Origin: a virus | IMG/VR virus record: IMGVR_UViG_3300043775_000777 | Span: 26,683-90,682 of that record | Length of the DNA: 64,000 bases | Direction: 5' to 3' (one strand) | Shown here: positions 1 to 64,000 of the stretch, piece after piece | How the letters are laid out: every line of letters starts with the position of its first letter | Position numbering within the stretch: the stretch's first letter is position 1 | The notes under the pieces: generated by a model | Told to the model about the DNA's origin: nothing | What the model saw: the letters and a program-made list of their open reading frames with translations, nothing else | Databases searched by the model: none | Program-made: the position numbers and the translations under genes

Positions 1-2
1 TA

Positions 3-3000
3 TCAGATGTAACATCACATGCTTTACAAGGTATCTTAGATAGAGCTAAAGAATCATTTCCATTTGAATTAAAACTGGTTCCAGAAGCTATGGATGTATT
101 TAGTTACATGCTTCAGGCCGGAGTTGATGAGGAACAAATATTCTTTTTCTTAAACCAACCTCTTATTGCTGAGTACTTTGAAAAACAAAAGTTAAAAGAA
201 AGTGCTTATTCTAAAATAGTTGGTAGTAAAGAGAAAGGTAGTCCTGCAAATAATATCATAAACAATTTGCTTAAGAACTTTGACCAGGCTAGTTTGAATC
301 CATTATATGATAGAATTAATGTAGCTAAATTAAGATATGTTCTAAATGGTTTAAAAACTAAAGGTGAAGACCAAACATATTATTTCAAAATAAAGAAAGA
401 TTCTGGTATTAAAGAAATTACATTAAAAGACTTACTTGATAGATTAAACAGCGGTGGTTTAGCTCCTCAAAATATTGAGAGAATATCTACCATGCCTAAT
501 ATGAGTAATGATTCTACAGTTTATTTTTATAGCAATGCTATAAACAGTACAGAGAACTTTGCTTTTGCAACTGAAGTATTGTCAAATGAATACTTACCAA
601 AAGGTGATGTTCCTACAAAAACTTTAAAGGATGGTGTAAAAGATAACAAGACAATGAAAGCTCTTGCATTATTCATGAACTATCTTGAACTGGAAAGACA
701 GTTTAAAGGTATGAATGATTTGCAACAAACATTCTCTCCGGATACCGGCAAGCTTACTACAGTACAACAGGTACTTAAAAGAATGGAAGCTTATGAAGAA
801 TTAAGAAAGAGTAAATCAATTGATCAAGACTTCTTAAACAGATTACTTAAAGAATCTATACTATCTTCATTTAACCAAGATGACTTAATTAAACAGCTTA
901 CCGAGCCTTTGTTTAATCTAAGACTTAATCCTGAGATAACTAAATATATTAGTGATGCATTTGTAGATCAATCTAAAGCTTCTAGAATTAGAAACAATCC
1001 TACATTTGGTAAAGGTATAAATGGTCAGGAAAGATTTAGTACTTTGTTTAACAACGGAGTAATAAACTACATCTATCAAAACTATTTGTCTAACTTCAGC
1101 AATGAAAAAGGAGAACTAGTAAATATCCCGGATACTTATAAAGATAACAGACCAGTTATTAAAGTAGATAATTTAGACACAGATGTTGAAATAGTAGAAG
1201 AAGGTATAGCAATTAACACCCGCAGAATTGAAACTGATTATGCAAACAAAGCATACTTAGAAACAAGTGTGGCTGAAAATAACTATGGTTCTAGAGGCCT
1301 GGATACATTTAAAATCAAAGATGATCCATTCCAGACATTAGCAAGTTATTACAGATATGTTATTGCTAGAGAGTCTAATAGAGTAAATCACCCAATTGAA
1401 TCTCTTGAAAATAATAGTGAATTTATGAGACGGGTATATGCAATGGGTAATGCCAATGATGCATATGAAAGCTATATATCTGAAAGAGCACTAGGAGCTA
1501 GTTTCAACAATAAGTATATCATGGGTAAAACCAAATATAGTTATTCTGATTCTTTGTTGAATTTAATTAATGAGTTTGGTGATACACTTAAAGTTAATTA
1601 TCCTATAACAGCTCAATTATCTCCGGGAACAAACACAGAAGGTGCTAAAGTTCTTCAGTTAAATAACCAGAAAGAGGCACAAGGAGAATTAGCTTCAGTA
1701 TATTATAACAATCTTAGAAACTTAGCTGACCCAAGTGTAACTAAAGTTCAGAATAAAAACAAAACTGATGAAGAAAATGAAAGTGATAACCAAAGAATAT
1801 CTGAGATGTTTAATTTGTTCTCACTTAATATGTTCTATCAACATGGTGTAGGTAAAACAAGATTAGGTTTTATTAAAGCATTAGATCCTGTACAATACAA
1901 AGATATTGTTGAAGGTGGATCTAAAGCATTCCTTAAGAACTACTTGAGCACTGAAATACTAGATGAGATATTCAACACAGTTGTAAGCATGGATAAGTTT
2001 AAGAACTATCTTGTTTCTCCGGAAGGATATATCCATAGTGATCTAGCAACAACAGAGACATCTAAACCAACTAATGATGGTACATTAGAAACATTTGATG
2101 ATAGTGAAGGAGAAGATGAAGTTCTAGTAAGATTAATAAATCAAGAAGATGTTAATGCATTTAATGATTATGTGAAAAAATCAGGAGGTAAAAGACCTGA
2201 GAAATTCTTTACATCTAAAACTTTATACCCTGCATTCTATAACTCAGCTACTGGTAAAAGAGAAGGCATGCCTCAGACTGCTATATGGATTAAAAACCAA
2301 TACGGTACATATGACATGCTAGATCAAGAGACCGGTGAGTTCTACTATGAGAATGTAAACCTTGCAACAGGTATGCAGATCACTAAGAAAGAAGATGTTC
2401 AACCTACTCAACCTACAGTATTAACAGGATTCCAAGGATATAAAGGAGGATTTCCAGAACAACAAACTATAAATGGTAAATTATATAAGAAAGGATCAGA
2501 AAATGGAGATCCTAAAGATTATGCAATGAGAGAAATTGCTGGTGGATTTATTTTAGAGTTGGATCCTAAGAGAGAAAATGATTCATCTACAGGAACTACT
2601 GCAAAAGAATACCCTAATTACAGAGAAGGTGTGATGGTAGGTTCTAAAAATTTCTATAATGACATTGTAATGTTAGCTAGAAATAATGAATTTAAAAACA
2701 AACCTTTATCTGAAGAAACTAAAGCATCTATTAAGGATGCACATGATGAAGGAGTATCTTTTGTTGTAGGAGATATGCCCGGGGTAGATAGTCAGTTTAT
2801 AGATTACTTACAAGAAATAGGTGCTAAGTTTACTATATATCATACAGGTACAACACCTAGAGTTCAAGTAACTCAAGCTCCTACTCAACCGTCTGAAGTT
2901 AAAATAGAACCTACAGATAAAATTATCTGGGGACATCCAACTATTGGTAAAAGTTTCTTAAAGAAAAATCAAGATAACAGATTTATTTCTTTAGATGATG

Positions 3001-5546
3001 ATTATGCCACTGAGATAAATACTAAAGTAAAAGAGATAGCTGATAAATACAATGTGACAACATATCAGGTTAAAGATGGAGATAATCAACAATGGAATAC
3101 TGAGTATAATGAAATGATGCAAAATCTTTTTGATAAAGCTAAAGCAGTTGCTTTATCTGAAAATAAAATTCTATTTACATCCAATACTAACCTGTTAAAA
3201 AATAATGCAGCTGCTTTTGATAAAGTTATTAATCTTACTGATAAAGAGTTTCAAAAAAGAATATCTGAAAGAGGTGCTAAGTATGACACAGCAGAATGGA
3301 AAAAACAAATTGAAGATGCAGTATCTAAAATTCCTAGTAACAAAGTAATAGTTACAGATAAGTATCTTTCTGATTTATTACCTACTCAACCGTCTACTAC
3401 TAGTACATCAGAATCAGTAGCAGATATTCCACAAAATAAAGTATCCGGAATAAATTCTTATGGTTCTACAGTAACAGCTAACAATGAAGCTATCAAAGCA
3501 CTTGGTCCAAATCCACATTCTATTGATATGATAGAAGCAGGATTTAGAACAAGAACAACCAGAAGTGAATCTGAAATGGCTAAATATGCTATTAAAGTTG
3601 GGGATACTATAAAACACTTTGGTAAATCTGCAGATGGTTCAACTAAAACTGTTTATGCTAAGGTAACTGCTATACATCCTAAAGGTTCTGAAGGTTGGAA
3701 AGGTACTTGGAATAAAGAAGGTTGGAGAGCTGAAGATGTAAATGTTATAGATAGATTTAAAGACGGTGCTGCTGCAATAGAGTTTGAAGTAATTCAACCA
3801 TCTACTCAACCTACTGAAGCTCCTGTAAGTAATACTAATAAACCTAAAGGTGAAGAAGTAGTACCTGGAATATATGTAAATCAAGCTGCTTTAAGTAAAG
3901 AAGAACAACTTGAATTGTTTGATTATTTAAAACCATATCTTGAAGAACAAGCTGATAAAAGTCTTAAAGCAACACAAGGTAGTAAAATGATTGGTCTTGG
4001 TTTAAGATGGGATTATACAAGTAATAATCCTGGAAAAACAACTGTTAACATCCCTGATCCAATAAAAAGAAATCCTAAATATGGTTATTATAACCAATCA
4101 GTTAATGGTCAACCTCTTGGACAAATTACACCAAGATTTAGAGAGTTAATGCAAAAAGCTACCGGAGTAGATATGACAAACTATGATGGTGCTATTATTA
4201 ATCTTTATGAAAAAGATACCTTTATATCTTCTCATAATGATGTAGATGAAAGTAAGTCAGCTATTAAGTATCCAGTTATTGGTATTAATCTAGGTGGTAA
4301 AGGTAATTTCTCAATTGAAAGAATACCAGGAGCAGGTCAATTAAGTTTAGAAGCCGGAACAGGTTATATATTTGGTGTTGATGGTGTTAATAGAGAAGTA
4401 TGGCACAGAACATTCCCGACTCCACAAGATACATTTTTACCAGAACTTACTACAAAAATTGATGGTAAAACATATCCTGCTGGTTCTTATAGGGTTACTA
4501 TTACTATGAGAAGAGTTATGCCTTTAGAACCTAGTATGCCTACAGCACCGGCTAAGATTACTACACAACCAGTTTCTCAACCTACTGAAGTTAAAGAAGG
4601 AGTACAAGATATATTTAATTCTAATCCAGAATTAGCTAGTATAGGAACACCTGAACAATATTCTCAATACTTAGATACTATATTTCCTGATAGTAAAGTA
4701 AAAGATATTGTTTATAGAGGTGCTGAAAAAGGCATAGAAAAACATAGAGCATATTCGCACTGGACTTTAAGAAAAGCTATTGCAGAAAACTTTGCTAAAC
4801 AAGGAGTTAACCTTAATAAAAAAGATGAATCAAAAAACACTGTTTATTTTGCGTTACTTAATATAAAAAATTTAATAAGAAGTATTGAAATAACAGATAA
4901 AGAACATAAAGAAAGAGGTTTTGATGCAGCAGCTTCATTTCCTAATCAGCAAAAACCAGATGGTACTTATTATAAGAATGAAGAAGCAAATGAATCTATA
5001 CAATTAATAGACAAAAATTTAAACAATGAGATAACTGTATTTGAACCAGAACAAATTCATATACTAGGAAACAAAGAAGACTTAAAAGGATTTAAACAGT
5101 TTGTACAAGGTAAACAATCTGTTAATGTTTCTGTAAGTCCAAAACCTGAAGCTACAATTGATACAGATATAAATGTATACAAAGATCTACTTGCTAAAAA
5201 CAATGGTGTTCAACCTCAGACATTTACTTCAGAGAATAGAATGTACAGACTAAATAAGTTTGGTAACTATGACTTAGTAGATAAAACTACCGGTGAAATA
5301 TATATGAGAAACATTAATATGGAGACAGGTAAACAGGAAACTGAACCAGGTCTTGATTCTCCTGTGGATCCTGTAGCTAAACAAGCTGCCCTTGATAAAA
5401 TCATCACTTTAAGAGCTACAATTAACATAGAAGAACAATTAGCAGTAATGGGTTATGATATTAATGATATAATCAATAATTTAGCAAATGCTAAGACTCA
5501 GGAAGACTTTAATAAAATAACTAAAATACTTGATAAATTATGTTAG
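3..5546 (+). CDS. Giant virion protein, 5'-truncated by the window; probable C-terminal part of the crAss-like virion RNA polymerase polyprotein with appended polyvalent modules
   Basis: The frame is open from nt 3, upstream of the ATG at 90. The N-terminal stretch LQGILDRAKESFPFELKL...MLQAGVDEEQIFFFLNQPLIAEY resembles, from memory, the post-catalytic motif (VDxAKDP...RxG...FxxQPII) of crAss-like RNAP subunits. The catalytic DxDxD motif is not in the window. SLOG-, P-loop-, ASCH-, AlkB- and ART-like modules follow. Confidence 0.65.
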   Translation, partial: SDVTSHALQGILDRAKESFPFELKLVPEAMDVFSYMLQAGVDEEQIFFFLNQPLIAEYFEKQKLKESAYSKIVGSKEKGSPANNIINNLLKNFDQASLNPLYDRINVAKLRYVLNGLKTKGEDQTYYFKIKKDSGIKEITLKDLLDRLNSGGLAPQNIERISTMPNMSNDSTVYFYSNAINSTENFAFATEVLSNEYLPKGDVPTKTLKDGVKDNKTMKALALFMNYLELERQFKGMNDLQQTFSPDTGKLTTVQQVLKRMEAYEELRKSKSIDQDFLNRLLKESILSSFNQDDLIKQLTEPLFNLRLNPEITKYISDAFVDQSKASRIRNNPTFGKGINGQERFSTLFNNGVINYIYQNYLSNFSNEKGELVNIPDTYKDNRPVIKVDNLDTDVEIVEEGIAINTRRIETDYANKAYLETSVAENNYGSRGLDTFKIKDDPFQTLASYYRYVIARESNRVNHPIESLENNSEFMRRVYAMGNANDAYESYISERALGASFNNKYIMGKTKYSYSDSLLNLINEFGDTLKVNYPITAQLSPGTNTEGAKVLQLNNQKEAQGELASVYYNNLRNLADPSVTKVQNKNKTDEENESDNQRISEMFNLFSLNMFYQHGVGKTRLGFIKALDPVQYKDIVEGGSKAFLKNYLSTEILDEIFNTVVSMDKFKNYLVSPEGYIHSDLATTETSKPTNDGTLETFDDSEGEDEVLVRLINQEDVNAFNDYVKKSGGKRPEKFFTSKTLYPAFYNSATGKREGMPQTAIWIKNQYGTYDMLDQETGEFYYENVNLATGMQITKKEDVQPTQPTVLTGFQGYKGGFPEQQTINGKLYKKGSENGDPKDYAMREIAGGFILELDPKRENDSSTGTTAKEYPNYREGVMVGSKNFYNDIVMLARNNEFKNKPLSEETKASIKDAHDEGVSFVVGDMPGVDSQFIDYLQEIGAKFTIYHTGTTPRVQVTQAPTQPSEVKIEPTDKIIWGHPTIGKSFLKKNQDNRFISLDDDYATEINTKVKEIADKYNVTTYQVKDGDNQQWNTEYNEMMQNLFDKAKAVALSENKILFTSNTNLLKNNAAAFDKVINLTDKEFQKRISERGAKYDTAEWKKQIEDAVSKIPSNKVIVTDKYLSDLLPTQPSTTSTSESVADIPQNKVSGINSYGSTVTANNEAIKALGPNPHSIDMIEAGFRTRTTRSESEMAKYAIKVGDTIKHFGKSADGSTKTVYAKVTAIHPKGSEGWKGTWNKEGWRAEDVNVIDRFKDGAAAIEFEVIQPSTQPTEAPVSNTNKPKGEEVVPGIYVNQAALSKEEQLELFDYLKPYLEEQADKSLKATQGSKMIGLGLRWDYTSNNPGKTTVNIPDPIKRNPKYGYYNQSVNGQPLGQITPRFRELMQKATGVDMTNYDGAIINLYEKDTFISSHNDVDESKSAIKYPVIGINLGGKGNFSIERIPGAGQLSLEAGTGYIFGVDGVNREVWHRTFPTPQDTFLPELTTKIDGKTYPAGSYRVTITMRRVMPLEPSMPTAPAKITTQPVSQPTEVKEGVQDIFNSNPELASIGTPEQYSQYLDTIFPDSKVKDIVYRGAEKGIEKHRAYSHWTLRKAIAENFAKQGVNLNKKDESKNTVYFALLNIKNLIRSIEITDKEHKERGFDAAASFPNQQKPDGTYYKNEEANESIQLIDKNLNNEITVFEPEQIHILGNKEDLKGFKQFVQGKQSVNVSVSPKPEATIDTDINVYKDLLAKNNGVQPQTFTSENRMYRLNKFGNYDLVDKTTGEIYMRNINMETGKQETEPGLDSPVDPVAKQAALDKIITLRATINIEEQLAVMGYDINDIINNLANAKTQEDFNKITKILDKLC
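2403..4590 (+). repeat. Five copies of a PTQP(S/T)-coding linker (core CTCAACC) separating domains
   Basis: Copies at 2403-2413, 2880-2894, 3381-3395, 3802-3819 and 4576-4590. CCTACTCAACCGTCT is identical in copies 2 and 3; CTCAACCTACTGAAG is identical in copies 4 and 5. Confidence 0.85.
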
Positions 5547-8500
5547 GCAATTGTCCAAATAAAAATAGTGATGAATGGAGAAGACTTCTTGCCCAAGAAA
5601 ATGGTAATGAAGAAAGAGCTCTAGAAGAATGGCATAGACTTAATGAAGAGAATGATGATTCTGATTTTGAAACACCTATTGAAGATGACCCAGACTTAAC
5701 TGAAGATGCAGAGCCTGAAGAATTTACAGAAAAGGTTCAGAAAATAAGAGTCTTCTTAGAAGAACAGAGATATGAGTTAAGCCGGAAGAAAGTTAAAAAT
5801 CAGAAAGCACAACAGGCAAAAATAAACAGATTAATAAAAGAGATTAAAGAGCTTGAAGCTGTTGAGTCAATCAACTTATTTGTAGATGATGTGTTTGATA
5901 AAGCTCTTACATATAAGAAAGAGTTTAATGATCTTCTTGTTCAGCATAGAGAAGGTAAGATTACAAACAAAGATTTCTTGGAAGGTCTTGTAATGATGAA
6001 TGAGTTTGCTAATGGTTATAGCATACTTGATGAGATTGCAGAAGATGAGGTTGATGAATATTTCAGCACACCAGTAGAAAGAAAAAACTTTTCAGATTAC
6101 ACTCCTCAAGATAAAATAAAAGAGGCTATTAATATTAGAAAGTTTTTAAAGCTAGCATTTACAAAAGAGGTGCCGGACCTACTTGCTGAGTCTTTGATAA
6201 ATTATAGAACATATACAAATAGAGAATCTATAGTTGATCAAATTAAAACATATGAGCAAAGGATAGCAGACATTAGAGCATCAAATTTATCTGATAAAAC
6301 TAAACTTAAGGATATTGCAGAGGCTAAAAAAGAATTAACTAAGTGGCAGAACATGCTCTTAGATAAACAAAAGCTAGCTGGTATCCTAAGAATGGCATCT
6401 AAGGATGAAAGTGTATTTGATTTCTTGTTAAATCCTCTAATCAGTTCTGAAGATAGTGCTATGGCTTTATTTGCAAAGATGATAAAGTCTCAGTTTCAAG
6501 GAGCCCAGATGGAAGACATCATGGAAAGAGATGAGGGTGTTGCAAAACTAGAAGAATTTATAGCTAAGACTGGTAGAAGCGTAAACAATGTAGCTGAATT
6601 AAACAAAGGTCTCTATGAAGAAATCTCTGTATTAAGAAGAGACTATAGAGGTAAAGCTGTAAAAATAGATGGTGAGCTTGTATTTGATAAAAGAATGTCT
6701 TTTGTACAAAAGTTTGATCTAAATGCATACGGTCAAGCAGAGTCTCAGTTCTATAAAGATAACCCTAAACCTAGATTAGCAGAGGATCCAACTCCAGAAC
6801 AAACTGCAGAACATGAAATTGCTTTAAAAGAATGGAGAAGTAAAAGAAGAAAGTGGTATCAGGCAAATAGACAACCAAAATCTCAAGAAGAAATACAAAA
6901 AATACAAAAAGCTAAAAAAGCTGATGTAGATGCTGGTATAATCACAGCAGAAGAATATGATGAATGGTTGAAAAAAGTAGAGTATGAAGATAAAAAAACA
7001 GGTAAAAAAGTATTTTACGGTGAACTTACTGAGCCTTCAAACAAATACTTAAATGAAGCTTGGTTAAAGCTATATGATAAAGAAGGCAATCCTATATCAC
7101 CAGAAGGTGAGTATCATAAGTACCTTACTGATACATATCTAAGAGATCAAGAAGATATTCCTGAAGCACAAAGAATGGGATACTTTTTACCTTCTATTCC
7201 TATGGAAGATTATGAAAGAGCCTTTAGAAAAGGTGCTGGCAATCTCATAAAGAAAAATACAGTTGAAGCTTTCAAAATCCAAAGCTATGAACAAGATATA
7301 TATGGTACTAGTTTAGGGGAAGGTGATGACTTAGATACAAGACCATTTGGTAGAAATTCATTAACAGGTCAAGTTATCTTACCTGTGTATTTTACACAAC
7401 CAATAGATGTTAATGATGTTAGTGTGGATTTATTAGGATCTGTATTAAAGTATGGAGCTGCCTCAAGAAGATATGAAGCAATGAATGAAGTCTATGCTGA
7501 GATTAATGCATTCAAAACTATCATTGGAGAAAGAGAAACATCTGCGGTAAATTCAGCTGGTGAATCTATATTTAATATTGCTGCTAAGAAAGTAGGATTT
7601 GATCAGTATCTAAAGAACACCGGAACATCATACTCTAAAATGCATGTTGATGCTTTTATAGACATGGTAGTTAAAGGTGAATCTCAGAAAGCTGAGAAAC
7701 TTATTGGATTAGAAATGTCTAAGATAGCTAATACAGGTATGGCAATATCTGCTATTACCACACTCTCTATGGATGTACTTAAAGGTACTGCAAATAACAT
7801 TCAAGGTAATATACAAGTTGCTATTGAAGCTGCAGGTGGTGAGTACTTTAATAGAAAAAACTTAAGAAAAGGATTTACAAAATACTGGGCAACAGTAGGA
7901 GATAACATTGCAGACTTTGGTAGACGTAAACCAGAAAGCTGGATGGGTCAGTTAATTGATATATATGATCCTATCCAAGGTACATTTAAAGATGAGTATG
8001 GTAAGAATGTATCTGCTAATATGGCAAATAAATTTTTTAGAACAAATACCATGTTCTTCAATAATAACTTTGCTGAACATGAGATACAAGTTAAAACCTT
8101 GTTTGCATTAATGGATGCTAAGAAAGTTATAGATAAGGAAACTGGTGAAGAAATTACTTTACTACAAGCTCATGAAAAATATGGACCACAACTATTTGAG
8201 GTTACAAAAGATGAGAATGGTAAGAGAGTATACAACTACAAAATAGAAGTAGATGTTACTAATCTAGATGGTACTGTAGAAAGAAAAGACTTTGATGAAA
8301 GAGAGAGACAAAACTTTATGAATGTACTACATGCCCTTAATAAAAGAATGCATGGTGTCTATAATGATTTTGACAAAAGTACGGCTCAGAGATTTGCATT
8401 AGGTAGATTATTATTAATGTACCGTAAGCATTTAGTTCCTGGTATCAAAAGAAGATACAAAAGTGCTTCATATGATGAGGAACTTGGCGGAGCTACAGAA

Positions 8501-9034
8501 GGTATGTACAGAGTATTTTGGAGAACCTTAATAAAAGACACAATAAGATACAAAACTGATATCTTTAAAAAGTGGAGTACTTATTCAACATTTGAAAAAG
8601 CACAAATTAGAAAAGTAGTTGCAGAACTTACTATTATTGCAGCTCTTGCTACATTAATAATAGTATTGTCAGCTATGGCAGGAGGTGATGACGGTGAAGA
8701 GAAAAAAGAAATGCCATATGCATACCACTTTATGCTTTATCAAGCTCTGCGTATGAGAAGTGAGACAGCATCTTATTTAAAACCAAGTGACTTCTGGAGG
8801 GTTGTAAAATCTCCAACAGCTATGACAAGTGTAGTAGATAGATTTACTAAGTTTACTGATCAGTTTTTATTCACATGGGATGAAGATGATTTAGTATTTA
8901 AAAAGAAATCAGGAGTATGGGATAAAGGTGATAACAAATCATGGGCATACTTTTTAAAATTAATGGGCTTTACAGGATATAACTTAACTCCTGATAAAGC
9001 TGTAGAAGGATTTAAATCAACATTTGCAAAATAA
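5540..9034 (+). CDS. Large virion cargo/ejection-type protein (1164 aa)
   Basis: Adjacent to the giant protein; N-terminal CPNKNxxEW motif; helical composition; hydrophobic helix near the C-terminus (ELTIIAALATLIIVLSAMAG). Confidence 0.55.
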   Translation: MLGNCPNKNSDEWRRLLAQENGNEERALEEWHRLNEENDDSDFETPIEDDPDLTEDAEPEEFTEKVQKIRVFLEEQRYELSRKKVKNQKAQQAKINRLIKEIKELEAVESINLFVDDVFDKALTYKKEFNDLLVQHREGKITNKDFLEGLVMMNEFANGYSILDEIAEDEVDEYFSTPVERKNFSDYTPQDKIKEAINIRKFLKLAFTKEVPDLLAESLINYRTYTNRESIVDQIKTYEQRIADIRASNLSDKTKLKDIAEAKKELTKWQNMLLDKQKLAGILRMASKDESVFDFLLNPLISSEDSAMALFAKMIKSQFQGAQMEDIMERDEGVAKLEEFIAKTGRSVNNVAELNKGLYEEISVLRRDYRGKAVKIDGELVFDKRMSFVQKFDLNAYGQAESQFYKDNPKPRLAEDPTPEQTAEHEIALKEWRSKRRKWYQANRQPKSQEEIQKIQKAKKADVDAGIITAEEYDEWLKKVEYEDKKTGKKVFYGELTEPSNKYLNEAWLKLYDKEGNPISPEGEYHKYLTDTYLRDQEDIPEAQRMGYFLPSIPMEDYERAFRKGAGNLIKKNTVEAFKIQSYEQDIYGTSLGEGDDLDTRPFGRNSLTGQVILPVYFTQPIDVNDVSVDLLGSVLKYGAASRRYEAMNEVYAEINAFKTIIGERETSAVNSAGESIFNIAAKKVGFDQYLKNTGTSYSKMHVDAFIDMVVKGESQKAEKLIGLEMSKIANTGMAISAITTLSMDVLKGTANNIQGNIQVAIEAAGGEYFNRKNLRKGFTKYWATVGDNIADFGRRKPESWMGQLIDIYDPIQGTFKDEYGKNVSANMANKFFRTNTMFFNNNFAEHEIQVKTLFALMDAKKVIDKETGEEITLLQAHEKYGPQLFEVTKDENGKRVYNYKIEVDVTNLDGTVERKDFDERERQNFMNVLHALNKRMHGVYNDFDKSTAQRFALGRLLLMYRKHLVPGIKRRYKSASYDEELGGATEGMYRVFWRTLIKDTIRYKTDIFKKWSTYSTFEKAQIRKVVAELTIIAALATLIIVLSAMAGGDDGEEKKEMPYAYHFMLYQALRMRSETASYLKPSDFWRVVKSPTAMTSVVDRFTKFTDQFLFTWDEDDLVFKKKSGVWDKGDNKSWAYFLKLMGFTGYNLTPDKAVEGFKSTFAK

Positions 9035-9045
9035 TAATTTAACTA

Positions 9046-9186
9046 ATGGCAAAATCAGCAACAACAACAGTAAAAGCATATATCAAGGTTAAGAAATCTA
9101 GACCAGGTGTGCATAGCAAAACCAAGAATTCTAGAATGAAAGGTGCTAAGCATTATAAGAAGGCATATAGAGCCCAAGGCAGATAA
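9046..9186 (+). CDS. Small highly basic protein (46 aa)
   Basis: Translated by hand: MAKSATTTVKAYIKVKKSRPGVHSKTKNSRMKGAKHYKKAYRAQGR; A-rich leader; ends at a terminator. Confidence 0.65.
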   Translation: MAKSATTTVKAYIKVKKSRPGVHSKTKNSRMKGAKHYKKAYRAQGR

Positions 9187-9187
9187 G

Positions 9188-9217
9188 AAAAAAAAAGGGG
9201 AGCCATTATAGCTCCCC
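9188..9217 (-). terminator. Intrinsic terminator at the convergence of the + and - operons
   Basis: GGGGAGC-7 nt-GCTCCCC hairpin at 9197-9217 with a long U-tract on the - strand. Confidence 0.8.
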
Positions 9218-9221
9218 GGGT

Positions 9222-9398
9222 TTAATCATCTTCTTCACAACAGTCACATTCTTCTGACTCTTGTTGTCCATACTCATTATCAAACCAGTCTCTGGCTTCT
9301 TGTTTTGTTGGATAATCTTTAAGTCCTGCTTCTATAGCAGCTGCAAATCCTGCCATATAGGCTTCAATCATTGCTTTTCTGAATGCTACTGGATGCAT
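9222..9398 (-). CDS. Hypothetical protein (58 aa, acidic/Cys C-terminus)
   Basis: Hand translation MHPVAFRKAMIEAYMAGF...EECDCCEEDD; abuts the upstream gene. Confidence 0.65.
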   Translation of the reverse strand: MHPVAFRKAMIEAYMAGFAAAIEAGLKDYPTKQEARDWFDNEYGQQESEECDCCEEDD

Positions 9399-9399
9399 G

Positions 9400-9786
9400 T
9401 TAATCTACTTTAATAAATTTACTGATATCAGGTCTGAAGTATCCCGGACCTTTTAATATCTTTCCATCTTCTCTAAGAATAGGTTTACCATCTTCACCTA
9501 GCTTGCTCATATTACTTTCTTGTATTTCATCAAATACGTCTGTTATAATATGCTGCATACCATGTTTAAGTATAGTACCGCATAATATATATAGCTTATC
9601 ACCTAATGCATCTGCTATATCTACTAATGAGTTTTTGTGACATGCATCAAGATACTCATCATTCTCTTCAGCCATCAGTCTATGTCTCAGCACTACTTCA
9701 TCTTTCTCAAGATTCTGTGGCCATTGACCATCTATTTGATTAAAGGCTCTATGAAATTCTGCTACTGCTTTTAATTGTTTTTCCAT
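9400..9786 (-). CDS. MazG-like all-alpha NTP pyrophosphohydrolase
   Basis: EExxEY...DIADALGDxLY motif and GKILKG tail. Confidence 0.8.
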   Translation of the reverse strand: MEKQLKAVAEFHRAFNQIDGQWPQNLEKDEVVLRHRLMAEENDEYLDACHKNSLVDIADALGDKLYILCGTILKHGMQHIITDVFDEIQESNMSKLGEDGKPILREDGKILKGPGYFRPDISKFIKVD

Positions 9787-9797
9787 GTTGTAAATTT

Positions 9798-9830
9798 AAA
9801 AAAATAGGGGACACATTGCTGCATCCCCTA
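9798..9830 (-). terminator. Intrinsic terminator
   Basis: TAGGGGA...TCCCCTA stem followed by a U-tract on the - strand. Confidence 0.65.
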
Positions 9831-9871
9831 TTACTATTATTAACCCTAATCATTCATGATGAAAAGGTTCT

Positions 9872-11038
9872 TTAGAAAAAGTCTGGAATATTTCCAGAGT
9901 CTTCTTCAGGTTCTTCAGAAACAAAATCCAAATCAAAATCTGCTGAATTATTTGTTTCTTTCTTTTCTTCTACAGGCATAATCAAATCTAGATTAGCTTC
10001 TTCTGCTTTATATTCAAAAGCATCATTCTCAAACTCAGGTGCAGGCATTTGAGGAATATCCTCATCATCTTCTGGATCTGGTTCTGGAATAACTGGAGCT
10101 TCAAATGTGTTACCTGCAGGATCAGTATAGTGTATTACTTCATCATTCACCCATGGTACTTCTTCTTCTGTAACTTCAATAGTATCTTCTTCAACAAATG
10201 AATCTTCTACAGCTTCAGTTTCCTCTAGAATGATTTCTTCTGACTGGTGCAGATCATCTGCACAGTTATCTTCTTCTTGCACCACTTGATTATCAGGCAC
10301 TTGTGTAACTGGAGCAGTAGCCGGTGCAAAATTACATATGGTCCCTATAAAGTAATGTAAGATTCTTTGATCTTCCATCCAAGTTTTAGGATGTGAATGC
10401 TGTAATGAGTTAGTTACAAAGTTATAGAATGCCCACAAGCTGTCTGTGTTAGCAAATACTTGTTGTGGTTTCTTCATTTGATCTCTAATCATACTAGCCT
10501 GCTCAGTAGTAAGAATCTCATACTCTGCAAACAGGACACCCAAAAGCTGTGCTTGTCTTCTTTTGTTCAAGCTTACTCCTTCCATAGAAGCTTTATCAGC
10601 ACATAACTGATTATAATACATATGTGCATTAGAAATATATTGGTCTATAGTATCTTTTACTTCAGTATCTGCAGTACCAGTATGCTTTCTAACCCAGCTA
10701 CCTATATCCCCGGAGATCATTACTGATCCACTCTGATTGATATAAGCACCAACTACACATTTAAATTTCACTTGTTTGTTATAACTGTTTGTCCATGCAA
10801 ACATCATAGACAACTCAGGATCCTGATTGAAGTTCAATCTATAGATACCTTGAGCTATTTGCCCGTCAGCAGTACATCTGTACTCCTCTTCTACAATTCC
10901 AAAGCCTGCAGTAGCAAGAGCTTGGTATGCATAATCCATTACAAATTGGTGGCTAATTACAGTATAACTAGCACCATGGTTTGGTAAAGGCACACTAACT
11001 AGGTGCGCCTTTGTTGTGTTCTGTATTTTCTTTGGCAT
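9872..11038 (-). CDS. DUF932-like protein with long acidic C-terminal tail
   Basis: YTVISH...WTNSYNKQVKF...G...RKHTG pattern of DUF932; the last ~140 aa are D/E-rich. Confidence 0.65.
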   Translation of the reverse strand: MPKKIQNTTKAHLVSVPLPNHGASYTVISHQFVMDYAYQALATAGFGIVEEEYRCTADGQIAQGIYRLNFNQDPELSMMFAWTNSYNKQVKFKCVVGAYINQSGSVMISGDIGSWVRKHTGTADTEVKDTIDQYISNAHMYYNQLCADKASMEGVSLNKRRQAQLLGVLFAEYEILTTEQASMIRDQMKKPQQVFANTDSLWAFYNFVTNSLQHSHPKTWMEDQRILHYFIGTICNFAPATAPVTQVPDNQVVQEEDNCADDLHQSEEIILEETEAVEDSFVEEDTIEVTEEEVPWVNDEVIHYTDPAGNTFEAPVIPEPDPEDDEDIPQMPAPEFENDAFEYKAEEANLDLIMPVEEKKETNNSADFDLDFVSEEPEEDSGNIPDFF

Positions 11039-12943
11039 TTAAAATAATTTTAATTGATTTCTATTTGGCTCTAATCCAGCTATCTCTTTCTTTATCTTAT
11101 CTAGATAATAGCTTAGATTAATCTTGTAATCATCAAATGGTTTTTCTTCATGGTCAATATAAATAGTCTGCATCCATTGGCCGGATTCTATTTGAGTTTC
11201 TCTACCATCAAACAAGTTAGTCTTAATAACCTTACAGCCGGAGTTAGATACATAATATCTAATAGTATCCTGCAGTTTAGTCTTTTCATACTCACCGTTA
11301 ACAATAGCATGTGAATAAAACTCCCAGTCACCTTTTATCTTTTTACCACCACAATAATCAAATATGTTTTGGTTTTGTTTTAGATAATCTTCAGGCTCAA
11401 TACCATCTACAAAATATGCATGCAGAGCTTTAGGAACTATCAGGAAACTTTTATTCTTATGCAACGCCAGGTTTTCATACTCAAATCTACCTTTACATTT
11501 AGACTTACCATCTTCAGTAACTGCTATGTAGTTATTTACATCACCCAATACAAACTTAGAATACTTATCATGTTCCAGTTGTAAATTAGTAATCCTTTCC
11601 CATTCTGCACATATCTCCATATACTTATCTACTTTGTCTCTTGGAATCAGAGTTTCCAAACCATCTGTATTCTGAGCTAGCGGTACAGATCCTGGTATAC
11701 CTTCAGTAAGCATTTCATAGAGTAGAGTTAGACTCAACTGACCATTAATGGTAATCCTCATGGTAAACTCTGGATCATATAGAAAACTATTCTCATCATT
11801 ACTGAGTCCATAAGTTGAATTAAGAATAATCTTATATACATAATTCTTAGGATCCTTCTTAGGTATCTTCTTTCTTTCTTCAAAAAACCACTCATATAGT
11901 TCACAAAAATCTGCTTGTGGTAAATGTCCCGGAGCCCATCCATTTCTAATAGCTAGATTAGGATAGAAACTAGTAACATCTGAAGTCATAATAACCATAT
12001 CTTCAGTAGACTCATACACTCTACTAGTTCTAGCACCATGGATACCACCAAGACCATAATCAGTTTTAACTCCTCTATACTGTACTGAATACTTGAATCC
12101 TCCTTTAGTTTCACCTGGATAGATAACAACTTCCCTAAATTTCTTTAACAGGTTTTGAAATGTAGCTGTCTTGAATTCTATATAAGGTAGTATGATATCA
12201 TTAACAACAATCTGAGGTCTATGAGTTCTCATCTGTCTCAGTTCATATTTTTTTATACCAGTCTGTTTACTCAAGAAATGTAGAAATAACTCTTTAGATA
12301 TCCGGGGCTCAGAGGCTGAGAATAAATCAATGTTATACTCTTCAGTCAAAGCTTTCCTAAGATTAATCTGCTCTTTACTAAGCTGCATAATCTGTTTAGT
12401 AGACCTAACATCATTAATACAGTAATTGATAATATCCGGAATCTGTTCTGCTTCTACTTCAGTAGTATGATGAATAGGCATATCTATGATATTCTTCCAA
12501 TCCATTGTATACTGAATCCATTTTAAACTAGATCTCTTAGCTGGATTATCCCAGTGGTTAAGTTTAAATACATCTACCTGTCTAATACTTAAATCTCTAG
12601 GACTGAATTCTAAGAACTCTCCATCACTCTGTCTTCTGATTACATCTTGTGCTTTAGAATATACAAACCTGGCAATCTCATCACCGGTCATATCAAGTAA
12701 ATCATGACCCTTAGCTAAACAATGCTCAGTGATTTGACTGTCAAATCCTAAACCATTAAAGCTAACATGCCATTCATTATTATTTACATTATGCATTAAG
12801 AAAGTTAAGAAAGGAACAATGTCATTTCTAGACTCATGCATTACAAATATCTCTCTGTCTTCAGATTTTATATCTTCAAACACAGCAATGAAACAATTTT
12901 GTAAAGTTTCATAATCATGTACATAGTGTGTTTTCATACCCAC
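11039..12943 (-). CDS. polB: Family B DNA polymerase (likely ATG start at 12937)
   Basis: Exo I DYE motif, DVTSFYPN, KIILNSTYG and NTDG motifs. Confidence 0.93.
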   Translation of the reverse strand: MGMKTHYVHDYETLQNCFIAVFEDIKSEDREIFVMHESRNDIVPFLTFLMHNVNNNEWHVSFNGLGFDSQITEHCLAKGHDLLDMTGDEIARFVYSKAQDVIRRQSDGEFLEFSPRDLSIRQVDVFKLNHWDNPAKRSSLKWIQYTMDWKNIIDMPIHHTTEVEAEQIPDIINYCINDVRSTKQIMQLSKEQINLRKALTEEYNIDLFSASEPRISKELFLHFLSKQTGIKKYELRQMRTHRPQIVVNDIILPYIEFKTATFQNLLKKFREVVIYPGETKGGFKYSVQYRGVKTDYGLGGIHGARTSRVYESTEDMVIMTSDVTSFYPNLAIRNGWAPGHLPQADFCELYEWFFEERKKIPKKDPKNYVYKIILNSTYGLSNDENSFLYDPEFTMRITINGQLSLTLLYEMLTEGIPGSVPLAQNTDGLETLIPRDKVDKYMEICAEWERITNLQLEHDKYSKFVLGDVNNYIAVTEDGKSKCKGRFEYENLALHKNKSFLIVPKALHAYFVDGIEPEDYLKQNQNIFDYCGGKKIKGDWEFYSHAIVNGEYEKTKLQDTIRYYVSNSGCKVIKTNLFDGRETQIESGQWMQTIYIDHEEKPFDDYKINLSYYLDKIKKEIAGLEPNRNQLKLF

Positions 12944-13032
12944 TTGTTCAGTTAAGCTGTTCCCCCGTTTAATTTGTACATAAAAAAAGAGGGTAGTCTC
13001 TCCTCCACCCTCCCTTTTAATTTAGAAGAACG

Positions 13033-13455
13033 CTACTTTGTAGCTTTTTTACTTGGGGTTTCTGATTCACCCAAGAATTTTTTGTAATCAAACTTCTTTG
13101 CATTTACTGCAAATAAAGATATAACATCTTCCATAGCTGCTTTGTCTTCTACATAGAACTCTTGGAATACTTCAATCTTATGTCTTTCTTCTCTAAAGTT
13201 TCTACCATTAGGTCTTGCATGCTTAACTGCAATTGGATCACCATTGTCATCCATTTTAGGTAACATATGCAAAGCTTGCTTAGTTAACTTAGAAATTATT
13301 ACAAAGACTTTAGTATCCGGATCAAAGATACATTCTACATAAGGACATGAATCCGCTATAGGGATCATTCTAAAAGTTTGCTTGTCATTCCAAGTAGCTT
13401 GGATAAGCATCATTGTGTTTTCACTCATCTGTTGGTTTTTAAAAATGTTTTGCAA
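13033..13455 (-). CDS. Hypothetical protein
   Basis: 140-aa ORF, co-oriented, followed by a hairpin and U-tract at about 12982-13013. Confidence 0.7.
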   Translation of the reverse strand: MQNIFKNQQMSENTMMLIQATWNDKQTFRMIPIADSCPYVECIFDPDTKVFVIISKLTKQALHMLPKMDDNGDPIAVKHARPNGRNFREERHKIEVFQEFYVEDKAAMEDVISLFAVNAKKFDYKKFLGESETPSKKATK

Positions 13456-13456
13456 A

Positions 13457-14023
13457 TTAATCTAGAATTTTTATATTTTCCAAATCTCCCACTCCAATTA
13501 ACAACTTTTCTTTTTCTAGATCAGGCTTACTACAAAGTTCACCTACAGATCTGAGTAGATCAGTTGATACCGCTAGTATATCTGCATATTGTTTGAAATA
13601 AAATTCTGGATACAGATAGCTTTTAATATAATTATGATTAGCTCCATTATTATTAAAATATCTTAATATCCTTTGCTTTAAATGATCTTGTATTTGGCTA
13701 TAACTACCATTTACAACATGATTCCAATCATTCTTTAAATCAGAAAAATTAAATATCAGTACACTTGCTGAGTCATCAATCTTAATATAATCATCCAGTC
13801 TTGTATGTCTAATGAGTGTTTGTGCCTCAAATAGCATATAGTCTGGATCATCTTTAGTTTGATAAACGCATACAAGTTTTGCATCCTCAGTGGTGTATTT
13901 ATCTCCCCAACTCAAATAAGTTTCAGTTGGTAGAGCTTTAGCACCTCTTGGTATATCTAAGAGCGGATACAAAAAGATCTTAGATTTCTGGAAATACTTC
14001 CGGTAAATTTCATTTAAAGCCAT
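13457..14023 (-). CDS. Hypothetical protein
   Basis: 188-aa ORF tightly packed in the operon. Confidence 0.75.
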   Translation of the reverse strand: MALNEIYRKYFQKSKIFLYPLLDIPRGAKALPTETYLSWGDKYTTEDAKLVCVYQTKDDPDYMLFEAQTLIRHTRLDDYIKIDDSASVLIFNFSDLKNDWNHVVNGSYSQIQDHLKQRILRYFNNNGANHNYIKSYLYPEFYFKQYADILAVSTDLLRSVGELCSKPDLEKEKLLIGVGDLENIKILD

Positions 14024-14028
14024 AGATA

Positions 14029-15075
14029 TTAAAGTTTTACATTACCCAATGCTAGCTCATATGGCAAATCATATCTTCTGTTTTCATAGTGCCACTTAAT
14101 CTTTTGCACTATATCATCAAATGATTCTGACCATTTAGCTAGTGTTTCTGAAGAAACCTGGTAAGGATAAACTTGATTGTACTTATCAATTACTATAAAA
14201 GTAACTTGTACATTCCAATCATCAGTAATACTAAACTTTTCCTTAGCTAACAGTACATAGATAATAGCTTGTATCCAATATCTATAATACTCCACAGAGT
14301 CAGGAAAGTCTTGTATTGACTTACCAAGAGTCTTTAAGTCATTAATAAAGATAGTTTTTGAGTTATGATCAACAACTACATTGTCAAGGACACCGTGGAA
14401 ACCAAAAGGTAAATTGTCTGTTTCAGCTTTTACAAACAACTCATTGTAAGCTTCAATAGATTTGTCTTCTACATCTCTGTCTAGTTGTAGCAATGCCCGC
14501 ACATTACTGTTATTCTTTAGTACTTCAACTGAAACTTTACAGCCATCTAAAGTTGGTTGATCTACTGTTGTTTTATCTAGACTAAGTTTAAGAAATTCAA
14601 AATACTCTGTGTTCTCTAATGTCAGAATCTTGTCAAGTCTTTGTTGATCTGTTTTGAGTGTCTGGTAGAGATTAGCTGTGAGTAGCTGTGTGAGTATATC
14701 TTGTGAGTAGTCTGACAAATTTAATGTATTATTTCCAATTGTCAAGTGATATTTAAAAATATTATCAATAATTTTTCTCTGACTATCAGTAGGAAACTTA
14801 CCCGGCATAGTTACAAAATGCTCATCATACTTGTCTGGCTCAAACAAAAGACAGTGCAGAACGCGCCCTCCTACAAGATGCGCGTCTGTACCATCCTCCC
14901 TTTGATTCAAAACATAATGGTTGTAAAACATGACCGGTGAAAACAATAACTTGTTAATACCACTATAGCTGAAGTAAAACTTCTGCCTATAGAACCTTTC
15001 TAGTTCCTCAGAACCAATCAAAGTTTGTATCATCTTGTTCTTTTTGATTGTTATTTGATTCAGATTCCTCAGCAA
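14029..15075 (-). CDS. PD-(D/E)XK exonuclease, RecE/ExoVIII-like (likely start 15033)
   Basis: FSYSGIN, GRVLHCLL, GVLDNV...INDLKT and YxxQAxxY motifs. Confidence 0.8.
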   Translation of the reverse strand: MLRNLNQITIKKNKMIQTLIGSEELERFYRQKFYFSYSGINKLLFSPVMFYNHYVLNQREDGTDAHLVGGRVLHCLLFEPDKYDEHFVTMPGKFPTDSQRKIIDNIFKYHLTIGNNTLNLSDYSQDILTQLLTANLYQTLKTDQQRLDKILTLENTEYFEFLKLSLDKTTVDQPTLDGCKVSVEVLKNNSNVRALLQLDRDVEDKSIEAYNELFVKAETDNLPFGFHGVLDNVVVDHNSKTIFINDLKTLGKSIQDFPDSVEYYRYWIQAIIYVLLAKEKFSITDDWNVQVTFIVIDKYNQVYPYQVSSETLAKWSESFDDIVQKIKWHYENRRYDLPYELALGNVKL

Positions 15076-16324
15076 GTTTACTTATCATTTCTCCTAAAGC
15101 ATAATCTTCTGCTTCAGTAAAAACAGGTCCATCTTCTGATGTTATTAACTCTGACTTAAGTTCATTACTCTCAATTTTAGTAAATGCTTCTTCTATGTCT
15201 TCATTAGGTGATTCAATGTCAGTAGCCACCCCCGCCACCCCTGGAGAGTTATCTTCAGATGGTTCAGGAATAAAGTCATTAACATGTTGATAGATATAAT
15301 TAGTATTTAACTCTTTGAGTAAGTCTTCACTAATAGTAACAGTTTTAACTTTGAAGTAATTAGTGTCTCCATTTCTTCCAATTTCATTAGAATACCTTCT
15401 CATCAAAACATCTAGTTTATCTGTAGTTAAGACATCTTTGTCAATAAGAGATTTGACAATATCATCTATATCAGTACCTAAATAGTTTTTGTTCTTCTTA
15501 AGAAATCCAATAAGAGATTTGAAATTCACATGGTTCTTAGTATGGCAGTTACTTATATCATAACTATGTTCTTTAAACAGCATTTCTAAAAACAGCAAAG
15601 ACTCAACATAATTAGAATTAGCCATAATCTCCATTGCCAAGATATGATTATCATTATCATTACTCTGAAACATTTGGCTTATCTGTTCATACATAGCTTC
15701 ATCTATAATAGTAGCATCATCACCATTTATATGTTTTAGAATAGCCATCTCATCATATACAGTAGCACCTGTCATCTTGTGGCATAAGTCTGCATGATCA
15801 TCATCAATAGCATTATACCACTTAGAAGAATTCATATTATCACTGTGTGATTTTAGAGCTGCATTATCCCCATGTCTAATGTCATTATATACAGAATAAT
15901 CAAACAATACTCTATCTTCTTGATAGTTTTCTAATGCTTCTCGGATGTTTTCTCTGTACCTATCATCCATATACATATTTGGATCATTCATCAACTCATT
16001 GAAGTCTGTAAGATCCATGCTGTATCTCCATACACCACTAGTAATTTTATCCTTTGTATTCTTTGCAGCAAATATGTGTGTTGCTTCATCTATATTTCTT
16101 ACAGTTCTTATCCCATGTTGTAAAGCTAGATCTTTAAGCTTTATTCTTGGAACATTAACTCCCGGTAGAAAATAAAGCTTGTCACCTTTTGTAGGAACAT
16201 ATTCATCAAGATATGTGGGAAACATATCTTCAGTCCTATCTTCCATACAGAATAAAGGTTCTACTTTAATCATTACCTCATTTTGACTTGATTCTACTTC
16301 TGATATTACAATATATCTTTTCAT
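15008..16324 (-). CDS. Hypothetical protein with BRCT-like N-terminal segment and MxxSxDxDNH helical motif
   Basis: GIRTVRNIDEATHIF resembles BRCT; QMFQSNDNDNHILA is shared with 18903-19304. Confidence 0.55.
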   Translation of the reverse strand: MKRYIVISEVESSQNEVMIKVEPLFCMEDRTEDMFPTYLDEYVPTKGDKLYFLPGVNVPRIKLKDLALQHGIRTVRNIDEATHIFAAKNTKDKITSGVWRYSMDLTDFNELMNDPNMYMDDRYRENIREALENYQEDRVLFDYSVYNDIRHGDNAALKSHSDNMNSSKWYNAIDDDHADLCHKMTGATVYDEMAILKHINGDDATIIDEAMYEQISQMFQSNDNDNHILAMEIMANSNYVESLLFLEMLFKEHSYDISNCHTKNHVNFKSLIGFLKKNKNYLGTDIDDIVKSLIDKDVLTTDKLDVLMRRYSNEIGRNGDTNYFKVKTVTISEDLLKELNTNYIYQHVNDFIPEPSEDNSPGVAGVATDIESPNEDIEEAFTKIESNELKSELITSEDGPVFTEAEDYALGEMISKLAEESESNNNQKEQDDTNFDWF

Positions 16325-16336
16325 AGTTTAAAGATT

Positions 16337-16361
16337 AATAAGGGGAGTATTACCTCCCCCT
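16337..16361 (-). terminator. Intrinsic terminator
   Basis: AGGGGAG...CTCCCCCT stem with a downstream U-rich run on the - strand. Confidence 0.55.
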
Positions 16362-16418
16362 ATGTTTGTTTGTAGTTAAATTATTTTTCTTTTAAAGGGT
16401 AACTGCTTGATGCTTCAA

Positions 16419-17588
16419 TTACTTGACAGCCATCTTCACCACGTCCTTATTCATCATAAGTTGTGCAAACTTAACCTTGTTTCCATTGACAATCTCTTTG
16501 ATAATATAGTATCTAAGGTCATCAGTAAATGCATCACAGTCTGTAGTAAGTTTGATTAACCTTTGAGTCATAGTTGCCGGAACAGGTTTAGTGTCTGCAA
16601 ATACCAATGAATAATTTATCAATCTGGTTGCAATCACACTAGATATGTCTGCTCTAAAGTCATCATCTTTACCTACAGCATTTGTTAATGCATTCATTAC
16701 ATATTGCTCATCTTTAGTAAGTGTATCTTCAGGTGAGATAATCTTATCTAACTTGTTGTTAATGAACATAGTAAACATAGAACTAAAGTCTACACCAACA
16801 GAACCCTCACCAATCATTTGAATCAGAGGCAGGTCTGCTTCAAACTTAGGAATAGAGCTAATAGCATTAAAGAAAGTAGTAATAGATCTTGGATTAACTC
16901 TTTGAGTTACCAGCTCCGGATGCATCAACATAAAGTTAATACATCTACCATCAATGTTTGCAGTCTCAGCCCACTTAGCCCATACGTTTACATCATACTT
17001 CAACTCAACAGATACAAATCTTGTCTTCTGAGCTACATCCAAGCTAGTTACATTATAGTCACCATTATCCGGATTAGTAGTCAAGATAACATGCCAGTTC
17101 TTAGGAAGCTTCCATGATACATATTCCTGTCTATCTAAGATCTCCATAGTAGCTTGCATAAATCTATGGTCAGCCCGGGTATAATCATCAAGAATCAAGA
17201 AACCACCTTCACCTTTACCTTGAATCCATTCAGGAGCAGCATGTGACATACGCTTACCAATAACTTTGTAACCTTTCTTAATAGCTGCATCTATCTGAGC
17301 TTCATTAATCCAAGTAGTTTTACCTTCTGCATTCTGTATTTCAAATTCTTTTACAGGAAAACCAACTAAGTCACCTAATTCTTCCAGCTGAGATAAATTC
17401 AGCTTAACAACTTGCATATTCATTTCTTTACCCAACTGCATGATAGCTGAAGTCTTACCAAGACCCGCATCACCCTCAATATTAATAGCTACGGGAACCT
17501 TACCCTCTGCTTGAATATACTGATTGTTGTTAACCATGTGCTTAATAAAGCTCTTTAACTCTTCTACATTCAATTGTACTTGACTCAT
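16419..17588 (-). CDS. MoxR-like AAA+ ATPase
   Basis: Walker A GDAGLGKT, Walker B LILDDYTR, TTNP sensor, LDxAQKTRF arginine finger. Confidence 0.85.
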   Translation of the reverse strand: MSQVQLNVEELKSFIKHMVNNNQYIQAEGKVPVAINIEGDAGLGKTSAIMQLGKEMNMQVVKLNLSQLEELGDLVGFPVKEFEIQNAEGKTTWINEAQIDAAIKKGYKVIGKRMSHAAPEWIQGKGEGGFLILDDYTRADHRFMQATMEILDRQEYVSWKLPKNWHVILTTNPDNGDYNVTSLDVAQKTRFVSVELKYDVNVWAKWAETANIDGRCINFMLMHPELVTQRVNPRSITTFFNAISSIPKFEADLPLIQMIGEGSVGVDFSSMFTMFINNKLDKIISPEDTLTKDEQYVMNALTNAVGKDDDFRADISSVIATRLINYSLVFADTKPVPATMTQRLIKLTTDCDAFTDDLRYYIIKEIVNGNKVKFAQLMMNKDVVKMAVK

Positions 17589-17598
17589 AACTCTTTTT

Positions 17599-18903
17599 TT
17601 ATAATTCTAATTTAATTACTTTACCTGGTAAATCATTATTCATATAGGACTGCTCTGACAAAACCCATAGGATATTCCCTTTTGGTTTTACAGAATAACC
17701 ACATTCACCATCAGTAAAATACACCAGGCTAGTATATTTCTTTAGGTTTTCATTATAATATTCCAGGACGGGATCAAATTCAGTCCCACCTCTTCCGTGT
17801 ATATTCATTTCATGCTTTCCTGTATAAGGTTTGATAGAATGTATTTTAGTATCACACTGTACAATAGTAATATCAACACCGGCTTTATAGATATGATGAA
17901 TCTCATTCATAAACTCTTTCAACTCAGAATCACTTACAGAACCTGAAGTATCTATAGCTAAAAGCATATGTTGTTTCATCTTAATCTTAAGACCCGGATT
18001 GTCAGAGAATCTTCTATTCTCTTTTCTTCTGATCTTCTTGGTAAATACTTTTGTACTAACACCAGTAAATCTACGGATATACCCTCTCCAATCAAACTTA
18101 GGGGCTTCTATTTGTTCTACAATGATAAGACCATCTATCTCACCTGGCACAGTACCCCGTTTCTTAACAGTTTGCTCCTTAGCATCACTAAGCACTTTCT
18201 GTAATTGCTTTTCAATTAACTTTTGCTCAGCTTCAGTAAGATTATCAAACTCTTCCCAGGTACCATGATCAGGAACATTACCCATATCAATATTGTCAAG
18301 AAGATTATCCATTGCTTGATTACCACAAGTACCATTCTTCTCTTTCTCATCTTTAAACTCTTTAAGCTTGTCATAGTAATATCTACAACCTGCTCTAAGT
18401 TCAAGATTCATATCAGCATAGTCTTCTATAAAAATACCTCTACTAGGTGCATTCTTAAGTATCTCAGCTATTTCTTCAGGACTAGCTCCTGTTTCCATAG
18501 CTGCAGACATTTCAAGTTTTAGTTTTTCATTCAATGCTTCATATTCTTCTTTAGAATATTCTCCGCCCGGCAACCAAGACTTTTCAATATACTGATTGAT
18601 TTCCATATCCATTGCAACATTTGCAAGTCTCTTATCACTAAACTTAAAGTAAGTAGTAAGGTGACCAAATGCAATATGAAGCAATTCATGTTTTAATATA
18701 CCAAGCTTTTGTTCTTCATTAAGACCTTCCCAAAAATCAGGATTAATAGCAAGCTGATAATTAATACCATTCTTACTAACCCCGGCAGTAGGAACTCTTT
18801 TAGCATCCCATAGCTTATTCAACATAATGAGAAAGAACCCATAATAGGGCTCCTTCAACATCAGGTCTTTACTAGCTTTACTTAAACTCTGAACTTTGTC
18901 CAT
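17599..18903 (-). CDS. DUF2201-type metallopeptidase-like + vWA domain protein
   Basis: HELLH motif, MIDAS DTSGS, GRGGT and YFTDG motifs. Confidence 0.85.
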   Translation of the reverse strand: MDKVQSLSKASKDLMLKEPYYGFFLIMLNKLWDAKRVPTAGVSKNGINYQLAINPDFWEGLNEEQKLGILKHELLHIAFGHLTTYFKFSDKRLANVAMDMEINQYIEKSWLPGGEYSKEEYEALNEKLKLEMSAAMETGASPEEIAEILKNAPSRGIFIEDYADMNLELRAGCRYYYDKLKEFKDEKEKNGTCGNQAMDNLLDNIDMGNVPDHGTWEEFDNLTEAEQKLIEKQLQKVLSDAKEQTVKKRGTVPGEIDGLIIVEQIEAPKFDWRGYIRRFTGVSTKVFTKKIRRKENRRFSDNPGLKIKMKQHMLLAIDTSGSVSDSELKEFMNEIHHIYKAGVDITIVQCDTKIHSIKPYTGKHEMNIHGRGGTEFDPVLEYYNENLKKYTSLVYFTDGECGYSVKPKGNILWVLSEQSYMNNDLPGKVIKLEL

Positions 18904-19304
18904 TAGTCTTTTAGTTTAATATCTATTTCAAATTTTTCTGTTGGATATCCTAGTTGTCCTAAGAACCCAACCATATCTACTACAAAATTCTCCAAGAACA
19001 ATTCTATTGAATCTTTACTAGATCCATTAGAAGTCATAAGAGATAAACACTTACCACTAGTAAGATTATTATCCCCTAGTGCAGCAGCTTTATTTAACAC
19101 CTTATAAGATTTTGGTGCTTCTTTTTCCCAAGCATCTTTTGGTAACTTAGAAAACTTATACAGCACTAGTAACTCACCAATATATTTTTTGTGGTCAGTA
19201 TTTTCTAATGCTTGAAATGCAATAACATGATTATCCTGATCTTCAGATTTAAGCATGTTTAATAAATTCTTTGTTTCTTCTTTGTCAAATTTTACTTTAC
19301 CCAT
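18903..19304 (-). CDS. Hypothetical helical protein (NMLKSEDQDNH motif)
   Basis: Coupled to the vWA gene; motif shared with 15008-16324 and 27061-27483. Confidence 0.7.
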   Translation of the reverse strand: MGKVKFDKEETKNLLNMLKSEDQDNHVIAFQALENTDHKKYIGELLVLYKFSKLPKDAWEKEAPKSYKVLNKAAALGDNNLTSGKCLSLMTSNGSSKDSIELFLENFVVDMVGFLGQLGYPTEKFEIDIKLKD

Positions 19305-19645
19305 CAGTCTTCAATTTTTAGTGTTTTAATCATCCATATTGTAGGTGTTTCAAGATTATCCACCCATTCTTTTGCACTTGGAATGTATCCATTGCAATCT
19401 TCCTTTACATGCTGTTCACCTATATAACGGACATATACATCTTTACCATCAGAGTTAGTGATTACTTCACCAAATCTTTTCTCACATTCAAATATACCTT
19501 CACTATGATGTCTAAACAGTCTGTGCTTACTATGACCATACCAAGCCTTAGTTTCATCAAACCATTTGTGTATCTCCAAATAATCCAAAGGAGATCCTCC
19601 AAACTTTTTAGCTGAGGATTTTGCATGTTGCCAAGGATGCGCCAT
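19304..19645 (-). CDS. DUF6915-like His-rich protein
   Basis: MAHPxxHAxSS...IHxWFDETK...HRxxRHHxEG...EQHVKED pattern. Confidence 0.7.
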   Translation of the reverse strand: MAHPWQHAKSSAKKFGGSPLDYLEIHKWFDETKAWYGHSKHRLFRHHSEGIFECEKRFGEVITNSDGKDVYVRYIGEQHVKEDCNGYIPSAKEWVDNLETPTIWMIKTLKIED

Positions 19646-20049
19646 TATTCTTCTGTTTTACTTAATAAATCTCCATCATGAAAATAATCTTCAGTTTCAG
19701 TAATTCTGATATGATTATTGATAACATATTTTCCTGAAGGAACACATATACCTACATCACCAAAACCACCTTCATTATTCCACCAGTCTTCTATATCATC
19801 AAGAAGTTTCTCAATAACAAACTCTTCAACTAAGTTATAAAGTTCCCTATCTAGATTACTTAATAAAAATTCATTATTCCAATCATCTACATAATCAATT
19901 ACATCTTCTGGAGTGTTACATGGATCTTTTGTAAAACCAATCCATTCTACGGAACCAGAGTCTCCAGCACCATCATACTTTACTTTAACACCAGTAACAT
20001 TCAAATCAGCCAACTGAAACAGGAGGCTTGTCAATTCTAATTCTGTCAT
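19645..20049 (-). CDS. DUF6878-like protein
   Basis: VKYDGAGDSG...WWNNEGGFG pattern. Confidence 0.65.
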   Translation of the reverse strand: MTELELTSLLFQLADLNVTGVKVKYDGAGDSGSVEWIGFTKDPCNTPEDVIDYVDDWNNEFLLSNLDRELYNLVEEFVIEKLLDDIEDWWNNEGGFGDVGICVPSGKYVINNHIRITETEDYFHDGDLLSKTEE

Positions 20050-20051
20050 AA

Positions 20052-20477
20052 CTATTTGATTTTATAAAACCTACCTAATATGTTTCCATTTAGGAATTCT
20101 TCTTTTTCAAGAACCTCTCTTGTAAACTGATACTTAGTCTCATAATATGTAAGTTCCATTTTGGAAAAACATATCTTAACCATAAACCTTTTAATCTTTA
20201 TACCAGCTTTGTGAGCTTCTTTAAGAACTGCATTACTACTATAATAGTTTTGATAACTGGGCTTAGTAACAGTCTCATACTTTTTAGTCCTTTTATCTGT
20301 TACTTGAGCCATAGCTTTTTTACCAAACTTTTTCTTTGTAATAGAGTAAAAGTTCTTCTTACCTACATATCTTACAGACTTTCCATTAATAACAGCTTCC
20401 ATCTCATACACAAAACCTACTGCTCCATCTGGAATCATGCTATCATTAAAAGGTCTTCCTTCATATAACCAGCTCAT
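20052..20477 (-). CDS. GIY-YIG-like nuclease
   Basis: GFVY...YVGKK...YYSSN...ELTYYE pattern. Confidence 0.55.
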   Translation of the reverse strand: MSWLYEGRPFNDSMIPDGAVGFVYEMEAVINGKSVRYVGKKNFYSITKKKFGKKAMAQVTDKRTKKYETVTKPSYQNYYSSNAVLKEAHKAGIKIKRFMVKICFSKMELTYYETKYQFTREVLEKEEFLNGNILGRFYKIK

Positions 20478-21454
20478 AATGCTTGTTTTAATAGTGAAAA
20501 TAACACATCTCTAACTTTATCTATACCATGCAGCTTAATAGAATCTGAAAGATCTTTTTCCATAGGTAGAATAATATAATTAAATCCATACATATGTTTG
20601 TATCTTTCAGCTGCTTTTATCCCCGGCTCATCATTATCAAATAGAACAATAATCTTCTGATAATGTCTTACAAACTCACTCATAGCTCTTTCACCTATCA
20701 TAGTATTCTCACTGTCCGGAGCAATTGCTTCAATATTATTAATACCTAGTCTATTAAAACACATTAGATCTTTAAGAGAAGAAGTAATTAGTAGATATTT
20801 ACTTTCATACTTAAGCTGATCCATACCTTGGATATAATTTTCAACCTTTATAAATTTCTTATCTGGTACCTTGGGCATGTAAATTTTGTATAAACTTCCA
20901 TCATTTCTAAAATAACCATATGTAAAAGGCTTTTTAAATACAAATGAAGTCATAGTACCATCTGTTTCTGTTTTTTCCATTGTAAAGAAATCTAAAGGAA
21001 CAACATTATATCTATCAAGGATACTAGATCCAATCTTAAAACCTATCCAGTAATCTTTATCTAAACTATTCCAGTGCCTCATCTCATAATCCACAACCTT
21101 AAACTTGTCATGTATTACTATTTCTCTCTTCTCAAGTACTGTATTGTTTTTAAGATATGCTTGATAGTCATTCATTATCTTCTTAGCTGCTTCACCTGGA
21201 GACAGGTTATACAACTGCTGAATCAAATTCCATGAGCTACCTTGATTACCTGAAGAAAAATCTTTGTGCTTATATCTATTAGATACAACATCAAAATAAA
21301 TAAACATAGAAGGAACTTTATCCTTTGAGTTAAATGCAGAAAGCATTTTTATATCTTGACCTGTAAGTTTTTCTTTTAGGTTTAAATAATATTCATAAAT
21401 CCATTCATCCGGTACATCTTTTATATCAGATATCAGTCCTTTGGTTGAAATCAT
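20474..21454 (-). CDS. DNA primase (TOPRIM)
   Basis: C-terminal LFDNDEPG...KDLSD TOPRIM motifs; lies next to SSB and helicase genes. Confidence 0.8.
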   Translation of the reverse strand: MISTKGLISDIKDVPDEWIYEYYLNLKEKLTGQDIKMLSAFNSKDKVPSMFIYFDVVSNRYKHKDFSSGNQGSSWNLIQQLYNLSPGEAAKKIMNDYQAYLKNNTVLEKREIVIHDKFKVVDYEMRHWNSLDKDYWIGFKIGSSILDRYNVVPLDFFTMEKTETDGTMTSFVFKKPFTYGYFRNDGSLYKIYMPKVPDKKFIKVENYIQGMDQLKYESKYLLITSSLKDLMCFNRLGINNIEAIAPDSENTMIGERAMSEFVRHYQKIIVLFDNDEPGIKAAERYKHMYGFNYIILPMEKDLSDSIKLHGIDKVRDVLFSLLKQAL

Positions 21455-21469
21455 AACACATAATTAAAT

Positions 21470-21501
21470 AAAAAAGGGGCCAGAAGTATTAACTGACCCC
21501 T
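21470..21501 (-). terminator. Intrinsic terminator
   Basis: GGGGTCAG/CTGGCCCC stem plus U-tract on the - strand. Confidence 0.65.
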
Positions 21502-21515
21502 CTTGACTAGTTTAA

Positions 21516-22202
21516 TTAGTCTAAGCTGAAATCAGTAGAAGTTTTATTTGGGATGGTTAAATCATCATCATCTCCAAAATTCTTAACTTCTTGCACTTCT
21601 TGTTTCTTTAAGTGAATACTTTCATCAAAAGTTAATACTTTACCATCTTTAGTACTACCATAAGCATACTTACCTTTATCTGCTTTTGGAAGATACAAGT
21701 TATAGTTAGTATAACCATTCTTGTCAACATATTCTCTACCTGCAACACAGAAGTTTAAATAGATATCTTTAAACGGTGCAGATTTATTGAAAGCAATTAC
21801 AAAGTCATCAATAGTAGCATGTAAATCATCTTGACTTTCAAACCATTGAGAAATGCCAAGATTATTACAAAGACTTTTAAGAAATAACATAAGTGATTTA
21901 TCTCTCTCAATCTTAATTCCACCTTTAGTAACACCATCAGCATAAGCATACATACTTGCTTTTACTTTACCTACTTGACCTGCATGTCTTCCTAAACTTT
22001 CATTGTCTTTATCAATATAAAAACCTTCAAAACCATCAATTGGTTCAGTTTCTACATGTAAAAGCAAATGCTTTGCACCTTCAATAAAGCTAAAATCTTC
22101 AAGCTCTAGCTTGTTAATCTTAAGTGTGACATTTCCAGGTGAAATTGTTTTAGGAAGCCCTCCGCCTCCACTAGTTACTAGGTCTTTTGTACTTAATCCC
22201 AT
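21516..22202 (-). CDS. Putative single-stranded DNA-binding protein
   Basis: Between the recombinase-like ATPase and primase; beta-rich with an acidic/aromatic tail. Confidence 0.45.
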   Translation of the reverse strand: MGLSTKDLVTSGGGGLPKTISPGNVTLKINKLELEDFSFIEGAKHLLLHVETEPIDGFEGFYIDKDNESLGRHAGQVGKVKASMYAYADGVTKGGIKIERDKSLMLFLKSLCNNLGISQWFESQDDLHATIDDFVIAFNKSAPFKDIYLNFCVAGREYVDKNGYTNYNLYLPKADKGKYAYGSTKDGKVLTFDESIHLKKQEVQEVKNFGDDDDLTIPNKTSTDFSLD

Positions 22203-22213
22203 TGTTATTTATT

Positions 22214-22939
22214 TTAATTATTAATGAATACTTTGTCCCATGAAGTTGTTAAAACTCCACTCTCTGAATCTGTAATTACTATCTCTTGATTTCTCAAATG
22301 ATCCGGTCTTGCACCGCAAGTTACTTCTTCACTAGTTTTGAAACTTAAAATAGTTTTGTTTCCTTTTCTATACATATAACCAATTGCATCAGCATTTGCA
22401 CAGATTAAAGATTTGATTTTACCTGTCAAATCAATGTTTGCAGACATAACCATCTCACCTTTATCATCAACTACCTTGTCTTTAATGTGACCAGATAAAA
22501 TAATGTGGGGTGCTAAGGTATCAATAAAATCTAAAACCTGGAAAAATGCTTCACGGATATATAAATATCCAGCACCATTTGGCAATGTAGAAACAGTATC
22601 ACCACTGAAGCTCTTTCCCATCGGTGTAGCCCGATAAAGCTTAATTGCAAGCGGTTGTATCATACTCTCTAACGCAGTGACAGTATCTATAGTAACATAC
22701 TTATAGGGTTTACCTGCTTCTTTAATTGCTTTACCGGCATCTAATAACTCTTGTAGACTATTAACTTTAATCTTAAGAGCATCTACATAATCAGAACCAT
22801 TTTCTAAATCTATAATCAGATTGTTTTCTAATCCTGCAAATGCAGTTGTCTTACCAGTCTTTGGCTTTGAATAAATCAGTAATCTCTTTGGATTAACCTG
22901 AGTTGCCTTTACTTTACTTGTTGGAAGTACTATACTCAT
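22214..22939 (-). CDS. Sak4/AAA_24-like ATPase (ssDNA annealing)
   Basis: YSKPKTGKTT Walker A, IDLENG, IDTVT, ILSGH and ADAIGY motifs. Confidence 0.75.
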   Translation of the reverse strand: MSIVLPTSKVKATQVNPKRLLIYSKPKTGKTTAFAGLENNLIIDLENGSDYVDALKIKVNSLQELLDAGKAIKEAGKPYKYVTIDTVTALESMIQPLAIKLYRATPMGKSFSGDTVSTLPNGAGYLYIREAFFQVLDFIDTLAPHIILSGHIKDKVVDDKGEMVMSANIDLTGKIKSLICANADAIGYMYRKGNKTILSFKTSEEVTCGARPDHLRNQEIVITDSESGVLTTSWDKVFINN

Positions 22940-23610
22940 ATTTCACTTTTTGTATGTTTTTTAATCAAATCATTCAGCCAAGGTTTAGCACTTACCGGTT
23001 CCATCAGCATAATTGCTGCTAAATCTCTAATAGTTGCTTCACTTAAAGGTACATCAGCAATTTCTACATTGTTTGTATCCGCCTCTACTTTTAAATCAGA
23101 ACCAACTTCTGCCTCAAAATCAGGAAATAAAGACTGTTGTAGTCTTGGCAGTTTGATATTTTCAACTGCAGATTCAGCAGGAGCGGTACCCGCATCTTTT
23201 CTTTTCTGATATACATTATAAGGTATCTCAGTTCCATCTTTAAGAACAGCACGCAATTCAGTTACAGGAATAGTATAAAGTTTATAAGGCTCACCTTTAT
23301 AGTTTACACCTTCTTTCATCTCATACTCTTCTCCATAATAAGGATTGTTTCTGTACTTAAATAATTGTCTGTCAGAATTAAAAGGCACAATATCCTTAAT
23401 ATTGTCATTTTCATCTTTAACATTGTCATAGAACTCTATGTATATATCAAGCTCCTTAGTTATTTCAGACGCAAAAAGCTGAAATTGCCTTTCTGCTTTA
23501 CCTTTTACAAAGTAAGCTGTCTTAATAACAAATGTAGGATCTGCTATTCCATGAGCTCTAAATGTCTCCAAGTGTTCTGCAAAAAACTCTTTTTCTTTTT
23601 CTTTTCTCAT
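22936..23610 (-). CDS. Hypothetical protein
   Basis: 224-aa ORF overlapping the next start. Confidence 0.7.
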   Translation of the reverse strand: MRKEKEKEFFAEHLETFRAHGIADPTFVIKTAYFVKGKAERQFQLFASEITKELDIYIEFYDNVKDENDNIKDIVPFNSDRQLFKYRNNPYYGEEYEMKEGVNYKGEPYKLYTIPVTELRAVLKDGTEIPYNVYQKRKDAGTAPAESAVENIKLPRLQQSLFPDFEAEVGSDLKVEADTNNVEIADVPLSEATIRDLAAIMLMEPVSAKPWLNDLIKKHTKSEI

Positions 23611-23624
23611 ACTCTATTTACATT

Positions 23625-24626
23625 TTAAATTGATACTTTTTTTGTAGCTTGTGCTGGTGTGTCTATCTCTACAATCCTCATGATTGTTCTATCTAGCTTA
23701 AAGAAGCTCATCCTTGTGGTACCATTTCTAGATTTTAGAAAATGAAAGACTAATAAGTCTTCATCATTTATAATATATCTATCAGGACCATACTGTCTTA
23801 TTTTTCTTAGAGAGGGTTTATTTATACCTAAGACTACATCCGCATGCTGCAATAAAGCATCTGACCCATATATATCTGAATCCAATACATAATTTCCATA
23901 CTCACCGTCCCTCTGTCTTTCTACATTATCTATGTTTCTGTTAAGCTGACTTAACACTACAAAAGCTACCGGATAGTTTTTTTTCATCATAGTGAGTGCC
24001 TTGCCTAATGCTGAGAGCATCTCAAAGTCATCCTTTTGGTTCTTTGCTTTTGCAAATAATGTTGAGTGATCTATACCTACAAGCATATTCATATATGTTC
24101 CATCTGGCTTCTTAAACTTTTCCATTTCATAATGAATAGTTGCACACATTTCATCAACATTACAAGTGTCATATAGAACTCTAGTAATATCATTTTCTAC
24201 AGATTTCTCATAATACTCAACACATTTGTCATAGATTGCTTTATCTACCTTCACTCCATCTTTACTCATTAATGTATTGTAATCAGCACCGGTTTCTAAA
24301 CTAAGTTTTCTTACTCCGCTAGTTTCATCTACCATCTCAAACTGAAACTTAAGTATTCTAAATTCTTGATCAGGATTTTGGTCTATTATGTCACTAAATA
24401 ACTGTTCTAAGAATAAGGTTTTACCTGTTCCAGGTCTAGCACCAACTACGGTGATAGTTCTCCATTCTAATCCATCACAAAAAGCATCATTAAATTTGGG
24501 CCATGCACTTTTAAGAGATTTAATATCTCCATTTCTTCTGCCTTTCATCTTAAGGATTGCTTTTCTTAGTGAGTCTCTTTCACTTACAGGCAGCAAAGGC
24601 CTGGCTCCATTAAATAATTCTGCCAT
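23625..24626 (-). CDS. dnaB: DnaB-like replicative helicase
   Basis: GARPGTGKT, IDH, LSQLNR, SDxxxQHAD and KSRNG motifs. Confidence 0.92.
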   Translation of the reverse strand: MAELFNGARPLLPVSERDSLRKAILKMKGRRNGDIKSLKSAWPKFNDAFCDGLEWRTITVVGARPGTGKTLFLEQLFSDIIDQNPDQEFRILKFQFEMVDETSGVRKLSLETGADYNTLMSKDGVKVDKAIYDKCVEYYEKSVENDITRVLYDTCNVDEMCATIHYEMEKFKKPDGTYMNMLVGIDHSTLFAKAKNQKDDFEMLSALGKALTMMKKNYPVAFVVLSQLNRNIDNVERQRDGEYGNYVLDSDIYGSDALLQHADVVLGINKPSLRKIRQYGPDRYIINDEDLLVFHFLKSRNGTTRMSFFKLDRTIMRIVEIDTPAQATKKVSI

Positions 24627-24630
24627 ATTG

Positions 24631-24807
24631 TTATTGATTTTCTATTCTACTATTTTTCACTTGGTTATACACCTCATGTAATAATGTAATCAGCAATTCA
24701 ATTAAGAAATACTTCCAAAAAGGCATAGATATAATAAATAAATCCACTATACTATAACCAATTGCTGTTCCTAATATTGCTATAATTATTAAAATTCCTT
24801 TTGTCAT
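24631..24807 (-). CDS. Small membrane protein (58 aa)
   Basis: Hand translation MTKGILIIIAILGTAIGYSIVDLFIISMPFWKYFLIELL...; ATGA-type overlap with the upstream gene. Confidence 0.6.
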   Translation of the reverse strand: MTKGILIIIAILGTAIGYSIVDLFIISMPFWKYFLIELLITLLHEVYNQVKNSRIENQ

Positions 24808-25400
24808 ACTACTCTTTCTTTAAAATAAGAACCACCTTCTCCATCAAGGGTTGTGTTTAATAACTGACAATATGTTGCTAGATCAGATTCAAAAGTCTTA
24901 TCTAAATTTTGTCTTCTTATGAAATACTGAGAGTTTCTCATATACTCATAATTTCTGACACTAAATTCATCAACATATTTTTCAGTAGCTTTTAGGATTG
25001 TTTCCCAGTCATAATCATAATTCTCAAAGAACCATTTAAAAGCACCTTCAAGATTCTTGGGATTAACTCTAGCATATTTACCGGAGTTAAGTTTCCTATT
25101 AGGAAATATTTCTACATATTCCTGTATCTTCTCTAAGAAGCCATCTCCCATTAAATCTCTAAGTGTTTTCTTTTTAGTTCTCTTGAAGAACCCGTTAATT
25201 TCCTCCATAAAGATAAGACTTTTACTTGTAAGTTGCAAGTTTTCATCTATCCAATGATCTTGTTGCAGTCTTTTGCACTCAAGTTCTTTATTGATAAAAT
25301 TATGAGGTATTATTTTTTCTCTTATGCAATGCAAAACATAGTATGTGTTTGGTGTTAGGTTCTCTTTTATCAACCTTTGAAATATCTCTGTCATTACCAA
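24804..25400 (-). CDS. Hypothetical protein, possible helicase loader/initiator
   Basis: Directly upstream of the dnaB-like gene; function inferred from position only. Confidence 0.5.
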   Translation of the reverse strand: MVMTEIFQRLIKENLTPNTYYVLHCIREKIIPHNFINKELECKRLQQDHWIDENLQLTSKSLIFMEEINGFFKRTKKKTLRDLMGDGFLEKIQEYVEIFPNRKLNSGKYARVNPKNLEGAFKWFFENYDYDWETILKATEKYVDEFSVRNYEYMRNSQYFIRRQNLDKTFESDLATYCQLLNTTLDGEGGSYFKERVV

Positions 25401-26107
25401 GTAATTTTTGCATTAAACTGTCTTTCTACAACTTCATTAATCTTAACAAACAGGTTATCTGAGTTCCATCTCTCCTGCTGATTATATGCAGCACTGGCTG
25501 GATGGCTTACAAAAAACTTATAGTTGTTATCATTAACGGCTTCAGACCATTCTTGAGCTTGTTTACCCATATATACATATATAAGTCCGGCTTCATTCCA
25601 TGTTAAATAATCAAACAGATAAGCCATAAAAGGTTTCCATATATTGTAATGCTGCCCTATCTTACCTACTGTAGTTGTAAGAGCTGTATTAACTAATAGT
25701 ACACCTTGTTCTGCCCATCTTGTTAAATCTGTATCAAGACTACCAGGATGTCCATTGTAAACAGTTCTGTTTACTTCATCTAATAAATACCTAAGACTAG
25801 GTTGTAACTCTTTAGTATTGCTACAGCTAAAAGCTATACCATCAGCAACACCAATTTGAGGATACGGATCCTGCCCTACTATAACTACCTTAAGTTCATT
25901 TACAGGACATTCTTCAAATGCTCTAAACATTTGTTTTAATGGCGGAGTAAATCTTCTACCATCCATAGATAACCTAGCTAACTCTGTAATGATTTTATCA
26001 AACTCTGCACTATATATAAAACTTCTTAGTTTTGTTGACCATCCGGAGTTTTCTAATCTAGCATACAGTTTATCCTTAATTTCCTCTAAATCTAGTTTCT
26101 GATTCAT
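25394..26107 (-). CDS. ung: Uracil-DNA glycosylase (family 1)
   Basis: GQDPY, QPSL, GVLLVN and SHPAS motifs. Confidence 0.93.
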   Translation of the reverse strand: MNQKLDLEEIKDKLYARLENSGWSTKLRSFIYSAEFDKIITELARLSMDGRRFTPPLKQMFRAFEECPVNELKVVIVGQDPYPQIGVADGIAFSCSNTKELQPSLRYLLDEVNRTVYNGHPGSLDTDLTRWAEQGVLLVNTALTTTVGKIGQHYNIWKPFMAYLFDYLTWNEAGLIYVYMGKQAQEWSEAVNDNNYKFFVSHPASAAYNQQERWNSDNLFVKINEVVERQFNAKITW

Positions 26108-26138
26108 ATTTTATTTATTTTTGTTTAAAACTAACACA

Positions 26139-26450
26139 ATGGCAATAAAAGTTAAAGAACTAAAAGATGATGCTATCATTGAAGTAAAAGTCAATAAAAA
26201 CTATTACTTAATGGTAAAATCAGTTCTTCTTCATCTAGTAAGTTTAATTACAGCTGAAGATAAAGATGCTTACATTAAAGAAGCAATCAGTAAAGAATAT
26301 AAAGACTTAGATGAAATTCAAAGATCTTTCTATACTCTTTCTTTATTACTAGCTGAAATAGAACAAGTTGCTAAAACCAAAGAACTCTTTGTAGAAAAAG
26401 AAGTTCTTGAGCCTGGTGATGAAGGTTATGTAGCTCCTAAGCTAGATTAA
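26139..26450 (+). CDS. Hypothetical protein; lone + strand gene in the - strand block
   Basis: Protein-like composition; ATG at 26139 with A-rich leader; TATTTTTG (TAnnTTTG) at 26116-26123. Confidence 0.7.
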   Translation: MAIKVKELKDDAIIEVKVNKNYYLMVKSVLLHLVSLITAEDKDAYIKEAISKEYKDLDEIQRSFYTLSLLLAEIEQVAKTKELFVEKEVLEPGDEGYVAPKLD

Positions 26451-26811
26451 TATTATAAATCTTTCCTACTTCCACACAAGCTTCAATAGCTAAAGCTAAT
26501 TCATCTTTACTACAATCTGCAAATGATTTACATATTGTAGCCTCTCCTGCTTCATAACATAATCCTGATCTTTCTTTAATCAACACTTTCATTTCTTCAA
26601 AGGTATAGCCAGATTCTTTGGCTAATTCTCTTATACATGCGTGCACTTTTGCCAATTGTGCTACACTGTGGTCAGCATCTGCTAAACCAATATACATTTC
26701 TACTTTCTGTCCTTCTGGAATCTTATCCAAAAAGATTTGATAAGCTAACTTAGATTGATCATCCGGATATGTCAGCTTACCATCTTTCTTAACTAATTTA
26801 ACTGATAACAT
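26437..26811 (-). CDS. NinB/YbcN-like recombination protein
   Basis: SxAQLAKVHACIRELA...KSFADCSKDEL pattern. Confidence 0.55.
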   Translation of the reverse strand: MLSVKLVKKDGKLTYPDDQSKLAYQIFLDKIPEGQKVEMYIGLADADHSVAQLAKVHACIRELAKESGYTFEEMKVLIKERSGLCYEAGEATICKSFADCSKDELALAIEACVEVGKIYNINLA

Positions 26812-26812
26812 A

Positions 26813-27064
26813 TTAACAAGTTATATTATCAATCATTTCTACAAATTGCATAAAATGATCTTTTGAGGTTATTCTAATTGCTGGTATATCCCAACATTTA
26901 ACTATCCAATTATTATCTTCTACATCAATACTATCTGTGCTATATAAAACTATATTGTCACAAAGTTCTTTATTGTAATAATAATAATCATATCCATTCT
27001 GACTTTCATCATCTTGAATTAATATTTTTTCAAATCCTAATTCTATTAAATCTTCTTCTGTCAT
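26813..27064 (-). CDS. Hypothetical protein
   Basis: 83-aa ORF (MTEEDLIELGF...). Confidence 0.65.
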   Translation of the reverse strand: MTEEDLIELGFEKILIQDDESQNGYDYYYYNKELCDNIVLYSTDSIDVEDNNWIVKCWDIPAIRITSKDHFMQFVEMIDNITC

Positions 27065-27483
27065 TTGTTTGCTAATTTAATTAAGAAATCTGCTGGATTC
27101 AGAACTTCTTGTGAATAATTTTGCCGGGCATAGTCATAGCCTTTATAATCCATTAAAGCTCCAAACTTAGCATGTCTTTCTTTCATATAGTGTTTGACTA
27201 TCTGTACTACAATATAAAAGTTATCCTTATCTTCTGATATCATCATATTATATACATTTTCTACTTCATCAGCAGTAATTAAACCTAAGAGTTTATTAAG
27301 CTTTAATTCAGCATAAAACATAAACTTTCTATACTGCCCATGATATGGACCGGAAGAATATAAGTTAAAAGTATAACTCATATTAGTATCCACATTCTTT
27401 AACAACTCATAATGATCAGAACAAATAGCTACACAAAGTTTGCTTAGCTCTTTATCTTCTCTTTTACCCATTATTGATCCCAA
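27061..27483 (-). CDS. Hypothetical protein (NMMISEDKDN motif)
   Basis: 140-aa ORF sharing a motif with 18903-19304. Confidence 0.65.
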   Translation of the reverse strand: MGSIMGKREDKELSKLCVAICSDHYELLKNVDTNMSYTFNLYSSGPYHGQYRKFMFYAELKLNKLLGLITADEVENVYNMMISEDKDNFYIVVQIVKHYMKERHAKFGALMDYKGYDYARQNYSQEVLNPADFLIKLANK

Positions 27484-27571
27484 TTATTTTCATCATCATC
27501 TCTTAAAGAAAATATTATAAGACCTGCTGATACTAATACTATCACTGTAACTATTGCTATTGTACTCATAA

Positions 27572-27859
27572 TTATCTGTTTATAAATTTAATTGCTCCAT
27601 TAAAATGATCTACTGTATCAAAAAATCTTTGAGGATTAGTCTCAGCATAATCTAAAATACTGTTTATTGCAAGCTCATAATCATCATCAAGCTCCATTAC
27701 AACTGCCATAAAGTGCATGTTAGTCATAGGTTCACTAAAGCTTATAGTTATAGGACATTCATTATGTAATTTTATATAAAATCCTTCTAAGATTCTGTGT
27801 TGTTTAAATCCATACTTTTTTAAAACCCTCTTAACTTTTTTAACTTCTTCTGCTGTCAT
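27572..27859 (-). CDS. Hypothetical protein
   Basis: 95-aa ORF, KYGF N-terminal motif. Confidence 0.65.
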   Translation of the reverse strand: MTAEEVKKVKRVLKKYGFKQHRILEGFYIKLHNECPITISFSEPMTNMHFMAVVMELDDDYELAINSILDYAETNPQRFFDTVDHFNGAIKFINR

Positions 27860-28125
27860 ACCCTTGCAAATTGAAATAATGCTACTAATTTACCATACTC
27901 TTTCATTACCCACTCTGGAGTAAATATAGCTTCATGACCAGTAAGTAAAACAATAACATTATCAGTTACAGACATTTTTATATTTGCATACCAGTTATTG
28001 GCATAAAGTAATACAAATTCAACACTAATATCTTTATACATATATTTATGATGATTATTACTGTTTCTATAAAACCCATACTTCACAAGCTTCTTACCTA
28101 TTAGTTCTGTATCTCTAAGTGTCAT
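27856..28125 (-). CDS. Hypothetical protein
   Basis: 89-aa ORF, KYGF N-terminal motif, ATGA overlap. Confidence 0.65.
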   Translation of the reverse strand: MTLRDTELIGKKLVKYGFYRNSNNHHKYMYKDISVEFVLLYANNWYANIKMSVTDNVIVLLTGHEAIFTPEWVMKEYGKLVALFQFARV

Positions 28126-28140
28126 ACATATTATTCTGAT

Positions 28141-28290
28141 TTAAATGTTACTATCTTTCCACTCCTTCCATGTATCAAAGTCTTGTAACTTATCTAACAT
28201 CCATTTAGCACCTGCTATAAAATCATTATAGTACCTATTGTTGTTGTCTTCTTCTACATACTTTTCAGCAGCTTCTTCAAGTTCTTCCAT
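28141..28290 (-). CDS. Small hypothetical protein (49 aa)
   Basis: Hand translation MEELEEAAEKY...DFIAGAKW... Confidence 0.6.
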   Translation of the reverse strand: MEELEEAAEKYVEEDNNNRYYNDFIAGAKWMLDKLQDFDTWKEWKDSNI

Positions 28291-28291
28291 T

Positions 28292-28513
28292 CTATTCCAT
28301 TGTTAGGTTATTATCAGATACAATCTCCCGGATTTTATCTCTTAATTCTTCATAAGTATTATATACTTTAGGAGGTAGTTTTTCATTATACTTAAGTTCA
28401 TTTCTTAAGTGCTGATCTAATTCCCACATAGCGTGTTTCCATTTCCAACCATCTAAGGCTACTCTAGCATCTTCTGCTGCATCTTCATCAGAAAATTTAA
28501 TAATTACTTCCAT
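28292..28513 (-). CDS. Hypothetical protein
   Basis: Likely start MEVIIKF at 28513, abutting the upstream stop. Confidence 0.65.
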   Translation of the reverse strand: MEVIIKFSDEDAAEDARVALDGWKWKHAMWELDQHLRNELKYNEKLPPKVYNTYEELRDKIREIVSDNNLTME

Positions 28514-28514
28514 A

Positions 28515-28709
28515 TTACTTGTTTTTTCTTTGGTCCCAGTAATCAATAAAAAATCCTGCGGCAACTATTAAGTTCATACCGCAGGAAGCTATAATCTCAA
28601 TAGCATCTTCATAGATAGTACTCAACAAATGTATGTGACCTACTGTCCAAAAAGGTATGGCTAAGTTTTGGCTTATCCAAACTATAAGATATTTAATAAA
28701 ATGTTTCAA
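28515..28709 (-). CDS. Small membrane protein
   Basis: Two hydrophobic segments. Confidence 0.6.
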   Translation of the reverse strand: MKHFIKYLIVWISQNLAIPFWTVGHIHLLSTIYEDAIEIIASCGMNLIVAAGFFIDYWDQRKNK

Positions 28710-29123
28710 TTACTGTAATGCTTCAAGTATTTTATCTAAGTTCTTATTAGTAAGATAGAAACTAGTTCCAGAGCTAGACATAAAAGCCATACTAGAACCT
28801 GTCTTTAAGAACCAAGTCTTTCCATCTAATTCAAGAGTTAACTCTTTCTTTTCTATAATAGCCTGCTTTAAGATATTAAAGAACTCTATTGTATTTTCTT
28901 TTGAACCTAATGATATATAATCTACATCAGTGATGTATTGATACTCAAGATTCTTATAATACAATGTATACCAATTACTTTCAGCATCATAGAAGTGAGT
29001 TAGTTTTGGTAATACTGTAAGTTTGTTATACCATACTGTACTATCCTTTGTTGTTTCTTTAACAACAATTTGTGAATGTGCTGCACCTGTTGACAACAAC
29101 AATAATAATAATAACTTTTTCAT
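28710..29123 (-). CDS. Secreted/periplasmic protein
   Basis: Signal peptide MKKLLLLLLLSTGAAHSQ, with a Gln after the predicted cleavage site as typical in Bacteroidota. Confidence 0.7.
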   Translation of the reverse strand: MKKLLLLLLLSTGAAHSQIVVKETTKDSTVWYNKLTVLPKLTHFYDAESNWYTLYYKNLEYQYITDVDYISLGSKENTIEFFNILKQAIIEKKELTLELDGKTWFLKTGSSMAFMSSSGTSFYLTNKNLDKILEALQ

Positions 29124-29138
29124 AATTTATAAAGTGCT

Positions 29139-29495
29139 TTATTGTAAAGATGAAAGACTATCCATTTCTTTTGCTAATTTATCAGATTGTATTTTTATTT
29201 CAGCAATAACTTTATTTAAACTATCAGATTTTAATGATAATTTATTTACATCTTCTACCGCATCTATATATGTTTGACTATTATGGTCTGCACCAACACC
29301 ATCTAATCTAATTACAAATTGTTGTCTATCAGATTTTAATTGTTCTACATACATTGCACGGTCTAATAAAGCTGCTGTTTTATCAGTTAGTTCTGAATAT
29401 TTTTTCTTTTTTAAATCAATTTGTTCTTGAATTGAATTGCTATTGCAAGATCCTAATACTATAATACTGCTTGCAAAATAAAATAACTTTTTCAT
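29139..29495 (-). CDS. Coiled-coil lipoprotein
   Basis: Lipobox VLGSC after a hydrophobic N-terminus. Confidence 0.65.
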   Translation of the reverse strand: MKKLFYFASSIIVLGSCNSNSIQEQIDLKKKKYSELTDKTAALLDRAMYVEQLKSDRQQFVIRLDGVGADHNSQTYIDAVEDVNKLSLKSDSLNKVIAEIKIQSDKLAKEMDSLSSLQ

Positions 29496-29716
29496 AATTG
29501 TTTTCTTTTTTTAATATTAATAATTTTATTTACTGTGTTAAACATGTTCTTAAAAAGCACATAGTTTAACAATGCTAAACCTATTAGCAAAAACCAATTC
29601 CAAATTCCAGGATGAAAATGCTGTATATACACAGCAATACCCGTACTACCTATAACAGCAAGTAAGTGTAAACCTACCATATACCATAGTAGCCAAGTTC
29701 TAGTCTCCTTCTTCAT
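29492..29716 (-). CDS. Membrane protein (2 TM)
   Basis: Two hydrophobic helices. Confidence 0.6.
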   Translation of the reverse strand: MKKETRTWLLWYMVGLHLLAVIGSTGIAVYIQHFHPGIWNWFLLIGLALLNYVLFKNMFNTVNKIINIKKRKQL

Positions 29717-29718
29717 TG

Positions 29719-29979
29719 TTAATAGATTTCTGGTTCTTGTCCCTCTTCCGCGGCTGAGATATCTCCTCCGGCTTTTTTAGCTTTAACCACCTCTGTAATC
29801 TTTCTTGAATTTTCTGATTCAAGATGCTGTATTCTAGCTTTCTCTTGTTGTCTTTCATACTCTTCCCAGTTATACATGTCTAATTCTTTCATTCTAGCTA
29901 CATCAGCTATAGTAATGCCATCTGGTATACCTCCATTTGCATTAATTAAATCTATACAAAATTCTTTCATCCTTCCCAT
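29719..29979 (-). CDS. Hypothetical protein
   Basis: 86-aa ORF. Confidence 0.6.
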   Translation of the reverse strand: MGRMKEFCIDLINANGGIPDGITIADVARMKELDMYNWEEYERQQEKARIQHLESENSRKITEVVKAKKAGGDISAAEEGQEPEIY

Positions 29980-30416
29980 AATTTCAAGGCTTTTAGTGTT
30001 AATTCTTTTACTGCCATATCAATTCTTGATATCTCCTTAAATTCCATATACTTTTTAATTTTCTTTCTAGCATCTTTATCAAAGTGAGTTATGACAGCTG
30101 TATATCTTTTATCAGCTTGTCCTGCTTTATGATTAGGAAACTCATATGGAAATGCAATCATAAGATCATTTACATTTGCAATAAAACTAATGTCACTATA
30201 TTCAAGTAATTGATATGGATGAAACTTTGCAGAAGTTACCGTTTCTCTCTTCATATCAAATACTTTTCCTATAACAAATTCTGTTTTATTAAACTTGTAA
30301 TACATAAGTGCAATTAGATAGTTTCTTCTATCCATACTTCTTCTGTTCTTACCTTCCTTAAGAAGATCTTTAACTAACTCACATTGCACCAACACATCTT
30401 CATAAGTATAATCCAT
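29967..30416 (-). CDS. DnaA C-terminal-like HTH DNA-binding protein
   Basis: RRxYLIALMY...VIGKVFDMKRETV resembles the DnaA domain IV pattern. Confidence 0.5.
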   Translation of the reverse strand: MDYTYEDVLVQCELVKDLLKEGKNRRSMDRRNYLIALMYYKFNKTEFVIGKVFDMKRETVTSAKFHPYQLLEYSDISFIANVNDLMIAFPYEFPNHKAGQADKRYTAVITHFDKDARKKIKKYMEFKEISRIDMAVKELTLKALKLWEG

Positions 30417-30419
30417 AGG

Positions 30420-30602
30420 CTACATAAAAAATGGGAACAATAATCCTTTTATCTCAGAGATAATAGGTCCAATAATAAGTGTACTTAAAAATCCATGTGT
30501 TTGAGACCACTGATACCAAAAATACAGCATAAATATATGTGCTGTAATCATATATAACCAAATAATAGCTGTAAAGACAGCTAGTCCATCATCATTTCTC
30601 AT
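30420..30602 (-). CDS. Small membrane protein
   Basis: Hydrophobic 60-aa ORF. Confidence 0.55.
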   Translation of the reverse strand: MRNDDGLAVFTAIIWLYMITAHIFMLYFWYQWSQTHGFLSTLIIGPIISEIKGLLFPFFM

Positions 30603-30613
30603 ACTAATAAATT

Positions 30614-30889
30614 TTAAATTAATTCTAAATCTGCTTCTTGAAAATGTTCTGCTTCTATTGCTTCTAAAGTAACATAAGGTGCAAATCTATCCGCACTGTA
30701 ATACTCATAAGGAAATGATTGTTCTGATAGTTGTACTTCTTTCAATCTATAACCATATCTATTTTGTTGTAGACTCATTCTGGCTACTTCAACTACAGTA
30801 TATACCTTACCTTCTTCTAACCATTCATATGATGATATTCTTTTAGGTTTATTACGGCTATCAATGCAAATCACCTGCATATTCTTCAA
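30614..30889 (-). CDS. Hypothetical protein
   Basis: 91-aa ORF (VICID...LEEGKVYTV). Confidence 0.65.
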   Translation of the reverse strand: MKNMQVICIDSRNKPKRISSYEWLEEGKVYTVVEVARMSLQQNRYGYRLKEVQLSEQSFPYEYYSADRFAPYVTLEAIEAEHFQEADLELI

Positions 30890-31115
30890 TTTCTGATTTA
30901 ATGTCTAGATCATCAAATTTATTCTTTAATTCAAACATTTCCAAGAAATCTCCTGATTTAACTGGACATTTTCCTTTATTGTGTGCTATGACCGCACATT
31001 GCTCAGCTTGAATAGGCTCATGTTTACAGAACCTAATCAAGCTAGCCATGATATACTGATAAGAATTTACATCATCATTGTAAATAACTACTCTGTGTGT
31101 TTTGTGCTCTTCCAT
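30861..31115 (-). CDS. clpS: ClpS-like N-degron adaptor
   Basis: VVIYNDDVNS and AHNKGK motifs retain the N-D-D and H residues that bind the substrate N-terminus; likely start MEEHKT. Confidence 0.85.
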   Translation of the reverse strand: MEEHKTHRVVIYNDDVNSYQYIMASLIRFCKHEPIQAEQCAVIAHNKGKCPVKSGDFLEMFELKNKFDDLDIKSEIEEYAGDLH

Positions 31116-31132
31116 ACCATTAAGATAATAAA

Positions 31133-32248
31133 TTAAACTGTCACATTGAAATTTTTCCACATAATTTTAGTCTGGTCAAATCCTTCCAATGCATCTTTTA
31201 CCCATTTCTCATCTACTGTATCCATATAACATAGTATATGGACAATAGCTTTATCATCTGGGTTTAGCCGGAGTAATCTACCAATTCTCTGTGCAGCCTT
31301 TCTCTCATTACCATATGCATGCATAATAATACCTTGTTTTAAATTAGGTATGTTTACACCCTCATTCAACTGTAGAACAGTAGAAAGTTTGGTAATCTCT
31401 CCATCTTTGAACTTAAGCAAGTTCTCTTCTGATTTTGGATTGTTGCTATGATAGCTATGATCACATAACTTATCAGCTTGAGCCTGAGTATTAGCAAATA
31501 GAATACACTTACTTTCTATGCTGTCAAATAATAACTTAGCATACTTTTCTTTAGTAGGATATTCCATAAGAGCTTTCATTCTCATAACTCTAAGCATATG
31601 TACACTGCCGGAGCCTACATCTAGTCTTCTAGACCAATAAACATAATTAGATTCTTCATCTGTCATATATGTTTTATTCTTCATAGTGACTTGATAGTTC
31701 TTTACTTTGCTTAATCTTAGCTCATGCACAACAATCTTATAATCATTCAGTATTCCATTTTCTATGGCATCATCTGCCTTAAATGTAAATACTACAGGAC
31801 AAAACTCTTGCACTAACTTACCTTTTTCTGAATAGTCTCTCTTTGGCGGAGTACCGGTCAGCCCAAGTATCTTGCCTTTAAATAACTGCAAGAATCCCCG
31901 GTGACTGTCTAGTAAACTATGCATCTCATCTAAGTATACAACATCATAATCATTAGGATCATGTTTGTTTAAGCTTAGATAAGTAGTGAAGACTACTCTA
32001 CCTAGAAGATGATGCTTATCAAACTTAACAGCATCATCTTTCCAGGATTGAAATATAGCTTTTTTAGGTGCAACTACAAGACATTTCATCAGTGGTGTAG
32101 TATTTCTATCCATATGAGTCAGGCCAACAAGGGTCTTACCGACCCCTGTGCCTAAGACTACAGAAGCCCGCTGCTTACCATCAGTAGCAGCTAGAGCTTC
32201 TATTTGTATGTCTTGTCTGTCTTTTGTCATAAATTTTATTTTAACCAA
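31133..32248 (-). CDS. Superfamily 2 helicase
   Basis: GTGVGKT, DEMH, TGT and QRIGR motifs. Confidence 0.88.
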   Translation of the reverse strand: MVKIKFMTKDRQDIQIEALAATDGKQRASVVLGTGVGKTLVGLTHMDRNTTPLMKCLVVAPKKAIFQSWKDDAVKFDKHHLLGRVVFTTYLSLNKHDPNDYDVVYLDEMHSLLDSHRGFLQLFKGKILGLTGTPPKRDYSEKGKLVQEFCPVVFTFKADDAIENGILNDYKIVVHELRLSKVKNYQVTMKNKTYMTDEESNYVYWSRRLDVGSGSVHMLRVMRMKALMEYPTKEKYAKLLFDSIESKCILFANTQAQADKLCDHSYHSNNPKSEENLLKFKDGEITKLSTVLQLNEGVNIPNLKQGIIMHAYGNERKAAQRIGRLLRLNPDDKAIVHILCYMDTVDEKWVKDALEGFDQTKIMWKNFNVTV

Positions 32249-32643
32249 TTCATAATTCTAGCTTCTTCTGGATGATTATGCACCCAGTCATGACAGTTTC
32301 TACAAACTGCCTTCCATGTACTTTGTATTAAATAAAATGCATCTCTGTTACTTCCAGCAAATGTGTGGTGTATGTCAGTGGCACCATTAGTGCAACCGGC
32401 AACTTTAATCACACATAGCTGATTATCAGTAAGATATCTTTCTCTTAGTTTGCTATACTCCGCATCTTTCTTTGCTCTTTTAGCAGAAACACGGGGGATG
32501 GCAGAATTTGTTGGTTTCTGTACAGTATCTCCGCTTTTGTGGCAACTCCAGCAGTTTTTACATAGCTTTAATCCCCCGGTTCCACTACTCTTCCATATGG
32601 GTCTTTCTAACCCACATCCATCACATACCTTAGTCTTCATCAA
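32236..32643 (-). CDS. HNH-type nuclease with N-terminal Zn finger
   Basis: CxxC...CxxC, then C...C...DIHH...CRNCH. Confidence 0.7.
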   Translation of the reverse strand: MMKTKVCDGCGLERPIWKSSGTGGLKLCKNCWSCHKSGDTVQKPTNSAIPRVSAKRAKKDAEYSKLRERYLTDNQLCVIKVAGCTNGATDIHHTFAGSNRDAFYLIQSTWKAVCRNCHDWVHNHPEEARIMNWLK

Positions 32644-32854
32644 AGTATTTTATTATTTCTCTATTTCTAATATACTCCATAGCTTCATAAATAGTGTCAA
32701 ATTGTGTCATACTTGAAATATTAAAAAACTTACCTTCTATAGACATAACAGCATCAGTACAAAAAGTTGATTCCCATACATCATATGCATCATTGTGAGT
32801 TGTTGGTACCAAACTCCATTTAAATCCAGGATAATCTCTAATACTCATCATCAA
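32630..32854 (-). CDS. Hypothetical protein, tandem paralog 3
   Basis: C-terminus FDTIYEAMEY...IIKYFDED. Confidence 0.6.
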   Translation of the reverse strand: MMMSIRDYPGFKWSLVPTTHNDAYDVWESTFCTDAVMSIEGKFFNISSMTQFDTIYEAMEYIRNREIIKYFDED

Positions 32855-33089
32855 AAAATTCAGTTATTGCTTGGTATCTAACATGATATACAGCTTCTTC
32901 TAAAGTATTATAATACTCTCCTTTAAACGGATGGGTTATATCATACTTAACTCTATATCCTTTACCACTAGCTTCTATTTCAAGATCTGAAAACTTAGAT
33001 CTCCACCATCCAATATATCCTCTATGTGTAAGCAAATGATCAGATATGAATCCTGGTATGTCTGGTAAATCCATAGTGCTCATAATCAA
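32838..33089 (-). CDS. Hypothetical protein, tandem paralog 2
   Basis: C-terminus YNTLEEAVYH...ITEFFDDEY. Confidence 0.6.
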   Translation of the reverse strand: MIMSTMDLPDIPGFISDHLLTHRGYIGWWRSKFSDLEIEASGKGYRVKYDITHPFKGEYYNTLEEAVYHVRYQAITEFFDDEY

Positions 33090-33321
33090 AAAATTCAGTG
33101 AATAATTCTGCCACTATATATTGCATAGCTTTTTTTTGAGACCGGAACTTAATCTCACTATATGGTGTATTAAATTCATTAACTTCATAATAAGCAGTAT
33201 CACCCCTGTTATTTGTAACAGGAGTAATACTATACTTACCATATATGTCTGCAATTACATAATGGAGTTTTGGATTTCCATATACATAATGATACTCAAA
33301 CATTGCATTACTTGCTGGCAT
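33040..33321 (-). CDS. Hypothetical protein, tandem paralog 1
   Basis: FRSQKKAMQY...FTEFFDYEHY. Confidence 0.6.
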   Translation of the reverse strand: MPASNAMFEYHYVYGNPKLHYVIADIYGKYSITPVTNNRGDTAYYEVNEFNTPYSEIKFRSQKKAMQYIVAELFTEFFDYEHYGFTRHTRIHI

Positions 33322-33799
33322 TTCTCAGTCTTGGTAGTTGGTTTGGATCCTTGTCTAAACTTAAAAAGTTTTTAGGAAGGATACCTTCAGCCATAAAGAT
33401 AGTGATAATTTGTTCTTTGTTTATACCTAAATCTTTAAAAGTTAAAGTATTCTTGAACTTGTCATCAGTCTCAGTATCAGCTATTAACAGCTCTGTAAGT
33501 GGACTTTTGGGAAACAAAGTCTTGAATATAAAATTGCTGTATTGTATAGTAACTTGTTGTTTAAACTTATTAAGTACAATTTGTGCTCTCTTATAAACAT
33601 TAACTATTCTTTGTTTTTTCTTACTACACATAGTAGCCAATTCTTGTTGTGTCAGAGCATCTAGACCATATAGTGCTCTTTTGTATAAATAATTCTGGTA
33701 TTGTGAATACCCATCAGTTTCATACTGCATATACATTTTACCTGCAGATAACTGATAATTTTTTACATCTTGTTTTAGCTTTTCCATTTTGTTATACAT
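33308..33799 (-). CDS. Hypothetical protein
   Basis: 163-aa ORF. Confidence 0.7.
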   Translation of the reverse strand: MYNKMEKLKQDVKNYQLSAGKMYMQYETDGYSQYQNYLYKRALYGLDALTQQELATMCSKKKQRIVNVYKRAQIVLNKFKQQVTIQYSNFIFKTLFPKSPLTELLIADTETDDKFKNTLTFKDLGINKEQIITIFMAEGILPKNFLSLDKDPNQLPRLRNASK

Positions 33800-33810
33800 T
33801 TAAATTCATA

Positions 33811-33842
33811 AAAAAAGAAAGGGGACAGTTACCTATCCCCTT
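33811..33842 (-). terminator. Intrinsic terminator
   Basis: AAGGGGA/TCCCCTT stem plus U-tract on the - strand. Confidence 0.65.
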
Positions 33843-33862
33843 ATTCATATACACTCTATTAA

Positions 33863-34327
33863 TTAGATACCGAATTCTTCATTTGGTTTAATAGCACTAG
33901 ACTTAGTAGTCTCATAAGCTGCCTTAATCTCATCTACATTTGTGTGAGCAATAGGACTATCTGTAAGATTTTGTTTTTCAGTATACAAAGTACGTCTGTA
34001 AACTGGTGCACCATCTACACGGCAAACAATACCAGTAGAACCTGCTACTTTAAGGTCACGCTCAGGATTTTTGTCATTGAATGGTTCCAAAGACTCCTGT
34101 ACAATAATCTTACCATCAAGCAATTGACCTGCATAATATCCTGCTGCTTGTAAATCTTCCATCTCTGCAGAGATAATTGCAGACAATTTCTTTCTTCTTA
34201 AGAAACCATTGTCATCATACTGATTAACTGTTTGTTCAACTCGGATATATCCAAATTCCGGGTTATTTGATACATTGATTACTGATCCAGTAGTAGCATC
34301 TGCTAATACAACAACTTTTGAACTCAT
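33863..34327 (-). CDS. Hypothetical beta-rich protein
   Basis: Likely start MSSKVVV at 34327. Confidence 0.7.
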   Translation of the reverse strand: MSSKVVVLADATTGSVINVSNNPEFGYIRVEQTVNQYDDNGFLRRKKLSAIISAEMEDLQAAGYYAGQLLDGKIIVQESLEPFNDKNPERDLKVAGSTGIVCRVDGAPVYRRTLYTEKQNLTDSPIAHTNVDEIKAAYETTKSSAIKPNEEFGI

Positions 34328-34447
34328 AACTTTAAGTTTTAAATAGATAAATAAATAATAATTGAATTGATCTTTTGAGTTGATTACTATAATACTAGTC
34401 ACTCATACTAGTAATAAGTTGATAACACCTTTATTGCAAGTCAGGTA

Positions 34448-34717
34448 TTATATATCCAATGGGCCCGTAAGGTCTATTATATCATCAAATGGTGTATCAT
34501 CTGATATAATGTCATCACAACTTTCATCATCTGGTAGATAATCAAAGTCATAGTATTTTTCTTTTGTGTTCTGAAGAACAGCTGATTCTAGAAAGGGATT
34601 TAATGCATGCTCTCCTGCATCTAAGGACATAAGGTATTGCTCATCTTCATCAGTAAGATCTAAGTATTGTTCTATGGTTAGAAATATTACCTTGCCATTA
34701 GGCAGTTGATAGAGCAT
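34448..34717 (-). CDS. Acidic hypothetical protein
   Basis: 89-aa ORF with A-rich leader. Confidence 0.7.
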   Translation of the reverse strand: MLYQLPNGKVIFLTIEQYLDLTDEDEQYLMSLDAGEHALNPFLESAVLQNTKEKYYDFDYLPDDESCDDIISDDTPFDDIIDLTGPLDI

Positions 34718-34786
34718 TTTAAATTCATAAAGTTTAGTAAATGTAAACCATTCTTAAGAATAGTGATTATACCAACCTACAAATTA

Positions 34787-34803
34787 TTGCACTATATAGC
34801 TAA
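34787..34803 (-). promoter_or_regulatory. 17-bp site TTAGCTATATAGTGCAA (copy 1)
   Basis: Identical, in transcription sense, to 61629-61645; intergenic and just after the terminator at 34814-34831. Confidence 0.55.
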
Positions 34804-34873
34804 ACAATGAAAAGGGGGCATTGCTACCCCCATATCATTTGGTCAGGAAAAGCATATCCACAGATATACTATC

Positions 34874-35302
34874 TTAAAATTCTTCCATGATCTCTAATGT
34901 ATCAGCCATTAGATAACTACTAAATGTCTTTTGTATACCTTTATCATCAATACCAAGAGATTCAACTTCATAATGTCTCCAATCATGAAAGCCTCTAAAT
35001 TCCTTGATAGTACAAGCAATCATACCATTATTGTCAGATAACTCAGACTCTATTGTTTTAGGTTTATCAATCTCATAGCTTAGATTGTTAACATGAGTAA
35101 GACATATAGTACCTACAGGAATTATATCCGGTAACTTTCTGCCTAGTATCAATTTAAACAACCATTTACTACAATCAGAACTACTACCAATAAACGGAGT
35201 CAATAACTTAGTTATCTCTTCTGCATTTGGATGATTAATCATTGATTTAAGAGTATTATACAAATCAGTTTCATCAAACTCTAAGTGTATTTTCATGCTC
35301 AT
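34874..35302 (-). CDS. Hypothetical protein
   Basis: 142-aa ORF. Confidence 0.7.
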   Translation of the reverse strand: MSMKIHLEFDETDLYNTLKSMINHPNAEEITKLLTPFIGSSSDCSKWLFKLILGRKLPDIIPVGTICLTHVNNLSYEIDKPKTIESELSDNNGMIACTIKEFRGFHDWRHYEVESLGIDDKGIQKTFSSYLMADTLEIMEEF

Positions 35303-35304
35303 AG

Positions 35305-35523
35305 CTAGTCATTTAATCTTCTGAAGTCTCTTATTTTAGCTAAGAGAGCTTCATTGTAGTGTGTAAAGAAACCTTTGTCTATAATCCGGTAGTTGATTTT
35401 ATCAATCTTTTGTACCGGATAAATTGTTTTCTTTACACCAGTTAAGATTAAGTTGTCATCAATATCTCTAATGTCTGCCTTGAGATCCATCCCAAGAACA
35501 GAAGTAATTAAATCACTCATCAC
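35305..35523 (-). CDS. Hypothetical protein
   Basis: 72-aa ORF in the operon. Confidence 0.6.
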   Translation of the reverse strand: MMSDLITSVLGMDLKADIRDIDDNLILTGVKKTIYPVQKIDKINYRIIDKGFFTHYNEALLAKIRDFRRLND

Positions 35524-35842
35524 TAAATAGATTATCCATTAAATTTCTCAAACTTCTTTTCTTAGCCTGTGCATGAGAAACTTTCTCAAAGATTTGAATT
35601 GCCATGACAACTTCATTAATATGAACACACTGCTCTACTACCATAGCATATGATTCTGTTTTAATATCACTGGCATCATATGCTTTTATACACAACTGAG
35701 TTATTTCCCGGCATCTTTCTTCAGTAATACCTAACACTTCATGTATTAAATCTGATTTCTCATCAATAATACATAGTTTAAATTTATTATCCTGTGGATA
35801 AGACTTCTTCTTTTTCTTAAATAATTTCCTGAACCATTTCAT
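35513..35842 (-). CDS. Hypothetical protein
   Basis: 109-aa ORF. Confidence 0.65.
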   Translation of the reverse strand: MKWFRKLFKKKKKSYPQDNKFKLCIIDEKSDLIHEVLGITEERCREITQLCIKAYDASDIKTESYAMVVEQCVHINEVVMAIQIFEKVSHAQAKKRSLRNLMDNLFSDE

Positions 35843-35844
35843 AA

Positions 35845-36066
35845 TTATCTTTTTAGTTTAAACTCTTGTTTTCTTTGCTCATCATACCATATTTGCACAC
35901 TTATACAAACTGTGATTGACACTAACAAACCTTGAAAAACATAACCAACTGGTGTGTAATTTTCAAAATTGAAGGCTGCCCCATATGTTATCAAACCTTC
36001 TAGGATACATAATACTACTAATCCTATACTTACATTCAAAATAAAATTTACTAATTTCATAATCAT
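35845..36066 (-). CDS. Membrane protein (2 TM)
   Basis: Two hydrophobic helices. Confidence 0.6.
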   Translation of the reverse strand: MIMKLVNFILNVSIGLVVLCILEGLITYGAAFNFENYTPVGYVFQGLLVSITVCISVQIWYDEQRKQEFKLKR

Positions 36067-36139
36067 ACATTTTTTAGTTAATAAATAAGACAGACTATTA
36101 CACCTTTTGTCTGTCTACTGCGGTTGGAGGTGTACGCAA

Positions 36140-36394
36140 TTATACTAAATACTTAACTGTCATAGCATAGCCAAATAGACCGGTAGCTGCACCACAAAAT
36201 GCTATTAATGTTACTGTCATAGCATTAATTGTTTTGTTCTGCATTAACTTGTCTAATTGTTCTTCTATAACTACTATCTGATATTCTGCTTCTGATAGCA
36301 TTTGATACTTTAAATCTGCTGGAACATCACCCATTTGAACTTCATCTCTAAGGTTGTTCCAAAAATCTAGCTTTTCCTGTAGCTCTTTAATCAT
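36140..36394 (-). CDS. Coiled-coil protein with C-terminal membrane anchor
   Basis: Heptad-like N-terminus and hydrophobic C-terminus. Confidence 0.6.
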   Translation of the reverse strand: MIKELQEKLDFWNNLRDEVQMGDVPADLKYQMLSEAEYQIVVIEEQLDKLMQNKTINAMTVTLIAFCGAATGLFGYAMTVKYLV

Positions 36395-36486
36395 AACTTT
36401 TAGTTTTTAGTGTTTAAATAATACTGTGAATAAAATAGTGCTATAAGTAGCACAGTAATCATAATCTCTTTCATAATCATTCAATA

Positions 36487-36660
36487 TTAGTTTCTATATG
36501 CATATGGTCTTGACTGTGCTTTGCGGACAGATCTGTCCACATGCTCTTTTCTACCATTACCGTGACAAGTCTTATTTGCAGCACAACTAGTTAACCATAG
36601 TGCAAACATAATAAACAGTCCAACTAACATTCCTTTGATTACAATAATTACATTTTTCAT
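36487..36660 (-). CDS. Small lipoprotein (57 aa)
   Basis: Hand translation MKNVIIVIKGMLVGLFIMFALWLTSCAANK...; lipobox LTSC. Confidence 0.6.
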   Translation of the reverse strand: MKNVIIVIKGMLVGLFIMFALWLTSCAANKTCHGNGRKEHVDRSVRKAQSRPYAYRN

Positions 36661-36756
36661 ATTAAGGGTTTAAGGGATTACTAAATAAAAGTACACAGTG
36701 AGAGTTTTAACCACACCCGCTCACAAGTTGACCGCGTTACTGTGTACTTAAGCTAA

Positions 36757-37020
36757 TTATCTATCTTCATAACATTGCTGACACATATGTACTTCATCAC
36801 AAGTACATGTCAGTTCAGGGTTAATTGCATAGAGTCTTGCCATATCAGCAAACTCACTAGCAATCTCACCGTGCACCTGAAACTTAGGCTTAGGTGTAGT
36901 TACAGCTCTCTTAGCTCTAATAAGCATCTTGAGAGTATTCCGGAGATGATTAATGTCCATATCATCAACATTAATCTTCTGACCATTCTTCATAGTCCAG
37001 TAAACAGGTTCTTGAATCAT
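36757..37020 (-). CDS. Hypothetical protein with C-terminal Cys cluster
   Basis: WTMKNG...MDINHLRN; CxC...CxxC tail. Confidence 0.65.
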   Translation of the reverse strand: MIQEPVYWTMKNGQKINVDDMDINHLRNTLKMLIRAKRAVTTPKPKFQVHGEIASEFADMARLYAINPELTCTCDEVHMCQQCYEDR

Positions 37021-37169
37021 ATCAATAAAAGTTTAGTAGATAATATTTCTAGTTCTTCTTTATCAAATGATGTCTTAACCAATACAACATTGCTATTAGA
37101 CCAGTACTGTTTAAATTCTTGTTCTGTTTGGACCAATAATGTTCCACGGTGTTCAAATAAGTAATACAT
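37017..37169 (-). CDS. Small hypothetical protein (50 aa)
   Basis: Hand translation MYYLFEHRG...; ATGA overlap with the next gene. Confidence 0.55.
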   Translation of the reverse strand: MYYLFEHRGTLLVQTEQEFKQYWSNSNVVLVKTSFDKEELEILSTKLLLI

Positions 37170-37209
37170 AAGTTTAAGTTTTAAGTGAATAATAAATAAA
37201 ATAGGGGAA

Positions 37210-37524
37210 TCACTCCCCTATTTGTTCTAACACTGGCAGCTCATCATAATGATAGCTACTACTAGTAGTGTCTCGCATAACATTTAAATAGTTACAATAG
37301 TCTAATTCAGGATCAGAACTTACATAACCATTATCAATACACTGTGATGTATAGTCTTCATAACTAAGAATTTCTTCTTCTGTAGTAGACTCTACTATAT
37401 CAGCAATTTTTTGTTTAGCAAGTTCTTCAGTGCTATAAACACCAACTATACTAGTTTCAGGTTGACAATAATTATCATCTGTGTCACGTATGAATGTCCA
37501 AAAAACAATGTATACTTTCTTCAT
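37210..37524 (-). CDS. Hypothetical protein
   Basis: VYIV...IVGVYSTEELAK pattern; stop lies in the loop of the terminator at 37201-37221. Confidence 0.7.
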   Translation of the reverse strand: MKKVYIVFWTFIRDTDDNYCQPETSIVGVYSTEELAKQKIADIVESTTEEEILSYEDYTSQCIDNGYVSSDPELDYCNYLNVMRDTTSSSYHYDELPVLEQIGE

Positions 37525-37596
37525 AAGTTTATGTTTAAGTTTAGGTTTAAGTTTATAAAATAAGCAGTTTATAGTCCTGCTTAGGACTCACAAAGG

Positions 37597-37842
37597 TTAC
37601 TGATAGGCAGAAGACATAAATTTCCTTAAATAAGGAAATGTATATTCTTCATTAGTATGCCCTAATACAGTATGATTACCGGAAACACCATTTTTTACTT
37701 CATAAGTAGAAAAGATTTTATATTTCCAATAACCATAATCATTAACATACCAACCTTCATGGGTATCTTCTCCTACATTGTATTTAACTACATTGTTATC
37801 AAAGACAATCCATCTGCAATAATTTAATACTGTTTTTTCCAT
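37597..37842 (-). CDS. Hypothetical protein
   Basis: 81-aa ORF. Confidence 0.6.
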   Translation of the reverse strand: MEKTVLNYCRWIVFDNNVVKYNVGEDTHEGWYVNDYGYWKYKIFSTYEVKNGVSGNHTVLGHTNEEYTFPYLRKFMSSAYQ

Positions 37843-37869
37843 TCTAAGTATAAGTTTAAGTGAATAAAT

Positions 37870-38770
37870 AAAGTTTCTATAAGTTAATTAATACACCACA
37901 GTTATAAGATTACGTTCACTACCTCAACAGGTTTCCTCTTACAACTGCAATGTATTAATACCACAAGTCAACCCCTGCTTTACAGGATGAGGGGTTATGC
38001 CTGAAACCTTGTGGTTAAATCAGATTCATTAGGTACTATAACAGTAATAATAACAATAACAATATTATTATGACATTCCATAGCCTTTCATTGACCGGTC
38101 CGATCTGGTATTGCTACCCAGACAAATCTCCGGACTATGGCAGTTACAAAGTAACATTTATCTACCCTTGTAGTGATAATAAACTATCACTCTGTGAGCT
38201 GAATCTGAATGCTCAACAGAAACCCGGTTCTTACATACTGAATCTCTATGAACCGGGAAGTTAAAGAGTATTGTTATTAGGTATAACCCACCATTAGTTA
38301 TTCTAGGTGCTACAACACCACAGTAAACTAATAAACTGTAACAAAGGTAATGCCTATCTGCTGTGTTAACTATGCTAAACAATAGGACTTGTGACCGGAA
38401 ATTACTGCTTTCCCGGAAGCCTTTACTGTGCTCATCTAACTAATACTATATATAATAGTAGTAATAGTAGTGTATTACTGATTCTGTGTAATGCTAAGTC
38501 TATGATTAGCCATATACTTAGTATTGTATAAGCTTTCACAAGCATTCTGTGACTGTTTCTGTTGGTATAATAATGCTGAGAGTTTGTCACTCAACCCCAA
38601 ACTAACCTACATTCATTCACAGTTTGTTATTAATTACTGCACATATATTACACTATGGGTATCTTCATTCCCGGGGGTAGTATGCAATAACTGTGCACTT
38701 TAGTCTTGACCATTCAATCAGCGGTTGTTGACCGGTAGTTGACCGCTGAAACAGTCTAACTATTTTTTTT
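37870..38770 (-). ncRNA. Candidate large (~900 nt) structured non-coding RNA
   Basis: No convincing ORF; at least nine stems, including nested ones (37960/38015, 38078/38140, 38172/38191, 38223/38257, 38718/38749); GCAA tetraloop and G-U pairs favour the - strand; early motif variant at 38772-38783 directly upstream. Confidence 0.6.
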
Positions 38771-38883
38771 AAAATTAAAGTTGCTTAAAGCTATTGTCTG
38801 AAAGACAATTAAACACATAGTATATACTATGGCTTCACTAAAAATAATAAGGGTGTATTTCTACACCCCTATTATCCTTGAGA

Positions 38884-39288
38884 TTATATCCCAATTTCCT
38901 CAGATACCTCAACCTCCTCAAAGTCATCATCAGAATTCTCAGAAGCAACAACAAGGCTTGATAATGTGTACCAAGGTTTACGCGCAGTTCCATCAGCATT
39001 CTTGCTTCTAGAAACTTTACCTAAGTAGGTTTCCCCTACCTCCATACCTTGCTCATAGCTAGTACTATACACTACTATATCAGCTTTGGTGTGGCTGTTA
39101 CCATTATCATCAGTAAACCTGATAGTTGCTAACTTGTAGGTTAGGGTATCCCCGTTACCATTAGTGTAAGTGAACTCTTTATCACTTAATCTAACCAAGG
39201 TAGCCTTAATGTTGGCAACCTTTTGCACATTACCACTAGGTGTTGTTTCTTCCTTAAACACCAACGCAATCTTTTTCTTTTCAATCAT
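38884..39288 (-). CDS. Beta-rich protein with acidic tail (possible OB-fold/SSB-like)
   Basis: Alternating beta pattern; tail DDDFEEVEVSEEIGI. Confidence 0.55.
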   Translation of the reverse strand: MIEKKKIALVFKEETTPSGNVQKVANIKATLVRLSDKEFTYTNGNGDTLTYKLATIRFTDDNGNSHTKADIVVYSTSYEQGMEVGETYLGKVSRSKNADGTARKPWYTLSSLVVASENSDDDFEEVEVSEEIGI

Positions 39289-39406
39289 AACTTTTTGATT
39301 TTTGGGTTAATAATAATTTTCTTACAATAAAAGTTGCAAAAGGCTAAGCCGAAGGCTTCCAACACTGTCTGTTATTAACTCTCTCTCAGCTTAAATAAAA
39401 AGGGGA

Positions 39407-39619
39407 TTACTCCCCTAATTTATTTTCTGCTTGTGTTACAAGTGGCTCTATAATACCTTCTTGTATGTCATCTCTAAATGCTTTTAGAGTATCTATTGCT
39501 ATGCTAAGTTCATATTTATCATAAGAAATCAAATCACTATCTGTTTTTATGACTCTTTCATAAAGACTAATCTTTGCATTAAGCATTGCAATAATGTGTA
39601 ATACCGTTTCTGTGTCCAT
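39407..39619 (-). CDS. Early hypothetical protein (70 aa)
   Basis: Start MDTETV 18 nt after the motif; stop in terminator loop. Confidence 0.7.
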   Translation of the reverse strand: MDTETVLHIIAMLNAKISLYERVIKTDSDLISYDKYELSIAIDTLKAFRDDIQEGIIEPLVTQAENKLGE

Positions 39620-39686
39620 ATTATATAGTTTAAGATTAAATAAAAGTTGTCTGTGTAAATAGAAAGGGGAACAATGTCCCCTATAT

Positions 39687-40073
39687 CTATGGCTTAACAG
39701 GTGCTTCCAACAACTGAAACAAATCATCTTTGTCTAACAGTTTGTGTATGTCTGCCTGATATCTGTATAATTCAGTACGATATCTGTCCCAAGCACCATA
39801 ATCAGCACACACAAGTTTAAGTTTCAGAACATTAGCTTTGGATTCTTCATAATCTTTGGAATCCATACCAAGTTCTTTACTAGCATTAATCTGGCTATTC
39901 AACACGCCTATTGCAAAGACATATTGTTTATCAGAACTACCCTTGTCAATAGAAATGTTGTTGTTAACATAAATCTCAGGAATAGAATTTATTGATTCCA
40001 TTAATTGAGAACACATTTCTTGTGCAAATTCAAAATCTGCTTTTGCTTGTTTGTAAGCTTCTAACTTTTTCAT
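39687..40073 (-). CDS. Early hypothetical protein
   Basis: 128 aa, with motif and terminator. Confidence 0.7.
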   Translation of the reverse strand: MKKLEAYKQAKADFEFAQEMCSQLMESINSIPEIYVNNNISIDKGSSDKQYVFAIGVLNSQINASKELGMDSKDYEESKANVLKLKLVCADYGAWDRYRTELYRYQADIHKLLDKDDLFQLLEAPVKP

Positions 40074-40128
40074 AGTGTATATTTTAATATTTTATTTCAA
40101 TAAAAGTTGTAAAAAAATAAAGAGAGTA

Positions 40129-40275
40129 TTACACCCTCTCTATCTTTCTCTCCATATATAACTTTACATAGAGCTTTTCTAGTTTGTCTGAATCAACCAT
40201 ACTGTTCATTGCCTTAATAGCACTAAGCATAGTTTCATATTCTTCCCAACTAATTACAATAGTTACTTGTTCCAT
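40129..40275 (-). CDS. Early micro-protein (48 aa)
   Basis: Hand translation MEQVTIVISWEEYETML...KIERV; motif upstream, stop in hairpin. Confidence 0.65.
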   Translation of the reverse strand: MEQVTIVISWEEYETMLSAIKAMNSMVDSDKLEKLYVKLYMERKIERV

Positions 40276-40318
40276 AGTATATAATTTAGATTATATTAAA
40301 GTTGTTAAAAAGGGGATA

Positions 40319-40576
40319 TTACTCCCCTTCTTTCCAAGGTCTATACAGTCCTGATTCACAGATATTGTGTGCAAAAGAATTTAATTTCTTTTCAAAATCT
40401 TCAATATCAACTTCAGCATACCAACTTGTGCAATCTTTGTTAAATGATTCAAGAGCCTGTTTATATTTGTATGCTAAAAAATGATAGTCTATTCTTTTTT
40501 CTTCAGGATAACTGTGATAGTTTACTGAACGGTCTACCATACCTGATAGACTTTTAAATGCTTTTTCAAAGTTCAT
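40319..40576 (-). CDS. Early hypothetical protein
   Basis: 85 aa, with motif and terminator. Confidence 0.7.
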   Translation of the reverse strand: MNFEKAFKSLSGMVDRSVNYHSYPEEKRIDYHFLAYKYKQALESFNKDCTSWYAEVDIEDFEKKLNSFAHNICESGLYRPWKEGE

Positions 40577-40645
40577 ATTATATAGTTTTAATTTTCTTAA
40601 AATAAAAGTTGTTAAATGAAAAAGGGGATATAGTCCCCTTACTGA

Positions 40646-40714
40646 TTATCTCATTATGCGGTATTTAACATAACACAATAAGAATACAAATCCCCAAAGA
40701 ATTGCTGTTACCAT
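40646..40714 (-). CDS. 22-aa hydrophobic peptide
   Basis: MVTAILWGFVFLLCYVKYRIMR; has its own motif (40739) and terminator (40622). Confidence 0.55.
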   Translation of the reverse strand: MVTAILWGFVFLLCYVKYRIMR

Positions 40715-40790
40715 AGTTGTTAGTTTTAAATTTTAATAAAATAAAAGTTGCTATGTATAAATAAAAAGGGGGAATTTCTTCCCCCATAAA

Positions 40791-40973
40791 CTATACAACT
40801 AACAATGTATGTTCAGGGTGTATTATATGGTATTCTTCTACCAAACTATCCCTGTAAGCCTTTATCTCTTCTTCCGGCAATTGCTCAAATGCTTTTAACA
40901 TAGCTTTGTCAGCTTTTTTTCCTAATAAGATTAATATCCCATCAATCTCATCAATCATAAATTTTGTTATCAT
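40791..40973 (-). CDS. Early hypothetical protein
   Basis: 60 aa, with motif and terminator. Confidence 0.65.
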   Translation of the reverse strand: MITKFMIDEIDGILILLGKKADKAMLKAFEQLPEEEIKAYRDSLVEEYHIIHPEHTLLVV

Positions 40974-41021
40974 ATTGTATATATTTTTATTACAATAAAA
41001 GTTGAAATAAAAACTTAGGGA

Positions 41022-41210
41022 TTATCTCCCTAAGTCTTCATCATACTCAAATGTTCCGGTCTCTATGTATTCATAGATCTCATGCTTAGTAGCATAGTCT
41101 ACAACTTTGCCGTCTTCAAAGAACAGTGCATACTGTTTCCGGCCATCCATAGTCTGTTGATACTTAACTTGTCCTGTAAGTAACAACCAAATGAAAATAA
41201 CTTTTACCAT
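41022..41210 (-). CDS. Early hypothetical protein
   Basis: 62 aa, with motif and terminator. Confidence 0.65.
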   Translation of the reverse strand: MVKVIFIWLLLTGQVKYQQTMDGRKQYALFFEDGKVVDYATKHEIYEYIETGTFEYDEDLGR

Positions 41211-41255
41211 AATATATATTTCTAATGCAATAAAAGCTGTTTAAAAGAAGAAGGT

Positions 41256-41396
41256 TTATAAGCCTTCTTCTTCTTTATACTGTAGATATGATTCATATGC
41301 TGTTAAGCAATATGCATCATACTCTGCTTGTAATTCAGCACAAGAATTACAATGGTTTTCATCACCTAGTAAACAGGCACAAGTTGTATTTTCCAT
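41256..41396 (-). CDS. Early Cys-rich micro-protein (46 aa)
   Basis: MENTTCACLLGDENHCNSCAE...; CxC...CxxC. Confidence 0.6.
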   Translation of the reverse strand: MENTTCACLLGDENHCNSCAELQAEYDAYCLTAYESYLQYKEEEGL

Positions 41397-41443
41397 AATA
41401 TAAGTTTAGCACACAATAGAAGTTGTATTAAATAAAAAAGGAG

Positions 41444-41701
41444 CTATTGCTCCTTAATTATAATGTCTTTCAACCATTGGTTAATGAACTCTTCAGTTAC
41501 ATAACCTATTGGATCTTCCATACATCTAGTGTCCCACATTTCAAATGTAGTTACACCATCTCCTTTTAATCCAAATCCACCTCCTACAACACTAATCATT
41601 TCATCTTCATTAGGATATTGAAATGTCCAATGAGTTGCACCCGGTATTACACGGTGTGCCTTCCTGATAAAATCTTCAGGGAATCTTAATGCCTTTGTCA
41701 T
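41444..41701 (-). CDS. Early hypothetical protein
   Basis: 85 aa; ISVVGGGFGLKGDGVTTFEMW. Confidence 0.7.
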   Translation of the reverse strand: MTKALRFPEDFIRKAHRVIPGATHWTFQYPNEDEMISVVGGGFGLKGDGVTTFEMWDTRCMEDPIGYVTEEFINQWLKDIIIKEQ

Positions 41702-41753
41702 AATGTATAATTTATCATTAAATAAAAGCTGTTTAAATAAAAAAGAGCAAGGA

Positions 41754-41930
41754 TTATTCTCCCTGCTCTTTTACTCTACAAACATTAAACACAATGTATT
41801 CTCCCGCAGTATGTATCTCATATTTCTTGAGAATACCTTTGGTCATCCATTGATTCAATCTAGTTTGCATTTTAGTTAGTTCTCCTGCATCTGATGCAAG
41901 AAAACTATAAAGGTCAACACGTAGTTTCAT
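41754..41930 (-). CDS. Early micro-protein (58 aa)
   Basis: Hand translation MKLRVDLYSF...KEQGE. Confidence 0.65.
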   Translation of the reverse strand: MKLRVDLYSFLASDAGELTKMQTRLNQWMTKGILKKYEIHTAGEYIVFNVCRVKEQGE

Positions 41931-41995
41931 ATGTATAGTTTCTGTGGCAATAAAAGCTGAAAAATAAAAAGAGAGACATTGTCTCTCTCTTAATG

Positions 41996-42196
41996 CTATG
42001 CACCTTGTAGCTTTTCTTCTATGTGCATTATTAGGTTAAGCATTCCCATAATGGAGCAACCTGCTAATATAATACCCATAGTAATTAAACCTACCATTGG
42101 TGCAGTTGGTTCTACAGATAATACTCCGAAGAAGTATAAACAGAATGTGCCAAGGCCTGAAGCATATAGCACAATAAACTTAAGTAATTGTTTCAT
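41996..42196 (-). CDS. Early membrane protein (66 aa, 2 TM)
   Basis: Start MKQLLKF 18 nt after the motif at 42215. Confidence 0.65.
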   Translation of the reverse strand: MKQLLKFIVLYASGLGTFCLYFFGVLSVEPTAPMVGLITMGIILAGCSIMGMLNLIMHIEEKLQGA

Positions 42197-42327
42197 AGTA
42201 TATAATTTCTCATACAATAAAAGCTGTCTAACACAGAAAAAAAAGGGGATATCATCCCCTGTAGTGTTTAACTTTTCATAGCTTTTAGTTTTCATACAAT
42301 AAAAGCTGAATTAAAAAGCAATACAGG

Positions 42328-42510
42328 TTATTCCCCTGTATTACTTTCCATTGCTGATACAGCAGCTTCAATACCTTCTTGAACATAAGCTCTATATGCT
42401 TTTAAATCAGATAGCTCATATAGTTCTTTAAATGTCTTACCTTCTGTTTCTAAGGTAGCAATTGCTTTATCTAGCGTTTCAGCTAAATCAAATAGTTGGT
42501 TTGCAGTCAT
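42328..42510 (-). CDS. Early hypothetical protein (60 aa), first gene of the leftward unit
   Basis: Start MTANQL 18 nt after the motif at 42529. Confidence 0.65.
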   Translation of the reverse strand: MTANQLFDLAETLDKAIATLETEGKTFKELYELSDLKAYRAYVQEGIEAAVSAMESNTGE

Positions 42511-42544
42511 AGTTATTAGTTTCTCATACAATAGAAGTTGTGCT

Positions 42545-42835
42545 ATATACTGTCTTCTCTGTGTGTGTGGTTGGTGTGCTGCCTCGGTTGTCTCAGCACC
42601 CTCCCCCCTCTGTGTCATAGTCTTCTGCTTAGCTTTTGCATCTGTTGTCTCTGCTTTGTTCTGTCTCTGCTAGCATCCACACACTTTTCCTGTGTCAGAG
42701 TTTTTTAGATTTTTTCCTAGATTCAGGCTTGCTCCCTCAGCTTCATAGGGGGTATGCCACTTTTTTTCAGAGCCCCGGGGGTTTTTGCTATATGCCCCAT
42801 CTCACACTCTTATATACTACAACTTAATTATCTTA
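42545..42835. other. Non-coding strand-switch region with strong base skew; possible genome end or packaging region
   Basis: The + strand is A-poor and CT/GT-rich with G/C runs (GGGGGT, CCCCGGGGG); it separates leftward from rightward transcription. Confidence 0.4.
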
Positions 42836-42841
42836 AAAAAA

Positions 42842-42872
42842 TTTGGTATGTTTAGAATTATGTATATATTTG
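42842..42872 (+). promoter_or_regulatory. Bacteroidota sigma70-type promoter
   Basis: TTTG (42842-45), 19-nt spacer, TATATTTG (42865-72). Further intergenic TATATTTG copies at 43133, 44452, 44548, 45868 and 53629. Confidence 0.75.
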
Positions 42873-42874
42873 TT

Positions 42875-43115
42875 GAGCTAATAACTTTCATTTTAGGATT
42901 AATACTAAAAGCCCCGGAGCTACAGTCTGGGGTTTTTTAATAAGTGTGCCCCCCTGTGTTGAGATAGACATAGGCCAAGTTCCAGACAGCATACCGTAAG
43001 ATCTGCTCACTACACTGGACTTTTTGGTTACTGGGAAAGCATGGTACCAACATGTATAACTAGTAACAACCCCAGATAAGTTTCTCTGATCAAGAAATAC
43101 TGTCTGGGTTTTTTT
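42875..43115 (+). ncRNA. Candidate structured small RNA(s)
   Basis: Downstream of the promoter with no ORF; stems 42977/43022, 43027/43067 and 43071/43108, with U-tracts at ~42935 and 43109-15. Confidence 0.4.
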
Positions 43116-43123
43116 GTATATTA
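43112..43123 (+). promoter_or_regulatory. TTTTGTATATTA putative late promoter (copy 1 of 4)
   Basis: Exact copies at 46170, 50651 and 61682, each at the head of an operon. Confidence 0.6.
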
Positions 43124-43145
43124 GATATTGTATATATTTGTAGAT

Positions 43146-43589
43146 ATGAAAAAGTATGACATGGGTAAGTATGTGCTCCTGGCCGGGGAAGATGCTACCA
43201 AGATATTTGACTACTATGATGTAGATGAGATGCACGGGTTGAACAGAAAAGATGCTCAGGCAGAAGAAGTAGATAAGACTGTAGGCAACGGGGTTTATAT
43301 TTATGGGTGGACTAACTATGACCCAGCAGATAAGAAGCTTACTGCTAAGAAGCCTTATCTCCCGTTTCTGTTTATTAACCTAGGTACATTTAAGAGGTAC
43401 TCTATTACAGAGAAAGCTACCGCAGTTATGCATGAGACTATGCATATGGCTTTGTTACTTAATAACTGGAATGTCAAGGATAAAGAAGAAGAGGTTATTA
43501 CTTATGCTGAAGATGAAGCTAACAAGATTATTGATAAGCTAGGGTTTGATAAGAAGGAGCAACCTAAAAAAGGGTTCTTCAAAAAATGA
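43146..43589 (+). CDS. HExxH zinc metallopeptidase-like protein
   Basis: AVMHETMH followed by EEVITYAE; likely start MKKYDM. Confidence 0.6.
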   Translation: MKKYDMGKYVLLAGEDATKIFDYYDVDEMHGLNRKDAQAEEVDKTVGNGVYIYGWTNYDPADKKLTAKKPYLPFLFINLGTFKRYSITEKATAVMHETMHMALLLNNWNVKDKEEEVITYAEDEANKIIDKLGFDKKEQPKKGFFKK

Positions 43590-44260
43590 AAGTATACTTT
43601 GATCATGTCCAAGGCTTTGGCAAAGTAAGTGACCTGGAGTTAATTATCAACTGTGCATATGGAATATTAGAACCTAATGAATCTCCCACAGATGCATTAC
43701 TACAAGGATGGATACCGTGGGAGGGTAAGTGGTATAATGAGCGCAGTACTAGAATTAATTTAGCTAAATATAGACCATCTAAGACTACTAAGAAGTTATC
43801 CAAAAAGATTATAGTAGAAGCTGGAAATATTGATGTATCATTAGAACAGTACACAGAACTATACAACAAATACTGTCAGCATCATGGCTTCAAAAGAGAT
43901 ATCAAGCTAGAGTCATTCAAGGATTGTTCTGTTATAGAGTATCAAACAGATGAGCTTGTTGGTATTAGTTTATACAAACAGTTTGATACACAGTTTGTGG
44001 CATATCAGTTTATATGGGATTATGCAGATCCTAAACTTTCTCTAGGTACAGTAGCTCAGATGATGGAGTGTGAAACTGCAAAGCTTCTGAACTGTGAGTA
44101 TGTTTATCTACTTGGTGGGTATGAGCAGTGCTGTAAGTATAAAGCTAACTACCCGGGGTTTGAATTCTGGACAGGTGCAGAGTGGTCTACTGATATAGAA
44201 CTTTATAACACTCTAGTAGATAGAGATGAAAGAATAAAGATTGAGAACTATGATGTATGA
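43586..44260 (+). CDS. Ate1/Bpt-like aminoacyl-tRNA--protein transferase
   Basis: LLQGW, RSTRI, YxKY, WDYxDPKLSLG, AKxxxCEYVYL and C.KYK, matching ATE_N/ATE_C patterns. Confidence 0.75.
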   Translation: MKVYFDHVQGFGKVSDLELIINCAYGILEPNESPTDALLQGWIPWEGKWYNERSTRINLAKYRPSKTTKKLSKKIIVEAGNIDVSLEQYTELYNKYCQHHGFKRDIKLESFKDCSVIEYQTDELVGISLYKQFDTQFVAYQFIWDYADPKLSLGTVAQMMECETAKLLNCEYVYLLGGYEQCCKYKANYPGFEFWTGAEWSTDIELYNTLVDRDERIKIENYDV

Positions 44261-44447
44261 ACCAACTAATAGGATAGAGGTAAACACACCTAAAGGTTCT
44301 GGGATCATATGGATCATTACTGACTATGGGCATGAGACGGATACTATCTATACTGTGATTATTACAGCCACCGGAGAGTTCTGGCAGTTTACTCACAAAG
44401 ACATCCGTGCAAAAAATAATTTAACTTATGGTAGAGATATAAAATAA
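44241..44447 (+). CDS. Hypothetical protein
   Basis: V.TPKGxG...W.F pattern; 68 aa. Confidence 0.6.
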   Translation: MRTMMYEPTNRIEVNTPKGSGIIWIITDYGHETDTIYTVIITATGEFWQFTHKDIRAKNNLTYGRDIK

Positions 44448-44498
44448 GTTGTATATTTGTACTAGTTCATAACTGAAAATTTAATTAATTGTGCTGAG

Positions 44499-44526
44499 AA
44501 CCCTGGAAATTTTTTCTGGGGTTTTT
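44499..44526 (+). terminator. Intrinsic terminator
   Basis: ACCCTGG...CTGGGGT plus U-tract. Confidence 0.55.
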
Positions 44527-44604
44527 AGTTTAAATTAAAATAGTTTATATATTTGTGTCACCAACAAACCATGAGAGCAATAACTCCTAATTATTTATTT
44601 ACTA

Positions 44605-44910
44605 ATGACTGCCCAGCAAAAGCTGTTGTGGGAAAAGCTAACTGAAGAAGTTAGAGATACCGGCATGGATAACCTCCGTGCCCGGGAGCTCTATGATGAA
44701 CTAAGTAAATTATTAAATATGTCAGATAAAACATTGATATCTATTACAGAAAAAGAAAAAGGCCTAGAGGTTAGACTACATGAAGAAGCCTATGGTAATC
44801 TAGCTCTTATAGGTTTATTAGAAAAGATCAAGTTGAATATCTTAGATTCTCTTCCTGAAGATAAAGAACCAGAAACTAAACCTAGTGCTAAACAAAAATA
44901 TGACGCGTAA
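44605..44910 (+). CDS. Hypothetical protein
   Basis: 101-aa ORF after TATATTTG at 44548. Confidence 0.6.
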   Translation: MTAQQKLLWEKLTEEVRDTGMDNLRARELYDELSKLLNMSDKTLISITEKEKGLEVRLHEEAYGNLALIGLLEKIKLNILDSLPEDKEPETKPSAKQKYDA

Positions 44911-44929
44911 CAAATTAAAACCAAATACA

Positions 44930-45217
44930 ATGAGTGAAGAAAAACCAACTTATGCAATGCCGGAGAATAACCCGGAGATTATTGAACACAAGATTGTTCC
45001 TTTTGGACATCAGTTGATGGGATTAGATCCAGATAATCTAGATGATACTACAGTAACTAAAGTAAAGTTACTAGCAGCAGAAATGGCTGAGATCTTAAAG
45101 ACAGATTATGAGAATGAAAGAGGGCCCTTGAAAAGCTTACTCTTTGATCATGCATTAGGAGAGATATTAAATGCATCTATGTCAGTAGTAAAAGTTTTAA
45201 CACTAAAGAATAAGTAA
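44930..45217 (+). CDS. Acb2/Tad1-like helical-hairpin protein (divergent)
   Basis: FG...GL...DDxxVxKVK...A...AxxExxNAxMxVVKxLT pattern. Confidence 0.5.
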   Translation: MSEEKPTYAMPENNPEIIEHKIVPFGHQLMGLDPDNLDDTTVTKVKLLAAEMAEILKTDYENERGPLKSLLFDHALGEILNASMSVVKVLTLKNK

Positions 45218-45510
45218 TGTCAACATTTAAAAAACTAAGAGGCCGGGCTATATTGCTTAATGTGCCGCAGAGAAAGAAGTCAGTTATTGAACTGTCTGCA
45301 AAAGATGAAGAAGCTATGATGCAGGAAGCAGCCAAGCTTTGGAGTAAACTTACTGTATATGCTATAGGAGATAAAGTAGAAGAAGTAGCTGTAGGTGATG
45401 AAGTATATGTTAGAACAGGAGCTCTAAACATGGAGACTGTAGAGAGAATAGAGATTGATGGTGAGATTAAACTTCTCCTTAATGAAGGTGATGTTGTTAT
45501 AATCTGGTAG
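45217..45510 (+). CDS. GroES/Cpn10-like co-chaperonin
   Basis: KLRGRAILL...VYAIGxxVxxVxVGDEV...EGDV pattern. Confidence 0.75.
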   Translation: MSTFKKLRGRAILLNVPQRKKSVIELSAKDEEAMMQEAAKLWSKLTVYAIGDKVEEVAVGDEVYVRTGALNMETVERIEIDGEIKLLLNEGDVVIIW

Positions 45511-45512
45511 TC

Positions 45513-45857
45513 ATGGATAAAAATAAAACTCCGGTATCTCCTTATCCAACTATGACAGAAGGTATCTATGGGAATAACACTAGTATTGTTACATCTACAT
45601 TTGGAAATCCTAAAGATCTTTCTGACAGGGTAGTAAAACTATCTCCTGGACCTAGACCTGTATACTATGGCGGAGAGTCTAATCCTTATGAAGTATTTAA
45701 AGTATTAGAAGCATGGGGTCTGGATAGAGACTTCTATTTAGGTAACGTCATTAAATATGTAGTAAGAGCTGGTAAAAAGAATCCAGGAAAGTATAAAGAA
45801 GATCTAGAAAAAGCCATAGTATATCTCCAAAAGAGAATTGAAAGTTTGGATAAATAA
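45513..45857 (+). CDS. DUF3310 family protein
   Basis: YxG...FYLGNVIKYVxRAGKK...EDLEKAxxYL. Confidence 0.8.
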   Translation: MDKNKTPVSPYPTMTEGIYGNNTSIVTSTFGNPKDLSDRVVKLSPGPRPVYYGGESNPYEVFKVLEAWGLDRDFYLGNVIKYVVRAGKKNPGKYKEDLEKAIVYLQKRIESLDK

Positions 45858-45880
45858 ATTTTATCTTTATATTTGTCAAC

Positions 45881-46075
45881 ATGAAATACATATTTGCATT
45901 TGTATTATTAGGTTTTATTTTGGTATTCTGGTTTGTTGCAAATGCAATGAATAAACCTATACTAAATAAGATGCATAACTATTATGAAGATGATAAAAAT
46001 GGTAGACAATTTGCAAATATGCTTATCGGACTTATTATTATATTGGCATTTTTAATGGGATATCTTGTTGCTTAA
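45881..46075 (+). CDS. Small membrane protein
   Basis: Two TM segments; TATATTTG at 45868. Confidence 0.6.
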   Translation: MKYIFAFVLLGFILVFWFVANAMNKPILNKMHNYYEDDKNGRQFANMLIGLIIILAFLMGYLVA

Positions 46076-46208
46076 TACTCTGTCATCTCCTTTTCCGCAA
46101 TAACTTGTTAACCTGTTAAGCAACTTAATCCTCAGTTTTTTAACTGGGGATTTTTTTATATCAAATATTTTTTGTATATTATAGTGTATATTTATAAAAA
46201 CAATAATC

Positions 46209-47213
46209 ATGGATATTTTAAATTTTATTTCTTGGATAAGAGGACGCAGACAAGTAACATCTGTTGATCCGGCTAAATCTCTATTACCAGTTGGTCTTAA
46301 GGACGGTAGAAGAGATGATGAATACTTAGCAGGTGCTATATCAGTACAAGACTTTACAGCTCAAGTAGCTTCAGTAATTCCATCAGGTGCACAAGGACCG
46401 CAGGGTCCACAGGGTGTGCCCGGACCCGTTGGTCCAGCAGGACTAAATTGGCAGGGTGCATGGTCTGCTTCTGGTGTGTATGTTGTTGATGATGCTGTAG
46501 GATATGGTGGAGCATCTTGGTTTTGTATTGCTAACGTAGGACCTTCAGTAACTACACCTGACTTAGATCCAACTAACTGGGCACTATTGGCTTCTCAAGG
46601 AGCTACAGGACCACAAGGACCTCAAGGTATTCAAGGAATACAAGGACCATCTGGATCAGGATTACCAGGTACTATAACAAGTCAAACTCAATATTGGACG
46701 GGTACACAGTGGGCACCAACTATGGGACTATCAACTACTCCTTCAGCTACTCCAGGAGCTTCAAGAATTGGTATTGGAGGAAGTACTCCAAATACTAGCA
46801 GTTATGCATTAAACGTAATTACAAATGCTAATGGTTTAAGAACTGTTCAATCAAATAGTGGACTTGGAATTAGTAATCAAATGTCAAATACAGCTACATC
46901 ATTTAACTTTGGTGTAAACAATATTAGTGCTAACCCTTTAATTGATAGAGCTGCTTTCTTTAGTCATAATAGTACATTCCCAATTAAGTTTTCTCATAGT
47001 AGTACAGATAGATTAATCATACAAGGTAATGGTCAAGTAGTTATTGGTAACGGTTTTGCATTTTCTCTTGATGCTAATCTAGTTGTTAAAACCGGAGATA
47101 TAGAAACTGAAGAAGCAGGTAAAGGATTAATTCTTACATCATCACCAAGTGGTTTTAGATATAGAATAACTGTATCAGATCTTGGTGTATTAAGTACAAC
47201 TGCTGTACCATAA
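46209..47213 (+). CDS. Collagen-like fibre/adhesin
   Basis: Two Gly-X-Y tracts flanking a WQGAW...W carbohydrate-binding-like module; N-terminus shared with the next gene. Confidence 0.75.
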   Translation: MDILNFISWIRGRRQVTSVDPAKSLLPVGLKDGRRDDEYLAGAISVQDFTAQVASVIPSGAQGPQGPQGVPGPVGPAGLNWQGAWSASGVYVVDDAVGYGGASWFCIANVGPSVTTPDLDPTNWALLASQGATGPQGPQGIQGIQGPSGSGLPGTITSQTQYWTGTQWAPTMGLSTTPSATPGASRIGIGGSTPNTSSYALNVITNANGLRTVQSNSGLGISNQMSNTATSFNFGVNNISANPLIDRAAFFSHNSTFPIKFSHSSTDRLIIQGNGQVVIGNGFAFSLDANLVVKTGDIETEEAGKGLILTSSPSGFRYRITVSDLGVLSTTAVP

Positions 47214-47226
47214 AAAATAAATAATC

Positions 47227-48066
47227 ATGGATATACTTAATTTTATAAACTGGTTAAGGGGCGGAAGACTAGTTAAAACAATTGACCCTGCACAAACATT
47301 AGTACCTGTTGCTACTAGAGATAGTAAACGTGATGATGCTTGGTTGACAAATGCAATGACTGTAGAAGATCTTGGTAGTCAAATACCTGTTGATAGACTA
47401 GTTGCCGGTACATCAGAAGTTGTACTAACTGATAATGCAGGTGATGCTGAGCTAACATTTAGTCCAGGTGATGTAACAATTCAAACCACAGGTTTAGGAG
47501 CAGATCTATTTATTAGAACACTTGGTGGAGATGACATATTTATTGAATCAGGTGATGATATCACACTAAGAGGTGATCAAGGTACTTTTGATGCTGAAGC
47601 TGAAGGTGGAGATATAAATATATATGCTGGAGATGGTTCTGACGGTAATGCTGCTAATGCAGGTTCTGGTGGAGATATTAGAATTGAAGCAGGTGATGCT
47701 GGTAATAGTGTATCAGGTAGCCAAGGAGAAGGTGGTTTTGTAACTATTCGAGCTGGTTACACTACAGCAACTGGTTTACCAGGAGGAGATATTAGTCTTA
47801 TTTCAGGTAATAGTGTAGATGGTATATTTGGTGATGTTATTATCAGTGGCAACTTTACATGGGAATTCTCTACAAGAAATGCAACAATTCTATTTCCTGC
47901 TGTAACTTTAGCTACATTACCAAATCCTGTTTCAGTACCTGGAGCAAGAGCTATGATTGCTGATTCTACTGCATTCGCATCAGGAAACTTTGGTGTTCAG
48001 GCTGTAGGTGGCGGTGCTAATATAGTACCTGTATTTTCAGATGGTACAAATTGGTTACTAGGATAA
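47227..48066 (+). CDS. Gly-rich fibre protein, paralogous N-terminus
   Basis: MDILNFxxWxRG...RDD N-terminus; GGDIxIxAG repeats. Confidence 0.7.
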   Translation: MDILNFINWLRGGRLVKTIDPAQTLVPVATRDSKRDDAWLTNAMTVEDLGSQIPVDRLVAGTSEVVLTDNAGDAELTFSPGDVTIQTTGLGADLFIRTLGGDDIFIESGDDITLRGDQGTFDAEAEGGDINIYAGDGSDGNAANAGSGGDIRIEAGDAGNSVSGSQGEGGFVTIRAGYTTATGLPGGDISLISGNSVDGIFGDVIISGNFTWEFSTRNATILFPAVTLATLPNPVSVPGARAMIADSTAFASGNFGVQAVGGGANIVPVFSDGTNWLLG

Positions 48067-48084
48067 TATTAAAAAATAAAAACC

Positions 48085-48540
48085 ATGTCAATAGGAAATT
48101 TAAAAGATACAGGAAACCAAGGTAATAATTTACCATTCCAGTGGAAAGTTCTACAAGGACTTCAATCAATTATTACTAATGCCTTAAATGTTAATATAGT
48201 AAATCCATTAGGTCAGCAAAAGGCAAGTGATTCAGTATCTACTGTATTAGCTGCTGAACAAGCAAATGGTATAGTACAAGCAGGATTCAGAAGATTTACT
48301 AATTCAGATAGCGATCTTACTGGTTTCCCAATAATATTATCTGTTTCTTTTGCTAGTGTGGGAACTGCTAATGCTAAGATTTCTACAGATGCTGGGTCAA
48401 ATTACACTGATCTTGCCCCAGGGGAAACATTAAACTTAGAAGCAGGTGCTGTTATGAATTATTATGAAGGAACTAACATATATTGGGATACCACAACTAA
48501 TGCAGGTGCTGCGTTATTAGTTGCATATAATTATATATAA
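48085..48540 (+). CDS. Putative structural protein
   Basis: In the fibre operon; beta-rich. Confidence 0.55.
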   Translation: MSIGNLKDTGNQGNNLPFQWKVLQGLQSIITNALNVNIVNPLGQQKASDSVSTVLAAEQANGIVQAGFRRFTNSDSDLTGFPIILSVSFASVGTANAKISTDAGSNYTDLAPGETLNLEAGAVMNYYEGTNIYWDTTTNAGAALLVAYNYI

Positions 48541-49781
48541 TGGGTGTAATTATAAATACTTCTGGTATATCTAATCAATCATTATTGGCTAATGATCAAA
48601 TGTTGGCTGATGCATTTGGTAGAATAAGAGTAAGTGAACCATTTACATTATTTGACTCTAGTCATAGATTTGCAGATAATAATTTGTGGTCAACAGCTAC
48701 TGCTGTAAGTGGGTCTGCTACATTTGATGCTAATGAAGGTTTAATAAACTTAGGTGTAACAGCAGCATCAGGTTCTGAAGTTATTAGAGAAACCACAAAG
48801 GTGTTTTCTTATCAACCTGGTAAGAGTCTTCTTGTTCTTAATACATTTGTAATGAATGCTGCTAAGACAGGGCTTAGACAAAGGGTTGGATATTATGGGG
48901 CATCTAATGGATATTATCTAGAACAGAATGACAGCGCAGTAAGTTTTGTTGAAAGAAGTTCTGTTTCAGGATTATTAGTAAATAATTCAGTTGCTCAAGC
49001 AAATTGGAATGTTGATAAGATGGATGGTTCAGGCCCTAGTGGTATTACACTTGACTTAACAAAAGCTCAGATCTTATTTATGGACTTGGAGTGGTTAGGT
49101 GTGGGAACAGTTAGGATAGGATTCATTATAGATGGCAATTATTATGTTTGCCATAAATTCAACCACGCTAATTTAATTACATCTACATATATTACTACAG
49201 CTTCTTTGCCGTTGAGGTATGAGATAACTAACACAGCTGCTACAGCTAGTTCAAGTAGGTTGAAGCAAATATGTTCTACTGTATTGTCAGAAGGAGGATA
49301 TGAGCTTCGTGGTTTACAACAGGCTGTAGGTACACCAATAACAACACCTAAGACCTTAACTACGGCAGGCACATTGTATCCTATAGTTTCATTAAGATTA
49401 AAATCAACTAGATTAGATGGAATAGCTATAGCTACAGCTGTTTCTATAATAGGAAATACATCTGGTAATTACAATTGGCAATTAATATCATCAGGAGCAA
49501 CTACAGGTGGAACTTGGATTAGTGCAGGAGTAAATACTTCTGTAGAATATAATTTAACAGGAACTGCTTTTGCAGGGGGGAGAATTATAGCATCAGGATA
49601 TTTTACAGCTACAGCAAGTACAAGTGTATCTATTGATATATTAAAGGCTGCATTGTTTAGTAATCAATTAGAAAGAGATGGATTAACAGGAACTCCTTAT
49701 GAGTTTACAATAGCTTTAACGGCAGGTACAAATAATGAAAGTGTATTTGCATCAATGGATTGGGAAGAAGTAAGTAGATAA
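48540..49781 (+). CDS. Putative tail/structural beta-sandwich protein
   Basis: DAFGRIRVSEP...YQPGKS...WLGVG pattern; S/T/G-rich. Confidence 0.55.
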   Translation: MGVIINTSGISNQSLLANDQMLADAFGRIRVSEPFTLFDSSHRFADNNLWSTATAVSGSATFDANEGLINLGVTAASGSEVIRETTKVFSYQPGKSLLVLNTFVMNAAKTGLRQRVGYYGASNGYYLEQNDSAVSFVERSSVSGLLVNNSVAQANWNVDKMDGSGPSGITLDLTKAQILFMDLEWLGVGTVRIGFIIDGNYYVCHKFNHANLITSTYITTASLPLRYEITNTAATASSSRLKQICSTVLSEGGYELRGLQQAVGTPITTPKTLTTAGTLYPIVSLRLKSTRLDGIAIATAVSIIGNTSGNYNWQLISSGATTGGTWISAGVNTSVEYNLTGTAFAGGRIIASGYFTATASTSVSIDILKAALFSNQLERDGLTGTPYEFTIALTAGTNNESVFASMDWEEVSR

Positions 49782-49783
49782 AT

Positions 49784-50386
49784 ATGAGTACAAGAATAGA
49801 CATAAAACCAGTATCTGACCCTCCTGTTGGAGCAACATTGATGAAAACAGGTCAGACAACATCTTATCGAACTGGTGATGATGGTGACCTTGAGGCTGGA
49901 AGAGCTACATCATTTACAGTCTTAGCAAGTAATAATCCTTTTGGTAATACCAATAGATTTACTGATGAGCTTGGTGGTCAGACATACACAAACAACATTG
50001 TCATTGATTGGAGTACTTATAACGGCACAAGGGTTTTAGGAATTTCACGAGTAGCAATAGCAACGGGTCAAACTTGGAATACTGCTATTGATGATTCACT
50101 TTCTTATTCAGTTGGAACTTTTACAAGTGGATGGAGATTACCAAATATTAGGGAGATTTTTAATCTTTTGAACTTTGTTAATGACCAAAATAATTTATTG
50201 AATTATTCACCTTTCAATTTATCTTCAACAGGAAGAGTATACTGGAGTTCAACTACAATTATTGGAGCAACTACACTTGCGTATGCACTTAGTAATATAG
50301 GATTAATTTCACAACAAACTAAAACAACATCATATACTTATTTCAGAGTAAGAACATTTAACGTATCAGGAACAACACTATCATAA
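49784..50386 (+). CDS. Lcl/DUF1566 domain protein
   Basis: KTGQT...GDDG, GWRLPNIRE and YWSST motifs. Confidence 0.75.
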   Translation: MSTRIDIKPVSDPPVGATLMKTGQTTSYRTGDDGDLEAGRATSFTVLASNNPFGNTNRFTDELGGQTYTNNIVIDWSTYNGTRVLGISRVAIATGQTWNTAIDDSLSYSVGTFTSGWRLPNIREIFNLLNFVNDQNNLLNYSPFNLSSTGRVYWSSTTIIGATTLAYALSNIGLISQQTKTTSYTYFRVRTFNVSGTTLS

Positions 50387-50387
50387 T

Positions 50388-50624
50388 ATGGCAACTTATA
50401 AATTCCCTCAGTTCAATGTTGAGATTATCAATCCAACAGTGACAGTCACAACAGTTGTTGATGACATAATCAATAAAGTATGCACAGCAAATGTATTGCT
50501 CTCAACACCTTCTGCAATCTTTGGTGTTGACTTTCCAGGATACACATACACATCTGATTGGTCAGATCAAGATATCATTGATTGGGTTAACAATGTAGAG
50601 CTACCAAAGTATCAAATTAACTAA
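50388..50624 (+). CDS. Hypothetical protein
   Basis: 78-aa ORF. Confidence 0.6.
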   Translation: MATYKFPQFNVEIINPTVTVTTVVDDIINKVCTANVLLSTPSAIFGVDFPGYTYTSDWSDQDIIDWVNNVELPKYQIN

Positions 50625-50688
50625 GTAATTATAATTATATATTAAAATTTTTTTGTATATTATACTGTATATATTTATTATTTGACAA

Positions 50689-50988
50689 ATGGAAAATTGG
50701 GTTTTAACACTAATACTATTCATAGCAGGTACTATATTAACCATATTTGGATTCTTTTTAAGAACTGCTTATTTAGATGCAAGAAAAGATATTGAGCTTT
50801 TAATACAAACAGATCAAAAAAGAGCTGAAGAATTAGGAAAACTAAAAGGTAAGATAGAACTAGTTCAACAGAGTTCTGAATTAAAATACCAAGCTATTCA
50901 AGAGCTTACTCAATTAGAAATAAAAAATCTGGCAAAGAATGTAAGTGAGTTGTCAGATGCAGTAAAACAACTAATAATCAAAAGATGA
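50689..50988 (+). CDS. Holin/hemolysin-like membrane protein
   Basis: N-terminal TM plus coiled coil; first gene of the lysis operon. Confidence 0.5.
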   Translation: MENWVLTLILFIAGTILTIFGFFLRTAYLDARKDIELLIQTDQKRAEELGKLKGKIELVQQSSELKYQAIQELTQLEIKNLAKNVSELSDAVKQLIIKR

Positions 50989-51230
50989 AACAATTAAAAA
51001 AAAGATGGAACTCTAAGACTCCAAAGTTTTGGAAAAGAGTACAACAAATTGCAATAGTAGCCGGAACAGTAGCAGGTGTAATTATTGCAGCTCCAGTAGC
51101 ATTACCAGCAGCGGTAGTAACAGTAGCAACATATGTAGTAACAGCAGGAACAGTAGCTGCTACATTATCACAACTAACAGTTGAGGATACTAAAAAAATA
51201 AAAGATGTTGACAACGCAGCAAACAATTAA
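50985..51230 (+). CDS. Holin-like membrane protein
   Basis: Basic N-terminus and long hydrophobic hairpin; precedes the endolysin. Confidence 0.55.
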
Positions 51231-51672
51231 GAAGTACGGTACTCCCAATATAACAGGAGAAGGTTACTTAGTAACTGTAAACCTGCCTTATCCAATGAGA
51301 TTAGCTTGGGATACTGACACTACTGTAACTAAATTAAGATGTCATAAGTTAGTTGCTGGTAGTTTTGAAGATGTGTTTAAAGATATTCTAGCTACCTATG
51401 GATTACCTAAGATTAAAGAGTTAGGTATAGACTTGTTTGGTGGATGTTTTAACTTCCGTAAGATGAGAGGAGGCTCTGCTTGGTCAAGACACTCTTGGGG
51501 AATAGCAATAGATTTAGATCCTGCTAGAAACACTTTAAAAGAAACATCTAAGACTGCTAGGTTTGCTAGACCGGAATATAAAGCAATGATTGATATATTC
51601 TACAAACATGGGTTTATATCACTAGGAAGAGAAAAGAATTTTGATTGGATGCACTTTGAAATAGGCTCCTAA
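51205..51672 (+). CDS. M15-family peptidase endolysin
   Basis: FNFRKMRG...[11 protein letters not shown]...DWMHFE. Confidence 0.88.
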
Positions 51673-51696
51673 ATTTAATAACTAAAACAAATAACA

Positions 51697-52005
51697 ATGG
51701 GAAGAAAGAAAAAAGAAGTTAATGTAGAGCTAGAAGTAAAAACAAAAACTAAAAGAGCTTACATTAAGAAAGACAAGAAAAACTTAGATGTAATTATTGA
51801 TACACCTAAAGTTGATGTAGAAGTACATGCTACAGAAACAGAACAACATGTTACTATTGATACTCCTAAACTGGATATTGAAGTAACCAGAAATTCGGAA
51901 GGTTCACAAGTTAAAGTACAAGCTTCTAATAAAGTATTAGAGAAAGTAGGTAAAGTGTATGGAGCTTGGGTTTTAAAACGTCTTGCTAAAAGAAACAAAA
52001 AGTAA
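51697..52005 (+). CDS. Hypothetical protein with internal DTPK(V/L)D(V/I)EV repeats
   Basis: 102-aa ORF with two internal repeats. Confidence 0.7.
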   Translation: MGRKKKEVNVELEVKTKTKRAYIKKDKKNLDVIIDTPKVDVEVHATETEQHVTIDTPKLDIEVTRNSEGSQVKVQASNKVLEKVGKVYGAWVLKRLAKRNKK

Positions 52006-52015
52006 TGAAGTTTAG

Positions 52016-52228
52016 AAACTTGATGTTGTAGTTGATACCGAAAAAGTTGATGTAGAAGTTCATGCAGATGGAGAGAATAAAGAATTTGTATTGGACAGCA
52101 AAAAACTTGATATCAATGTTACTAAGACAGAAGAAGGCACTACTGTAGTAGTAGAATCTGAAAATGCTTTATTAAAAAAAGCAGGTACATTCTTATCTAA
52201 GTATTGGGTTAAAAAATTTAATAAGTAA
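52016..52228 (+). pseudogene. Start-less paralog of the C-terminal part of 51697-52005
   Basis: Frame KLDVVVDTEKVDVEVH...KKLDINVTKTEEG...WVKKFNK aligns with KNLDVIIDTPKVDVEVH...KLDIEVTRNSEG...WVLKR; preceded by an in-frame TAG; no ATG. Confidence 0.75.
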
Positions 52229-52246
52229 CAATTTAAAATAAACACT

Positions 52247-52522
52247 ATGGTACTTTCTGCTGAAGCTCCATCATTTGGAGTATTTGAAACATTGACACAA
52301 TACGGTGCACTTGGTGTAGTTGTACTTGGATTAGGAGCTGTTTTATGGTTTATGTTGAAAAGACAGATTGCCTCAGAAGATAAGTTAAAATCTAAAGTGG
52401 ATGAGTTACAAAAAGAACTCACTACTTATATTGCTTCAGATGCTCATAAAACAACCGAAGCCTTGAATAATAATACAAAGGCATTGGAAAAATTACAAGA
52501 CATTATAATTTCTAAGCGATGA
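52247..52522 (+). CDS. Holin-like membrane protein
   Basis: QYGALG TM helix plus coiled coil. Confidence 0.55.
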   Translation: MVLSAEAPSFGVFETLTQYGALGVVVLGLGAVLWFMLKRQIASEDKLKSKVDELQKELTTYIASDAHKTTEALNNNTKALEKLQDIIISKR

Positions 52523-52872
52523 AAAACAAGCTTATATTACTAGGACTTATAATAATAATCATGGGTCTTATGATTACTCAAATATTTAAGAGTGGTACAG
52601 AGCATGTTGACGTTGTTGATAAAGCAATAACTCTTGAAGTTAGTAATAAAAAATTAACTAAAGAGAATGTCATATTAGAGTCAGATGTAAAACAGCTTGA
52701 GCAAACTGTATTAACAGCAGAAGGTGAATTAGCACAAACACCAGTTGCAGAAACCATTGAGGTTATTAAAAAGGTAAGAATTTACATTCATGACACTATT
52801 GTTATTCATGATACAGTAGTTATTAAAGAACAGAAGAACTTCTGGGGTAAGACTAAATCAGACACACTATGA
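52519..52872 (+). CDS. Spanin-like protein (N-terminal TM + coiled coil)
   Basis: Signal-anchor, heptads and HDTIV repeats. Confidence 0.45.
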   Translation: MKNKLILLGLIIIIMGLMITQIFKSGTEHVDVVDKAITLEVSNKKLTKENVILESDVKQLEQTVLTAEGELAQTPVAETIEVIKKVRIYIHDTIVIHDTVVIKEQKNFWGKTKSDTL

Positions 52873-53159
52873 AAAAGTTTTTTAGAGAGCTCATCTCAGA
52901 TGACAATAAAATCAATGAGCAAGCATTTGTAGGTGTAGTAGCATTCTTTGCTATGGCATTTATTTTAATAGTGGATGTAATTACAGGTATACTAGGTAGA
53001 GAACTTATTATAAAAGAGTTTATCTTTGATGGCTTTATGATTCTTACACTTGGAGCATTTGGAATTACTACTGCTGGTAGAATTATGTCACTCAAAAAAA
53101 AGAACCAAGATGAAAGTAACAAAGACGGGGAAAGCGGGCACCTTATAAATAAAAAGTAA
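52869..53159 (+). CDS. Holin-like 2-TM protein
   Basis: Two TM helices and a charged tail. Confidence 0.55.
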   Translation: MKKFFRELISDDNKINEQAFVGVVAFFAMAFILIVDVITGILGRELIIKEFIFDGFMILTLGAFGITTAGRIMSLKKKNQDESNKDGESGHLINKK

Positions 53160-53317
53160 TGAAGTTTAGAAACAACTGGAAAGGTTCAAGAAGACAATGG
53201 GATAAAGTAATGTTAAGATTTAGAATCTCAGCATTAGATGTATTCACATTAGAACTAGATTATTCCAGAGAATTCTACCTTCTAACTATATTAAATTTTA
53301 CACTTAAAAATAGATAA
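53159..53317 (+). CDS. Small hypothetical protein (52 aa)
   Basis: Hand translation MKFRNNWKGSRRQWDK...; TAATG coupling. Confidence 0.65.
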   Translation: MKFRNNWKGSRRQWDKVMLRFRISALDVFTLELDYSREFYLLTILNFTLKNR

Positions 53318-53319
53318 CT

Positions 53320-53544
53320 ATGAAAAATGGATTAAAAGGAGTTACAGATGCAATGGTCTTCTGTAAATCAATGCAAAAAGGTGGACCAGCTCCAATGATT
53401 AAATCAATGAAAAACTATGCTGAAGGTGGTATGACAGATGCTGAATGTCAAGGATGGCCTCCAAGAAAAGGTTGTCACGGATTTAACAGAAAAGCTGTAT
53501 CTGGAAGTGTTAGAAGAGCACAAAAAAGACCAAGAAGATTTTAA
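53320..53544 (+). CDS. Small basic protein with MQKGG/YAEGG motifs
   Basis: 74 aa; Arg/Lys-rich C-terminus. Confidence 0.6.
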   Translation: MKNGLKGVTDAMVFCKSMQKGGPAPMIKSMKNYAEGGMTDAECQGWPPRKGCHGFNRKAVSGSVRRAQKRPRRF

Positions 53545-53565
53545 ATAATTAATAGAAACTTCTAT

Positions 53566-53596
53566 AATCCAGGTATGTTCTATGCCTGGATTTTTT
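53566..53596 (+). terminator. Intrinsic terminator
   Basis: AATCCAGG/CCTGGATT stem plus U-tract. Confidence 0.75.
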
Positions 53597-53659
53597 GTTT
53601 TAAATATATCTGGTTTAAACTTTTATTGTATATTTGCTTAAACTTAAAATTAAAAACCA

Positions 53660-53965
53660 ATGGAAAACCAACAAGAACAAATGGAGAATCTATCTCCAGA
53701 ACAGCTGGCAGCAAGGAAAGAAGAGATGAAACAATTCTTTGAAGATGCCTTACCTTACTTAAAAGCACAAGCTGAATATGAAAAGTTATTAGCTGATATC
53801 TCAGAAAATAAACTTAAGAGATTACAGTATGATCATCAGTATGCAGTTACTATGTATCAGATAAACAATCCAGAACCATTAGAAGAAGATCTTGATGAAG
53901 AAGGTGTGGAATTAGAAGGAAGAGTTAATCCTGAAACAGCTAAAAGAAAGCTTAAAAAGAATTAA
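53660..53965 (+). CDS. Hypothetical coiled-coil protein
   Basis: After TATATTTG at 53629. Confidence 0.7.
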   Translation: MENQQEQMENLSPEQLAARKEEMKQFFEDALPYLKAQAEYEKLLADISENKLKRLQYDHQYAVTMYQINNPEPLEEDLDEEGVELEGRVNPETAKRKLKKN

Positions 53966-53967
53966 TA

Positions 53968-54348
53968 ATGGCACTTGTTAATCAGGTACAGAAGCGTGTC
54001 AAGATGCCTAAATGGGATGTTGTAAAATTTCAGATACTCACACACTGTTATATTAACCGTATAACTATGAGTGAATCTGATTTGAACTGTCTTACCTTGT
54101 TAAGTTTTAATGAACCTATAGAACTTACAAACTTTTGTTTGGATGCTTCTGCAGAAGAAGATTGGATATTTAAATCACCACAGACTGTTAGAAACTGTAT
54201 TAATAAAGCAGAGAAAAACAATCTTGTGATAAAAGATACAGATAATAAGAAATTGATTATGCTGAATCCAAACTTAATGATTCAGACTAAAGGTTCAATT
54301 TTACTTGACTATAAATTCTTAGGCAATGATACCGAAGAAGGCCAATAA
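53968..54348 (+). CDS. Hypothetical protein (possible winged-helix)
   Basis: SPQTVRNCINKAEK helix pattern. Confidence 0.6.
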   Translation: MALVNQVQKRVKMPKWDVVKFQILTHCYINRITMSESDLNCLTLLSFNEPIELTNFCLDASAEEDWIFKSPQTVRNCINKAEKNNLVIKDTDNKKLIMLNPNLMIQTKGSILLDYKFLGNDTEEGQ

Positions 54349-54715
54349 GTTATATAAACAGTTGTCAGAAGATTTAAATGTTGAAGAGGATTTGATAGAT
54401 AAATTTATTGAACACTACTACAAAGATATAAGGTCAGCATTGGTAAACTTAAAATATCCAAGAATGAATGTTGATGGTTTAGGTCACTTTGTAGCAAAAC
54501 CCACTTTAGTAAGATCTCATATACCAAAATTTACTAAAAATTTATCTGAGCATGATACTTCAACATTTACAGCTTACCATACTAAAAAAGGCTTAGAGTT
54601 AAAGTTAGATCAGCTTATAGAACTAGAACATAAAATAAGTTTAGAGGAAATAAGAAAAGAAGAATTTAAAAAAAACAAAAATGAAAGCAGTACTAAAAAC
54701 AATCTGGGAGAATAG
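54326..54715 (+). CDS. IHF/HU-like DNA-binding protein
   Basis: Helix-helix N-terminus, then MNVDGLGHF (HU/IHF signature); such genes are known upstream of crAss-like terminases. Confidence 0.6.
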   Translation: MIPKKANKLYKQLSEDLNVEEDLIDKFIEHYYKDIRSALVNLKYPRMNVDGLGHFVAKPTLVRSHIPKFTKNLSEHDTSTFTAYHTKKGLELKLDQLIELEHKISLEEIRKEEFKKNKNESSTKNNLGE

Positions 54716-54989
54716 AAAAGGTATCCTAGAAGGAATTAAGAACTCAATCATTAGAGATGAGTTTGTAGAAGACATAGCACGGATGAGACATGATATCTGT
54801 GATGGCTGTGAGCACTTAGATACTAAAGGTAAAGAGTGTGCTGTAAAGAAAACACAACCCTGTTGTGCTGAGTGTGGATGCTCATTAGCATTTAAGACCC
54901 GGTCATTATCATCAGAGTGCCCATTAGGTAAATGGGATGCTATAGCTACAGAAGAACAAGAAGAAGAATTAGATAATCTTAAAGATTAG
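54681..54989 (+). CDS. Cys-rich Zn-binding protein
   Basis: RxxICxxC...CxxCGCxL..KTR...CPLGKW. Confidence 0.7.
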   Translation: MKAVLKTIWENRKGILEGIKNSIIRDEFVEDIARMRHDICDGCEHLDTKGKECAVKKTQPCCAECGCSLAFKTRSLSSECPLGKWDAIATEEQEEELDNLKD

Positions 54990-54993
54990 TATT

Positions 54994-55260
54994 ATGTACA
55001 GTATAAAATGGTGGAAACTATTAATTGTATTTTTTTCAGCAATAGTTTTAGAAGCTAATAGTATTGCAGGTTTTAGATTCTTAATGAATGAAAATTGGAT
55101 GGGTATGGTTATGATGGCTTTTATCAATCCTTTTTTATGTTTACCTATGAACCATTATACAATTGAAGTTAAGAAATTTAAGGAAAGAGCAATTATTGCT
55201 TTAGCATTTAGCATCGGCTTTACAGTAGGGATATTAACAATAAGACCTTTTTTTATATGA
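54994..55260 (+). CDS. Membrane protein
   Basis: Three hydrophobic segments. Confidence 0.6.
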   Translation: MYSIKWWKLLIVFFSAIVLEANSIAGFRFLMNENWMGMVMMAFINPFLCLPMNHYTIEVKKFKERAIIALAFSIGFTVGILTIRPFFI

Positions 55261-55314
55261 GTATAGTAGTCAATGCTAAAGATTATAGCTACAGAAAAAA
55301 GAACAATTAAAGAA

Positions 55315-56145
55315 ATGATAAAATTTAATGCAGATAATCATAGTTACTCCAGTATAGATGGTGAAGCTATTGATTGGATAAGTGTTACAACACTTGTTTC
55401 CCATTTTAAAAAACCTTTTGATGCTAAAGCAGTAGCAGAGAAAGTAAGTAAAAGCAAAAGATCTAAATGGGCTGGAGTAGATCCTAAGATTATCCAGGAG
55501 ATCTGGAATAATGAATCTACTAGATCCACTACTCTTGGTACATGGTATCATAACCAAAGAGAAGATGACTTGTGTGCATTAGCATCATTAAGTGTAGAAG
55601 GAACTACTATACCTGTATTTAGACCTGCAGAGGTTAAAGAAGGTGTCAAGATAGCTCCATCACAAAAATTAGAACCAGGCGTGTATCCAGAACATATGGT
55701 CTATTTAAGATCAGCAGGTATCTGTGGACAATCAGATTTAGTGGAAGTAGTCAATGGTAAAGTAAACATCATTGACTACAAAACTAATAAAGAGATAAAG
55801 AAAGAGTCATATGTAAACTGGGAAGGTATATCTGATAAGATGTCTCATCCTGTAAATAACTTAGATGACTGTAACTTTTATCATTATGCTTTACAGCTCA
55901 GCATTTATATGTATATTATATTAAAGCATAATCCTAAACTAAGACCCGGAAATATATTTATACACCATATAACATTTGAAGTAAAAAAAGAAGATCAGTG
56001 GGGATATCCTATTGCCAAACTAGATGACAATGGAGAACCTATAGTAAAAGAAGTAATACCAATGGAAGTACCTTATTTAGTAGATGAAGTGCATGCTATT
56101 ATTCACTATCTTCATGATAACAAAGCCAAAATTAAAAAGAAATAA
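55315..56145 (+). CDS. PD-(D/E)XK (Cas4-like) nuclease
   Basis: SVTT, GTxxH, GQSDL...IDYKT and YxLQLSxY motifs; likely start MIKFNAD at 55315. Confidence 0.82.
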   Translation: MIKFNADNHSYSSIDGEAIDWISVTTLVSHFKKPFDAKAVAEKVSKSKRSKWAGVDPKIIQEIWNNESTRSTTLGTWYHNQREDDLCALASLSVEGTTIPVFRPAEVKEGVKIAPSQKLEPGVYPEHMVYLRSAGICGQSDLVEVVNGKVNIIDYKTNKEIKKESYVNWEGISDKMSHPVNNLDDCNFYHYALQLSIYMYIILKHNPKLRPGNIFIHHITFEVKKEDQWGYPIAKLDDNGEPIVKEVIPMEVPYLVDEVHAIIHYLHDNKAKIKKK

Positions 56146-56147
56146 AA

Positions 56148-56663
56148 ATGCTGATTAAACTATTTGATGTACAGAATAAAACAGTTGTTCCTACTGAACA
56201 CTGTTACACACTGAAGTCTCTTAAAGATATAATGGATGATTATCCTGATGACTATCTTAAAATATATCAGTATCTGTTTTATATGACATGTCCGGATCCA
56301 GATATGAATCCATTTTTCCATACACCACATATAGAGAAAGAATCATTAATCATGCGGGAGATAGAAGCAGAATTCTCTACAGAAGATACTGAGATATACA
56401 ATGCATTAAGATTCTGTGAGAAACTATATGAAACTCCAACCTCCCGCGCGTACGGGGGTATGCAGAAAGCACTAGATAGAATATCTAATTACCTAGCTAC
56501 TGCACAGATTACTGATGGTAAAGATGGTAACATAGCTCAGATAAGAGCATTAGCAAAAGACTTTGATGGTATCAGACAATCCTTTAAAGGTGTCTACAAG
56601 GATCTACAGGATGAACAACAAAGTAAAGTCCGTGGTGGTCAGGGTCTTGCATATGATAGTTAG
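56148..56663 (+). CDS. Conserved protein upstream of TerL (possible small terminase)
   Basis: Position; helical composition; RGG C-terminus. Confidence 0.5.
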   Translation: MLIKLFDVQNKTVVPTEHCYTLKSLKDIMDDYPDDYLKIYQYLFYMTCPDPDMNPFFHTPHIEKESLIMREIEAEFSTEDTEIYNALRFCEKLYETPTSRAYGGMQKALDRISNYLATAQITDGKDGNIAQIRALAKDFDGIRQSFKGVYKDLQDEQQSKVRGGQGLAYDS

Positions 56664-56665
56664 TC

Positions 56666-58870
56666 ATGAGTCAAATCTTTGAAGACATACCAACTTGGGA
56701 TAATGGTAATTGGACTACCACATCTTTTGATAGCAGAGAAGAGTTTGCTACATATCTGCGTTCAATATTTAAGGAACCCGGTCAGTATGAGTTTGATGAA
56801 GTTAGTACAGAGTTATTTGTATCAGAATCAAATAAGTTTAGAAAGCTTGGTATATACACTACAGCTCCTTTTAAATCAAAAGACTTTATTAACTACTGGG
56901 ATGACCAGAAAGCTAAATGCAGGAAGGGTTTACTAATTAAGCACGGAACTAAAGCTTGGTTTTTAGCAAGAGAGTACTACATGTGGCTTAACTTCCTACC
57001 TATCTTTAACAAAGAGATACAACAATTTGGATTTGCTGATATCCGGGATGCTCAGTATCATATGGCTTTATATGAACTACTAGCAGAACTAAACTATAAG
57101 CATGTAGCTATCTTAAAGAAACGTCAGATAGCATCTTCCTACTACCATATGGGTAAGCTTATAAACCAGCAATGGTTTGAAGCGGGTGTTACACTAAAGA
57201 TTGGAGCAAGTCTTAAAGATTATATAAATGAGAAAGGTTCCTGGAAATTCCTACAGGAATATGCAGCATTCTTAAATGAGCATACAGCATGGTACCGTCC
57301 AATGTCACCAGATAAGGTAATGATGTGGCAACAGAAGATTGAAGTCAGAAAAGGTAACAGAAAAGCTGAGGTAGGTCTTAAAGGTACTATACAAGGTATG
57401 TCATTTGAAAAGGATCCTACAAATGGTGTCGGTGGTCCAGTTAAATATTTCTTTCATGAGGAGGCCGGGATTGCTCCTAAGATGGATCAGACATATGAGT
57501 ATATGCGTCCTGCCATGAGATCTGGTTTAATTACTACAGGAATGTTTATAGCTGCAGGATCTGTGGGTGATTTATCTCAATGTGAGCCATTAAGGAAAAT
57601 GATTGTAAAACCTTTAGACAATGATGTATATTCTGTAGAATCAAATCTTATAGACTCTAAAGGTACTATTGGTTTATCCGGACTGTTTATCCCTGAACAA
57701 TGGTCTATGCCGCCATATATAGATAAATATGGTAACTCACTTGTTACTGAAGCCTTAGAAGCTTTAGACAGACAATTTGAAGTTTGGAAAAAAGAACTTG
57801 ACCCGGAGACATACCAGTTAAGAATATCTCAGCATCCTAGAAATATAGAAGAAGCTTTTGCTCACAGAACAGTATCTGTATTCCCAACTCATCTTATTAC
57901 AGCTCAGGAAAGAAGAATAGAAGATAAAGAATATGCATATGAGTTTCTAGATATCTCAACAGATGAGAATGGGAAACCTAGTGTTAGATCCTCTAATAAA
58001 AGACCTATAATGGAATTCCCTGTAACTAAGAATACAGAGGATAAAACAGGTGTACTTGTTGTATGGGAAAGACCAATAAAAGATCCTGCATTTGGACAGT
58101 ATTATGCATCTATTGACCCCGTGTCTGAAGGTAAGACAACTACTTCAGAATCATTATGTTCTATATATGTAATGAAAGCACCAGTAGAAGTAACTAAAGT
58201 AACAGGTACAGAAACAGAGACTTATATAGAACCAGATAAGATTGTAGCTGCCTGGTGCGGAAGGTTTGATGATATTAATAAAACACACCAGAGACTAGAG
58301 CTAATTATAGAGTGGTATAATGCATGGACAGTAATAGAGAATAACATCTCATTATTCATCCAGTATATGATATCTAGAAAGAAACAAAGATACTTAGTAC
58401 CTAAGAGTCAGATTATGTTCTTAAAAGATCTAGGAGCTAATGCTAATGTATTCCAGGAATATGGCTGGAAAAACACTGGTACTTTATTCAAAGCTCACCT
58501 TCTTAGTTATGCTATAGAATATACTAAAGAAGAATTAGATATAGAAACAAAGACAGATGGTACTATTGTTAGAACTAAATATGGTATAGAAAGGATTCCT
58601 GACCCTATGTTACTTAAAGAAATGAGAGCATATGCAGATGGAGTCAACGTGGATAGGCTAGTTTCATTCTGTGCACTTGTTGCATTTATGAAAATACAGC
58701 AGTCTAATAGAGGTTATACAAGAAGAACAATCATGGATGATGCAGCTAAAAACTTGCAAAAGTCAGAAAATTTGTTTAAATTAAAGAGTAGTCCGTTCCG
58801 GCATATGGGTAAATCTTTTTATTCTGGAGGACAGGGATTTAAAAGATCCCCATTTAAGAATCTTAAATAA
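56666..58870 (+). CDS. terL: Terminase large subunit
   Basis: KKRQIASSY Walker A region, FFHEEAG Walker B, SIDP nuclease motif, DR near the C-terminus. Confidence 0.9.
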   Translation: MSQIFEDIPTWDNGNWTTTSFDSREEFATYLRSIFKEPGQYEFDEVSTELFVSESNKFRKLGIYTTAPFKSKDFINYWDDQKAKCRKGLLIKHGTKAWFLAREYYMWLNFLPIFNKEIQQFGFADIRDAQYHMALYELLAELNYKHVAILKKRQIASSYYHMGKLINQQWFEAGVTLKIGASLKDYINEKGSWKFLQEYAAFLNEHTAWYRPMSPDKVMMWQQKIEVRKGNRKAEVGLKGTIQGMSFEKDPTNGVGGPVKYFFHEEAGIAPKMDQTYEYMRPAMRSGLITTGMFIAAGSVGDLSQCEPLRKMIVKPLDNDVYSVESNLIDSKGTIGLSGLFIPEQWSMPPYIDKYGNSLVTEALEALDRQFEVWKKELDPETYQLRISQHPRNIEEAFAHRTVSVFPTHLITAQERRIEDKEYAYEFLDISTDENGKPSVRSSNKRPIMEFPVTKNTEDKTGVLVVWERPIKDPAFGQYYASIDPVSEGKTTTSESLCSIYVMKAPVEVTKVTGTETETYIEPDKIVAAWCGRFDDINKTHQRLELIIEWYNAWTVIENNISLFIQYMISRKKQRYLVPKSQIMFLKDLGANANVFQEYGWKNTGTLFKAHLLSYAIEYTKEELDIETKTDGTIVRTKYGIERIPDPMLLKEMRAYADGVNVDRLVSFCALVAFMKIQQSNRGYTRRTIMDDAAKNLQKSENLFKLKSSPFRHMGKSFYSGGQGFKRSPFKNLK

Positions 58871-58875
58871 GTGAT

Positions 58876-61626
58876 ATGCAAATAATAAACGCATTACAAG
58901 CTAAGAAAGGTGTTAAAACTTCCCATAACAGAATGGGTAGTATTACTCAGCCTTTACAGTTTTTATTAAAAAAAGATAAAGATGATGAGTGGGCAGCATG
59001 GAACCTTGACTGGTTAGAGTGGAATGGTTTGAAACAAATCCGCAGAAATGCCCGCAGATTAATGAAGAACTACAAACTTGCAAAAGGTGTAATAGACAGA
59101 TCAGACTACATAGTTGAAGATGATAATGATTATAGAGATATAGTAGAAGTACTAACAAAAGAAGATGCTTCTGCATTAGAGTTAAAGTTCTATCCTATCA
59201 TCCCAAATGTTATTAATGTTCTAGTAGCTGAATTTGCAAAGAGATCAACTAAGCTTGTTTATAGAGCAGTAGATGAATACTCTTATAATGAAATGCTAGA
59301 GCAAAAAAGAGTAGCTGTTGAAGAAGTTCTTTTAGCTGATGCTCAACTTAAGATTACTGCAGCTTTATTAGAACAAGGATTAGATCCTGATTCTGAAGAA
59401 GCACAAGCAGAATTAAATCCTGACAAACTCAAATCTCTTCCTGAAATAGAATCATTCTTTAAGAAAGACTACAGATCTATGGCAGAACAGTGGGCATCCC
59501 ATCAACATAAAGTAGATGTTGAGAGATTTAAGATGGATGAACTTGAAGAAAGAGGTTTCCGTGACATGCTTATTACAGATAGAGAGTTCTGGCATTTCCG
59601 CATGATGGAAGATGATTATGAAGTAGAGTTGTGGAATCCGCCTATTACATTTTATCACAAGTCACCAGATGCTAGATATATATCACAAGGTAACTGGGTA
59701 GGTAAGATAGATATGATGACTGTAGCTGATGTAATTGACAGATATGGTTATGCTATGACTAAAGATCAATTAGAGGCTTTAGAAGCAATCTATCCTATCA
59801 GATCCGGTGGTTATATAGTTGGTGGTTATCAAAATGATGGTACATACTATGACGGAACCAAAAGTCATGAGTGGAATGTTAACATGCCTTCATTAGCATA
59901 CAGACAGTATACCACAATGCGTGCAGGATCAGTGCTAGATGGAGGAGATATTATAGCTCAAATAATGTCTGAGGGAGAAGATTACTTTGATCAAGGTACT
60001 GCATATCTATTAAGAGTAACTACAGGTTACTGGAAGTCTCAGCGGAAGATTGGGCATCTCACTAAAATAGCTGAGAATGGTGAAGTTATAAATGAGATAA
60101 TAACTGAAGACTATAAAGTAGAAGACAAACCTGTCTATGATACTAGATTGTTTAAAAACAAAACAAAAGATAATCTAGTGTATGGAGAACATATTGATTG
60201 GATCTGGATTAATGAAACTTGGGGTGGTATAAAGATTGGCCCAAACATACCTTCATTCTGGGGTATGAATAATCCAGGAGGATTTTCACCTGTCTATATT
60301 GGTATAGATAAGAATCATATTGGACCATTAAAGTTTCAGTTTAAAGGAGACAGTACTTTATATGGTTGTAAGTTACCGGTGGAAGGTGCTGTGTTCTCAG
60401 ATAGGAATACTAAGTCAACTGCATTACTTGACTTAATGAAGCCATATCAGATTGGTTACAATATAGTTAACAATCAGATTGCAGACATCTTAGTTGATGA
60501 GCTTGGTACTATCATTATGTTAGATCAGAACACTCTTCCACGACATTCACTAGGAGAAGATTGGGGTAAAGGAAACTTGGCAAAAGCATATGTTGCCATG
60601 AAGAATTTCCAGATGCTTCCTCTAGATACATCTATCACAAATACAGAGAATGCATTAAACTTCCAGCATTTCCAAAAACTTGATCTATCTCAGACAGAAA
60701 GATTAATGTCTAGGATTCAGTTGGCTAATCACTTTAAGCAACAGGCTTATGAAGTTATAGGGGTAAACCCTCAAAGGATGGGACAGCAGTTATCTCAAAT
60801 GACAGCTACCGGAGTAGAACAAGCTGCTGCAGCATCATATGCTCAAACAGAAGTATTTTTCATTCAACACTGTGATTACTTAATGCCTAGGGTGCATCAA
60901 ATGCGTACTGACCTTGCTCAATATTATCATTCTACAAAACCATCCACTAGATTAAGTTATATCACAGGAGCTGATGATAAAGTTAATTTTCAAGTAAATG
61001 GAACTGATTTACTTTTGAGAGACCTAAATATATTCTGCACAACTACGGCAAACCATAGAGCTGTGTTAGAACAATTAAAACAAATGGCAATGCAGAATAA
61101 CACTACAGGAGCATCTATATATGATCTTGGTAAAGTTATTCAGTCTGACTCTATTTCTGAACTTAATAATGCACTTAAGTCATCTGAAGAAAAACAATCA
61201 CAACAAAAACAACAAGAGCAACAGTCTGCACAACAAATGCAGCAAGAACAACTTGCTTCAGCTGAAAAACAAAAACAGATGGAAATCCAAGCTGCTGCTG
61301 AAAGAGATGATAAGATGATTCAGAAAGATATTACAGTAGCTGAAATCAGAGCTTCTGGATATGGTGCTATGGCAGATGTAAATCAAAATCAAGTATCTGA
61401 CTTCCAAGATGCTATGAAGGACATAAGACAAACTGAACAGTATGAATCACAAATGAACCTTCAGAGAGAAAAGCAAACTAATGAGAATTACAGAGAAACT
61501 CAAAAGCTGGATATTGAAAGACAAAAGCTTAATGTGCAAAGAGAAATAGCAGATAAGCAGTTACAGATAGCTAGAGAGAACAAAAACAAGTATGACAAGT
61601 CAGATAAAAATGATAAGAAAAAATAG
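58876..61626 (+). CDS. Portal protein
   Basis: Follows TerL; 916 aa with YPIIPNVIN motif and long Q-rich coiled-coil C-terminus typical of crAss-like portals. Confidence 0.85.
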   Translation: MQIINALQAKKGVKTSHNRMGSITQPLQFLLKKDKDDEWAAWNLDWLEWNGLKQIRRNARRLMKNYKLAKGVIDRSDYIVEDDNDYRDIVEVLTKEDASALELKFYPIIPNVINVLVAEFAKRSTKLVYRAVDEYSYNEMLEQKRVAVEEVLLADAQLKITAALLEQGLDPDSEEAQAELNPDKLKSLPEIESFFKKDYRSMAEQWASHQHKVDVERFKMDELEERGFRDMLITDREFWHFRMMEDDYEVELWNPPITFYHKSPDARYISQGNWVGKIDMMTVADVIDRYGYAMTKDQLEALEAIYPIRSGGYIVGGYQNDGTYYDGTKSHEWNVNMPSLAYRQYTTMRAGSVLDGGDIIAQIMSEGEDYFDQGTAYLLRVTTGYWKSQRKIGHLTKIAENGEVINEIITEDYKVEDKPVYDTRLFKNKTKDNLVYGEHIDWIWINETWGGIKIGPNIPSFWGMNNPGGFSPVYIGIDKNHIGPLKFQFKGDSTLYGCKLPVEGAVFSDRNTKSTALLDLMKPYQIGYNIVNNQIADILVDELGTIIMLDQNTLPRHSLGEDWGKGNLAKAYVAMKNFQMLPLDTSITNTENALNFQHFQKLDLSQTERLMSRIQLANHFKQQAYEVIGVNPQRMGQQLSQMTATGVEQAAAASYAQTEVFFIQHCDYLMPRVHQMRTDLAQYYHSTKPSTRLSYITGADDKVNFQVNGTDLLLRDLNIFCTTTANHRAVLEQLKQMAMQNNTTGASIYDLGKVIQSDSISELNNALKSSEEKQSQQKQQEQQSAQQMQQEQLASAEKQKQMEIQAAAERDDKMIQKDITVAEIRASGYGAMADVNQNQVSDFQDAMKDIRQTEQYESQMNLQREKQTNENYRETQKLDIERQKLNVQREIADKQLQIARENKNKYDKSDKNDKKK

Positions 61627-61628
61627 AC

Positions 61629-61693
61629 TTAGCTATATAGTGCAAAAAAATATCTGAGCTCTTTTAAATTTGTCAAGTTTATTTTGTATATTA
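61629..61693 (+). promoter_or_regulatory. TTAGCTATATAGTGCAA site plus TTTTGTATATTA late motif
   Basis: Intergenic, upstream of the scaffold/MCP operon. Confidence 0.6.
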
Positions 61694-61716
61694 AAGTATA
61701 ATTAAAAACCAACAAC

Positions 61717-62982
61717 ATGGAAACAACCAACAATCCAACTGGGGAAACCCAGGTCCTTGATACTACAAAGGTAGATCAAGTAGATGTAAACATTGATGAG
61801 ATCTTTGGCATGCCGGGTGCAGAAAGTGTAATGCTTCCTGAAGATGGTAAAACTGAAGAGAAACCTAAAAATCTATTTTCTAAAGAAGAAGTAGATACTA
61901 CGTTCCTTGACAACCCCAAGGCTACTCCTGAAGAAAGACAGGAAGCTAAGGAAAAGAAAATTGAAGTTGAAGAAACAATAGCTGAACTTGATGGCTTAAT
62001 TTCTCAAGAAGAAGATGCTGGTAACAAAGGTAGACCTAAAGTAGATAAATCAGGTCTTGCAGAGTTAGCAACTAAAATGATTGAGGAAGGTACACTTATT
62101 CCTTTTGATGATGATAAACCATTAGAAGAATATACTACTAAAGATTTCAGAGAGTTATTTGAAGCAAACTTCCAAGAAAGAGAAAATAAAGTTAGAGAAG
62201 ACACACCAAAAGAATTCTTTAACTCTCTTCCAGAAGAACTTCAAATTGCAGCCAAGTATGTTGCTGACGGAGGTACAGATCTTAAAGGTCTGTTTAGAAC
62301 ATTAGCTTATGTAGAAGAAATAGTACAACTAGATCCTACAAGTGAGAATGATCAAGCAGAAATTGCAAGACAGTATTTATATGCAACACAATTTGGTACT
62401 CCAGAAGAGATTGAATCTGAGATAGATGATTGGGCTGATATGGGTAAACTTGAGCAAAAAGCTAAACAGTTTAAACCTAAGTTAGACCGTATGCAAGATG
62501 AGATTGTAGCAAATCAACTTGCAGAACAAGAAGCTAGAAAAGAACAACAGGCTAAACAAGCTAAACAATATACAGATAATGTATATAATACTTTAGCAAC
62601 TGGTGAAATAAACGGTGTTAAGCTTGACAAAAAAATTCAGAGTATGTTATACTCAGGATTAGTTCAACCTAACTACCCTTCAATTTCTGGTAAACAAACA
62701 AACATGCTTGGACACTTACTTGAAAAATATCAATTTATTGAACCAAGACATGATCTTATTGCTGAGGCACTTTGGTTACTTGCAGATCCAGATGGATATA
62801 AAAGTAAACTAAAAGACCAAGGCGGTAAAGCAGCTGTAGAAAAAACAGTAAGACAATTAAAGACAGAGGAGTCTAGGAAAATCTCTTCATCTTCTAGTAC
62901 TGATGAGTATGAAGAACAAAAGAGAGGAACCGCAAAACCTCAAAGAACCATCTCAAGATCTAATATGTTCAAGAGATTTTAA
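61717..62982 (+). CDS. Scaffolding-like head protein
   Basis: Acidic and helical; between portal and MCP. Confidence 0.65.
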   Translation: METTNNPTGETQVLDTTKVDQVDVNIDEIFGMPGAESVMLPEDGKTEEKPKNLFSKEEVDTTFLDNPKATPEERQEAKEKKIEVEETIAELDGLISQEEDAGNKGRPKVDKSGLAELATKMIEEGTLIPFDDDKPLEEYTTKDFRELFEANFQERENKVREDTPKEFFNSLPEELQIAAKYVADGGTDLKGLFRTLAYVEEIVQLDPTSENDQAEIARQYLYATQFGTPEEIESEIDDWADMGKLEQKAKQFKPKLDRMQDEIVANQLAEQEARKEQQAKQAKQYTDNVYNTLATGEINGVKLDKKIQSMLYSGLVQPNYPSISGKQTNMLGHLLEKYQFIEPRHDLIAEALWLLADPDGYKSKLKDQGGKAAVEKTVRQLKTEESRKISSSSSTDEYEEQKRGTAKPQRTISRSNMFKRF

Positions 62983-63010
62983 TTAGTAACAATTTAAATA
63001 ACAAATAAAA

Positions 63011-64000
63011 ATGGCAACTCCAGTTTTAAACAATGGTATATTCCTCCGGGATACCTCTTACAACGCAAGTTCCCATGTGGATTCTTACCACTTGGTTAAC
63101 ATGCTGAAAGATGCTGAGCCTATGGACTTAGGCCCAGTTGACTTATGGGCTATGGCTCAGAAAGTTGAAATGCCACTTTATCAAATGTCTTCATTTGGTG
63201 GCAAGAATGTAATTATGGTTGATAATGCTCGTGGTGAGTATAAGTGGCAGACTCCAGTGTCTGTAGACTTACCTTACATCATTGAGGATATTGAACCAGA
63301 CAATAACTTTAAAGGTGTGGATGGAACTACATTCCGCATCAAATTAAGCCGCAGAGAATTTGGACATGGTGATATCATCACTTATGACAAATACAATGGA
63401 GCTGAGATGTACATTGTACCTTCAGAAGATATCCTTCCTATTGGAGATGGATACATCTATACAGTACAATTAGTTGATAATGACAACAACAAATACTTGG
63501 ATAACAAGTACTTGGCTAATGGTACTAAAGTATTCCGTAAAGGTTCTGCCCGTGGAGAGTATGGTGAAAGATTTTCTGACATCCAAACAAGAACAGGATT
63601 CCGTGAATTCTACAACTTTGTTGGTGGTGCTGAAGCTCATGTTCACTATTCAATCTCTAGCCGTGCTGACTTAATGATTAAAGGTGGAATGAATGCAGAT
63701 GGTACAGTTCCTGTAACTGAGATCTGGAGAACATTTGACAAAAACATTGATCCAGCAATCACATCATTAGATGATATGGTTAAAGTAATGGGTAAAGACA
63801 AAGTTAAAAAAGCATTTGACAATGGTGATTTGTCACGTACATTCTTAACTACTCTTGAGTCTGCTCACTTATCTAAAATTGCTACTGACATTGAGACTTA
63901 CTTAATGTGGGGAGCTGGAGGTAGAGTACGTCAAGATGGTCCAGATGATATCCGTTTATCTGTGGGTCTTTGGAGACAGTTGGATAACTCATTCAAAAGA
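63011..64000 (+). CDS. Major capsid protein (3'-truncated by the window)
   Basis: Hand translation MATPVLNNGIFLRD...HVDSYHL...YQMSSFGGK...; open to the window end; position after the scaffold; strongly biased codon use. Confidence 0.85.
   Translation, partial: MATPVLNNGIFLRDTSYNASSHVDSYHLVNMLKDAEPMDLGPVDLWAMAQKVEMPLYQMSSFGGKNVIMVDNARGEYKWQTPVSVDLPYIIEDIEPDNNFKGVDGTTFRIKLSRREFGHGDIITYDKYNGAEMYIVPSEDILPIGDGYIYTVQLVDNDNNKYLDNKYLANGTKVFRKGSARGEYGERFSDIQTRTGFREFYNFVGGAEAHVHYSISSRADLMIKGGMNADGTVPVTEIWRTFDKNIDPAITSLDDMVKVMGKDKVKKAFDNGDLSRTFLTTLESAHLSKIATDIETYLMWGAGGRVRQDGPDDIRLSVGLWRQLDNSFKR

Follow-up and report, generated by a model that had tools for sequence, protein, structure and literature searches.

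The window analysed here is the whole 64,000-nucleotide stretch, which derives from the 115-kb genome of a freshwater crAss-like phage. On its minus strand, 15 hairpins and 15 copies of the motif CARCTTTTATTG, the presumed promoter of each unit, are packed into an array of 5.3 kb. Each of the 15 hairpins is G+C-rich, with a U-tract directly downstream of it on the transcribed strand, every one lies at a gene end, and the promoter motif of the next unit mostly starts 7-18 nt further on. This composition and placement are those of intrinsic (Rho-independent) terminators, and the hairpins are predicted to act as such; both termination there and the identity of the polymerase are inferred. A terminator scan of positions 36900-42700 found 21 terminator-like sites, compared with 2.2 +/- 1.6 in shuffled sequences. 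The features of the array are listed below, with the predicted terminators written as stem-loop-stem and the protein tails as the last residues before the stop (*).

37199..37223, minus strand: terminator ATAGGGGA-GTGAT-TCCCCTAT (longer form AAATAGGGGA-GTGAT-TCCCCTATTT); stop TGA 37210-37212 of gene 37210-37524 in the loop; tail EQIGE*
38844..38875, minus strand: terminator with a GAAA loop, core stem 38851-38868, no stop overlap; stop of gene 38884-39288 (minus strand) 15 nt upstream of the core stem
39401..39416, minus strand: terminator AGGGGA-GTAA-TCCCCT; stop TAA 39407-39409 of gene 39407-39619 at loop positions 2-4; tail NKLGE*
39665..39682, minus strand: terminator GGGGAC-ATT-GTTCCC; stop of gene 39687-40073 5 nt upstream
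40121..40139, minus strand: terminator AGAGGGT-GTAAT-ACTCTCT; stop TAA 40129-40131 of gene 40129-40275 in the loop; tail KIERV*
40310..40329, minus strand: terminator AAGGGGA-GTAATA-TCCCCTT; stop TAA 40319-40321 of gene 40319-40576 in the loop; tail WKEGE*
40622..40640, minus strand: terminator AAGGGGA-CTATA-TCCCCTT, core stem 40624-40638; stop of a 22-codon membrane-type mini-gene (40646-40714, minus strand) 5 nt before the span and 7 nt before the core stem
40768..40785, minus strand: terminator GGGGGAA-GAAA-TTCCCCC; stop of gene 40791-40973 5 nt upstream
41014..41034, minus strand: terminator CTTAGGGA-GATAA-TCCCTAAG; stop TAA 41022-41024 of gene 41022-41210 in the loop; tail EDLGR*
41247..41270, minus strand: terminator GAAGAAGG-CTTATAAA-CCTTCTTC; stop TAA 41256-41258 of gene 41256-41396 in the loop; tail EEEGL*
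41438..41455, minus strand: terminator AAGGAGC-AATA-GCTCCTT; stop TAG 41444-41446 of gene 41444-41701 made up of the final two bases of the loop and the base that opens the 3' arm; tail IIKEQ*
41741..41772, minus strand: terminator AAGAGCAGGGA-GAATAA-TCCTTGCTCTT (longer form AAAAGAGCAGGGA-GAATAA-TCCTTGCTCTTTT); stop TAA 41754-41756 of gene 41754-41930 in the loop; tail KEQGE*
41967..41991, minus strand: terminator AAGAGAGAGAC-AAT-GTCTCTCTTTT; stop of gene 41996-42196 8 nt upstream of the core stem
42244..42260, minus strand: mini-unit terminator AGGGGAT-GAT-ATCCCCT; a 12-codon ORF from 42295 (minus strand) reads through it without an in-frame stop
42318..42344, minus strand: terminator GTAATACAGG-GGAATAA-CCTGTATTGC; stop TAA 42328-42330 of gene 42328-42510 in the loop; tail SNTGE*
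38772..42540, minus strand: 15 copies of the presumed promoter motif, with first bases at 42540, 42308, 42226, 41959, 41731, 41425, 41239, 41004, 40750, 40611, 40304, 40109, 39649, 39336 and 38783

Reading of the minus strand confirmed, for all nine genes named in the earlier note, that the stop codon lies in the hairpin loop or at its 3' edge and that a U-tract follows. These overlapping-stop units are of 46-104 codons each; in the loop class, the median hairpin energy is -8.1 kcal/mol. The six remaining terminators lie 5-15 nt past a stop, apart from the one that follows the stop-less mini-ORF. The promoter motif stands after a hairpin in 12 of its 15 copies, starting 7-18 nt past it, and its end lies 17-24 nt upstream of the ATG in 13 of 15; for the copy at 39336 the distance to the ATG of gene 38884-39288 is 36 nt, and that at 38783 stands at the head of a non-coding stretch without an ATG. 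The array genes had no informative PHROG or Pfam match, the only hit being a borderline one of gene 37210-37524 to DUF7336; a megablast comparison of the array with GenBank phages gave no match, and Rfam returned nothing significant. Assembled contigs from lake and river metatranscriptomes mainly covered the neighbouring non-coding RNA and gene 38884-39288, and the array was present in none of the public RNA runs.

Stops within terminators are a property of the array and not of the genome at large. The stop fell within the terminator at 9 of 15 sites in the array, compared with none of the 12 gene-end terminators elsewhere in the genome (Fisher p = 0.001), where the gap between stop and hairpin was 4-54 nt; the earlier observation that the replication and late terminators lie downstream of the stops therefore holds. 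In related lake and river phage contigs (71 loci), overlap was found at 58 of 144 terminators on the array strand (40%) and at 3 of 40 on the other strand (7%). With control sets that were seeded on one stem type and had genes called by a simple ORF rule, overlap occurred in 15 of 116 cases (about 13%; p = 1.4e-4 against the array) in unrelated phage contigs, and stops lay in terminator loops in 35% of the set seeded on a stop-bearing hairpin. In the early and middle region of phage phi14:2, none of three gene-end terminators overlapped a stop, so the geometry does not appear to be general to Crassvirales, as far as this small sample goes. Overlap reached 51-68% in genes of up to 100 aa and was 0% above 140 aa, although this length effect was weak per family (p = 0.09) and absent in the control phages.

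The geometry is inherited: it is kept in orthologues while the stems covary and the tail residues drift. A stop in the loop was retained in 65 of 80 distinct orthologue ends (81%). In the family of gene 41754-41930 it was present in 22 of 22 members, with differing stems; since the MAFFT alignment of this family was poor, the hairpins of individual sequences were used rather than the consensus fold, in which five of six pairs showed two-sided changes. Two candidate explanations were discarded. Loop-class genes are not younger or rarer than the others, both classes having the same number of loci per family, and turnover alone therefore does not account for the enrichment. Nor is the loop stop enriched as a back-up for a real stop upstream (20 of 45 in frame, 15 expected).

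Comparison of the window with the related loci L007 and L008 revealed how the units change. The relatives differ by insertion, loss and permutation of units and by ORF replacement, with breakpoints at hairpins, U-tracts and promoters. In L008, an unrelated 87-aa ORF occupies the slot of gene 40319-40576 and the tiny unit preceding it, and identity with the window restarts exactly at AA(A/G)GGGGAGTAA; it is at the 40310..40329 hairpin that identity with both L008 and L007 resumes past the unrelated ORF. Unit order is swapped in L007, one unit indel is edged by TCCCCTTTnTATTT, and the indel of the gene 39407-39619 unit relative to L007 has as one of its ends the 3' arm and U-tract of the 39665..39682 terminator. 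The earlier proposal that new cassettes arise by fusing an ORF onto a standard terminator is partly borne out, in modified form, in that the terminator, the last two codons and the stop act as a module; it covers only part of the changes, as whole units also travel with their own terminator. A systematic search for unrelated ORFs sharing one junction yielded one clean case between genomes and two weak pairs within a locus, and only this one clean case of an ORF swapped onto a resident terminator was found. The EEQ/KEQ pair was rejected as a further case, the whole unit having arrived with its own identical terminator.

This arrangement resembles the promoter-early stem-loops (PeSLs) of T4-type phages (Arbiol et al. 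2010, PMC2839356; Comeau et al. 2014, PMC4122927), which have GGGG..CCCC stems with crossovers in the loop (PMC2839356). In both systems, composite elements of promoter and stem-loop terminator, typically with GGGG..CCCC stems, are repeated around small ORFans in a hyperplastic region; ORFs are inserted, deleted or replaced between close relatives, and the crossovers fall inside the stem-loop or next to it. However, a PeSL is a sigma-70-like early promoter of a T4-type phage, with the stem-loop usually within the promoter and the stop in an AT-rich stretch upstream (PMC2839356). The array phage is a freshwater crAss-like phage, its promoter motif CARCTTTTATTG is not sigma-70-like, and its hairpins precede the promoter at variable spacing and overlap the upstream gene, with the stop in the loop.

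Given these features, we consider it probable that the overlap is a by-product of tight packing and of unit shuffling at the terminators of one-gene units, and no special signal. Each unit would consist of a private promoter motif, a short ORFan gene and a hairpin with a U-tract, the units following one another head to tail, and the terminator, U-tract and promoter junctions are the sites at which units are inserted, lost or permuted or receive a new ORF body. The overlap may cost nothing if the first ribosome still trails the polymerase at some distance when the terminator is transcribed; such units are very short, and the polymerase that transcribes them may be a phage enzyme or uncoupled in some other way. 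Under such cost-free overlap, packing and junction recombination would therefore drive stops into loops. Terminators a few nt past stops are a mark of uncoupled transcription (PMC7858274). In the runaway transcription of Bacillus subtilis (Johnson et al. 2020), at least as summarised in PMC7858274 and PMC12207403, terminators likewise fall inside the stretch that a ribosome at the stop would cover, a placement that can be tolerated only where the ribosome stays behind the polymerase; the difference is that here a single phage gene array is concerned, with the stop inside the loop in 40-60% of cases.

If ribosomes did keep pace, a ribosome at the loop stop could melt the hairpin and allow read-through into the next unit, and translation shut-off would restore termination. 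The geometry itself speaks for such a translation-sensing attenuator, since a ribosome terminating at a stop inside the loop, or at one 5-8 nt ahead of the stem, would cover the 5' arm, and the conservation of this geometry in 81% of orthologue ends points the same way. In Escherichia coli, moreover, a ribosome near the stop represses the terminator, and moving the stop to 5 bp before tR2 lowered termination from about 90% to less than 10% (Li et al. 2016, PMC4824070). The physical conflict between ribosome and terminator is the same in the array, and some natural terminators overlap upstream genes (PMC4824070), but that work relied on lambda tR2 in an engineered reporter, in which the gene is long and translation is coupled, whereas the array consists of natural units of 46-104 codons, each with its own promoter. 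This length is about the distance, 100-200 nt, that the ribosome needs to catch the polymerase (PMC4824070). An ORF over a terminator hairpin is also found in leader-peptide attenuation of the pyrBI type; there, however, the regulated genes have no promoter of their own and a pause site synchronises ribosome and polymerase, whereas in the array the downstream genes have their own promoters and the ORFs encode conserved proteins rather than leader peptides. Neither a pause site nor an alternative structure was found. Because each unit has its own promoter 7-18 nt past the hairpin, read-through is unnecessary for expression; considering also that terminators at a tight 5-9 nt spacing from the stop are the general mode in unrelated phages and that overlap is commonest in the shortest genes, we regard attenuation as unlikely. 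It is improbable, too, that the stop-in-loop terminators are selected translation-sensitive insulators between early units, which let transcription run on as long as ribosomes keep up and confine transcripts strictly to one gene when host translation fails, or that early mRNA is kept short-lived by the melting of its protective 3' hairpin in every round of translation.

Pure compact-genome chance, with overlap no commoner than tight packing alone yields, is quite unlikely. To judge from both control sets, a stop within a terminator loop is no rarity among phages, and the literature describes overlaps of terminators with genes (PMC4824070); nevertheless, the frequencies of 60% in the array and 40% on the clade array strand exceed those of the unrelated control and of the other strand (p = 1e-4 to 1e-6), and the geometry persists in orthologues. 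It is very unlikely that, rather than serving as terminators, the hairpins work chiefly at the level of DNA or as parts of a promoter, for example as N4-type hairpin promoters or recombination sites. The crAss-like virion RNA polymerase does transcribe denatured DNA in vitro (bioRxiv 10.1101/2020.03.07.982082), breakpoints between relatives fall within hairpins, and the PeSL authors speculated on a protein targeting GGGG..CCCC stems (PMC2839356). However, a U-tract follows every hairpin, the spacing from hairpin to motif varies from 7 to 18 nt, and some hairpins (37199, 38844) lack a promoter, just as some promoters (42540, 39336) lack a hairpin.

Five of the proteins end in GE, as had been noted (IGE, LGE, EGE, QGE, TGE); genes 42328-42510 and 39407-39619, both with this ending, are paralogues (34% identity), so that the GE tails represent four independent cases and not five. 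Across the loop-class families, 14 of 34 have a GE tail and 25 of 34 a G at position -2, and in the prevailing layout the stop takes up loop positions 2-4. In the array, the last two to four codons make up the purine-rich 5' arm, and the loop is usually a tetraloop, N-TAA or N-TAG, with the stop at its positions 2-4. The GE tail arises where the commonest stem, GGGGA, together with the first base of a G-TAA tetraloop, is read GGG-GAG-TAA; a stem ending in GGGGT gives a GV tail, and a T-TAA loop a GD tail. In IMG/VR there are 106 exact copies of the terminator GGGGAGTAATCCCCTTTT; its loop TAA serves as the in-frame stop in 57 and is entered in another frame in one. ORFs running into such a hairpin nearly always meet their stop in the loop. 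Within families, the stem covaries while the tail residues change freely: the tails of one orthologue family are KGA, EGE, EQE, KDA and SEE, in another the tail changes from E to V when GGGGA..TCCCC becomes GGGGT..ACCCC, and covarying stems with differing tails include KEGE, KGE and NIGV. The suggestion that GE is a functional C-terminal tag is therefore hardly credible, for although it is the commonest tail and also ends many unrelated IMG/VR ORFs, its residues are not kept independently of the nucleotide constraint but alter in step with compensatory changes in the stem (E to V, G to D), no gene whose stop precedes the hairpin ends in GE, and some orthologues lack the tail altogether (e.g., NEDLK-TAA-GGG-GAG-TAA). 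The tail itself probably has no function.

In a widespread clade of lake phages, terminator RNA and not protein function would thus determine how dozens of small early proteins end, which calls for caution in reading conserved C-terminal 'motifs' in phage ORFans. PeSL-like modular shuffling is also extended from T4-type to crAss-like phages. Given an overlap of 60% in the array and none in the rest of the same genome, the two gene sets are predicted to differ in their polymerase-ribosome regimes, and the array may serve as a natural test bed for whether early phage transcription is coupled to translation in uncultured phages.

The parent IMG/VR phage record comprises 115,433 bases, of which the window covers 26683-90682, and is rated 97% complete. 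Its terminase, portal and DNA polymerase had only distant matches, at approximately 25% identity, to crAss-like and Flavobacterium phages; DNA near-identical to this phage is contained in many lake-water metagenomes of 2016-2024. Gene orientation is leftward from 42618 to 9400 and rightward from 43128. On the minus strand, 37199-42540 is taken up by one-gene units in a row (the array). Each unit has a short gene of 22-134 codons followed by a hairpin with a U-tract, and 7-18 nt separate the hairpin from the next copy of the motif CARCTTTTATTG, the presumed promoter. The motif has 15 copies and in this form is confined to the array. In 13 of the 15, the distance from the motif end to the ATG is 17-24 nt; for the copy at 39336 it is 36 nt, to the ATG of the gene with its stop at 38884, and the copy at 38783 heads a non-coding stretch. 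Searches of PHROGs and Pfam gave no informative family match for the array genes. The following features lie in or near the array:

37870-38783, minus strand: large non-coding stretch, beginning at the motif copy at 38783
39340-39362, minus strand: small GAAGCC-TTCG-GCTT hairpin (UUCG-type loop) directly upstream of the promoter motif of the gene ending at 38884, in the position held by the preceding terminator in other units
39410-39619 and 42331-42510, minus strand: paralogous genes (34% identity over 70 aa), two of the window's five whose proteins end in GE
40646-40714, minus strand: hydrophobic mini-gene of 22 codons (MVTAILWGFVFLLCYVKYRIMR) with its own promoter motif and terminator, missing in the related locus L008
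42244-42308, minus strand: mini-unit with promoter motif, ATG at 42295 and 12 codons (MKTKSYEKLNTTGDD…) that read through the terminator hairpin
42912-42932, 46130-46149 and 53569-53589, plus strand: rightward-arm terminators

Within the region, metatranscriptome contigs from rivers and lakes cover the non-coding stretch best; over 37940-38328 the depth was 28 in one run and 10 in another, and the 389 nt contained 1 mismatch. Early non-coding RNAs are likewise abundant in phage phi14:2 (bioRxiv 10.1101/2020.03.07.982082). The ORF of the mini-unit at 42244-42308 has no in-frame stop, and its frame continues into the next gene, which ends at 41996. Its end, NTTGD, resembles the SNTGE of the gene ending at 42328, and the unit is kept in loci L008-L010 at 98% identity. 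It could represent either a leader or a unit that was emptied.

The earlier note placed nine stops (37210, 39407, 40129, 40319, 41022, 41256, 41444, 41754 and 42328) in or at the edge of terminator loops and read GE at the end of five proteins. Inspection of the predicted minus-strand terminators confirmed the five GE ends and located all nine stops in the hairpin loop, one of them, a TAG, extending from the loop one base into the 3' arm. An independent terminator scan of the region found 21 terminator-like sites, against 2.2 expected. A stop is held by 9 of the 15 array terminators; the remaining six lie 5-15 nt after the stop or, for one mini-unit, have no in-frame stop. In the rest of the genome, none of 12 gene-end terminators overlaps a stop (gaps of 4-54 nt; Fisher p = 0.001). 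The 5' arm is purine-rich in all array terminators and mostly C-rich in those of the rightward arm (CCCCGGA, CCTCAGTT, CCAGGTAT), which lie 24-54 nt downstream of the stop where an upstream stop is assignable.

Background frequency was determined in unrelated IMG/VR contigs seeded on a GAAA-loop terminator, whose loop cannot hold a stop, by counting their other terminators. With gene calls from a simple ORF rule, terminator calls from a strict hairpin rule and one stem type common to the background sets, the stop lay in the loop at 15 of 116 terminators (13%), and the most frequent gap was 5-9 nt. The array thus exceeds this background approximately 4-5-fold (9/15 versus 15/116, p = 1.4e-4), and stop-in-loop geometry as such is an ordinary minority arrangement in phages. 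Hairpins with the stop in the loop were slightly weaker than the others (-8.1 versus -9.6 kcal/mol, p = 0.004), as would be expected if double coding is costly.

The GE tail can be traced to the hairpin. In the commonest layout (36 of 78 cases) the stop occupies tetraloop positions 2-4, so that the final two bases of the 5' arm, together with the first base of the loop, make up the last sense codon. A G-TAA loop on GGGGA, the commonest stem, then reads GGG-GAG-TAA, or Gly-Glu-stop; GD results from a T-TAA loop and GV from a GGGGT stem. Among 34 families with the stop in the loop, GE is the ending of 14, and 25 carry G at position -2. IMG/VR contains 106 exact copies of the terminator GGGGAGTAATCCCCTTTT. 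An ORF of ≥30 codons terminates at the loop TAA in 57 cases, 28 of them in loci without protein similarity to this phage; no such ORF reaches the TAA in 48, and an ORF enters in another frame in only one. These counts (57 versus 1) indicate that an ORF entering such a hairpin must terminate within the loop; without a stop there it would presumably continue past the transcript end. The terminator was found in 97 viral-contig stretches (loci L084-L179), including 230-380 kb contigs unrelated to this phage, and its TAA gives many unrelated upstream proteins a GE end.

Comparison with close relatives showed that the pieces that move are whole units. L008 has an unrelated 87-aa ORF in place of both the tiny membrane-gene unit and the body of the gene ending at 40319; identity restarts exactly at AA(A/G)GGGGAGTAA and is 98% downstream. 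This swap, with identity restarting at the hairpin, partly supports the suggestion that new ORFs are fused onto a standard terminator, but units also move whole, with their own hairpin. In the slot of the gene ending at 41444, L008 carries an unrelated 66-aa ORF with the identical GGAGC-AATA-GCTCC hairpin, and since relatives of this ORF elsewhere also have that hairpin, the whole unit moved there. In L007, another relative, the units ending at 41256 and 41444 are in reversed order, and the unit ending at 39407 is absent, with the junction within a TCCCCTTTnTATTT segment common to two terminators.

It was also proposed that a ribosome at the stop melts the hairpin and makes termination translation-dependent. 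This has a sound physical basis: placing a stop 5 bp ahead of a terminator in E. coli cuts termination from approximately 90% to <10% through ribosome blocking of the hairpin (PMC4824070). However, the first ribosome catches the polymerase only after 100-200 nt (PMC4824070), a distance comparable to the length of the units (46-104 codons), each of which has its own presumed promoter. Tight stop-terminator spacing is moreover general in phages, and terminators a few nucleotides from stops are reviewed as a mark of uncoupled transcription (PMC7858274). Overlap fell with gene length, from 51-68% at ≤100 aa through 24% at 101-140 aa to 0% in genes of >140 aa, although per family this was only a trend (p = 0.09). 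Such an attenuator is thus unlikely, and we interpret the overlap as one that is tolerated but not exploited. At the time of hairpin folding, the ribosome would not be close behind the polymerase; stops would be driven into loops by packing and by recombination at junctions, and the overlap would then persist for want of room to shift the hairpin. In phi14:2, a virion polymerase transcribes early genes and the host enzyme later genes (bioRxiv 10.1101/2020.03.07.982082); the same division here would account for the difference of the array from other parts of the genome.

Through a conserved neighbouring gene (57-96% protein identity), 71 related loci were collected. The stop is contained in 58 of 144 distinct gene-end terminators on the array strand, compared with 3 of 40 on the opposite strand, and 65 of 80 distinct ends of the nine genes' orthologues fold into a hairpin whose loop includes the stop; the observation is thus confirmed and extended to the whole clade. 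In the family of the gene ending at 41754, all 22 ends do so despite differing stems (GGAGC/GCTCC, GATGC/GCATC, GAACAGGA/TCCTGTTC, CAGAGGA/TCCTCTG and others), with tails KGA, KDA, EQE, QGE, SEE, EEA and KAE. In the 40319 family, GGGGA..TCCCC becomes GGGGT..ACCCC and the last residue changes from E to V. The pairing is the conserved element and the tail residues follow it, so the idea that GE is a functional tag is rejected. Two orthologues of the gene ending at 41022 (L130, L172) have a transitional form, …NEDLK-TAA-GGG-GAG-TAA, in which a new stop adjoins the hairpin and the old loop stop is still in frame; one substitution can thus suffice for the gain or loss of a GE tail.

The shuffling of the array agrees with that of the promoter-early stem-loop (PeSL) elements known from T4-type phages, in which stems are GGGG..CCCC and crossovers fall within the loop (PMC2839356). 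The stop precedes the element in PeSLs, however, whereas in nine of the array genes it is inside the hairpin loop. The array is a variant of gene-overlapping intrinsic terminators and PeSL-like units, both of which were already known.

Follow-up and report, generated by a model that had tools for sequence, protein, structure and literature searches.

A mosaic non-coding locus in the early arm of a freshwater crAss-like phage, with a candidate structured RNA unit and a covarying 56-nt hairpin core

Introduction

Few known viruses are as abundant as the crAss-like phages. In one of these phages, phi14:2, the early arm contains two long intergenic regions that are transcribed in the sense direction and at higher levels than most of the genes (Drobysheva et al., 10.1101/2020.03.07.982082). 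These intergenic RNAs are seen from the earliest time point and are persistent, and the authors leave their functions open (10.1101/2020.03.07.982082). The locus that we describe here resembles them in its placement, as a gene-free 0.7-1.7 kb within the early arm, upstream of a replication block of small genes and PolB. Moreover, the region between genes g004 and g005 of phi14:2 also starts just after a TACCTTTG box. However, blastn revealed no sequence similarity between phi14:2 and the stretch that we analysed, and the expression of the unit described here is known only from metatranscriptome contigs. When the first 12 kb of phi14:2, both intergenic regions included, were searched with a model of the hairpin H presented below, no H element was found. 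Homology to the phi14:2 intergenic RNAs was rejected on both results.

Other phage RNAs are also relevant for comparison. GOLLD (RF01998) and ROOL (RF03087) resemble the locus in having several hundred nucleotides and many hairpins, and in occurring in phages and lake metagenomes. The original prediction, which was made from the sequence of the locus, saw in it a single ornate RNA of about 900 nt and likened it to these families. The kinship comes down to an analogy of size, since cmscan gave no match. GOLLD and ROOL are, in addition, single conserved architectures, whereas this locus is a mosaic of small portable modules of which only H, with its 56 nt, is widespread. In phage lambda, the nin-region terminators tR2-tR4 are read through by antitermination. 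The put RNAs of HK022, which consist of two stem-loops and have no U-tail, act on the transcribing polymerase.

What is new in the present work is a minus-strand structured RNA unit with a core, H, that is supported by covariation and absent from Rfam. It gives the freshwater relatives a modular RNA locus at a position analogous to that of the early-arm 'long non-coding RNAs of unknown function' of phi14:2, the subject of the one transcriptome study on crAss-like phages.

Results

The gap lies at the end of an array of early mini-gene cassettes

The window, that is, the whole 64,000-nt stretch of DNA that was analysed, comprises bases 26683-90682 of a 115,433-bp IMG/VR record that is 97% complete. 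It has a GC content of about 32% and belongs to a freshwater crAss-like phage, and the stretch is present in DNA runs of lake and freshwater metagenomes. At its left end it encodes a giant protein, and its leftward-read genes include a replication block of the PolB type and many small genes. This leftward arm holds the gap, just downstream of about 14 self-contained mini-gene cassettes, in each of which the terminator of the previous gene is followed by the early motif CARCTTTTATTG, 17-24 nt and an ATG. The motif is found in 14 copies with 0-1 mismatch at 39325-42540, and downstream of H in only three weaker copies in 28 kb. Thus, H is the point of the window at which promoters for each cassette give way to a block that has hardly any. 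The GC skew has its minimum, and turns, at the strand switch near 42000, away from the gap.

The gap had been described as the largest non-coding stretch of the genome, and indeed nowhere else in the window do ORFs of at least 75 aa stay absent for as long as at 37843-38883. No ORF of more than 74 aa was found there under translation table 11 or with TAG read as Q, TGA as W or TAA as Q, which rules out that the gap is coding under another of these codes. Decayed genes were also rejected, as the six-frame peptides of the gap match only the collinear DNA of relatives. Neither the genes of the related loci compared (L002-L044 and L046-L048) nor those in the rest of the window showed protein-level similarity to it, and a blastn search of annotated phage records with the gap found no match.

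Upstream of the gap lies a gene of 134 aa (38884-39288, minus strand), a conserved neighbour of the non-coding locus; in about 10 loci, a gene of the same family precedes the gap. Among the top 50 fold matches of its product in the PDB, almost all are SSB, RPA or PriB, although these matches are weak (E 1.6e-3, TM about 0.3-0.4), and its C-terminus is an acidic tail, SDDDFEEVEVSEEIGI. The product is probably an OB-fold, SSB-like protein. Downstream, the gap is followed by a gene of 81 aa (37597-37842), preceded on the minus strand by an early-type promoter variant, GAAACTTTATTT, and by the leader of this gene (37870-37886), with the same motif-to-ATG layout as in the cassettes.

Folding energy does not distinguish the gap from coding DNA

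We searched the gap for inverted repeats and recovered every stem that the original prediction had listed, each at its position, together with the terminator and the early-motif variant that it had placed upstream. The terminator (38844-38875, minus strand) is the intrinsic terminator of the 134-aa gene: a 14-bp inverted repeat, 93% complementary, followed by a T-run. It gives the most negative local fold z-score (-6.3) and is outside the RNA unit. The early-motif variant (38772-38783, minus strand) is a degenerate copy of CARCTTTTATTG, namely CAACTTTAATTT, with two mismatches and no ORF behind it, and lacks the AAAyTATA..ATG part that is present in the other cassettes.

The impression of a region packed with stems was borne out only in part. 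As a whole, the 914 nt fold better than shuffled controls (z of -3.9 on the minus and -3.4 on the plus strand), which is only modestly above chance, but 160-nt windows fold no better than the coding neighbours. The extreme local z-scores obtained with such sliding windows belong to ordinary terminators. Since windows of the gap do not exceed the coding flanks in stability, stability alone is insufficient evidence, and folding energy, with similar z-scores for both strands, was rejected as a discriminator.

The window was also compared with known RNA families. Using cmscan and Rfam 15, the whole window gave 0 matches at the gathering threshold, and the segment 37600-39000, searched at E values up to 10, gave only chance-level matches to unrelated families. 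The 13 related loci that were compared with all Rfam 15 families had none at threshold except two tRNAs elsewhere. Neither in the window nor in these loci was there a match to a curated Rfam 15 covariance model of a self-cleaving ribozyme or riboswitch. ARAGORN found no tRNA or tmRNA in the window. The second intergenic region of phi14:2 (g005-g006) is a tmRNA by ARAGORN and Rfam, and the fact that the same tools find it provided the positive control.

The locus is a mosaic of modules

Altogether, 48 related loci were collected through the upstream 134-aa gene, the downstream gene and DNA patterns, and comparison with about 35 related IMG/VR loci allowed us to divide the gap into modules. Reading leftwards, these are A, P1, M2, B, H and C, followed by the promoter and leader of the next gene, with joints at 38391, 38339, 38016-38019 and about 37940. 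The locus pair L002/L025, whose 134-aa protein is 100% identical, matches the window at 94-95% from 38883 to 38392 and then jumps to 38015, so that 376 nt of the region (38391-38016), including module B, are missing. Locus L036 carries the whole region, and in L027 an insertion of 660 nt separates 38340 from 38339. Because relatives as close as these lack 376 nt or have 660 nt more, the pieces are portable modules. Moreover, the upstream stretch of about 350 nt is not conserved. In view of these three results we abandoned the idea of a single RNA of about 900 nt. More distant relatives have only short blocks in common with the window.

The degree of conservation also changes along the locus: the identity to L036 at the DNA level is 87.9% in the 134-aa gene, 67.4% at 38431-38883, which comprises the terminator and module A, and at least 93.5% from the core of P1 to H. 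A search for k-mers enriched in the gaps of 19 loci found again only H, P1 and a further module, D. This last module is structured, lies 3' of H in most relatives and is missing from the window. The accessory domains of the relatives are hypervariable.

Next, we scored the substitutions found in relatives on the minimum-energy fold of the window sequence alone. For the end of M2, B and H together, 23 pairs were kept and 13 broken on the minus strand, against 9 kept and 24 broken on the plus strand (Fisher p=0.0036), and pair-keeping on the minus strand also exceeded that of module A (p=0.00016). Note that slid controls also retain about half of their pairs in this test, which leaves B, taken as a whole, with moderate support. 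These counts for B and H, and the wobble pairs in H and C, agree with the preference for the minus strand that had been noticed at the outset. The covariation sought in relatives was likewise found in the downstream part, in which H has six changed pairs, C is compensated and B with H shows a one-strand bias, but not in the upstream half.

Module H is a hairpin with covarying stems and invariant loops

Module H (37960-38015, minus strand) is a hairpin of 56 nt with two stems, ACCACAAG/CUUGUGGU and AACCCCU/AGGGGUU. Its loops, the 11-nt internal GGUUUCAGGC and the apical CAUnCUGUAAAGC, are invariant. Searched with the pattern GGTTTCAGGC-N7-12-CATNCTGTAAAGC, it was found in 34 IMG/VR contigs, as a single copy per genome or locus. 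In the 23 distinct sequences, 98.6% of the cells are paired and six pairs have changed on both sides; 0 of 500 shuffles were as good. The commonest state of one pair is U.G, which is a mismatch on the other strand, and the folded strand of H is therefore the minus strand. Moreover, in a group of four contigs both stems are wholly replaced (GAGAGG/CCUCUC and ACUAC/GUAGU) and both loops are unchanged. Since the stems covary and the loops never change, we infer that a conserved partner recognises H, be it a protein or the transcription machinery.

The loops could possibly form a six-pair pseudoknot, UUUCAG with CUG-AAA. All the positions involved are invariant, and covariation is thus silent on it. 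The CUGUAAA of the apical loop matches a tRNA-Tyr anticodon loop. Mimicry of this tRNA was considered and rejected: the apical loop has 13 nt, and CUGUAAA overlaps the putative pseudoknot. H is absent from Rfam, both in the window and in the 13 related loci, and an exact scan with the invariant-loop pattern gave no match in 185,579 bacterial and archaeal genomes (one per species).

In 10 loci, representing about six distinct contexts, H is located 11-45 nt after a stop codon, and its neighbour genes differ between phages. A U-rich tail (at least 5 T in 8) follows it in 12 of the 18 distinct variants; in the window the tail is ATTAATAC, which is not U-rich. The divergent H group comes from an unrelated lambdoid-like phage with ERF, DnaB, YbcO, NinB and RusA, where H is inside a nin-like operon, between YbcO and NinB/RusA and 38 nt before the next ATG. 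As these 38 nt are too little for a promoter, H must be transcribed in this phage. In several relatives, the leader of the following gene comes immediately after H and D, and no canonical promoter separates them.

Modules B and C flank the core

Module B (38019-38339, minus strand) is a string of hairpins of 320 nt, an accessory insert present in only three genomes and 90-97% identical in L036 and L027. Individual helices of B have better support than the module as a whole: there is a C-G to U-A exchange in the CCCGG hairpin of a river variant and a coordinated inserted A-U pair in the same hairpin of L027, G-C is replaced by A-U in the GUGGUG hairpin, and two neighbouring U.G pairs have become C-G in the stem inside CCAUAG/CUAUGG. 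Single-base indels among the relatives rule out that B is coding. With just 3-4 homologues the structural support is thin: IMG/VR scans gave 8 contigs with M2 and only 2 with B, and a metagenome scan for further homologues of B or M2 yielded a single contig, of the L027 type.

Directly 3' of H, module C (37887-37959, minus strand) contains a 23-bp hairpin, the inverted repeat I1, with four G.U pairs. Its pairing survives in L023 and L009 through C-G/U.G and A-U/G.U exchanges, and in L009 a different lower stem is fully Watson-Crick. C travels with the promoter of the next gene, and in L009/L042 the variant GAAACTTTATTT is found with it. C is the probable end of the RNA unit. The alternative pairing of AGGTTTC with GAAACCT, which had been put forward as a second fold or pseudoknot, exists only in the downstream hairpin of the window type and is absent from most relatives.

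Promoter-like blocks and a neutral spacer precede the unit

Module P1 (38392-38480, minus strand) consists of an AT-rich palindrome and ACAGTAAAGGCTTCCGG, followed by a hairpin of CCGGGAAA and UUUCCGG. The window has a single copy, and 16 loci carry P1, which in every case precedes H, by 45 to 1122 nt. The 5' arm of the hairpin is invariant and the changes in the 3' arm are uncompensated. P1 is thus kept at the level of sequence, which suits a DNA site such as a promoter or an operator better than an RNA. There are no RNA-library contigs over it.

Module M2 (38340-38390, minus strand) is a nearly invariant block of 51 nt, present once in the window and 96-98% identical in 8 contigs, always upstream of H (by 0, 45, 320 or about 1000 nt). 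What lies 3' of its joint varies between relatives and may be B, H or other cargo. The block ends in TACCTTTG, which is located at 38349-38342, 3 nt before the joint of M2 and B, and matches the TAnnTTTG -7 box of Bacteroidota promoters. In the sigma-A pattern of these bacteria, TTTG at -33 and TAnnTTTG at -7 are followed by a start 5-8 nt downstream. No TTTG at the right spacing for a -33 box is found in M2, and the window shows no enrichment of the canonical TTTG..TAnnTTTG pattern. M2 is partly covered by two RNA-library contigs. Its layout would suit a promoter with transcription beginning at the joint, and M2 would be either such a promoter or the RNA's 5' domain. The promoter roles proposed for P1 and M2 derive from the single -7-like box and from the module boundaries.

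Module A (38431-38771, minus strand) is a non-coding spacer that evolves fast and does not conserve its predicted stems: substitutions kept 20 pairs and broke 57, the same on either strand, and the upstream-half stems TCAGCGGT/ACCGCTGA, TGCACA/TGTGCA and GCTAA/TTAGC are not preserved in relatives. The upstream stretch of about 350 nt evolves faster than the neighbouring gene. As judged by these comparisons, the upstream half of the gap is spacer rather than conserved RNA. Ornate-looking gaps may thus be half neutral spacer, and stems read by eye need comparative support.

The downstream half is enriched in RNA libraries

Contigs from four river metatranscriptomes cover the window from 37940 to 38328, 38326, 38367 or 38390 with one mismatch. 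They run 92 nt past H, into sequence unlike that of the window, and H is therefore not an efficient terminator in these contigs. Their depth is 10-28 in the unit and 2-8 in the flanking genes (flank contigs 95-98% identical), although the contigs are unstranded, the depth is possibly summed over strains sharing the module, and DNA carry-over may contribute. Module A appeared in one RNA run only, with a depth of 3. Behind the early-motif variant at 38772, from which the locus had been proposed to be expressed, contigs are either absent or about 9-fold shallower than in the unit, and that proposal is not supported. The contig ends at 38326, 38328, 38367 and 38390 were considered as a transcript start and rejected, because they coincide with joints of strain variants.

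Altogether, the unit was detected in 24 river and freshwater metatranscriptome runs (2018-2023), 11 of which contain at least half of its words, and little of the coding flanks is present in these runs. When a 1.7-kb query was used, only 20-29% of its words were found in the RNA runs, equal to the share of the query taken up by the unit. The downstream half is apparently transcribed, the unstranded contigs showing its presence and relative excess. The idea of a large structured phage RNA was thus retained for part of the gap, on the minus strand, outside Rfam and present in RNA libraries, but with about 0.5 kb rather than 0.9 kb.

Discussion

Our results suggest that the gap holds one minus-strand RNA unit of about 0.45-0.5 kb, which would run roughly from 38390 or 38335 to about 37887. 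It is preceded by about 450 nt that comprise both non-conserved spacer and promoter-like DNA. The unit would be assembled from a promoter-like block (P1 and/or M2), an optional B, then H and a closing C, and would sit at the end of the early cassette array and at the start of the leftward block towards the replication genes. H would be its functional core. We lean towards reading the unit as an RNA of the early phase or of a boundary, in which the core, recognised by a factor, serves as a terminator-like or stabilising element heading the long leftward block. In such a scheme, the locus would be transcribed early into a stable structured RNA, like the long intergenic regions of phi14:2, and H would act in cis as a terminator-like or stabilising boundary that sets how much transcription passes into the downstream block.

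The main rival to this boundary RNA is a stable non-coding RNA that acts in trans. The product would be either the 0.5-kb RNA or, where the promoter block abuts H, H alone, and its target would be a factor of the host or the phage, such as a defence nuclease or an RNA-binding protein, for which it would be a decoy, sponge or scaffold, with B and D as exchangeable arms. Several observations fit this proposal. The unit is more conserved than the neighbouring coding genes and is repeatedly recovered from RNA libraries; H combines invariant loops with covarying stems, as a recognition RNA would; it has passed from phage to unrelated phage, independently of particular neighbour genes; and hypervariable accessory domains are what an arms race would produce. 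As a precedent, the long non-coding RNAs of phi14:2 persist through infection and one of them, the tmRNA, is trans-acting. However, the H loop pattern is without a match in the 185,579 bacterial and archaeal genomes, the passage from H and D into the next leader in several relatives looks like a 5' UTR, and H is intercistronic in the lambdoid-like phage, so we consider an action in trans unlikely, if a serious contender. A more far-reaching proposal, which we rate as somewhat less likely still, is that H represents a new class of small pseudoknotted phage RNA that moves between unrelated freshwater phages and targets a conserved machine of the host, whether as an (anti)termination RNA that modifies the polymerase, as a cap that blocks exonucleases or as a defence-factor decoy; B and D would then be exchangeable cargo arms of a modular ncRNA platform.

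Two explanations without a dedicated RNA are less likely than an RNA acting in trans. If the hairpins formed in DNA, the locus could be a replication origin, a loading site for primase or SSB, or an N4-type hairpin promoter for a virion RNA polymerase. It contains AT-rich palindromes and short repeats at 38439-38480 and 38044-38074, it lies directly downstream of the probable SSB-like gene, H is single-copy and strand-specific, and DNA hairpins also tolerate G.T wobbles. We nevertheless find such a DNA element improbable: the unit is over-represented in 24 RNA libraries, H lies within an operon 38 nt before a start codon in the lambdoid-like phage, and the variation in length and content between close relatives would be unusual for an origin. 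Neither an iteron array nor a repeated box family was found in the inverted- and short-repeat search, and the GC skew turns near 42000, not at the gap. The remaining explanation invokes only ordinary signals, namely decayed early cassettes and a terminator, with the conservation resulting from recent recombination among co-circulating phages. The upstream half, which behaves as neutral DNA behind a degenerate cassette promoter, the ordinary local fold z-scores and the mosaic joints, a sign of frequent recombination, would all be expected from it. What makes it hard to credit for the whole gap is that the loops and pairing of H survive the full replacement of the stems in a distant phage group, which recent transfer cannot explain, that the changes in B and C are compensatory or wobble-preserving on one strand only, and that the gap has no protein-level similarity to the genes of the related loci or the rest of the window.

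With 56 nt, and found in more than 30 contigs and in two phage lineages, H is a small and testable handle. It can be used to study the switch from cassette-wise early transcription to the downstream block, or the role of abundant early RNAs.

The reading as a boundary RNA invites comparison with transcription terminators. As in an intrinsic terminator, a stable hairpin follows directly on a stop codon, and 12 of the 18 variants of H add a U-rich tail. Like lambda tR2-tR4, it is placed at the boundary of temporal blocks and, in one phage group, inside a nin-like operon. However, the invariant loops, the internal loop of 11 nt and the possible pseudoknot are features that a plain terminator can do without, neither the window nor a third of the variants has the U-tail, and the RNA-library contigs read through H. 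H may also be likened, by analogy only, to the HK022 put RNAs, since it is small and structured, has conserved unpaired bases and lies between a promoter-like block and a long gene block with multiple terminators.

Signs of module exchange around the hairpin module H

H, the 56-nt hairpin module with two covarying stems and invariant loops, also occurs in a lambdoid-like phage type that is unrelated to the window phage and carries ERF, DnaB, YbcO, NinB and RusA. In these loci (L012, L017, L020 and L041; for example L017:4755-4822, plus strand) both stems have been exchanged for other sequences while the loops are unaltered, and H has YbcO on one side and an 80-aa membrane protein on the other. 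None of the proteins of the lambdoid-like locus is similar to anything in the window.

In most relatives H is directly followed, on its 3' side, by a further module, D (L025:11307-11403, minus strand; L013:310-470; L019:1035-1178; and 10 more loci), which is not present in the window and of which L027 has two copies. Both ends of module D are invariant, the 5' end reading UACUCUCAUCCAAGCAGG or ..AAUUGCAGG and the 3' end CAAGGGUUGCAACCUUG-UGAGAGUAC, and together they form a conserved hairpin and a closing helix. The core that these enclose is hypervariable, measures about 50 to 115 nt and folds into arms that differ from phage to phage.

Contigs from river metatranscriptomes revealed at least two co-circulating variants that diverge from the window exactly at the module joints 37940, 38339 and 38391, one of them with approximately 9% divergence over 38177-38339. 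These variants point to module exchange ongoing in nature.

Genes near the non-coding locus

The upstream neighbour of the gap, the gene-free stretch that holds the non-coding locus, is a 134-aa gene (window 38884-39288, minus strand); about 10 relatives conserve a gene of its family in that place. The 134-aa product is probably an OB-fold, SSB-like protein, as judged from a structure model (mean pLDDT 73) whose best 50 PDB fold matches, all weak (E 1.6e-3, TM 0.3-0.4), were nearly all SSB, RPA or PriB. The C-terminal tail is acidic (SDDDFEEVEVSEEIGI).

A tRNA gene lies a few kb away from H in two relatives: L022:3655-3728 (plus strand) and L035:6157-6266 (minus strand). The latter matches over 110 nt a model of 71 positions, which suggests a long insert or intron.

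A tmRNA in phage phi14:2 and the early cassette array

In Cellulophaga phage phi14:2 (NC_021806), the g005-g006 transcript was described as a 'long non-coding RNA' of unknown function (10.1101/2020.03.07.982082). By sequence prediction this RNA is a tmRNA (4031-4500, plus strand), found by ARAGORN, with the predicted tag peptide GSSVQKLAMVA*, and by Rfam RF00023 (46 bits, E 1.4e-16, against a gathering score of 47). It is not among the listed features of NC_021806.

The early cassette array of the window (39325-42540, minus strand) is real: it holds 14 copies of CARCTTTTATTG (0-1 mismatch), each directly following a hairpin and T-run and lying 17-24 nt upstream of an ATG. Because the phi14:2 study did not find a common motif upstream of the early transcripts (10.1101/2020.03.07.982082), the window phage, with its 14 copies, may offer a readable early promoter.

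Follow-up and report, generated by a model that had tools for sequence, protein, structure and literature searches.

Between 38764 and 42540 on the minus strand lies an array of 15 small units, which we read, with a probability slightly above even (about 0.55), as the hyperplastic early region at the head of a crAss-like phage's leftward (replicative) arm, composed of shuffled units that each carry a probable virion-polymerase promoter. The window, that is the whole stretch of DNA analysed, is 64,000 nt long (positions 26,683 to 90,682 of IMG/VR record IMGVR_UViG_3300043775_000777), the genome is 115,433 nt, and coordinates are those of the window unless stated. In the proposed mechanism, an environmental crAss-like phage with a Bacteroidota host would carry 15 monocistronic units, each starting with a phage-specific promoter of about 20 nt and ending with a hairpin and T-tract terminator. 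Transcription is predicted to start at A19/A20 of the element, giving 5' leaders of approximately 9-28 nt, and a virion-delivered crAss-type RNA polymerase would read the element before the host polymerase transcribes the rightward arm. The near-identical promoter/leader and terminator repeats would recombine, so that coding bodies are replaced, deleted, duplicated and reordered, as in the PeSL-flanked ORFan regions of T4-type phages and without the need for an integrase.

Motif and array structure

All 15 motif copies are on the minus strand within about 3.8 kb (38764-42540), with none elsewhere in the genome, which confirms the original observation of some 15 self-contained cassettes. With at most one mismatch, CARCTTTTATTG has 16 matches in the window (1.84 expected), 13 of them on the minus strand at 39325-42540, and two weaker copies found by reading along that strand (CAACTTTAATAT at 40304 and CAACTTTAATTT at 38783) bring the total to 15. 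The full motif is about 20 nt, CARCTTYWATWK-N6-AA. The extended pattern CARCTTYWATWKNNNNNNAA, built from the 15 copies themselves, hits just these 15 sites in the window (0.11 expected) and no other site genome-wide. As a check it was run on two further genomes, the relatives G001 and G006, where all matches (8/8 and 14/14) fall inside the array; it has one match in G002 and none in G003. No other recurrent intergenic motif family of non-host type occurs in the genome.

A -10-like hexamer, TATWKT, lies within the element 5-6 nt ahead of the invariant A residues. A19 and A20 do not vary across leaders of 17-36 nt or in the ORF-less unit, so these residues keep register with the motif, not with the ATG. 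Motif-to-ATG gaps measure 17-19 nt in ten units, among them one with just a 3-codon ORF, 23-24 nt in three and 36 nt in one; no ORF follows the last copy (38783). The nine short and three longer gaps originally described hold when real genes are counted.

Unit 1 (42309-42540; element 42540-42521, CAACTTCTATTG..AA) has no upstream hairpin and encodes a 60-aa protein (42510-42328, family F) whose stop codon is within the terminator loop. Unit 2 (42227-42308; element 42308-42289) is an "empty" cassette with a 3-codon ORF (42279-42268) and a terminator at 42260-42244 plus a T8 run; it is kept in G006, and G001 has an analogous 2-codon unit. Unit 3 (41960-42226; element 42226-42207; terminator 41991-41967) encodes a hydrophobic 66-aa protein (42196-41996, family K), and unit 4 (41732-41959; element 41959-41940; terminator 41772-41741) a 58-aa protein found in most relatives (41930-41754, family C). 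Unit 5 (41426-41731; element 41731-41712; terminator 41455-41438) carries an 85-aa gene (41701-41444, family L), followed by unit 6 (41240-41425; element 41425-41406) with a Cys-rich 46-aa product (41396-41256, family H) and unit 7 (41005-41239; element 41239-41220) with one of 62 aa (41210-41022, family D). The 60-aa product of unit 8 (40751-41004; element 41004-40985; gene 40973-40791, family A; terminator 40785-40768) occurs in all array-bearing relatives. Unit 9 (40612-40750; element 40750-40731; terminator 40640-40622) encodes a 22-aa hydrophobic peptide (40714-40646), and unit 10 (40305-40611; element 40611-40592) an 85-aa protein unique to this array (40576-40319). Unit 11 (40110-40304) has the variant element CAACTTTAATAT (40304-40285) and a 48-aa gene (40275-40129, family E), unit 12 (39650-40109; element 40109-40090; terminator 39682-39665) a 128-aa gene (40073-39687, family G), and unit 13 (39367-39649; element 39649-39630; terminator 39416-39401) a 70-aa gene (39619-39407, family M).

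Hairpins and the two conserved units

Hairpins of -8 kcal/mol or stronger (predicted folding energy) precede 14 of the 15 copies, the exception being copy 1, and 12 of these 14 hairpins carry a T-tract and resemble intrinsic terminators, in agreement with the claim that the hairpin and U-tract of the upstream gene lie just before the motif. Terminator-like sites number 22 between 36000 and 45000 (3.5 expected). Outside units 14 and 15, the terminator hairpins have GC stems, T-tracts and 3-8-nt loops and lie 6-17 nt from the motif. That variable distance, together with the lack of a hairpin at copy 1, argues that they are terminators and not parts of an N4-style promoter.

Unit 14 (38884-39336; element 39336-39317) is kept in every relative and has a 36-nt leader and a 134-aa gene (39288-38884, family B). 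Its protein is modelled as all-beta, the acidic C-terminal tail being disordered, and its weak fold matches are nearly all SSB/RPA OB folds; on this model the product may be called SSB-like. The class-II module upstream (39337-39358) contains a perfect 5-bp hairpin with a 3-nt loop (AAGCC ttc GGCTT, 39358-39346) followed by AGCCTTTTG, with the motif starting 9 nt past the stem. Unit 15 (37843-38783; element 38783-38764) has no ORF behind its element, which stands at the start of some 900 nt of conserved sequence free of ORFs; we label this stretch an RNA/iteron region, and it starts with CGGTCAA direct repeats 11 nt apart (38745-38728). Its class-II module (38784-38809) has a perfect 7-bp hairpin with a 3-nt loop (ATTGTCT ttc AGACAAT, 38809-38793), then AGCTTTAAG, and the motif again starts 9 nt past the stem. 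In one RNA run (contigs), only the unit-14 gene was touched within the array, plus about 40 nt (37845-37885) of the ORF-less stretch.

At units 14 and 15 and their counterparts in relatives, 13/13 junctions show the same build: a fully paired stem of 4-7 bp, a 3-nt loop (TTC or TAC) and, after the hairpin, AGCYT. Eight distinct, covarying stem arms are present, and the distance from the stem to the start of the motif is 8-9 nt, or 11 nt in one case. The layout recurs upstream of gene B in the fourth lineage and at all three early-type units of G002, and 13 of the 15 units of the array lack it. The suggestion that the upstream hairpin doubles as a promoter element therefore fails for the terminator hairpins and survives only at the two conserved units, where a separate 3-nt-loop hairpin is held in fixed register; this extra hairpin may be a DNA hairpin, an RNA element or an insulator.

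Promoters and polymerase

The rightward arm uses the Bacteroidota TTG/TAnnTTTG promoter in near-perfect form, with seven near-consensus boxes (TATATTTG and close variants) on the plus strand at 42865, 43133, 44452, 44548, 45868, 53629 and 61665. The first two -7 boxes, both TATATTTG, stand at the head of that arm (42865-43140), and five small rightward genes at 43.1-46 kb, each with a perfect host box, could be immediate-early. The array element, in contrast, lacks both the TTG/-33 box and the TTTG half of the -7 box, and was correctly described as distinct from the host promoter. No host-type box was found heading the leftward arm, and no promoter candidate was found upstream of copy 1.

A protein of 4,611 aa (genome 18393-32228), with DFDGD at its residue 2532, reaches into the start of the window with its C-terminal part (3-5546, plus strand). 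Judged by its matches to crAss-like polymerase genes, the best of which has an E-value of 9e-9, it is a homologue of the crAss-type virion RNA polymerase, a two-barrel enzyme. We propose this homologue as the reader of the motif, which is probably an early promoter; the proposal was reached by elimination and from the analogous cases of phi14:2 and crAss001. The motif is absent from the remaining ~29 kb of the leftward arm, where more than 50 downstream genes have A-rich AAACTTAAAC-type leaders, so the virion polymerase would transcribe just the 3.8-kb head, or read-through would reach the rest, a point against the main reading. No sigma factor or sigma-like domain was detected in the phage genome, and a search of it for a T7-like polymerase, the control of which failed, gave no match.

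Comparison with relatives

The array also occurs on seven related contigs, in motif variants specific to the lineage. The CARCTT / AT-rich / AAA layout is preserved in four lineages, every one of which has a variant of its own, and the hexamer of lineage 3 is a perfect TATAAT. G002 and G003, close relatives by portal identity (81%), have no array, an observation at odds with the main reading.

Cassette sets and orders differ across the eight arrays. The 66-aa gene at the unit 5 position in G006 is unrelated, units 5 and 6 are swapped in L103, and the relative order of units 11 and 12 is inverted in G001. Units 9 and 10 are together replaced in G006 by a single 87-aa gene, with the left breakpoint in the leader just past A17-A20, and a 41-nt segment of unit 6 (promoter, leader and first four codons) is reused in G006 before an unrelated gene. 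Between the window and G006, breakpoints lie 2 nt before a motif, within a leader and at terminator stems. The exchanged part is mostly the coding body, and the regulatory ends are conserved.

The cassettes are thus modular in evolution, being gained, lost, replaced and reordered among relatives, and the predicted role of motif and hairpins as exchange points agrees with breakpoints at the T-tract/motif border, in the leader and in the terminator stem. Since these breakpoints occur at several places across tens of nt of shared sequence, they fit homologous exchange, with the repeated promoter/terminator sequences as recombination partners, and not one fixed crossover point; the integron analogy does not hold. 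No integrase or tyrosine recombinase was detected in the genome by a search whose control worked, which agrees with "without an integrase".

Alternative explanations

Host RNA polymerase might read the element as a non-canonical promoter, with the -10 hexamer and CARCTT box recognised through an alternative host sigma or specificity factor that is virion-delivered or made from the strong rightward host-type promoters in the manner of T4 MotA/AsiA. TATWKT (TATAAT in lineage 3) 5-6 nt before an invariant A is the classical sigma-70 -10/start-site geometry, which runs against the main reading and makes a host holoenzyme with another specificity factor possible. The five rightward genes with perfect host boxes are potential immediate-early genes, and the same hairpin/T-tract terminators serve regions read by the host polymerase. 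We nevertheless consider this explanation unlikely, as both Bacteroidota promoter features named above are missing, the phage has no detectable sigma-like domain, and the virion polymerase would be left without a recognisable target set. Extruded DNA hairpins could instead be what the virion polymerase needs, as in N4, with the motif at or just after the start site. This is improbable for the array: the hairpins of 12 other units are terminators, copy 1 has none, the two-barrel polymerase is unrelated to the T7-like N4 enzyme, and the hairpin would lie ~28-45 nt upstream of the predicted start site, although the near-fixed register at the 13/13 junctions, at gene B and in G002 favours it, as does the finding that phi14:2 gp66 transcribes solely single-stranded DNA in vitro (10.1101/2020.03.07.982082).

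Still harder to credit is an element acting in RNA, where hairpins would mark the points at which one long leftward transcript is cut or stabilised, and the motif would be a processing site or an enhancer of translation initiation for genes without a Shine-Dalgarno sequence. Bacteroidota mRNAs lack such sequences, and the motif-to-ATG distance is near constant (17-19 nt) in most units. At leaders of 23-36 nt, however, A19/A20 keep register with the motif and not the ATG; unit 15 has the element with no ORF and unit 2 with just 3 codons, more than 50 downstream leftward genes do without it, the long transcript has no promoter candidate upstream of copy 1, and the hairpins bear canonical T-tracts. 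Site-specific exchange at the motif or hairpins by a dedicated recombinase, as in integrons, would account for whole units varying in presence and order, but is very improbable: integron cassettes are promoterless whereas each unit here has its own promoter-like element, breakpoints lie at several places, codon 4 among them, and the tyrosine recombinase search was negative.

Comparison with known systems

Virion-polymerase reading of the array has its nearest precedents in phi14:2, where the virion polymerase transcribes the genes of the replicative strand, which are early and rifampicin-resistant, and host-type promoters drive middle and late genes (10.1101/2020.03.07.982082), and in crAss001, which has a small early operon ahead of the replication genes (PMC8375218). 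Shared features are a giant virion protein with a DxDxD polymerase motif (gp66 in phi14:2), a replicative strand headed by early genes, a structural strand with host-type promoters, and long ORF-less early regions. For the phi14:2 early transcripts no shared upstream motif was detected (Drobysheva et al., 10.1101/2020.03.07.982082), so that the sole experimental precedent, against the main reading, does not predict a clear one; here there are 15 near-identical copies, known from sequence alone. The element is a clean candidate promoter for a crAss-type virion RNA polymerase.

In P23-45, a virion single-subunit two-barrel polymerase reads a short conserved AT-rich motif just upstream of start sites, and relatives without that polymerase also lack the motif (PMC10770324). 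Many small pre-early genes and an AT-rich motif are common to both, but phage group, host and motif sequence differ, and P23-45 units end at a special 26-nt motif whereas those of the array end at hairpin/T-tract terminators. Coliphage N4 also uses a virion polymerase for early genes, with hairpin promoters and a start 8 nt past the hairpin (PMC4496689), and the two conserved units resemble these in their 4-7-bp stem, 3-nt loop and 8-9-nt distance to the next conserved element; the N4 enzyme is T7-like, not two-barrel, and 13/15 array units have no such hairpin and the GC-rich heptamer is absent.

The closest known system is the promoter-early stem-loop (PeSL) cassette of T4-type phages (Arbiol et al. 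2010, PMC2839356; Comeau et al. 2014, PMC4122927), in which PeSL-mediated shuffling has been described. In both, the small ORFan genes of a hyperplastic region are separated by a repeated composite of early promoter and stem-loop terminator, and close relatives differ by insertions, deletions, replacements and reshuffling, with breakpoints in the repeats and no dedicated recombinase involved. PeSL promoters match the host sigma-70 consensus, whereas the array element is unlike the Bacteroidota consensus used elsewhere in the genome and belongs to a crAss-like podovirus with a virion RNA polymerase. The PeSL stem-loop is usually interleaved with the -35/-10 boxes, while that of the array stands apart as a canonical terminator upstream of the promoter and often has the stop codon in its loop.

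Results

The source virus record is 115,433 nt long and 97% complete, and the window comprises its bases 26683-90682. The portal, large terminase, and B-family DNA polymerase (PolB) matched PHROG families labelled portal, large terminase, and DNA polymerase, respectively. Among isolated phages, the best portal match is to a Leptolyngbya phage, at only 34%, and the second is to an epsilon crAss-like phage, at 28%, with crAssphages, Cellulophaga phages, and Flavobacterium phages as the next matches. The genome is arranged in three blocks: eight giant plus-strand genes, a minus-strand replicative block (window 42618 to 9222), and a plus-strand structural block that begins at 43146. The minus-strand block is opened by an array of mini-genes and continues to PolB and other replication genes, placing the array at the head of the strand that carries the replicative module. 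No tRNA genes and no Rfam families were found in the window, and the array region had no DNA match in the phage collection.

The cassette array noted in the original prediction is present (38764-42540, minus strand). Its 12-nt motif has 16 matches in the window, where 1.84 would be expected. Minus-strand sites in 39325-42540 account for 13 of these, and direct reading of the strand brings the total to 15 copies, numbered from the rightmost (copy 1, 42540) to the leftmost (copy 15, 38783). An alignment anchored on the motif shows conservation out to position 20, and nine positions (C1, A2, C4, T5, T6, A9, T10, A19, and A20) are invariant in 15/15 copies. The pattern CARCTTYWATWKNNNNNNAA finds exactly the 15 array sites and no other in the window or the whole genome; in two other complete genomes, the relatives G001 and G006, all matches lie inside the homologous array (8/8 and 14/14, respectively). 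The gap between element and ATG is 17-19 nt in ten units (nine had been predicted; one of the ten has a 3-codon ORF only), 23-24 nt in three, as predicted, and 36 nt in one, and the last copy has no ORF behind it. The distance of A19/A20 from the motif is constant across all gap classes and in the ORF-less copy, so the element is an independent unit rather than one anchored to the start codon. Because a zero-order k-mer ranking was swamped by coding bias, k-mers were counted in intergenic sequence only, and this count revealed no further non-host motif that recurs across the genome. One unit (42227-42308, minus strand) is an "empty" cassette with a full element, leader, 3-codon ORF, and strong terminator; G006 retains it, and a comparable unit with 2 codons is present in G001. 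Either this cassette is what remains after loss of a gene body, or it yields a small RNA some 50 nt long. The region where the two arms diverge contains, immediately upstream of copy 1, a purine-rich, CA/GA-repetitive stretch that contains no ORF (42560-42720, minus strand).

The element is unlike the host promoter, as had been predicted. Near-consensus Bacteroidota -7 boxes precede rightward genes at 42865, 43133, 44452, 44548, 45868, 53629, and 61665 (plus strand), six of them identical (TATATTTG) and one reading TAAATTTG. Within 38700-43200 on the minus strand, the sole exact box of the TTG/TAnnTTTG type is at 41549, within coding sequence; no unit has the Bacteroidota primary-sigma arrangement (TTG near -33, TAnnTTTG near -7), and no host-type box was found upstream of copy 1. 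Generic sigma-70 promoter-like matches were not enriched (51 vs 42 expected). On reading of the sequence and alignment, the motif fits neither a -33 TTG followed by a downstream -7 box nor a sigma-70 -35 box, and the likeness of GCTTTTA to the T4 MotA box was judged superficial. Five of the seven rightward boxes front small genes where the rightward arm begins (42865-45875), which may form an immediate-early group transcribed by the host polymerase.

A stable hairpin precedes 14 of the 15 element copies, copy 1 being the exception, and terminator-like sites are enriched six-fold. The original prediction had proposed that the upstream hairpin might double as a promoter element. For twelve units this does not hold: the GC stem lies 6-17 nt from the motif and the loops are 3-8 nt. 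These hairpins, which belong to the upstream genes, are read as terminators; they vary in stem and loop, their distance from the motif ranges over 6-17 nt, and copy 1 has none. The proposal may hold for units 14 and 15 only, where the previous gene's own terminator is followed by another small hairpin whose register to the motif is fixed. At 13 of 13 junctions from five lineages, this second hairpin has a perfect 4-7-bp stem and a 3-nt loop (TTC or TAC) and is followed by AGCYT, with the motif beginning 8-9 nt (in one case 11 nt) beyond the stem. Base pairs were counted by script because MAFFT misregistered stems of unequal length. Eight different stem arms occur among the 13 junctions, a ninth version lies upstream of the unit-14 gene (gene B) in lineage 4, and this covariation argues for a nucleic-acid structure rather than a protein operator. 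In 8 of 13 units (38884-42510, minus strand), the terminator hairpin carries the stop codon in its loop, so that many C-termini end in G-E or similar residues encoded by the stem.

Homologous regions in relatives were found by a search with the unit-14 protein and then with its alignment, resulting in seven other contigs, all of which have arrays of the same build. The element reads CARCTTtTATTg, gTGTTG-CAACTTttaTag, CARCTTTATAAt, and AAACTTATTTATAAG/T in lineages 1 to 4, respectively; common to all are the core CTT, a hexamer resembling TATWKT, and, 5-6 nt beyond it, AAA. Cassette content and order, whose comparison among relatives the original prediction had proposed, differ in every array. 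In the window the order is F-[3 codons]-K-C-L-H-D-A-u-u-E-G-M-B-nc, where capital letters are protein families, u marks the 22-aa and 85-aa genes of units 9 and 10, and nc is the ORF-less unit 15. In contig L103, H stands ahead of L (units 5 and 6 swapped), and in G001, G stands ahead of E (units 11 and 12 swapped) and F takes third place.

G006, whose flanks are 98% identical to those of the window, differs by two replacements. At the first, identity runs through gene C and its terminator, ends 2 nt before the unit-5 motif, and returns at the unit-5 terminator stem, and the foreign gene is headed by 41 nt, spanning promoter, leader, and the first four codons, that are identical to window unit 6. 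At the second, units 9 and 10 are replaced by one 87-aa gene, one breakpoint lying in the leader directly behind A17-A20 and the other at the following terminator stem. These positions indicate that the exchanged part is the coding body between shared regulatory ends, in line with the prediction of the shared motif and hairpins as exchange points. None of the ten array proteins tested exceeded the Pfam or PHROG thresholds, the sub-threshold matches being DUF327, ARC6, FimA, and phrog_30440 only.

Three further relatives with 81% portal identity (G002, G003, and G004) have no such array, G003 and G004 having been checked in the regions fetched. The sister phage G002 (108400-109330; contig L090, 1900-2830), which lacks a CARCTT array, carries three copies of a two-box signal, in which a 3-nt-loop hairpin is followed by CGCTTT and, after about 10 nt, TTTTTCCACTA. 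All three of its early-type units share the layout of hairpin and CGCTTT, and the signals precede two paralogous 85-90-aa genes and an ORF-less region.

The unit-14 protein (134 aa; 38884-39288, minus strand) was modelled with a mean pLDDT of 68 as an all-beta fold with a disordered acidic tail. In a fold search with this model, nearly all of the 50 best matches listed were SSB or RPA OB folds, at weak scores (E of about 3e-3, TM 0.30-0.37), and from the model it is likely an SSB-like early protein. A search for RNA runs containing this DNA gave none. A related freshwater metatranscriptome contains two short contigs, one of which (189 nt, 3 mismatches) covers 39124-39298 in the unit-14 gene and is uninformative on start sites. 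A stretch of about 900 nt that contains no ORF (37843-38783, minus strand) is headed by the last motif copy and is conserved in relatives. It starts with CGGTCAA direct repeats 11 nt apart (38745-38728), and 2-3 repeats of this type occur at the equivalent place in relatives; CGGTCAW has 9 matches in the window compared to 1.8 expected. A host-type box (TACCTTTG) lies within the stretch at 38349 (minus strand). The stretch could encode an early non-coding RNA of the kind found in phi14:2, or it could be an iteron-type origin into which early transcription runs.

One of the giant genes encodes a 4,611-aa protein with the motif DFDGD at residue 2532. For the polymerase region, neither phmmer against PDB sequences nor a PHROG scan gave a result, and linking the protein to crAss-like polymerases needed tblastn with the 1,000 residues around DFDGD. 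Among the matches listed are crAss002, Rudgehvirus jaberico, and IAS virus (E down to 9e-9), and the tally for the same query also includes two records of phages of Cellulophaga baltica #14. The genes matched mostly carry an RNA polymerase annotation, which argues that the phage has a homologue of the crAss-type virion RNA polymerase; by DFDGD and tblastn, it has the giant DxDxD two-barrel polymerase of a crAss-type early regulon. The C-terminal part of the same protein contains a 2OG-Fe(II) oxygenase domain (AlkB-like, PF13532, E 8.7e-11; 3873-4511, plus strand). The T7-like polymerase family PF00940 had no match in the genome or in the control genomes, and no sigma-factor domain was detected in the phage genome.

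Discussion

From the sequence, we infer promoter activity for the element and terminator activity for the hairpins. The arm that the element heads has no other promoter candidate, and the element comes after terminators, is strand-specific and intergenic, also precedes a non-coding stretch, and varies in a concerted manner between lineages, all of which point to a promoter. Since the TATWKT hexamer lies 5-6 nt before invariant A residues, transcription is predicted to start at A19/A20.

Under the best explanation, the virion polymerase would be the enzyme that reads the element. The virion polymerase of phi14:2 transcribes the replicative strand early and in a rifampicin-resistant manner, and the other strand has host-type promoters (10.1101/2020.03.07.982082); in crAss001, a short early operon precedes the middle replication genes (PMC8375218); and the virion two-barrel polymerase of P23-45 uses a short AT-rich motif (PMC10770324). 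These three cases favor the virion polymerase, as does the element being the only non-host motif family in the genome, whereas the finding of no shared early motif in phi14:2 speaks against it. In that study, the only experimental one, the enzyme was active on single-stranded DNA only (10.1101/2020.03.07.982082). A second point against it is that a host holoenzyme with another specificity factor would also suit the -10-like geometry of the element. Reading by the virion polymerase can be extended to a fuller scheme in which CARCTT-(AT-rich, -10-like)-N5-6-AA is the crAss-type virion polymerase promoter, an extruded 3-nt-loop DNA hairpin acts jointly with it at the two oldest units and in the sister lineage G002, which would be a convergence on N4 by an unrelated polymerase, and the SSB-like protein of unit 14 may help open the other promoters; we regard this scheme as a whole as improbable.

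crAss-like phages rank with the most abundant of all known phages, and this lineage offers unusually clean material for asking what the injected crAss-like RNA polymerase recognizes: 15 near-identical copies in one genome, lineage-specific variants in relatives, a predicted start nucleotide, and two hairpin units with covarying stems. The element and hairpins are directly usable in in-vitro transcription or reporter tests.

The reading of the array as cassettes that are shuffled is well supported, and it explains the turnover of early ORFans between strains whose shared blocks in the array region are otherwise 90-98% identical. The original prediction had called the array integron-like without an integrase. 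The latter part stands, as the tyrosine recombinase family PF00589, to which IntI-type integrases of integron/attC systems belong, is absent from the 115-kb genome (the control matched 14/14 genomes), and the shuffling needs no integrase. The likeness to integrons does not, as integron cassettes are promoterless and read from one common promoter, whereas each array unit has its own element and terminator. The promoter hairpins of N4 (PMC4496689) are similar in shape to the second hairpin of units 14 and 15; in N4 a 5-7-bp stem with a 3-nt loop stands in fixed register with the start at every promoter, and here only these two units have a fixed-register hairpin. The closest known kind is the PeSL, the promoter-early stem-loop cassette of T4-type phages, in which coding bodies are exchanged between regulatory repeats in the same way (PMC2839356, PMC4122927). 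As in PeSLs, a stem-loop and a putative early promoter form a repeated intergenic composite (hairpin, then element, at 14/15 junctions), the breakpoints of replacements fall in repeats (motif edge, leader, and terminator stem, along with the swaps in L103 and G001), and the hyperplastic region holds ORFans, with a gene set that varies per relative. PeSL promoters match the host primary-sigma consensus and those of the array units do not. The array departs from PeSLs in three respects, namely a promoter that is not of host type, the phage group, and the additional fixed-register hairpin of two conserved units, and it extends PeSL-type shuffling at regulatory repeats from T4-like to crAss-like phages.

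Follow-up and report, generated by a model that had tools for sequence, protein, structure and literature searches.

Organization of the locus

The window, by which we mean the whole 64,000-nt stretch of DNA that was analysed, is part of the 115-kb genome of a freshwater phage that is distantly crAss-like and has not been cultured. The host of this phage is probably a member of the Bacteroidota, as judged from the similarity of its ClpS, from promoter-like motifs and from one MAG bin. The genes considered here are listed in Table 1. The overlap of the HExxH gene with the transferase gene by ATGA, reported in the initial annotation, is confirmed, with the TGA stop codon of the former at 43587–43589 and the ATG of the latter at 43586. 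A third overlapping gene, encoding a 65-aa protein, had been missed.

Table 1. Positions of the genes discussed in the text
Feature	Position	Strand	Basis
HExxH protein, 147 aa, probably a small zincin-like metallopeptidase	43146..43589	+	HExxH motif, weak fold matches
Virus-type homologue of ATE/Bpt-superfamily aminoacyl-tRNA transferases, 224 aa, no cysteine cluster	43586..44260	+	Pfam ATE_C, predicted fold
65-aa partner gene ('orf68')	44250..44447	+	11-nt overlap with the 3′ end of the transferase gene
ClpS core, 84 aa, lacking the N-terminal extension; near-core gene of the phage clade	30861..31115	−	Pfam ClpS

There are no tRNA genes within the window, and no terminators were predicted between positions 42700 and 45300. 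Evidence at the RNA level is weak: one metatranscriptome run had a 5% word share, and its contigs covered only 44164–44364 and a short stretch near 42951–42984. A contig from a freshwater metatranscriptome crosses the junction of the transferase and 65-aa genes, which is a weak sign of transcription, but the coverage is too small for defining an operon or its timing. A search of the phage for Clp_N, ClpP and Aat genes of its own found none, and the phage would therefore depend on the pathway of its host. In a sampled set of 201 Bacteroidota genomes, ClpS was found in 196 and Aat in 182, whereas Bpt-like proteins with ATE_C scores over the cut-off were found in 14 and are thus rare there. We know of no studies of the N-degron pathway in Bacteroidota.

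The transferase is a compact ATE1/Bpt homologue

Enzymes of the ATE1/Bpt type transfer the amino acid of an aminoacyl-tRNA to an acceptor amine. Profile and fold comparisons identify ORF 43586–44260 as a compact, cysteine-free member of this superfamily, belonging to a family that so far is found mainly on viral contigs. The initial description of this gene as Ate1/Bpt-like is thereby upheld. The ORF matches Pfam ATE_C with 33.3 bits (E 8.7e-8, cut-off 25), as do 36 of 48 diverse family members, and reaches only 11.8 bits against Acetyltransf_6. A combined check for ATE_N and ATE_C had been suggested, and its ATE_N half is negative for the transferase and for all 48 family members. The best score against the NCBIfam PRK01305 equivalog models (32.3 bits) is far under their cut-offs of 170–358, and neither DNA nor protein searches of the GenBank phage collection returned a match. 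The family comprises 177 clusters at 90% identity and 345 clusters at 50% identity.

The predicted structure of the transferase (pLDDT 83.8, pTM 0.83) is closest to bacterial Bpt among Swiss-Prot models, where the top 30 matches are all Bpt, with TM scores of 0.60–0.67, E-values down to 6e-12 and 19–24% identity. Among solved structures in the PDB, eukaryotic ATE1 (7TIF, 7WG1, 8E3S and 8TZV) ranks first with an E-value of 2e-9, and FemX, the MprF C-domain and L/F-transferase have almost equal scores. A profile to which cellular homologues had been added matches the ATE1 chains with an E-value of 1.6e-15.

The likeness to bacterial Bpt, which combines ATE_N and ATE_C, extends to a similar size (about 230–280 aa) and to Tyr-Lys, SLG and R-[IV] motifs shared within the ATE_C domain. 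Unlike Bpt, the phage protein has neither an ATE_N match nor a cysteine cluster, and its gene resides on phage contigs, almost always together with the 65-aa gene. Relative to eukaryotic ATE1 it is less than half as long. Bpt-like proteins encoded on chromosomes of Bacteroidota, the likely host phylum (loci L364, L366 and L368), align with it from end to end (24% identity, E 2e-7) and also lack the cysteine cluster. They differ from the phage transferase in their higher ATE_C scores (55–81 bits) and in retaining the arginine of a G-[WFY]-x-R motif.

Active-site and specificity residues

The catalytic core appears to be preserved. Residues Y185-K186 of the transferase are invariant, K186 being present in 48 of 48 diverse members and also in cellular homologues; they correspond to Y303-K304 of klAte1 and align with the YK of Saccharomyces cerevisiae ATE1. 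K304 has been described as a conserved active-site residue of ATE1 (PMC9351520). The N-terminal region is more divergent, with no conserved cysteines in the first 60 residues of the family. The metal-binding cysteines of ATE_N (C23, C26, C95 and C96 of klAte1) thus have no counterparts among these residues, and the loop bearing the CC pair is deleted. The zinc or Fe–S cysteines of eukaryotic ATE1 are accordingly missing from the phage protein.

The determinants of acceptor choice also seem to be altered. Arg80 of klAte1, the first R of GFRRSG, is essential in the binding of acidic N-termini. The corresponding position in the phage family is Ile or Leu, within G41-W42-I43-P44 in the present protein and GW[IL]P or GFLP in the family, but the placement of GWLP on the GFRR of ATE1 comes from a profile in which this alignment segment is not significant by itself, and the loss of Arg80 is thus tentative. 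If the arginine is indeed missing, the acceptor may be something other than Asp or Glu, or may not be a protein N-terminus at all. Tyr50, the equivalent of Tyr87 in the protein-acceptor pocket of klAte1, is nearly invariant. The donor pocket is mixed: three of its four positions are small or hydrophobic, with Ala, Ala and Val as in Bpt where ATE1 has Ser255, Ser273 and Tyr289, whereas Glu161 occupies the position of ATE1 Glu277, giving an acidic residue in the aminoacyl pocket where Bpt has Gln189. We infer that the acceptor rule of the transferase differs from those of canonical Bpt and ATE1. The Bpt-type chemistry assumed for this gene at the outset, the addition of Leu to N-terminal Asp or Glu, is left unsupported given the tentative Ile/Leu substitution.

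The HExxH protein and ClpS

The HExxH protein is probably a metallopeptidase, as suggested by its motif and weak fold matches. It carries H96-E97-T-M-H100. Across 16 homologues, one of them 36% identical, there is no variation at H96, E97, H100, E114, E115 or E122. In the model (pLDDT 76) the motif lies within helix 87–106, and the helix after it bears the candidate metal ligands E114, E115 and E122. Small zincins (SprT-like, Zincin_1 and Peptidase_M78/ImmA) likewise have HExxH and then, on the following helix, conserved glutamates. In contrast to those families, the protein has no Pfam or NCBIfam match and only marginal PHROG matches, and fold searches of the PDB gave nothing significant. The named look-alikes, by fold or by feature, are without exception zincins, yet the fold matches are all weak: a SprT-like protein at E 0.03 and TM 0.47, and Zincin_1, PhageMetallopep, SprT-like and M78 at TM scores of 0.35–0.43. 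Of the protease, or 'cutter', proposed in the initial annotation, the invariant motif therefore stands and a zincin fold is plausible, while a profile match is lacking. About 760 homologue clusters were found, and DNA and protein searches of the GenBank phage collection gave no match. A 158-aa HEVLH protein in locus L380 was considered as a relative, but this was not supported.

The ClpS ORF scores 49.5 bits against Pfam ClpS (cut-off 23), and a profile search matches Escherichia coli ClpS chains (E 4e-5). A profile was required for this result, the sequence alone giving only spurious matches to TPR repeats in the PDB. Residue n of the phage protein corresponds to E. coli residue n+21. N13, D14, D15 and H45 are thus the counterparts of E. 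coli N34, D35, D36 and H66, which bind the α-amino group of the N-degron; N13 and D14 are invariant among phage homologues, but D15 and H45 vary. The pocket was correctly described as intact in the window, but the N-terminal extension used for delivery is absent. The phage protein begins where E. coli ClpS has residue 22, with its ATG at 31115 backed by stop codons in the upstream frame of relatives, and E. coli ClpS needs a flexible N-terminal extension (residues 1–25) to hand substrates to the unfoldase.

Among cellular proteins, the phage ClpS is most closely related to the ClpS proteins of Bacteroidota (40–50% identity). The phage copy shares with these, and with the ClpS of jumbo phages, the fold family, the NDD...H pocket and a QAEQCA motif. 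It differs in lacking about 14 N-terminal residues that the Paenimyroides and Chitinophaga proteins have and in possessing an added, conserved acidic C-terminal tail. ClpS has previously been noted in jumbo phages and read as a delivery adaptor (Iyer et al. 2021, PMC7824862); the present copy comes instead from a 115-kb crAss-like phage. Matches in the GenBank phage collection were limited to three uncultured megaphage records.

Distribution of the genes among related phages

Two questions bear on whether these genes act together: (i) do the transferase, ClpS and HExxH genes travel as a set and (ii) does the transferase have some other regular companion. For the first question, co-inheritance was counted in related phage records that are at least 90% complete. 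Such records contain ClpS in 4 of 6 cases with the transferase and in 8 of 9 cases without it, and nearly every combination of the three genes occurs among the near-complete relatives. Transferase and ClpS occur together in two complete genomes that have no HExxH gene, and in another complete genome the HExxH gene lies 58 kb from the transferase. It is directly adjacent in 36 of the 62 transferase loci with room upstream, but when loci were retrieved by means of the HExxH gene, no more than 7 of 80 contained the transferase. In locus L021 most of the HExxH gene has been deleted and the transferase is kept, and in the nearest relative of the phage (ClpS 98% identical) a phrog_3704 gene sits in the slot of the cassette. 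The transferase is thus an accessory gene and ClpS is nearly core to the clade, and the HExxH gene is a frequent neighbour of the transferase rather than an obligatory partner. Because the three genes assort independently among near-complete relatives, a three-part pathway is not a conserved unit. Co-occurrence across phages had been suggested as a check on such a pathway, and the distribution proved to be independent.

The answer to the second question is the 65-aa gene. Of the 69 transferase loci with room for it, 67 have it directly 3′ of the transferase, and the other two have a divergent copy upstream of the transferase. The pairing persists at 40% and 35% transferase identity and in other phage backgrounds, with an overlap of 4–11 nt across loci. 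Reciprocally, the transferase is located upstream in 71 of 80 loci fetched through the 65-aa gene. The remaining 9 loci have the 65-aa gene without the transferase, and its product is therefore not merely a transferase subunit. The 65-aa protein, and neither the HExxH protein nor ClpS, is the near-constant companion of the transferase. It is very strongly conserved, including an N-terminus of the form M-[IM]-[YF]-E-P. Searches of Pfam, PHROG and NCBIfam gave no match, and an atlas look-up returned unnamed viral clusters only. A predicted complex of the two proteins received a score of 0.01, which speaks neither for nor against binding. The idea that the 65-aa protein is a piece of the phrog_3704 protein was rejected (hhalign probability <1%).

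Interpretation of the cassette

We consider it reasonably probable that the transferase and the 65-aa gene form a two-gene accessory cassette that aminoacylates an acceptor, perhaps feeding the N-degron pathway of the host. The slot that the cassette occupies, at the head of the rightward arm, is variable, and the overlapping genes are probably co-translated. During infection, the transferase may aminoacylate a single protein or a small number of proteins at the N-terminus, and the 65-aa protein may serve as its substrate, specificity factor or co-effector. If the added residue were destabilizing, the tagged protein would be passed to the host's own ClpS–Clp machinery. The HExxH protein and the phage ClpS are products of separate genes with their own distributions and not dedicated parts of the cassette. 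No published description of a transferase/65-aa cassette was found in the literature.

The initial annotation had assembled the genes differently, with the HExxH protein cutting a target, the transferase marking the new Asp or Glu N-terminus with a destabilizing residue and the phage ClpS delivering the product to Clp. Homologues of all three do occur in one genome, the HExxH and transferase genes are joined by the ATGA overlap and are often adjacent, and the ClpS of the window retains its α-amino-binding residues. Such a single pathway nevertheless fails on distribution (4/6 versus 8/9 for ClpS, 7/80 for the HExxH loci), and the retention of the transferase in L021, the tentative loss of the Arg80 equivalent, the missing ClpS extension and the putative nature of the protease activity all count against it, leaving it very improbable. 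Concerning the 'reader' alone, the phage ClpS might instead be a decoy or blocker, an armless, pocket-bearing core that would occupy N-degrons, the Clp ATPase N-domain or both, and so shield proteins from the host pathway. Its confirmed start, its shortness beside bacterial ClpS and its near-core status in the clade with or without the transferase make this a serious possibility, though at less than even chances: the requirement for a given extension length is known for E. coli ClpS–ClpA only, the acidic C-terminal tail could provide another docking mode, and the jumbo-phage proteins have been read as adaptors for delivery (Iyer et al. 2021).

For the transferase itself, a non-protein acceptor such as a cell-wall precursor, lipid or small molecule would make the enzyme resemble FemX or MprF, which have the same fold. 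The near-equal scores of FemX, the MprF C-domain and L/F-transferase in the PDB search and the tentative absence of the residue recognizing acidic N-termini are consistent with this reading, but we regard it as unlikely, given that it is specifically ATE_C, Bpt and ATE1 that match best in sequence and fold, that Acetyltransf_6 scores poorly, that there are no neighbouring cell-wall or lipid genes and that Tyr50 of the protein-acceptor pocket is nearly invariant. A similarly low probability attaches to the proposal that the 65-aa protein is an effector and at the same time the substrate of the transferase, with modification of its N-terminus activating it, setting its lifetime or redirecting its target. 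This proposal would explain why the transferase is almost never without the 65-aa gene while the 65-aa gene is sometimes alone, and it accords with the gene overlap and with the conservation of the M-[IM]-[YF]-E-P terminus; that terminus, however, is unlike the known types of ATE or Bpt substrate. There is also some chance, if not a large one, that the transferase and the 65-aa protein constitute a virus-specific, tRNA-dependent tagging system with a new acceptor rule other than Asp/Glu. The system would single out certain host proteins (such as defence or housekeeping factors), or the 65-aa partner itself, for degradation through host ClpS/Aat or for altered function, and the armless ClpS would separately retune the same pathway.

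The failure of the three-gene pathway matters in its own right, since encoding a cutter, a writer and a reader in the same genome is not enough to turn them into one system. What emerges with the aminoacylating cassette that we favor is a large transferase family (345 clusters at 50% identity) that has lost the metal site and, tentatively, the selector for acidic N-termini, has kept the catalytic core and has gained a near-constant small partner. To our knowledge, Bpt, ATE1 and Aat are the sole N-degron writers that use charged tRNA, and all are cellular; should the tagging-system reading be true, it would be the first case of a virus employing aminoacyl-tRNA to modify proteins. If active, the phage transferase would provide a minimal, naturally occurring scaffold for the tRNA-dependent aminoacylation of proteins, one that differs in specificity, and would be relevant to phage–host conflict, to proteostasis in Bacteroidota and to tools for N-terminal protein labelling.

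Genomic setting of the transferase

The ATE/Bpt-superfamily transferase, whose family has been seen mainly on viral contigs, and a 65-aa protein constitute a two-gene accessory cassette in a variable slot, with a common HExxH gene beside it and the gene for a clade-wide ClpS core twelve kilobases away. The initial annotation had joined the HExxH protein (cutter), the transferase (writer) and ClpS (reader) into one phage N-degron pathway. The components are as it described them: the TGA of the HExxH gene falls inside the ATG of the transferase gene (an ATGA overlap), H96, E97 and H100 of the HExxH motif are present, and N13, D14, D15 and H45 of the ClpS pocket are all found in the window's copy, D15 and H45 being variable in the family. 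Their union into one system is contradicted by the distributions described below.

Genes discussed in the text (L205 and L283 are other loci; all remaining coordinates are window positions)
Gene	Position	Strand	Features
Transferase	43586-44260	+	224 aa; Pfam ATE_C 33.3 bits (cut-off 25)
65-aa gene	44250-44447	+	begins M-M-Y-E-P; overlaps transferase 3′ end
HExxH gene	43146-43589	+	147 aa; H96-E97-x-x-H100
ClpS	30861-31115	-	84 aa; Pfam ClpS 49.5 bits (cut-off 23)
phrog_3704 gene	L205:3448-4080		nearest relative; fills transferase slot
phrog_3704 gene	L283:828-1403		

The survey of neighbouring genes covered 71 IMG/VR loci retrieved by their transferase, 69 of which have room for a neighbour. 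The 65-aa gene adjoins the transferase in 67 of these 69, with a 4-11 nt overlap at the transferase end. In the two exceptions the transferase is 57% identical to that of the window and a divergent small-gene homologue lies immediately upstream on the other strand; overlapping small-gene homologues also come next after transferases of 40% and 35% identity on unrelated contigs. When the small gene was the anchor instead, 71 of 80 loci had the transferase directly upstream and nine did not; in some of the nine the small gene is alone. The two genes are therefore asymmetrically dependent: hardly any transferase locus lacks the small gene, but the small gene does occur by itself. The 65-aa protein has no match in Pfam, PHROGs, NCBIfam or the named Atlas clusters. 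A single freshwater metatranscriptome contig (96.5% identical) extends from the transferase into the 65-aa gene (44164-44364) and is weak evidence for transcription. At one small-gene locus (L380:1025-1501), a 158-aa protein with an HEVLH motif overlaps the 65-aa gene from upstream, in the transferase's place; hhalign gives no relation between this protein and the window's HExxH family.

The HExxH gene is not tied to the transferase. It is widespread (~760 homologue clusters), yet of 80 loci retrieved with this gene only 7 contain the transferase. Of 62 transferase loci with room upstream, 36 have the HExxH gene directly upstream, 3 have it downstream of the small gene and 20 do not have it at the locus. 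Two complete genomes with transferase and ClpS have no HExxH gene, and in another it is 58 kb from the transferase. The nearest relative of the window (ClpS 98% and HExxH 90% identical) has no cassette; there, the space bounded by the HExxH gene and the conserved gene that follows is occupied by a phrog_3704 gene. The phrog_3704 proteins of L205 and L283 are 190-210 aa long and carry the PHROGs label 'ferredoxin' (E 1e-53 to 1e-62); on a TARA contig, a distant transferase (P0264) has a phrog_3704 homologue as its immediate downstream neighbour. In one further locus (L021:493-1356) the first 43 HExxH residues are fused in frame to a full transferase, the rest of the HExxH protein being deleted.

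Residues H96, E97, H100, E114, E115 and E122 of the HExxH protein are invariant among 16 homologues with identities down to 36%. The structural model is moderate (pLDDT 76) and a PDB fold search with it gave no significant match. All named look-alikes are zincins, each match being weak: SprT-like at E 0.03 and TM 0.47, and Zincin_1, PhageMetallopep, SprT-like and M78 at TM 0.35-0.43; language-model features place M78 and SprT-like at 0.86-0.88. We consider it plausible, and rather probable, that this is a small zincin-like metallopeptidase. A 130-aa paralogue (36% identical, HELMH) is located in the leftward arm of another clade member, ~1.3 kb downstream of ClpS (L169:2970-3362).

Of 15 records that are at least 90% complete, 12 encode ClpS: 4 of the 6 that have the transferase and 8 of the 9 that do not. 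Removing records fetched through ClpS itself gives 4 of 6 and 5 of 6. It is thus nearly core to the phage clade and has no association with the transferase. Earlier work (Iyer et al. 2021, PMC7824862) reported both ClpS and SprT-like peptidases from jumbo phages. The true start is the ATG at 31115, stop codons breaking the upstream frame in several relatives. In a profile alignment, residue 6 corresponds to residue 27 of Escherichia coli ClpS, whose N-terminal extension, residues 1-25, is almost unmatched in the phage protein. The phage protein is also ~14 N-terminal residues shorter than its counterparts in Paenimyroides (91 aa) and Chitinophaga (95 aa), but has a conserved C-terminal tail that both lack. 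The tail (window 30861-30900) is short and acidic or aromatic, E-x-Y-x-x-x-[LM]-[HY], and may serve for docking or as a tag for degradation.

The transferase fold and active site

An AlphaFold model of the transferase built from 25 homologues is confident (pLDDT 83.8, pTM 0.83). Its top 30 Swiss-Prot matches are all bacterial Bpt (Asp/Glu leucyltransferase; TM 0.60-0.67, E down to 6e-12), and in the PDB ATE1 comes first (E 2e-9), followed by the MprF C-domain, FemX and L/F-transferase. A profile including cellular homologues matches ATE1 chains at E 1.6e-15. The family comprises 177 clusters at 90% identity and 345 at 50%, mostly of 220-260 aa; 36 of 48 sampled members match ATE_C and none of the 48 matches ATE_N. 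No relative was found in the GenBank phage collection, the best BFVD match comes from an uncultured phage and is uncharacterised, and our literature search found no paper on phage ATE/Bpt homologues.

Residue correspondences were drawn from the klAte1 structure paper (PMC9351520) and from alignments to Saccharomyces cerevisiae ATE1. Phage Y185-K186 corresponds to ATE1 Y303-K304, where K304 is the conserved active-site lysine of klAte1 (PMC9351520); K186 is invariant, and phage Tyr50 corresponds to ATE1 Tyr87. The aminoacyl pocket is formed by Ser255, Ser273, Glu277 and Tyr289 in ATE1 and by Ala168, Ala185, Gln189 and Leu201 in Bpt (PMC9351520). The phage enzyme has Ala139, Ala157, Glu161 and Val173, so that three positions are Bpt-like but the charged one is ATE1-like, and the donor amino acid therefore cannot be named. 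Unlike ATE1, it has none of the four zinc cysteines. Arg80 of klAte1, the first R of GFRRSG, is essential, as R80E abolishes activity (PMC9351520); its position is occupied by Ile43 within a conserved GW[IL]P in the phage protein, in an N-terminal alignment that is motif-level and by itself not significant. NCBIfam arginyltransferase equivalog scores are ~32 bits against cut-offs of 170-358. Judged from residues, fold and equivalog scores, the protein is a true ATE/Bpt superfamily member, as first annotated from sequence, yet no equivalog of Bpt or ATE1. The chemistry initially assumed, transfer of Leu onto Asp/Glu, is not borne out.

The phage and its likely host

The parent record, of which the window covers bases 26683-90682, is 115,433 bp (CheckV completeness 97%) and encodes a DNA polymerase, large terminase subunit and portal protein. 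The portal shares 34% identity with its counterpart in Leptolyngbya phage Lbo-JY46 and 22-28% with the portals of crAss-like and Cellulophaga phages. On this basis the record is from an uncultured phage that is distantly crAss-like. Relatives are plentiful, with at least 598 IMG/VR contigs carrying a related portal. A Bacteroidota host is suggested by several observations, none conclusive. The nearest cellular relatives of the phage ClpS are in Flavobacterium, Chitinophagaceae and Bacteroidales. A lake Chitinophagaceae MAG (G033) bin holds one related phage contig (117.9 kb) with transferase and ClpS, and a cellular Bpt-like gene (67.9 bits) on another contig, a weak hint at the host. TTTG or TAnnTTTG-like boxes occur at the head of the rightward arm. 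At 43113-43140, a TTTG box is followed after 16 nt by TATATTTG, ending 5 nt 5′ of the ATG at 43146. The arrangement resembles a promoter of the Bacteroidota type, from which the string of HExxH, transferase and 65-aa genes would be transcribed into an mRNA with almost no leader. Terminator prediction gave no candidate site in 42700-45300. Further along the arm, window 45217-45857 contains a 97-aa ORF weakly like co-chaperonin GroES (phrog_3188, E 0.0024), followed by an ORF carrying DUF3310 (38.5 bits), and the ORF at 46209-47213 (334 aa), which has collagen-like GPQGPQG repeats, probably encodes a fibre protein.

Among 201 sampled Bacteroidota genomes, ClpS was found in 196 and the L/F-transferase Aat in 182; ATE_C exceeded the cut-off in only 14. 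The phage genome has no Clp_N domain, ClpP or Aat, and the 64-kb window no tRNA genes. Host machinery could therefore read an N-degron written by the phage enzyme without the phage ClpS. Cellular Bacteroidota Bpt-like proteins can be aligned with the phage enzyme from end to end, and they too have no cysteine cluster. In control searches, Bacteroides thetaiotaomicron matched Clp_N and ClpP and not ClpS or Aat; part of the phylum may have no N-degron pathway.

Possible functions of the cassette

There are three main rival readings. The transferase could act on a non-protein acceptor, as its PDB matches to the MprF C-domain and FemX might invite, but ATE1 ranks ahead of both and the leading Swiss-Prot folds are exclusively Bpt. 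The 65-aa protein could be the substrate of the transferase. The phage ClpS could be a blocker, a reading favored by the near absence of the E. coli N-terminal extension.

The reading we prefer is that the phage transferase would use charged tRNA to aminoacylate the N-terminus of one or a few proteins. Its acceptor rule would be non-canonical and the 65-aa protein would be involved in the reaction, with the tagged products possibly being fed into the host ClpS pathway.
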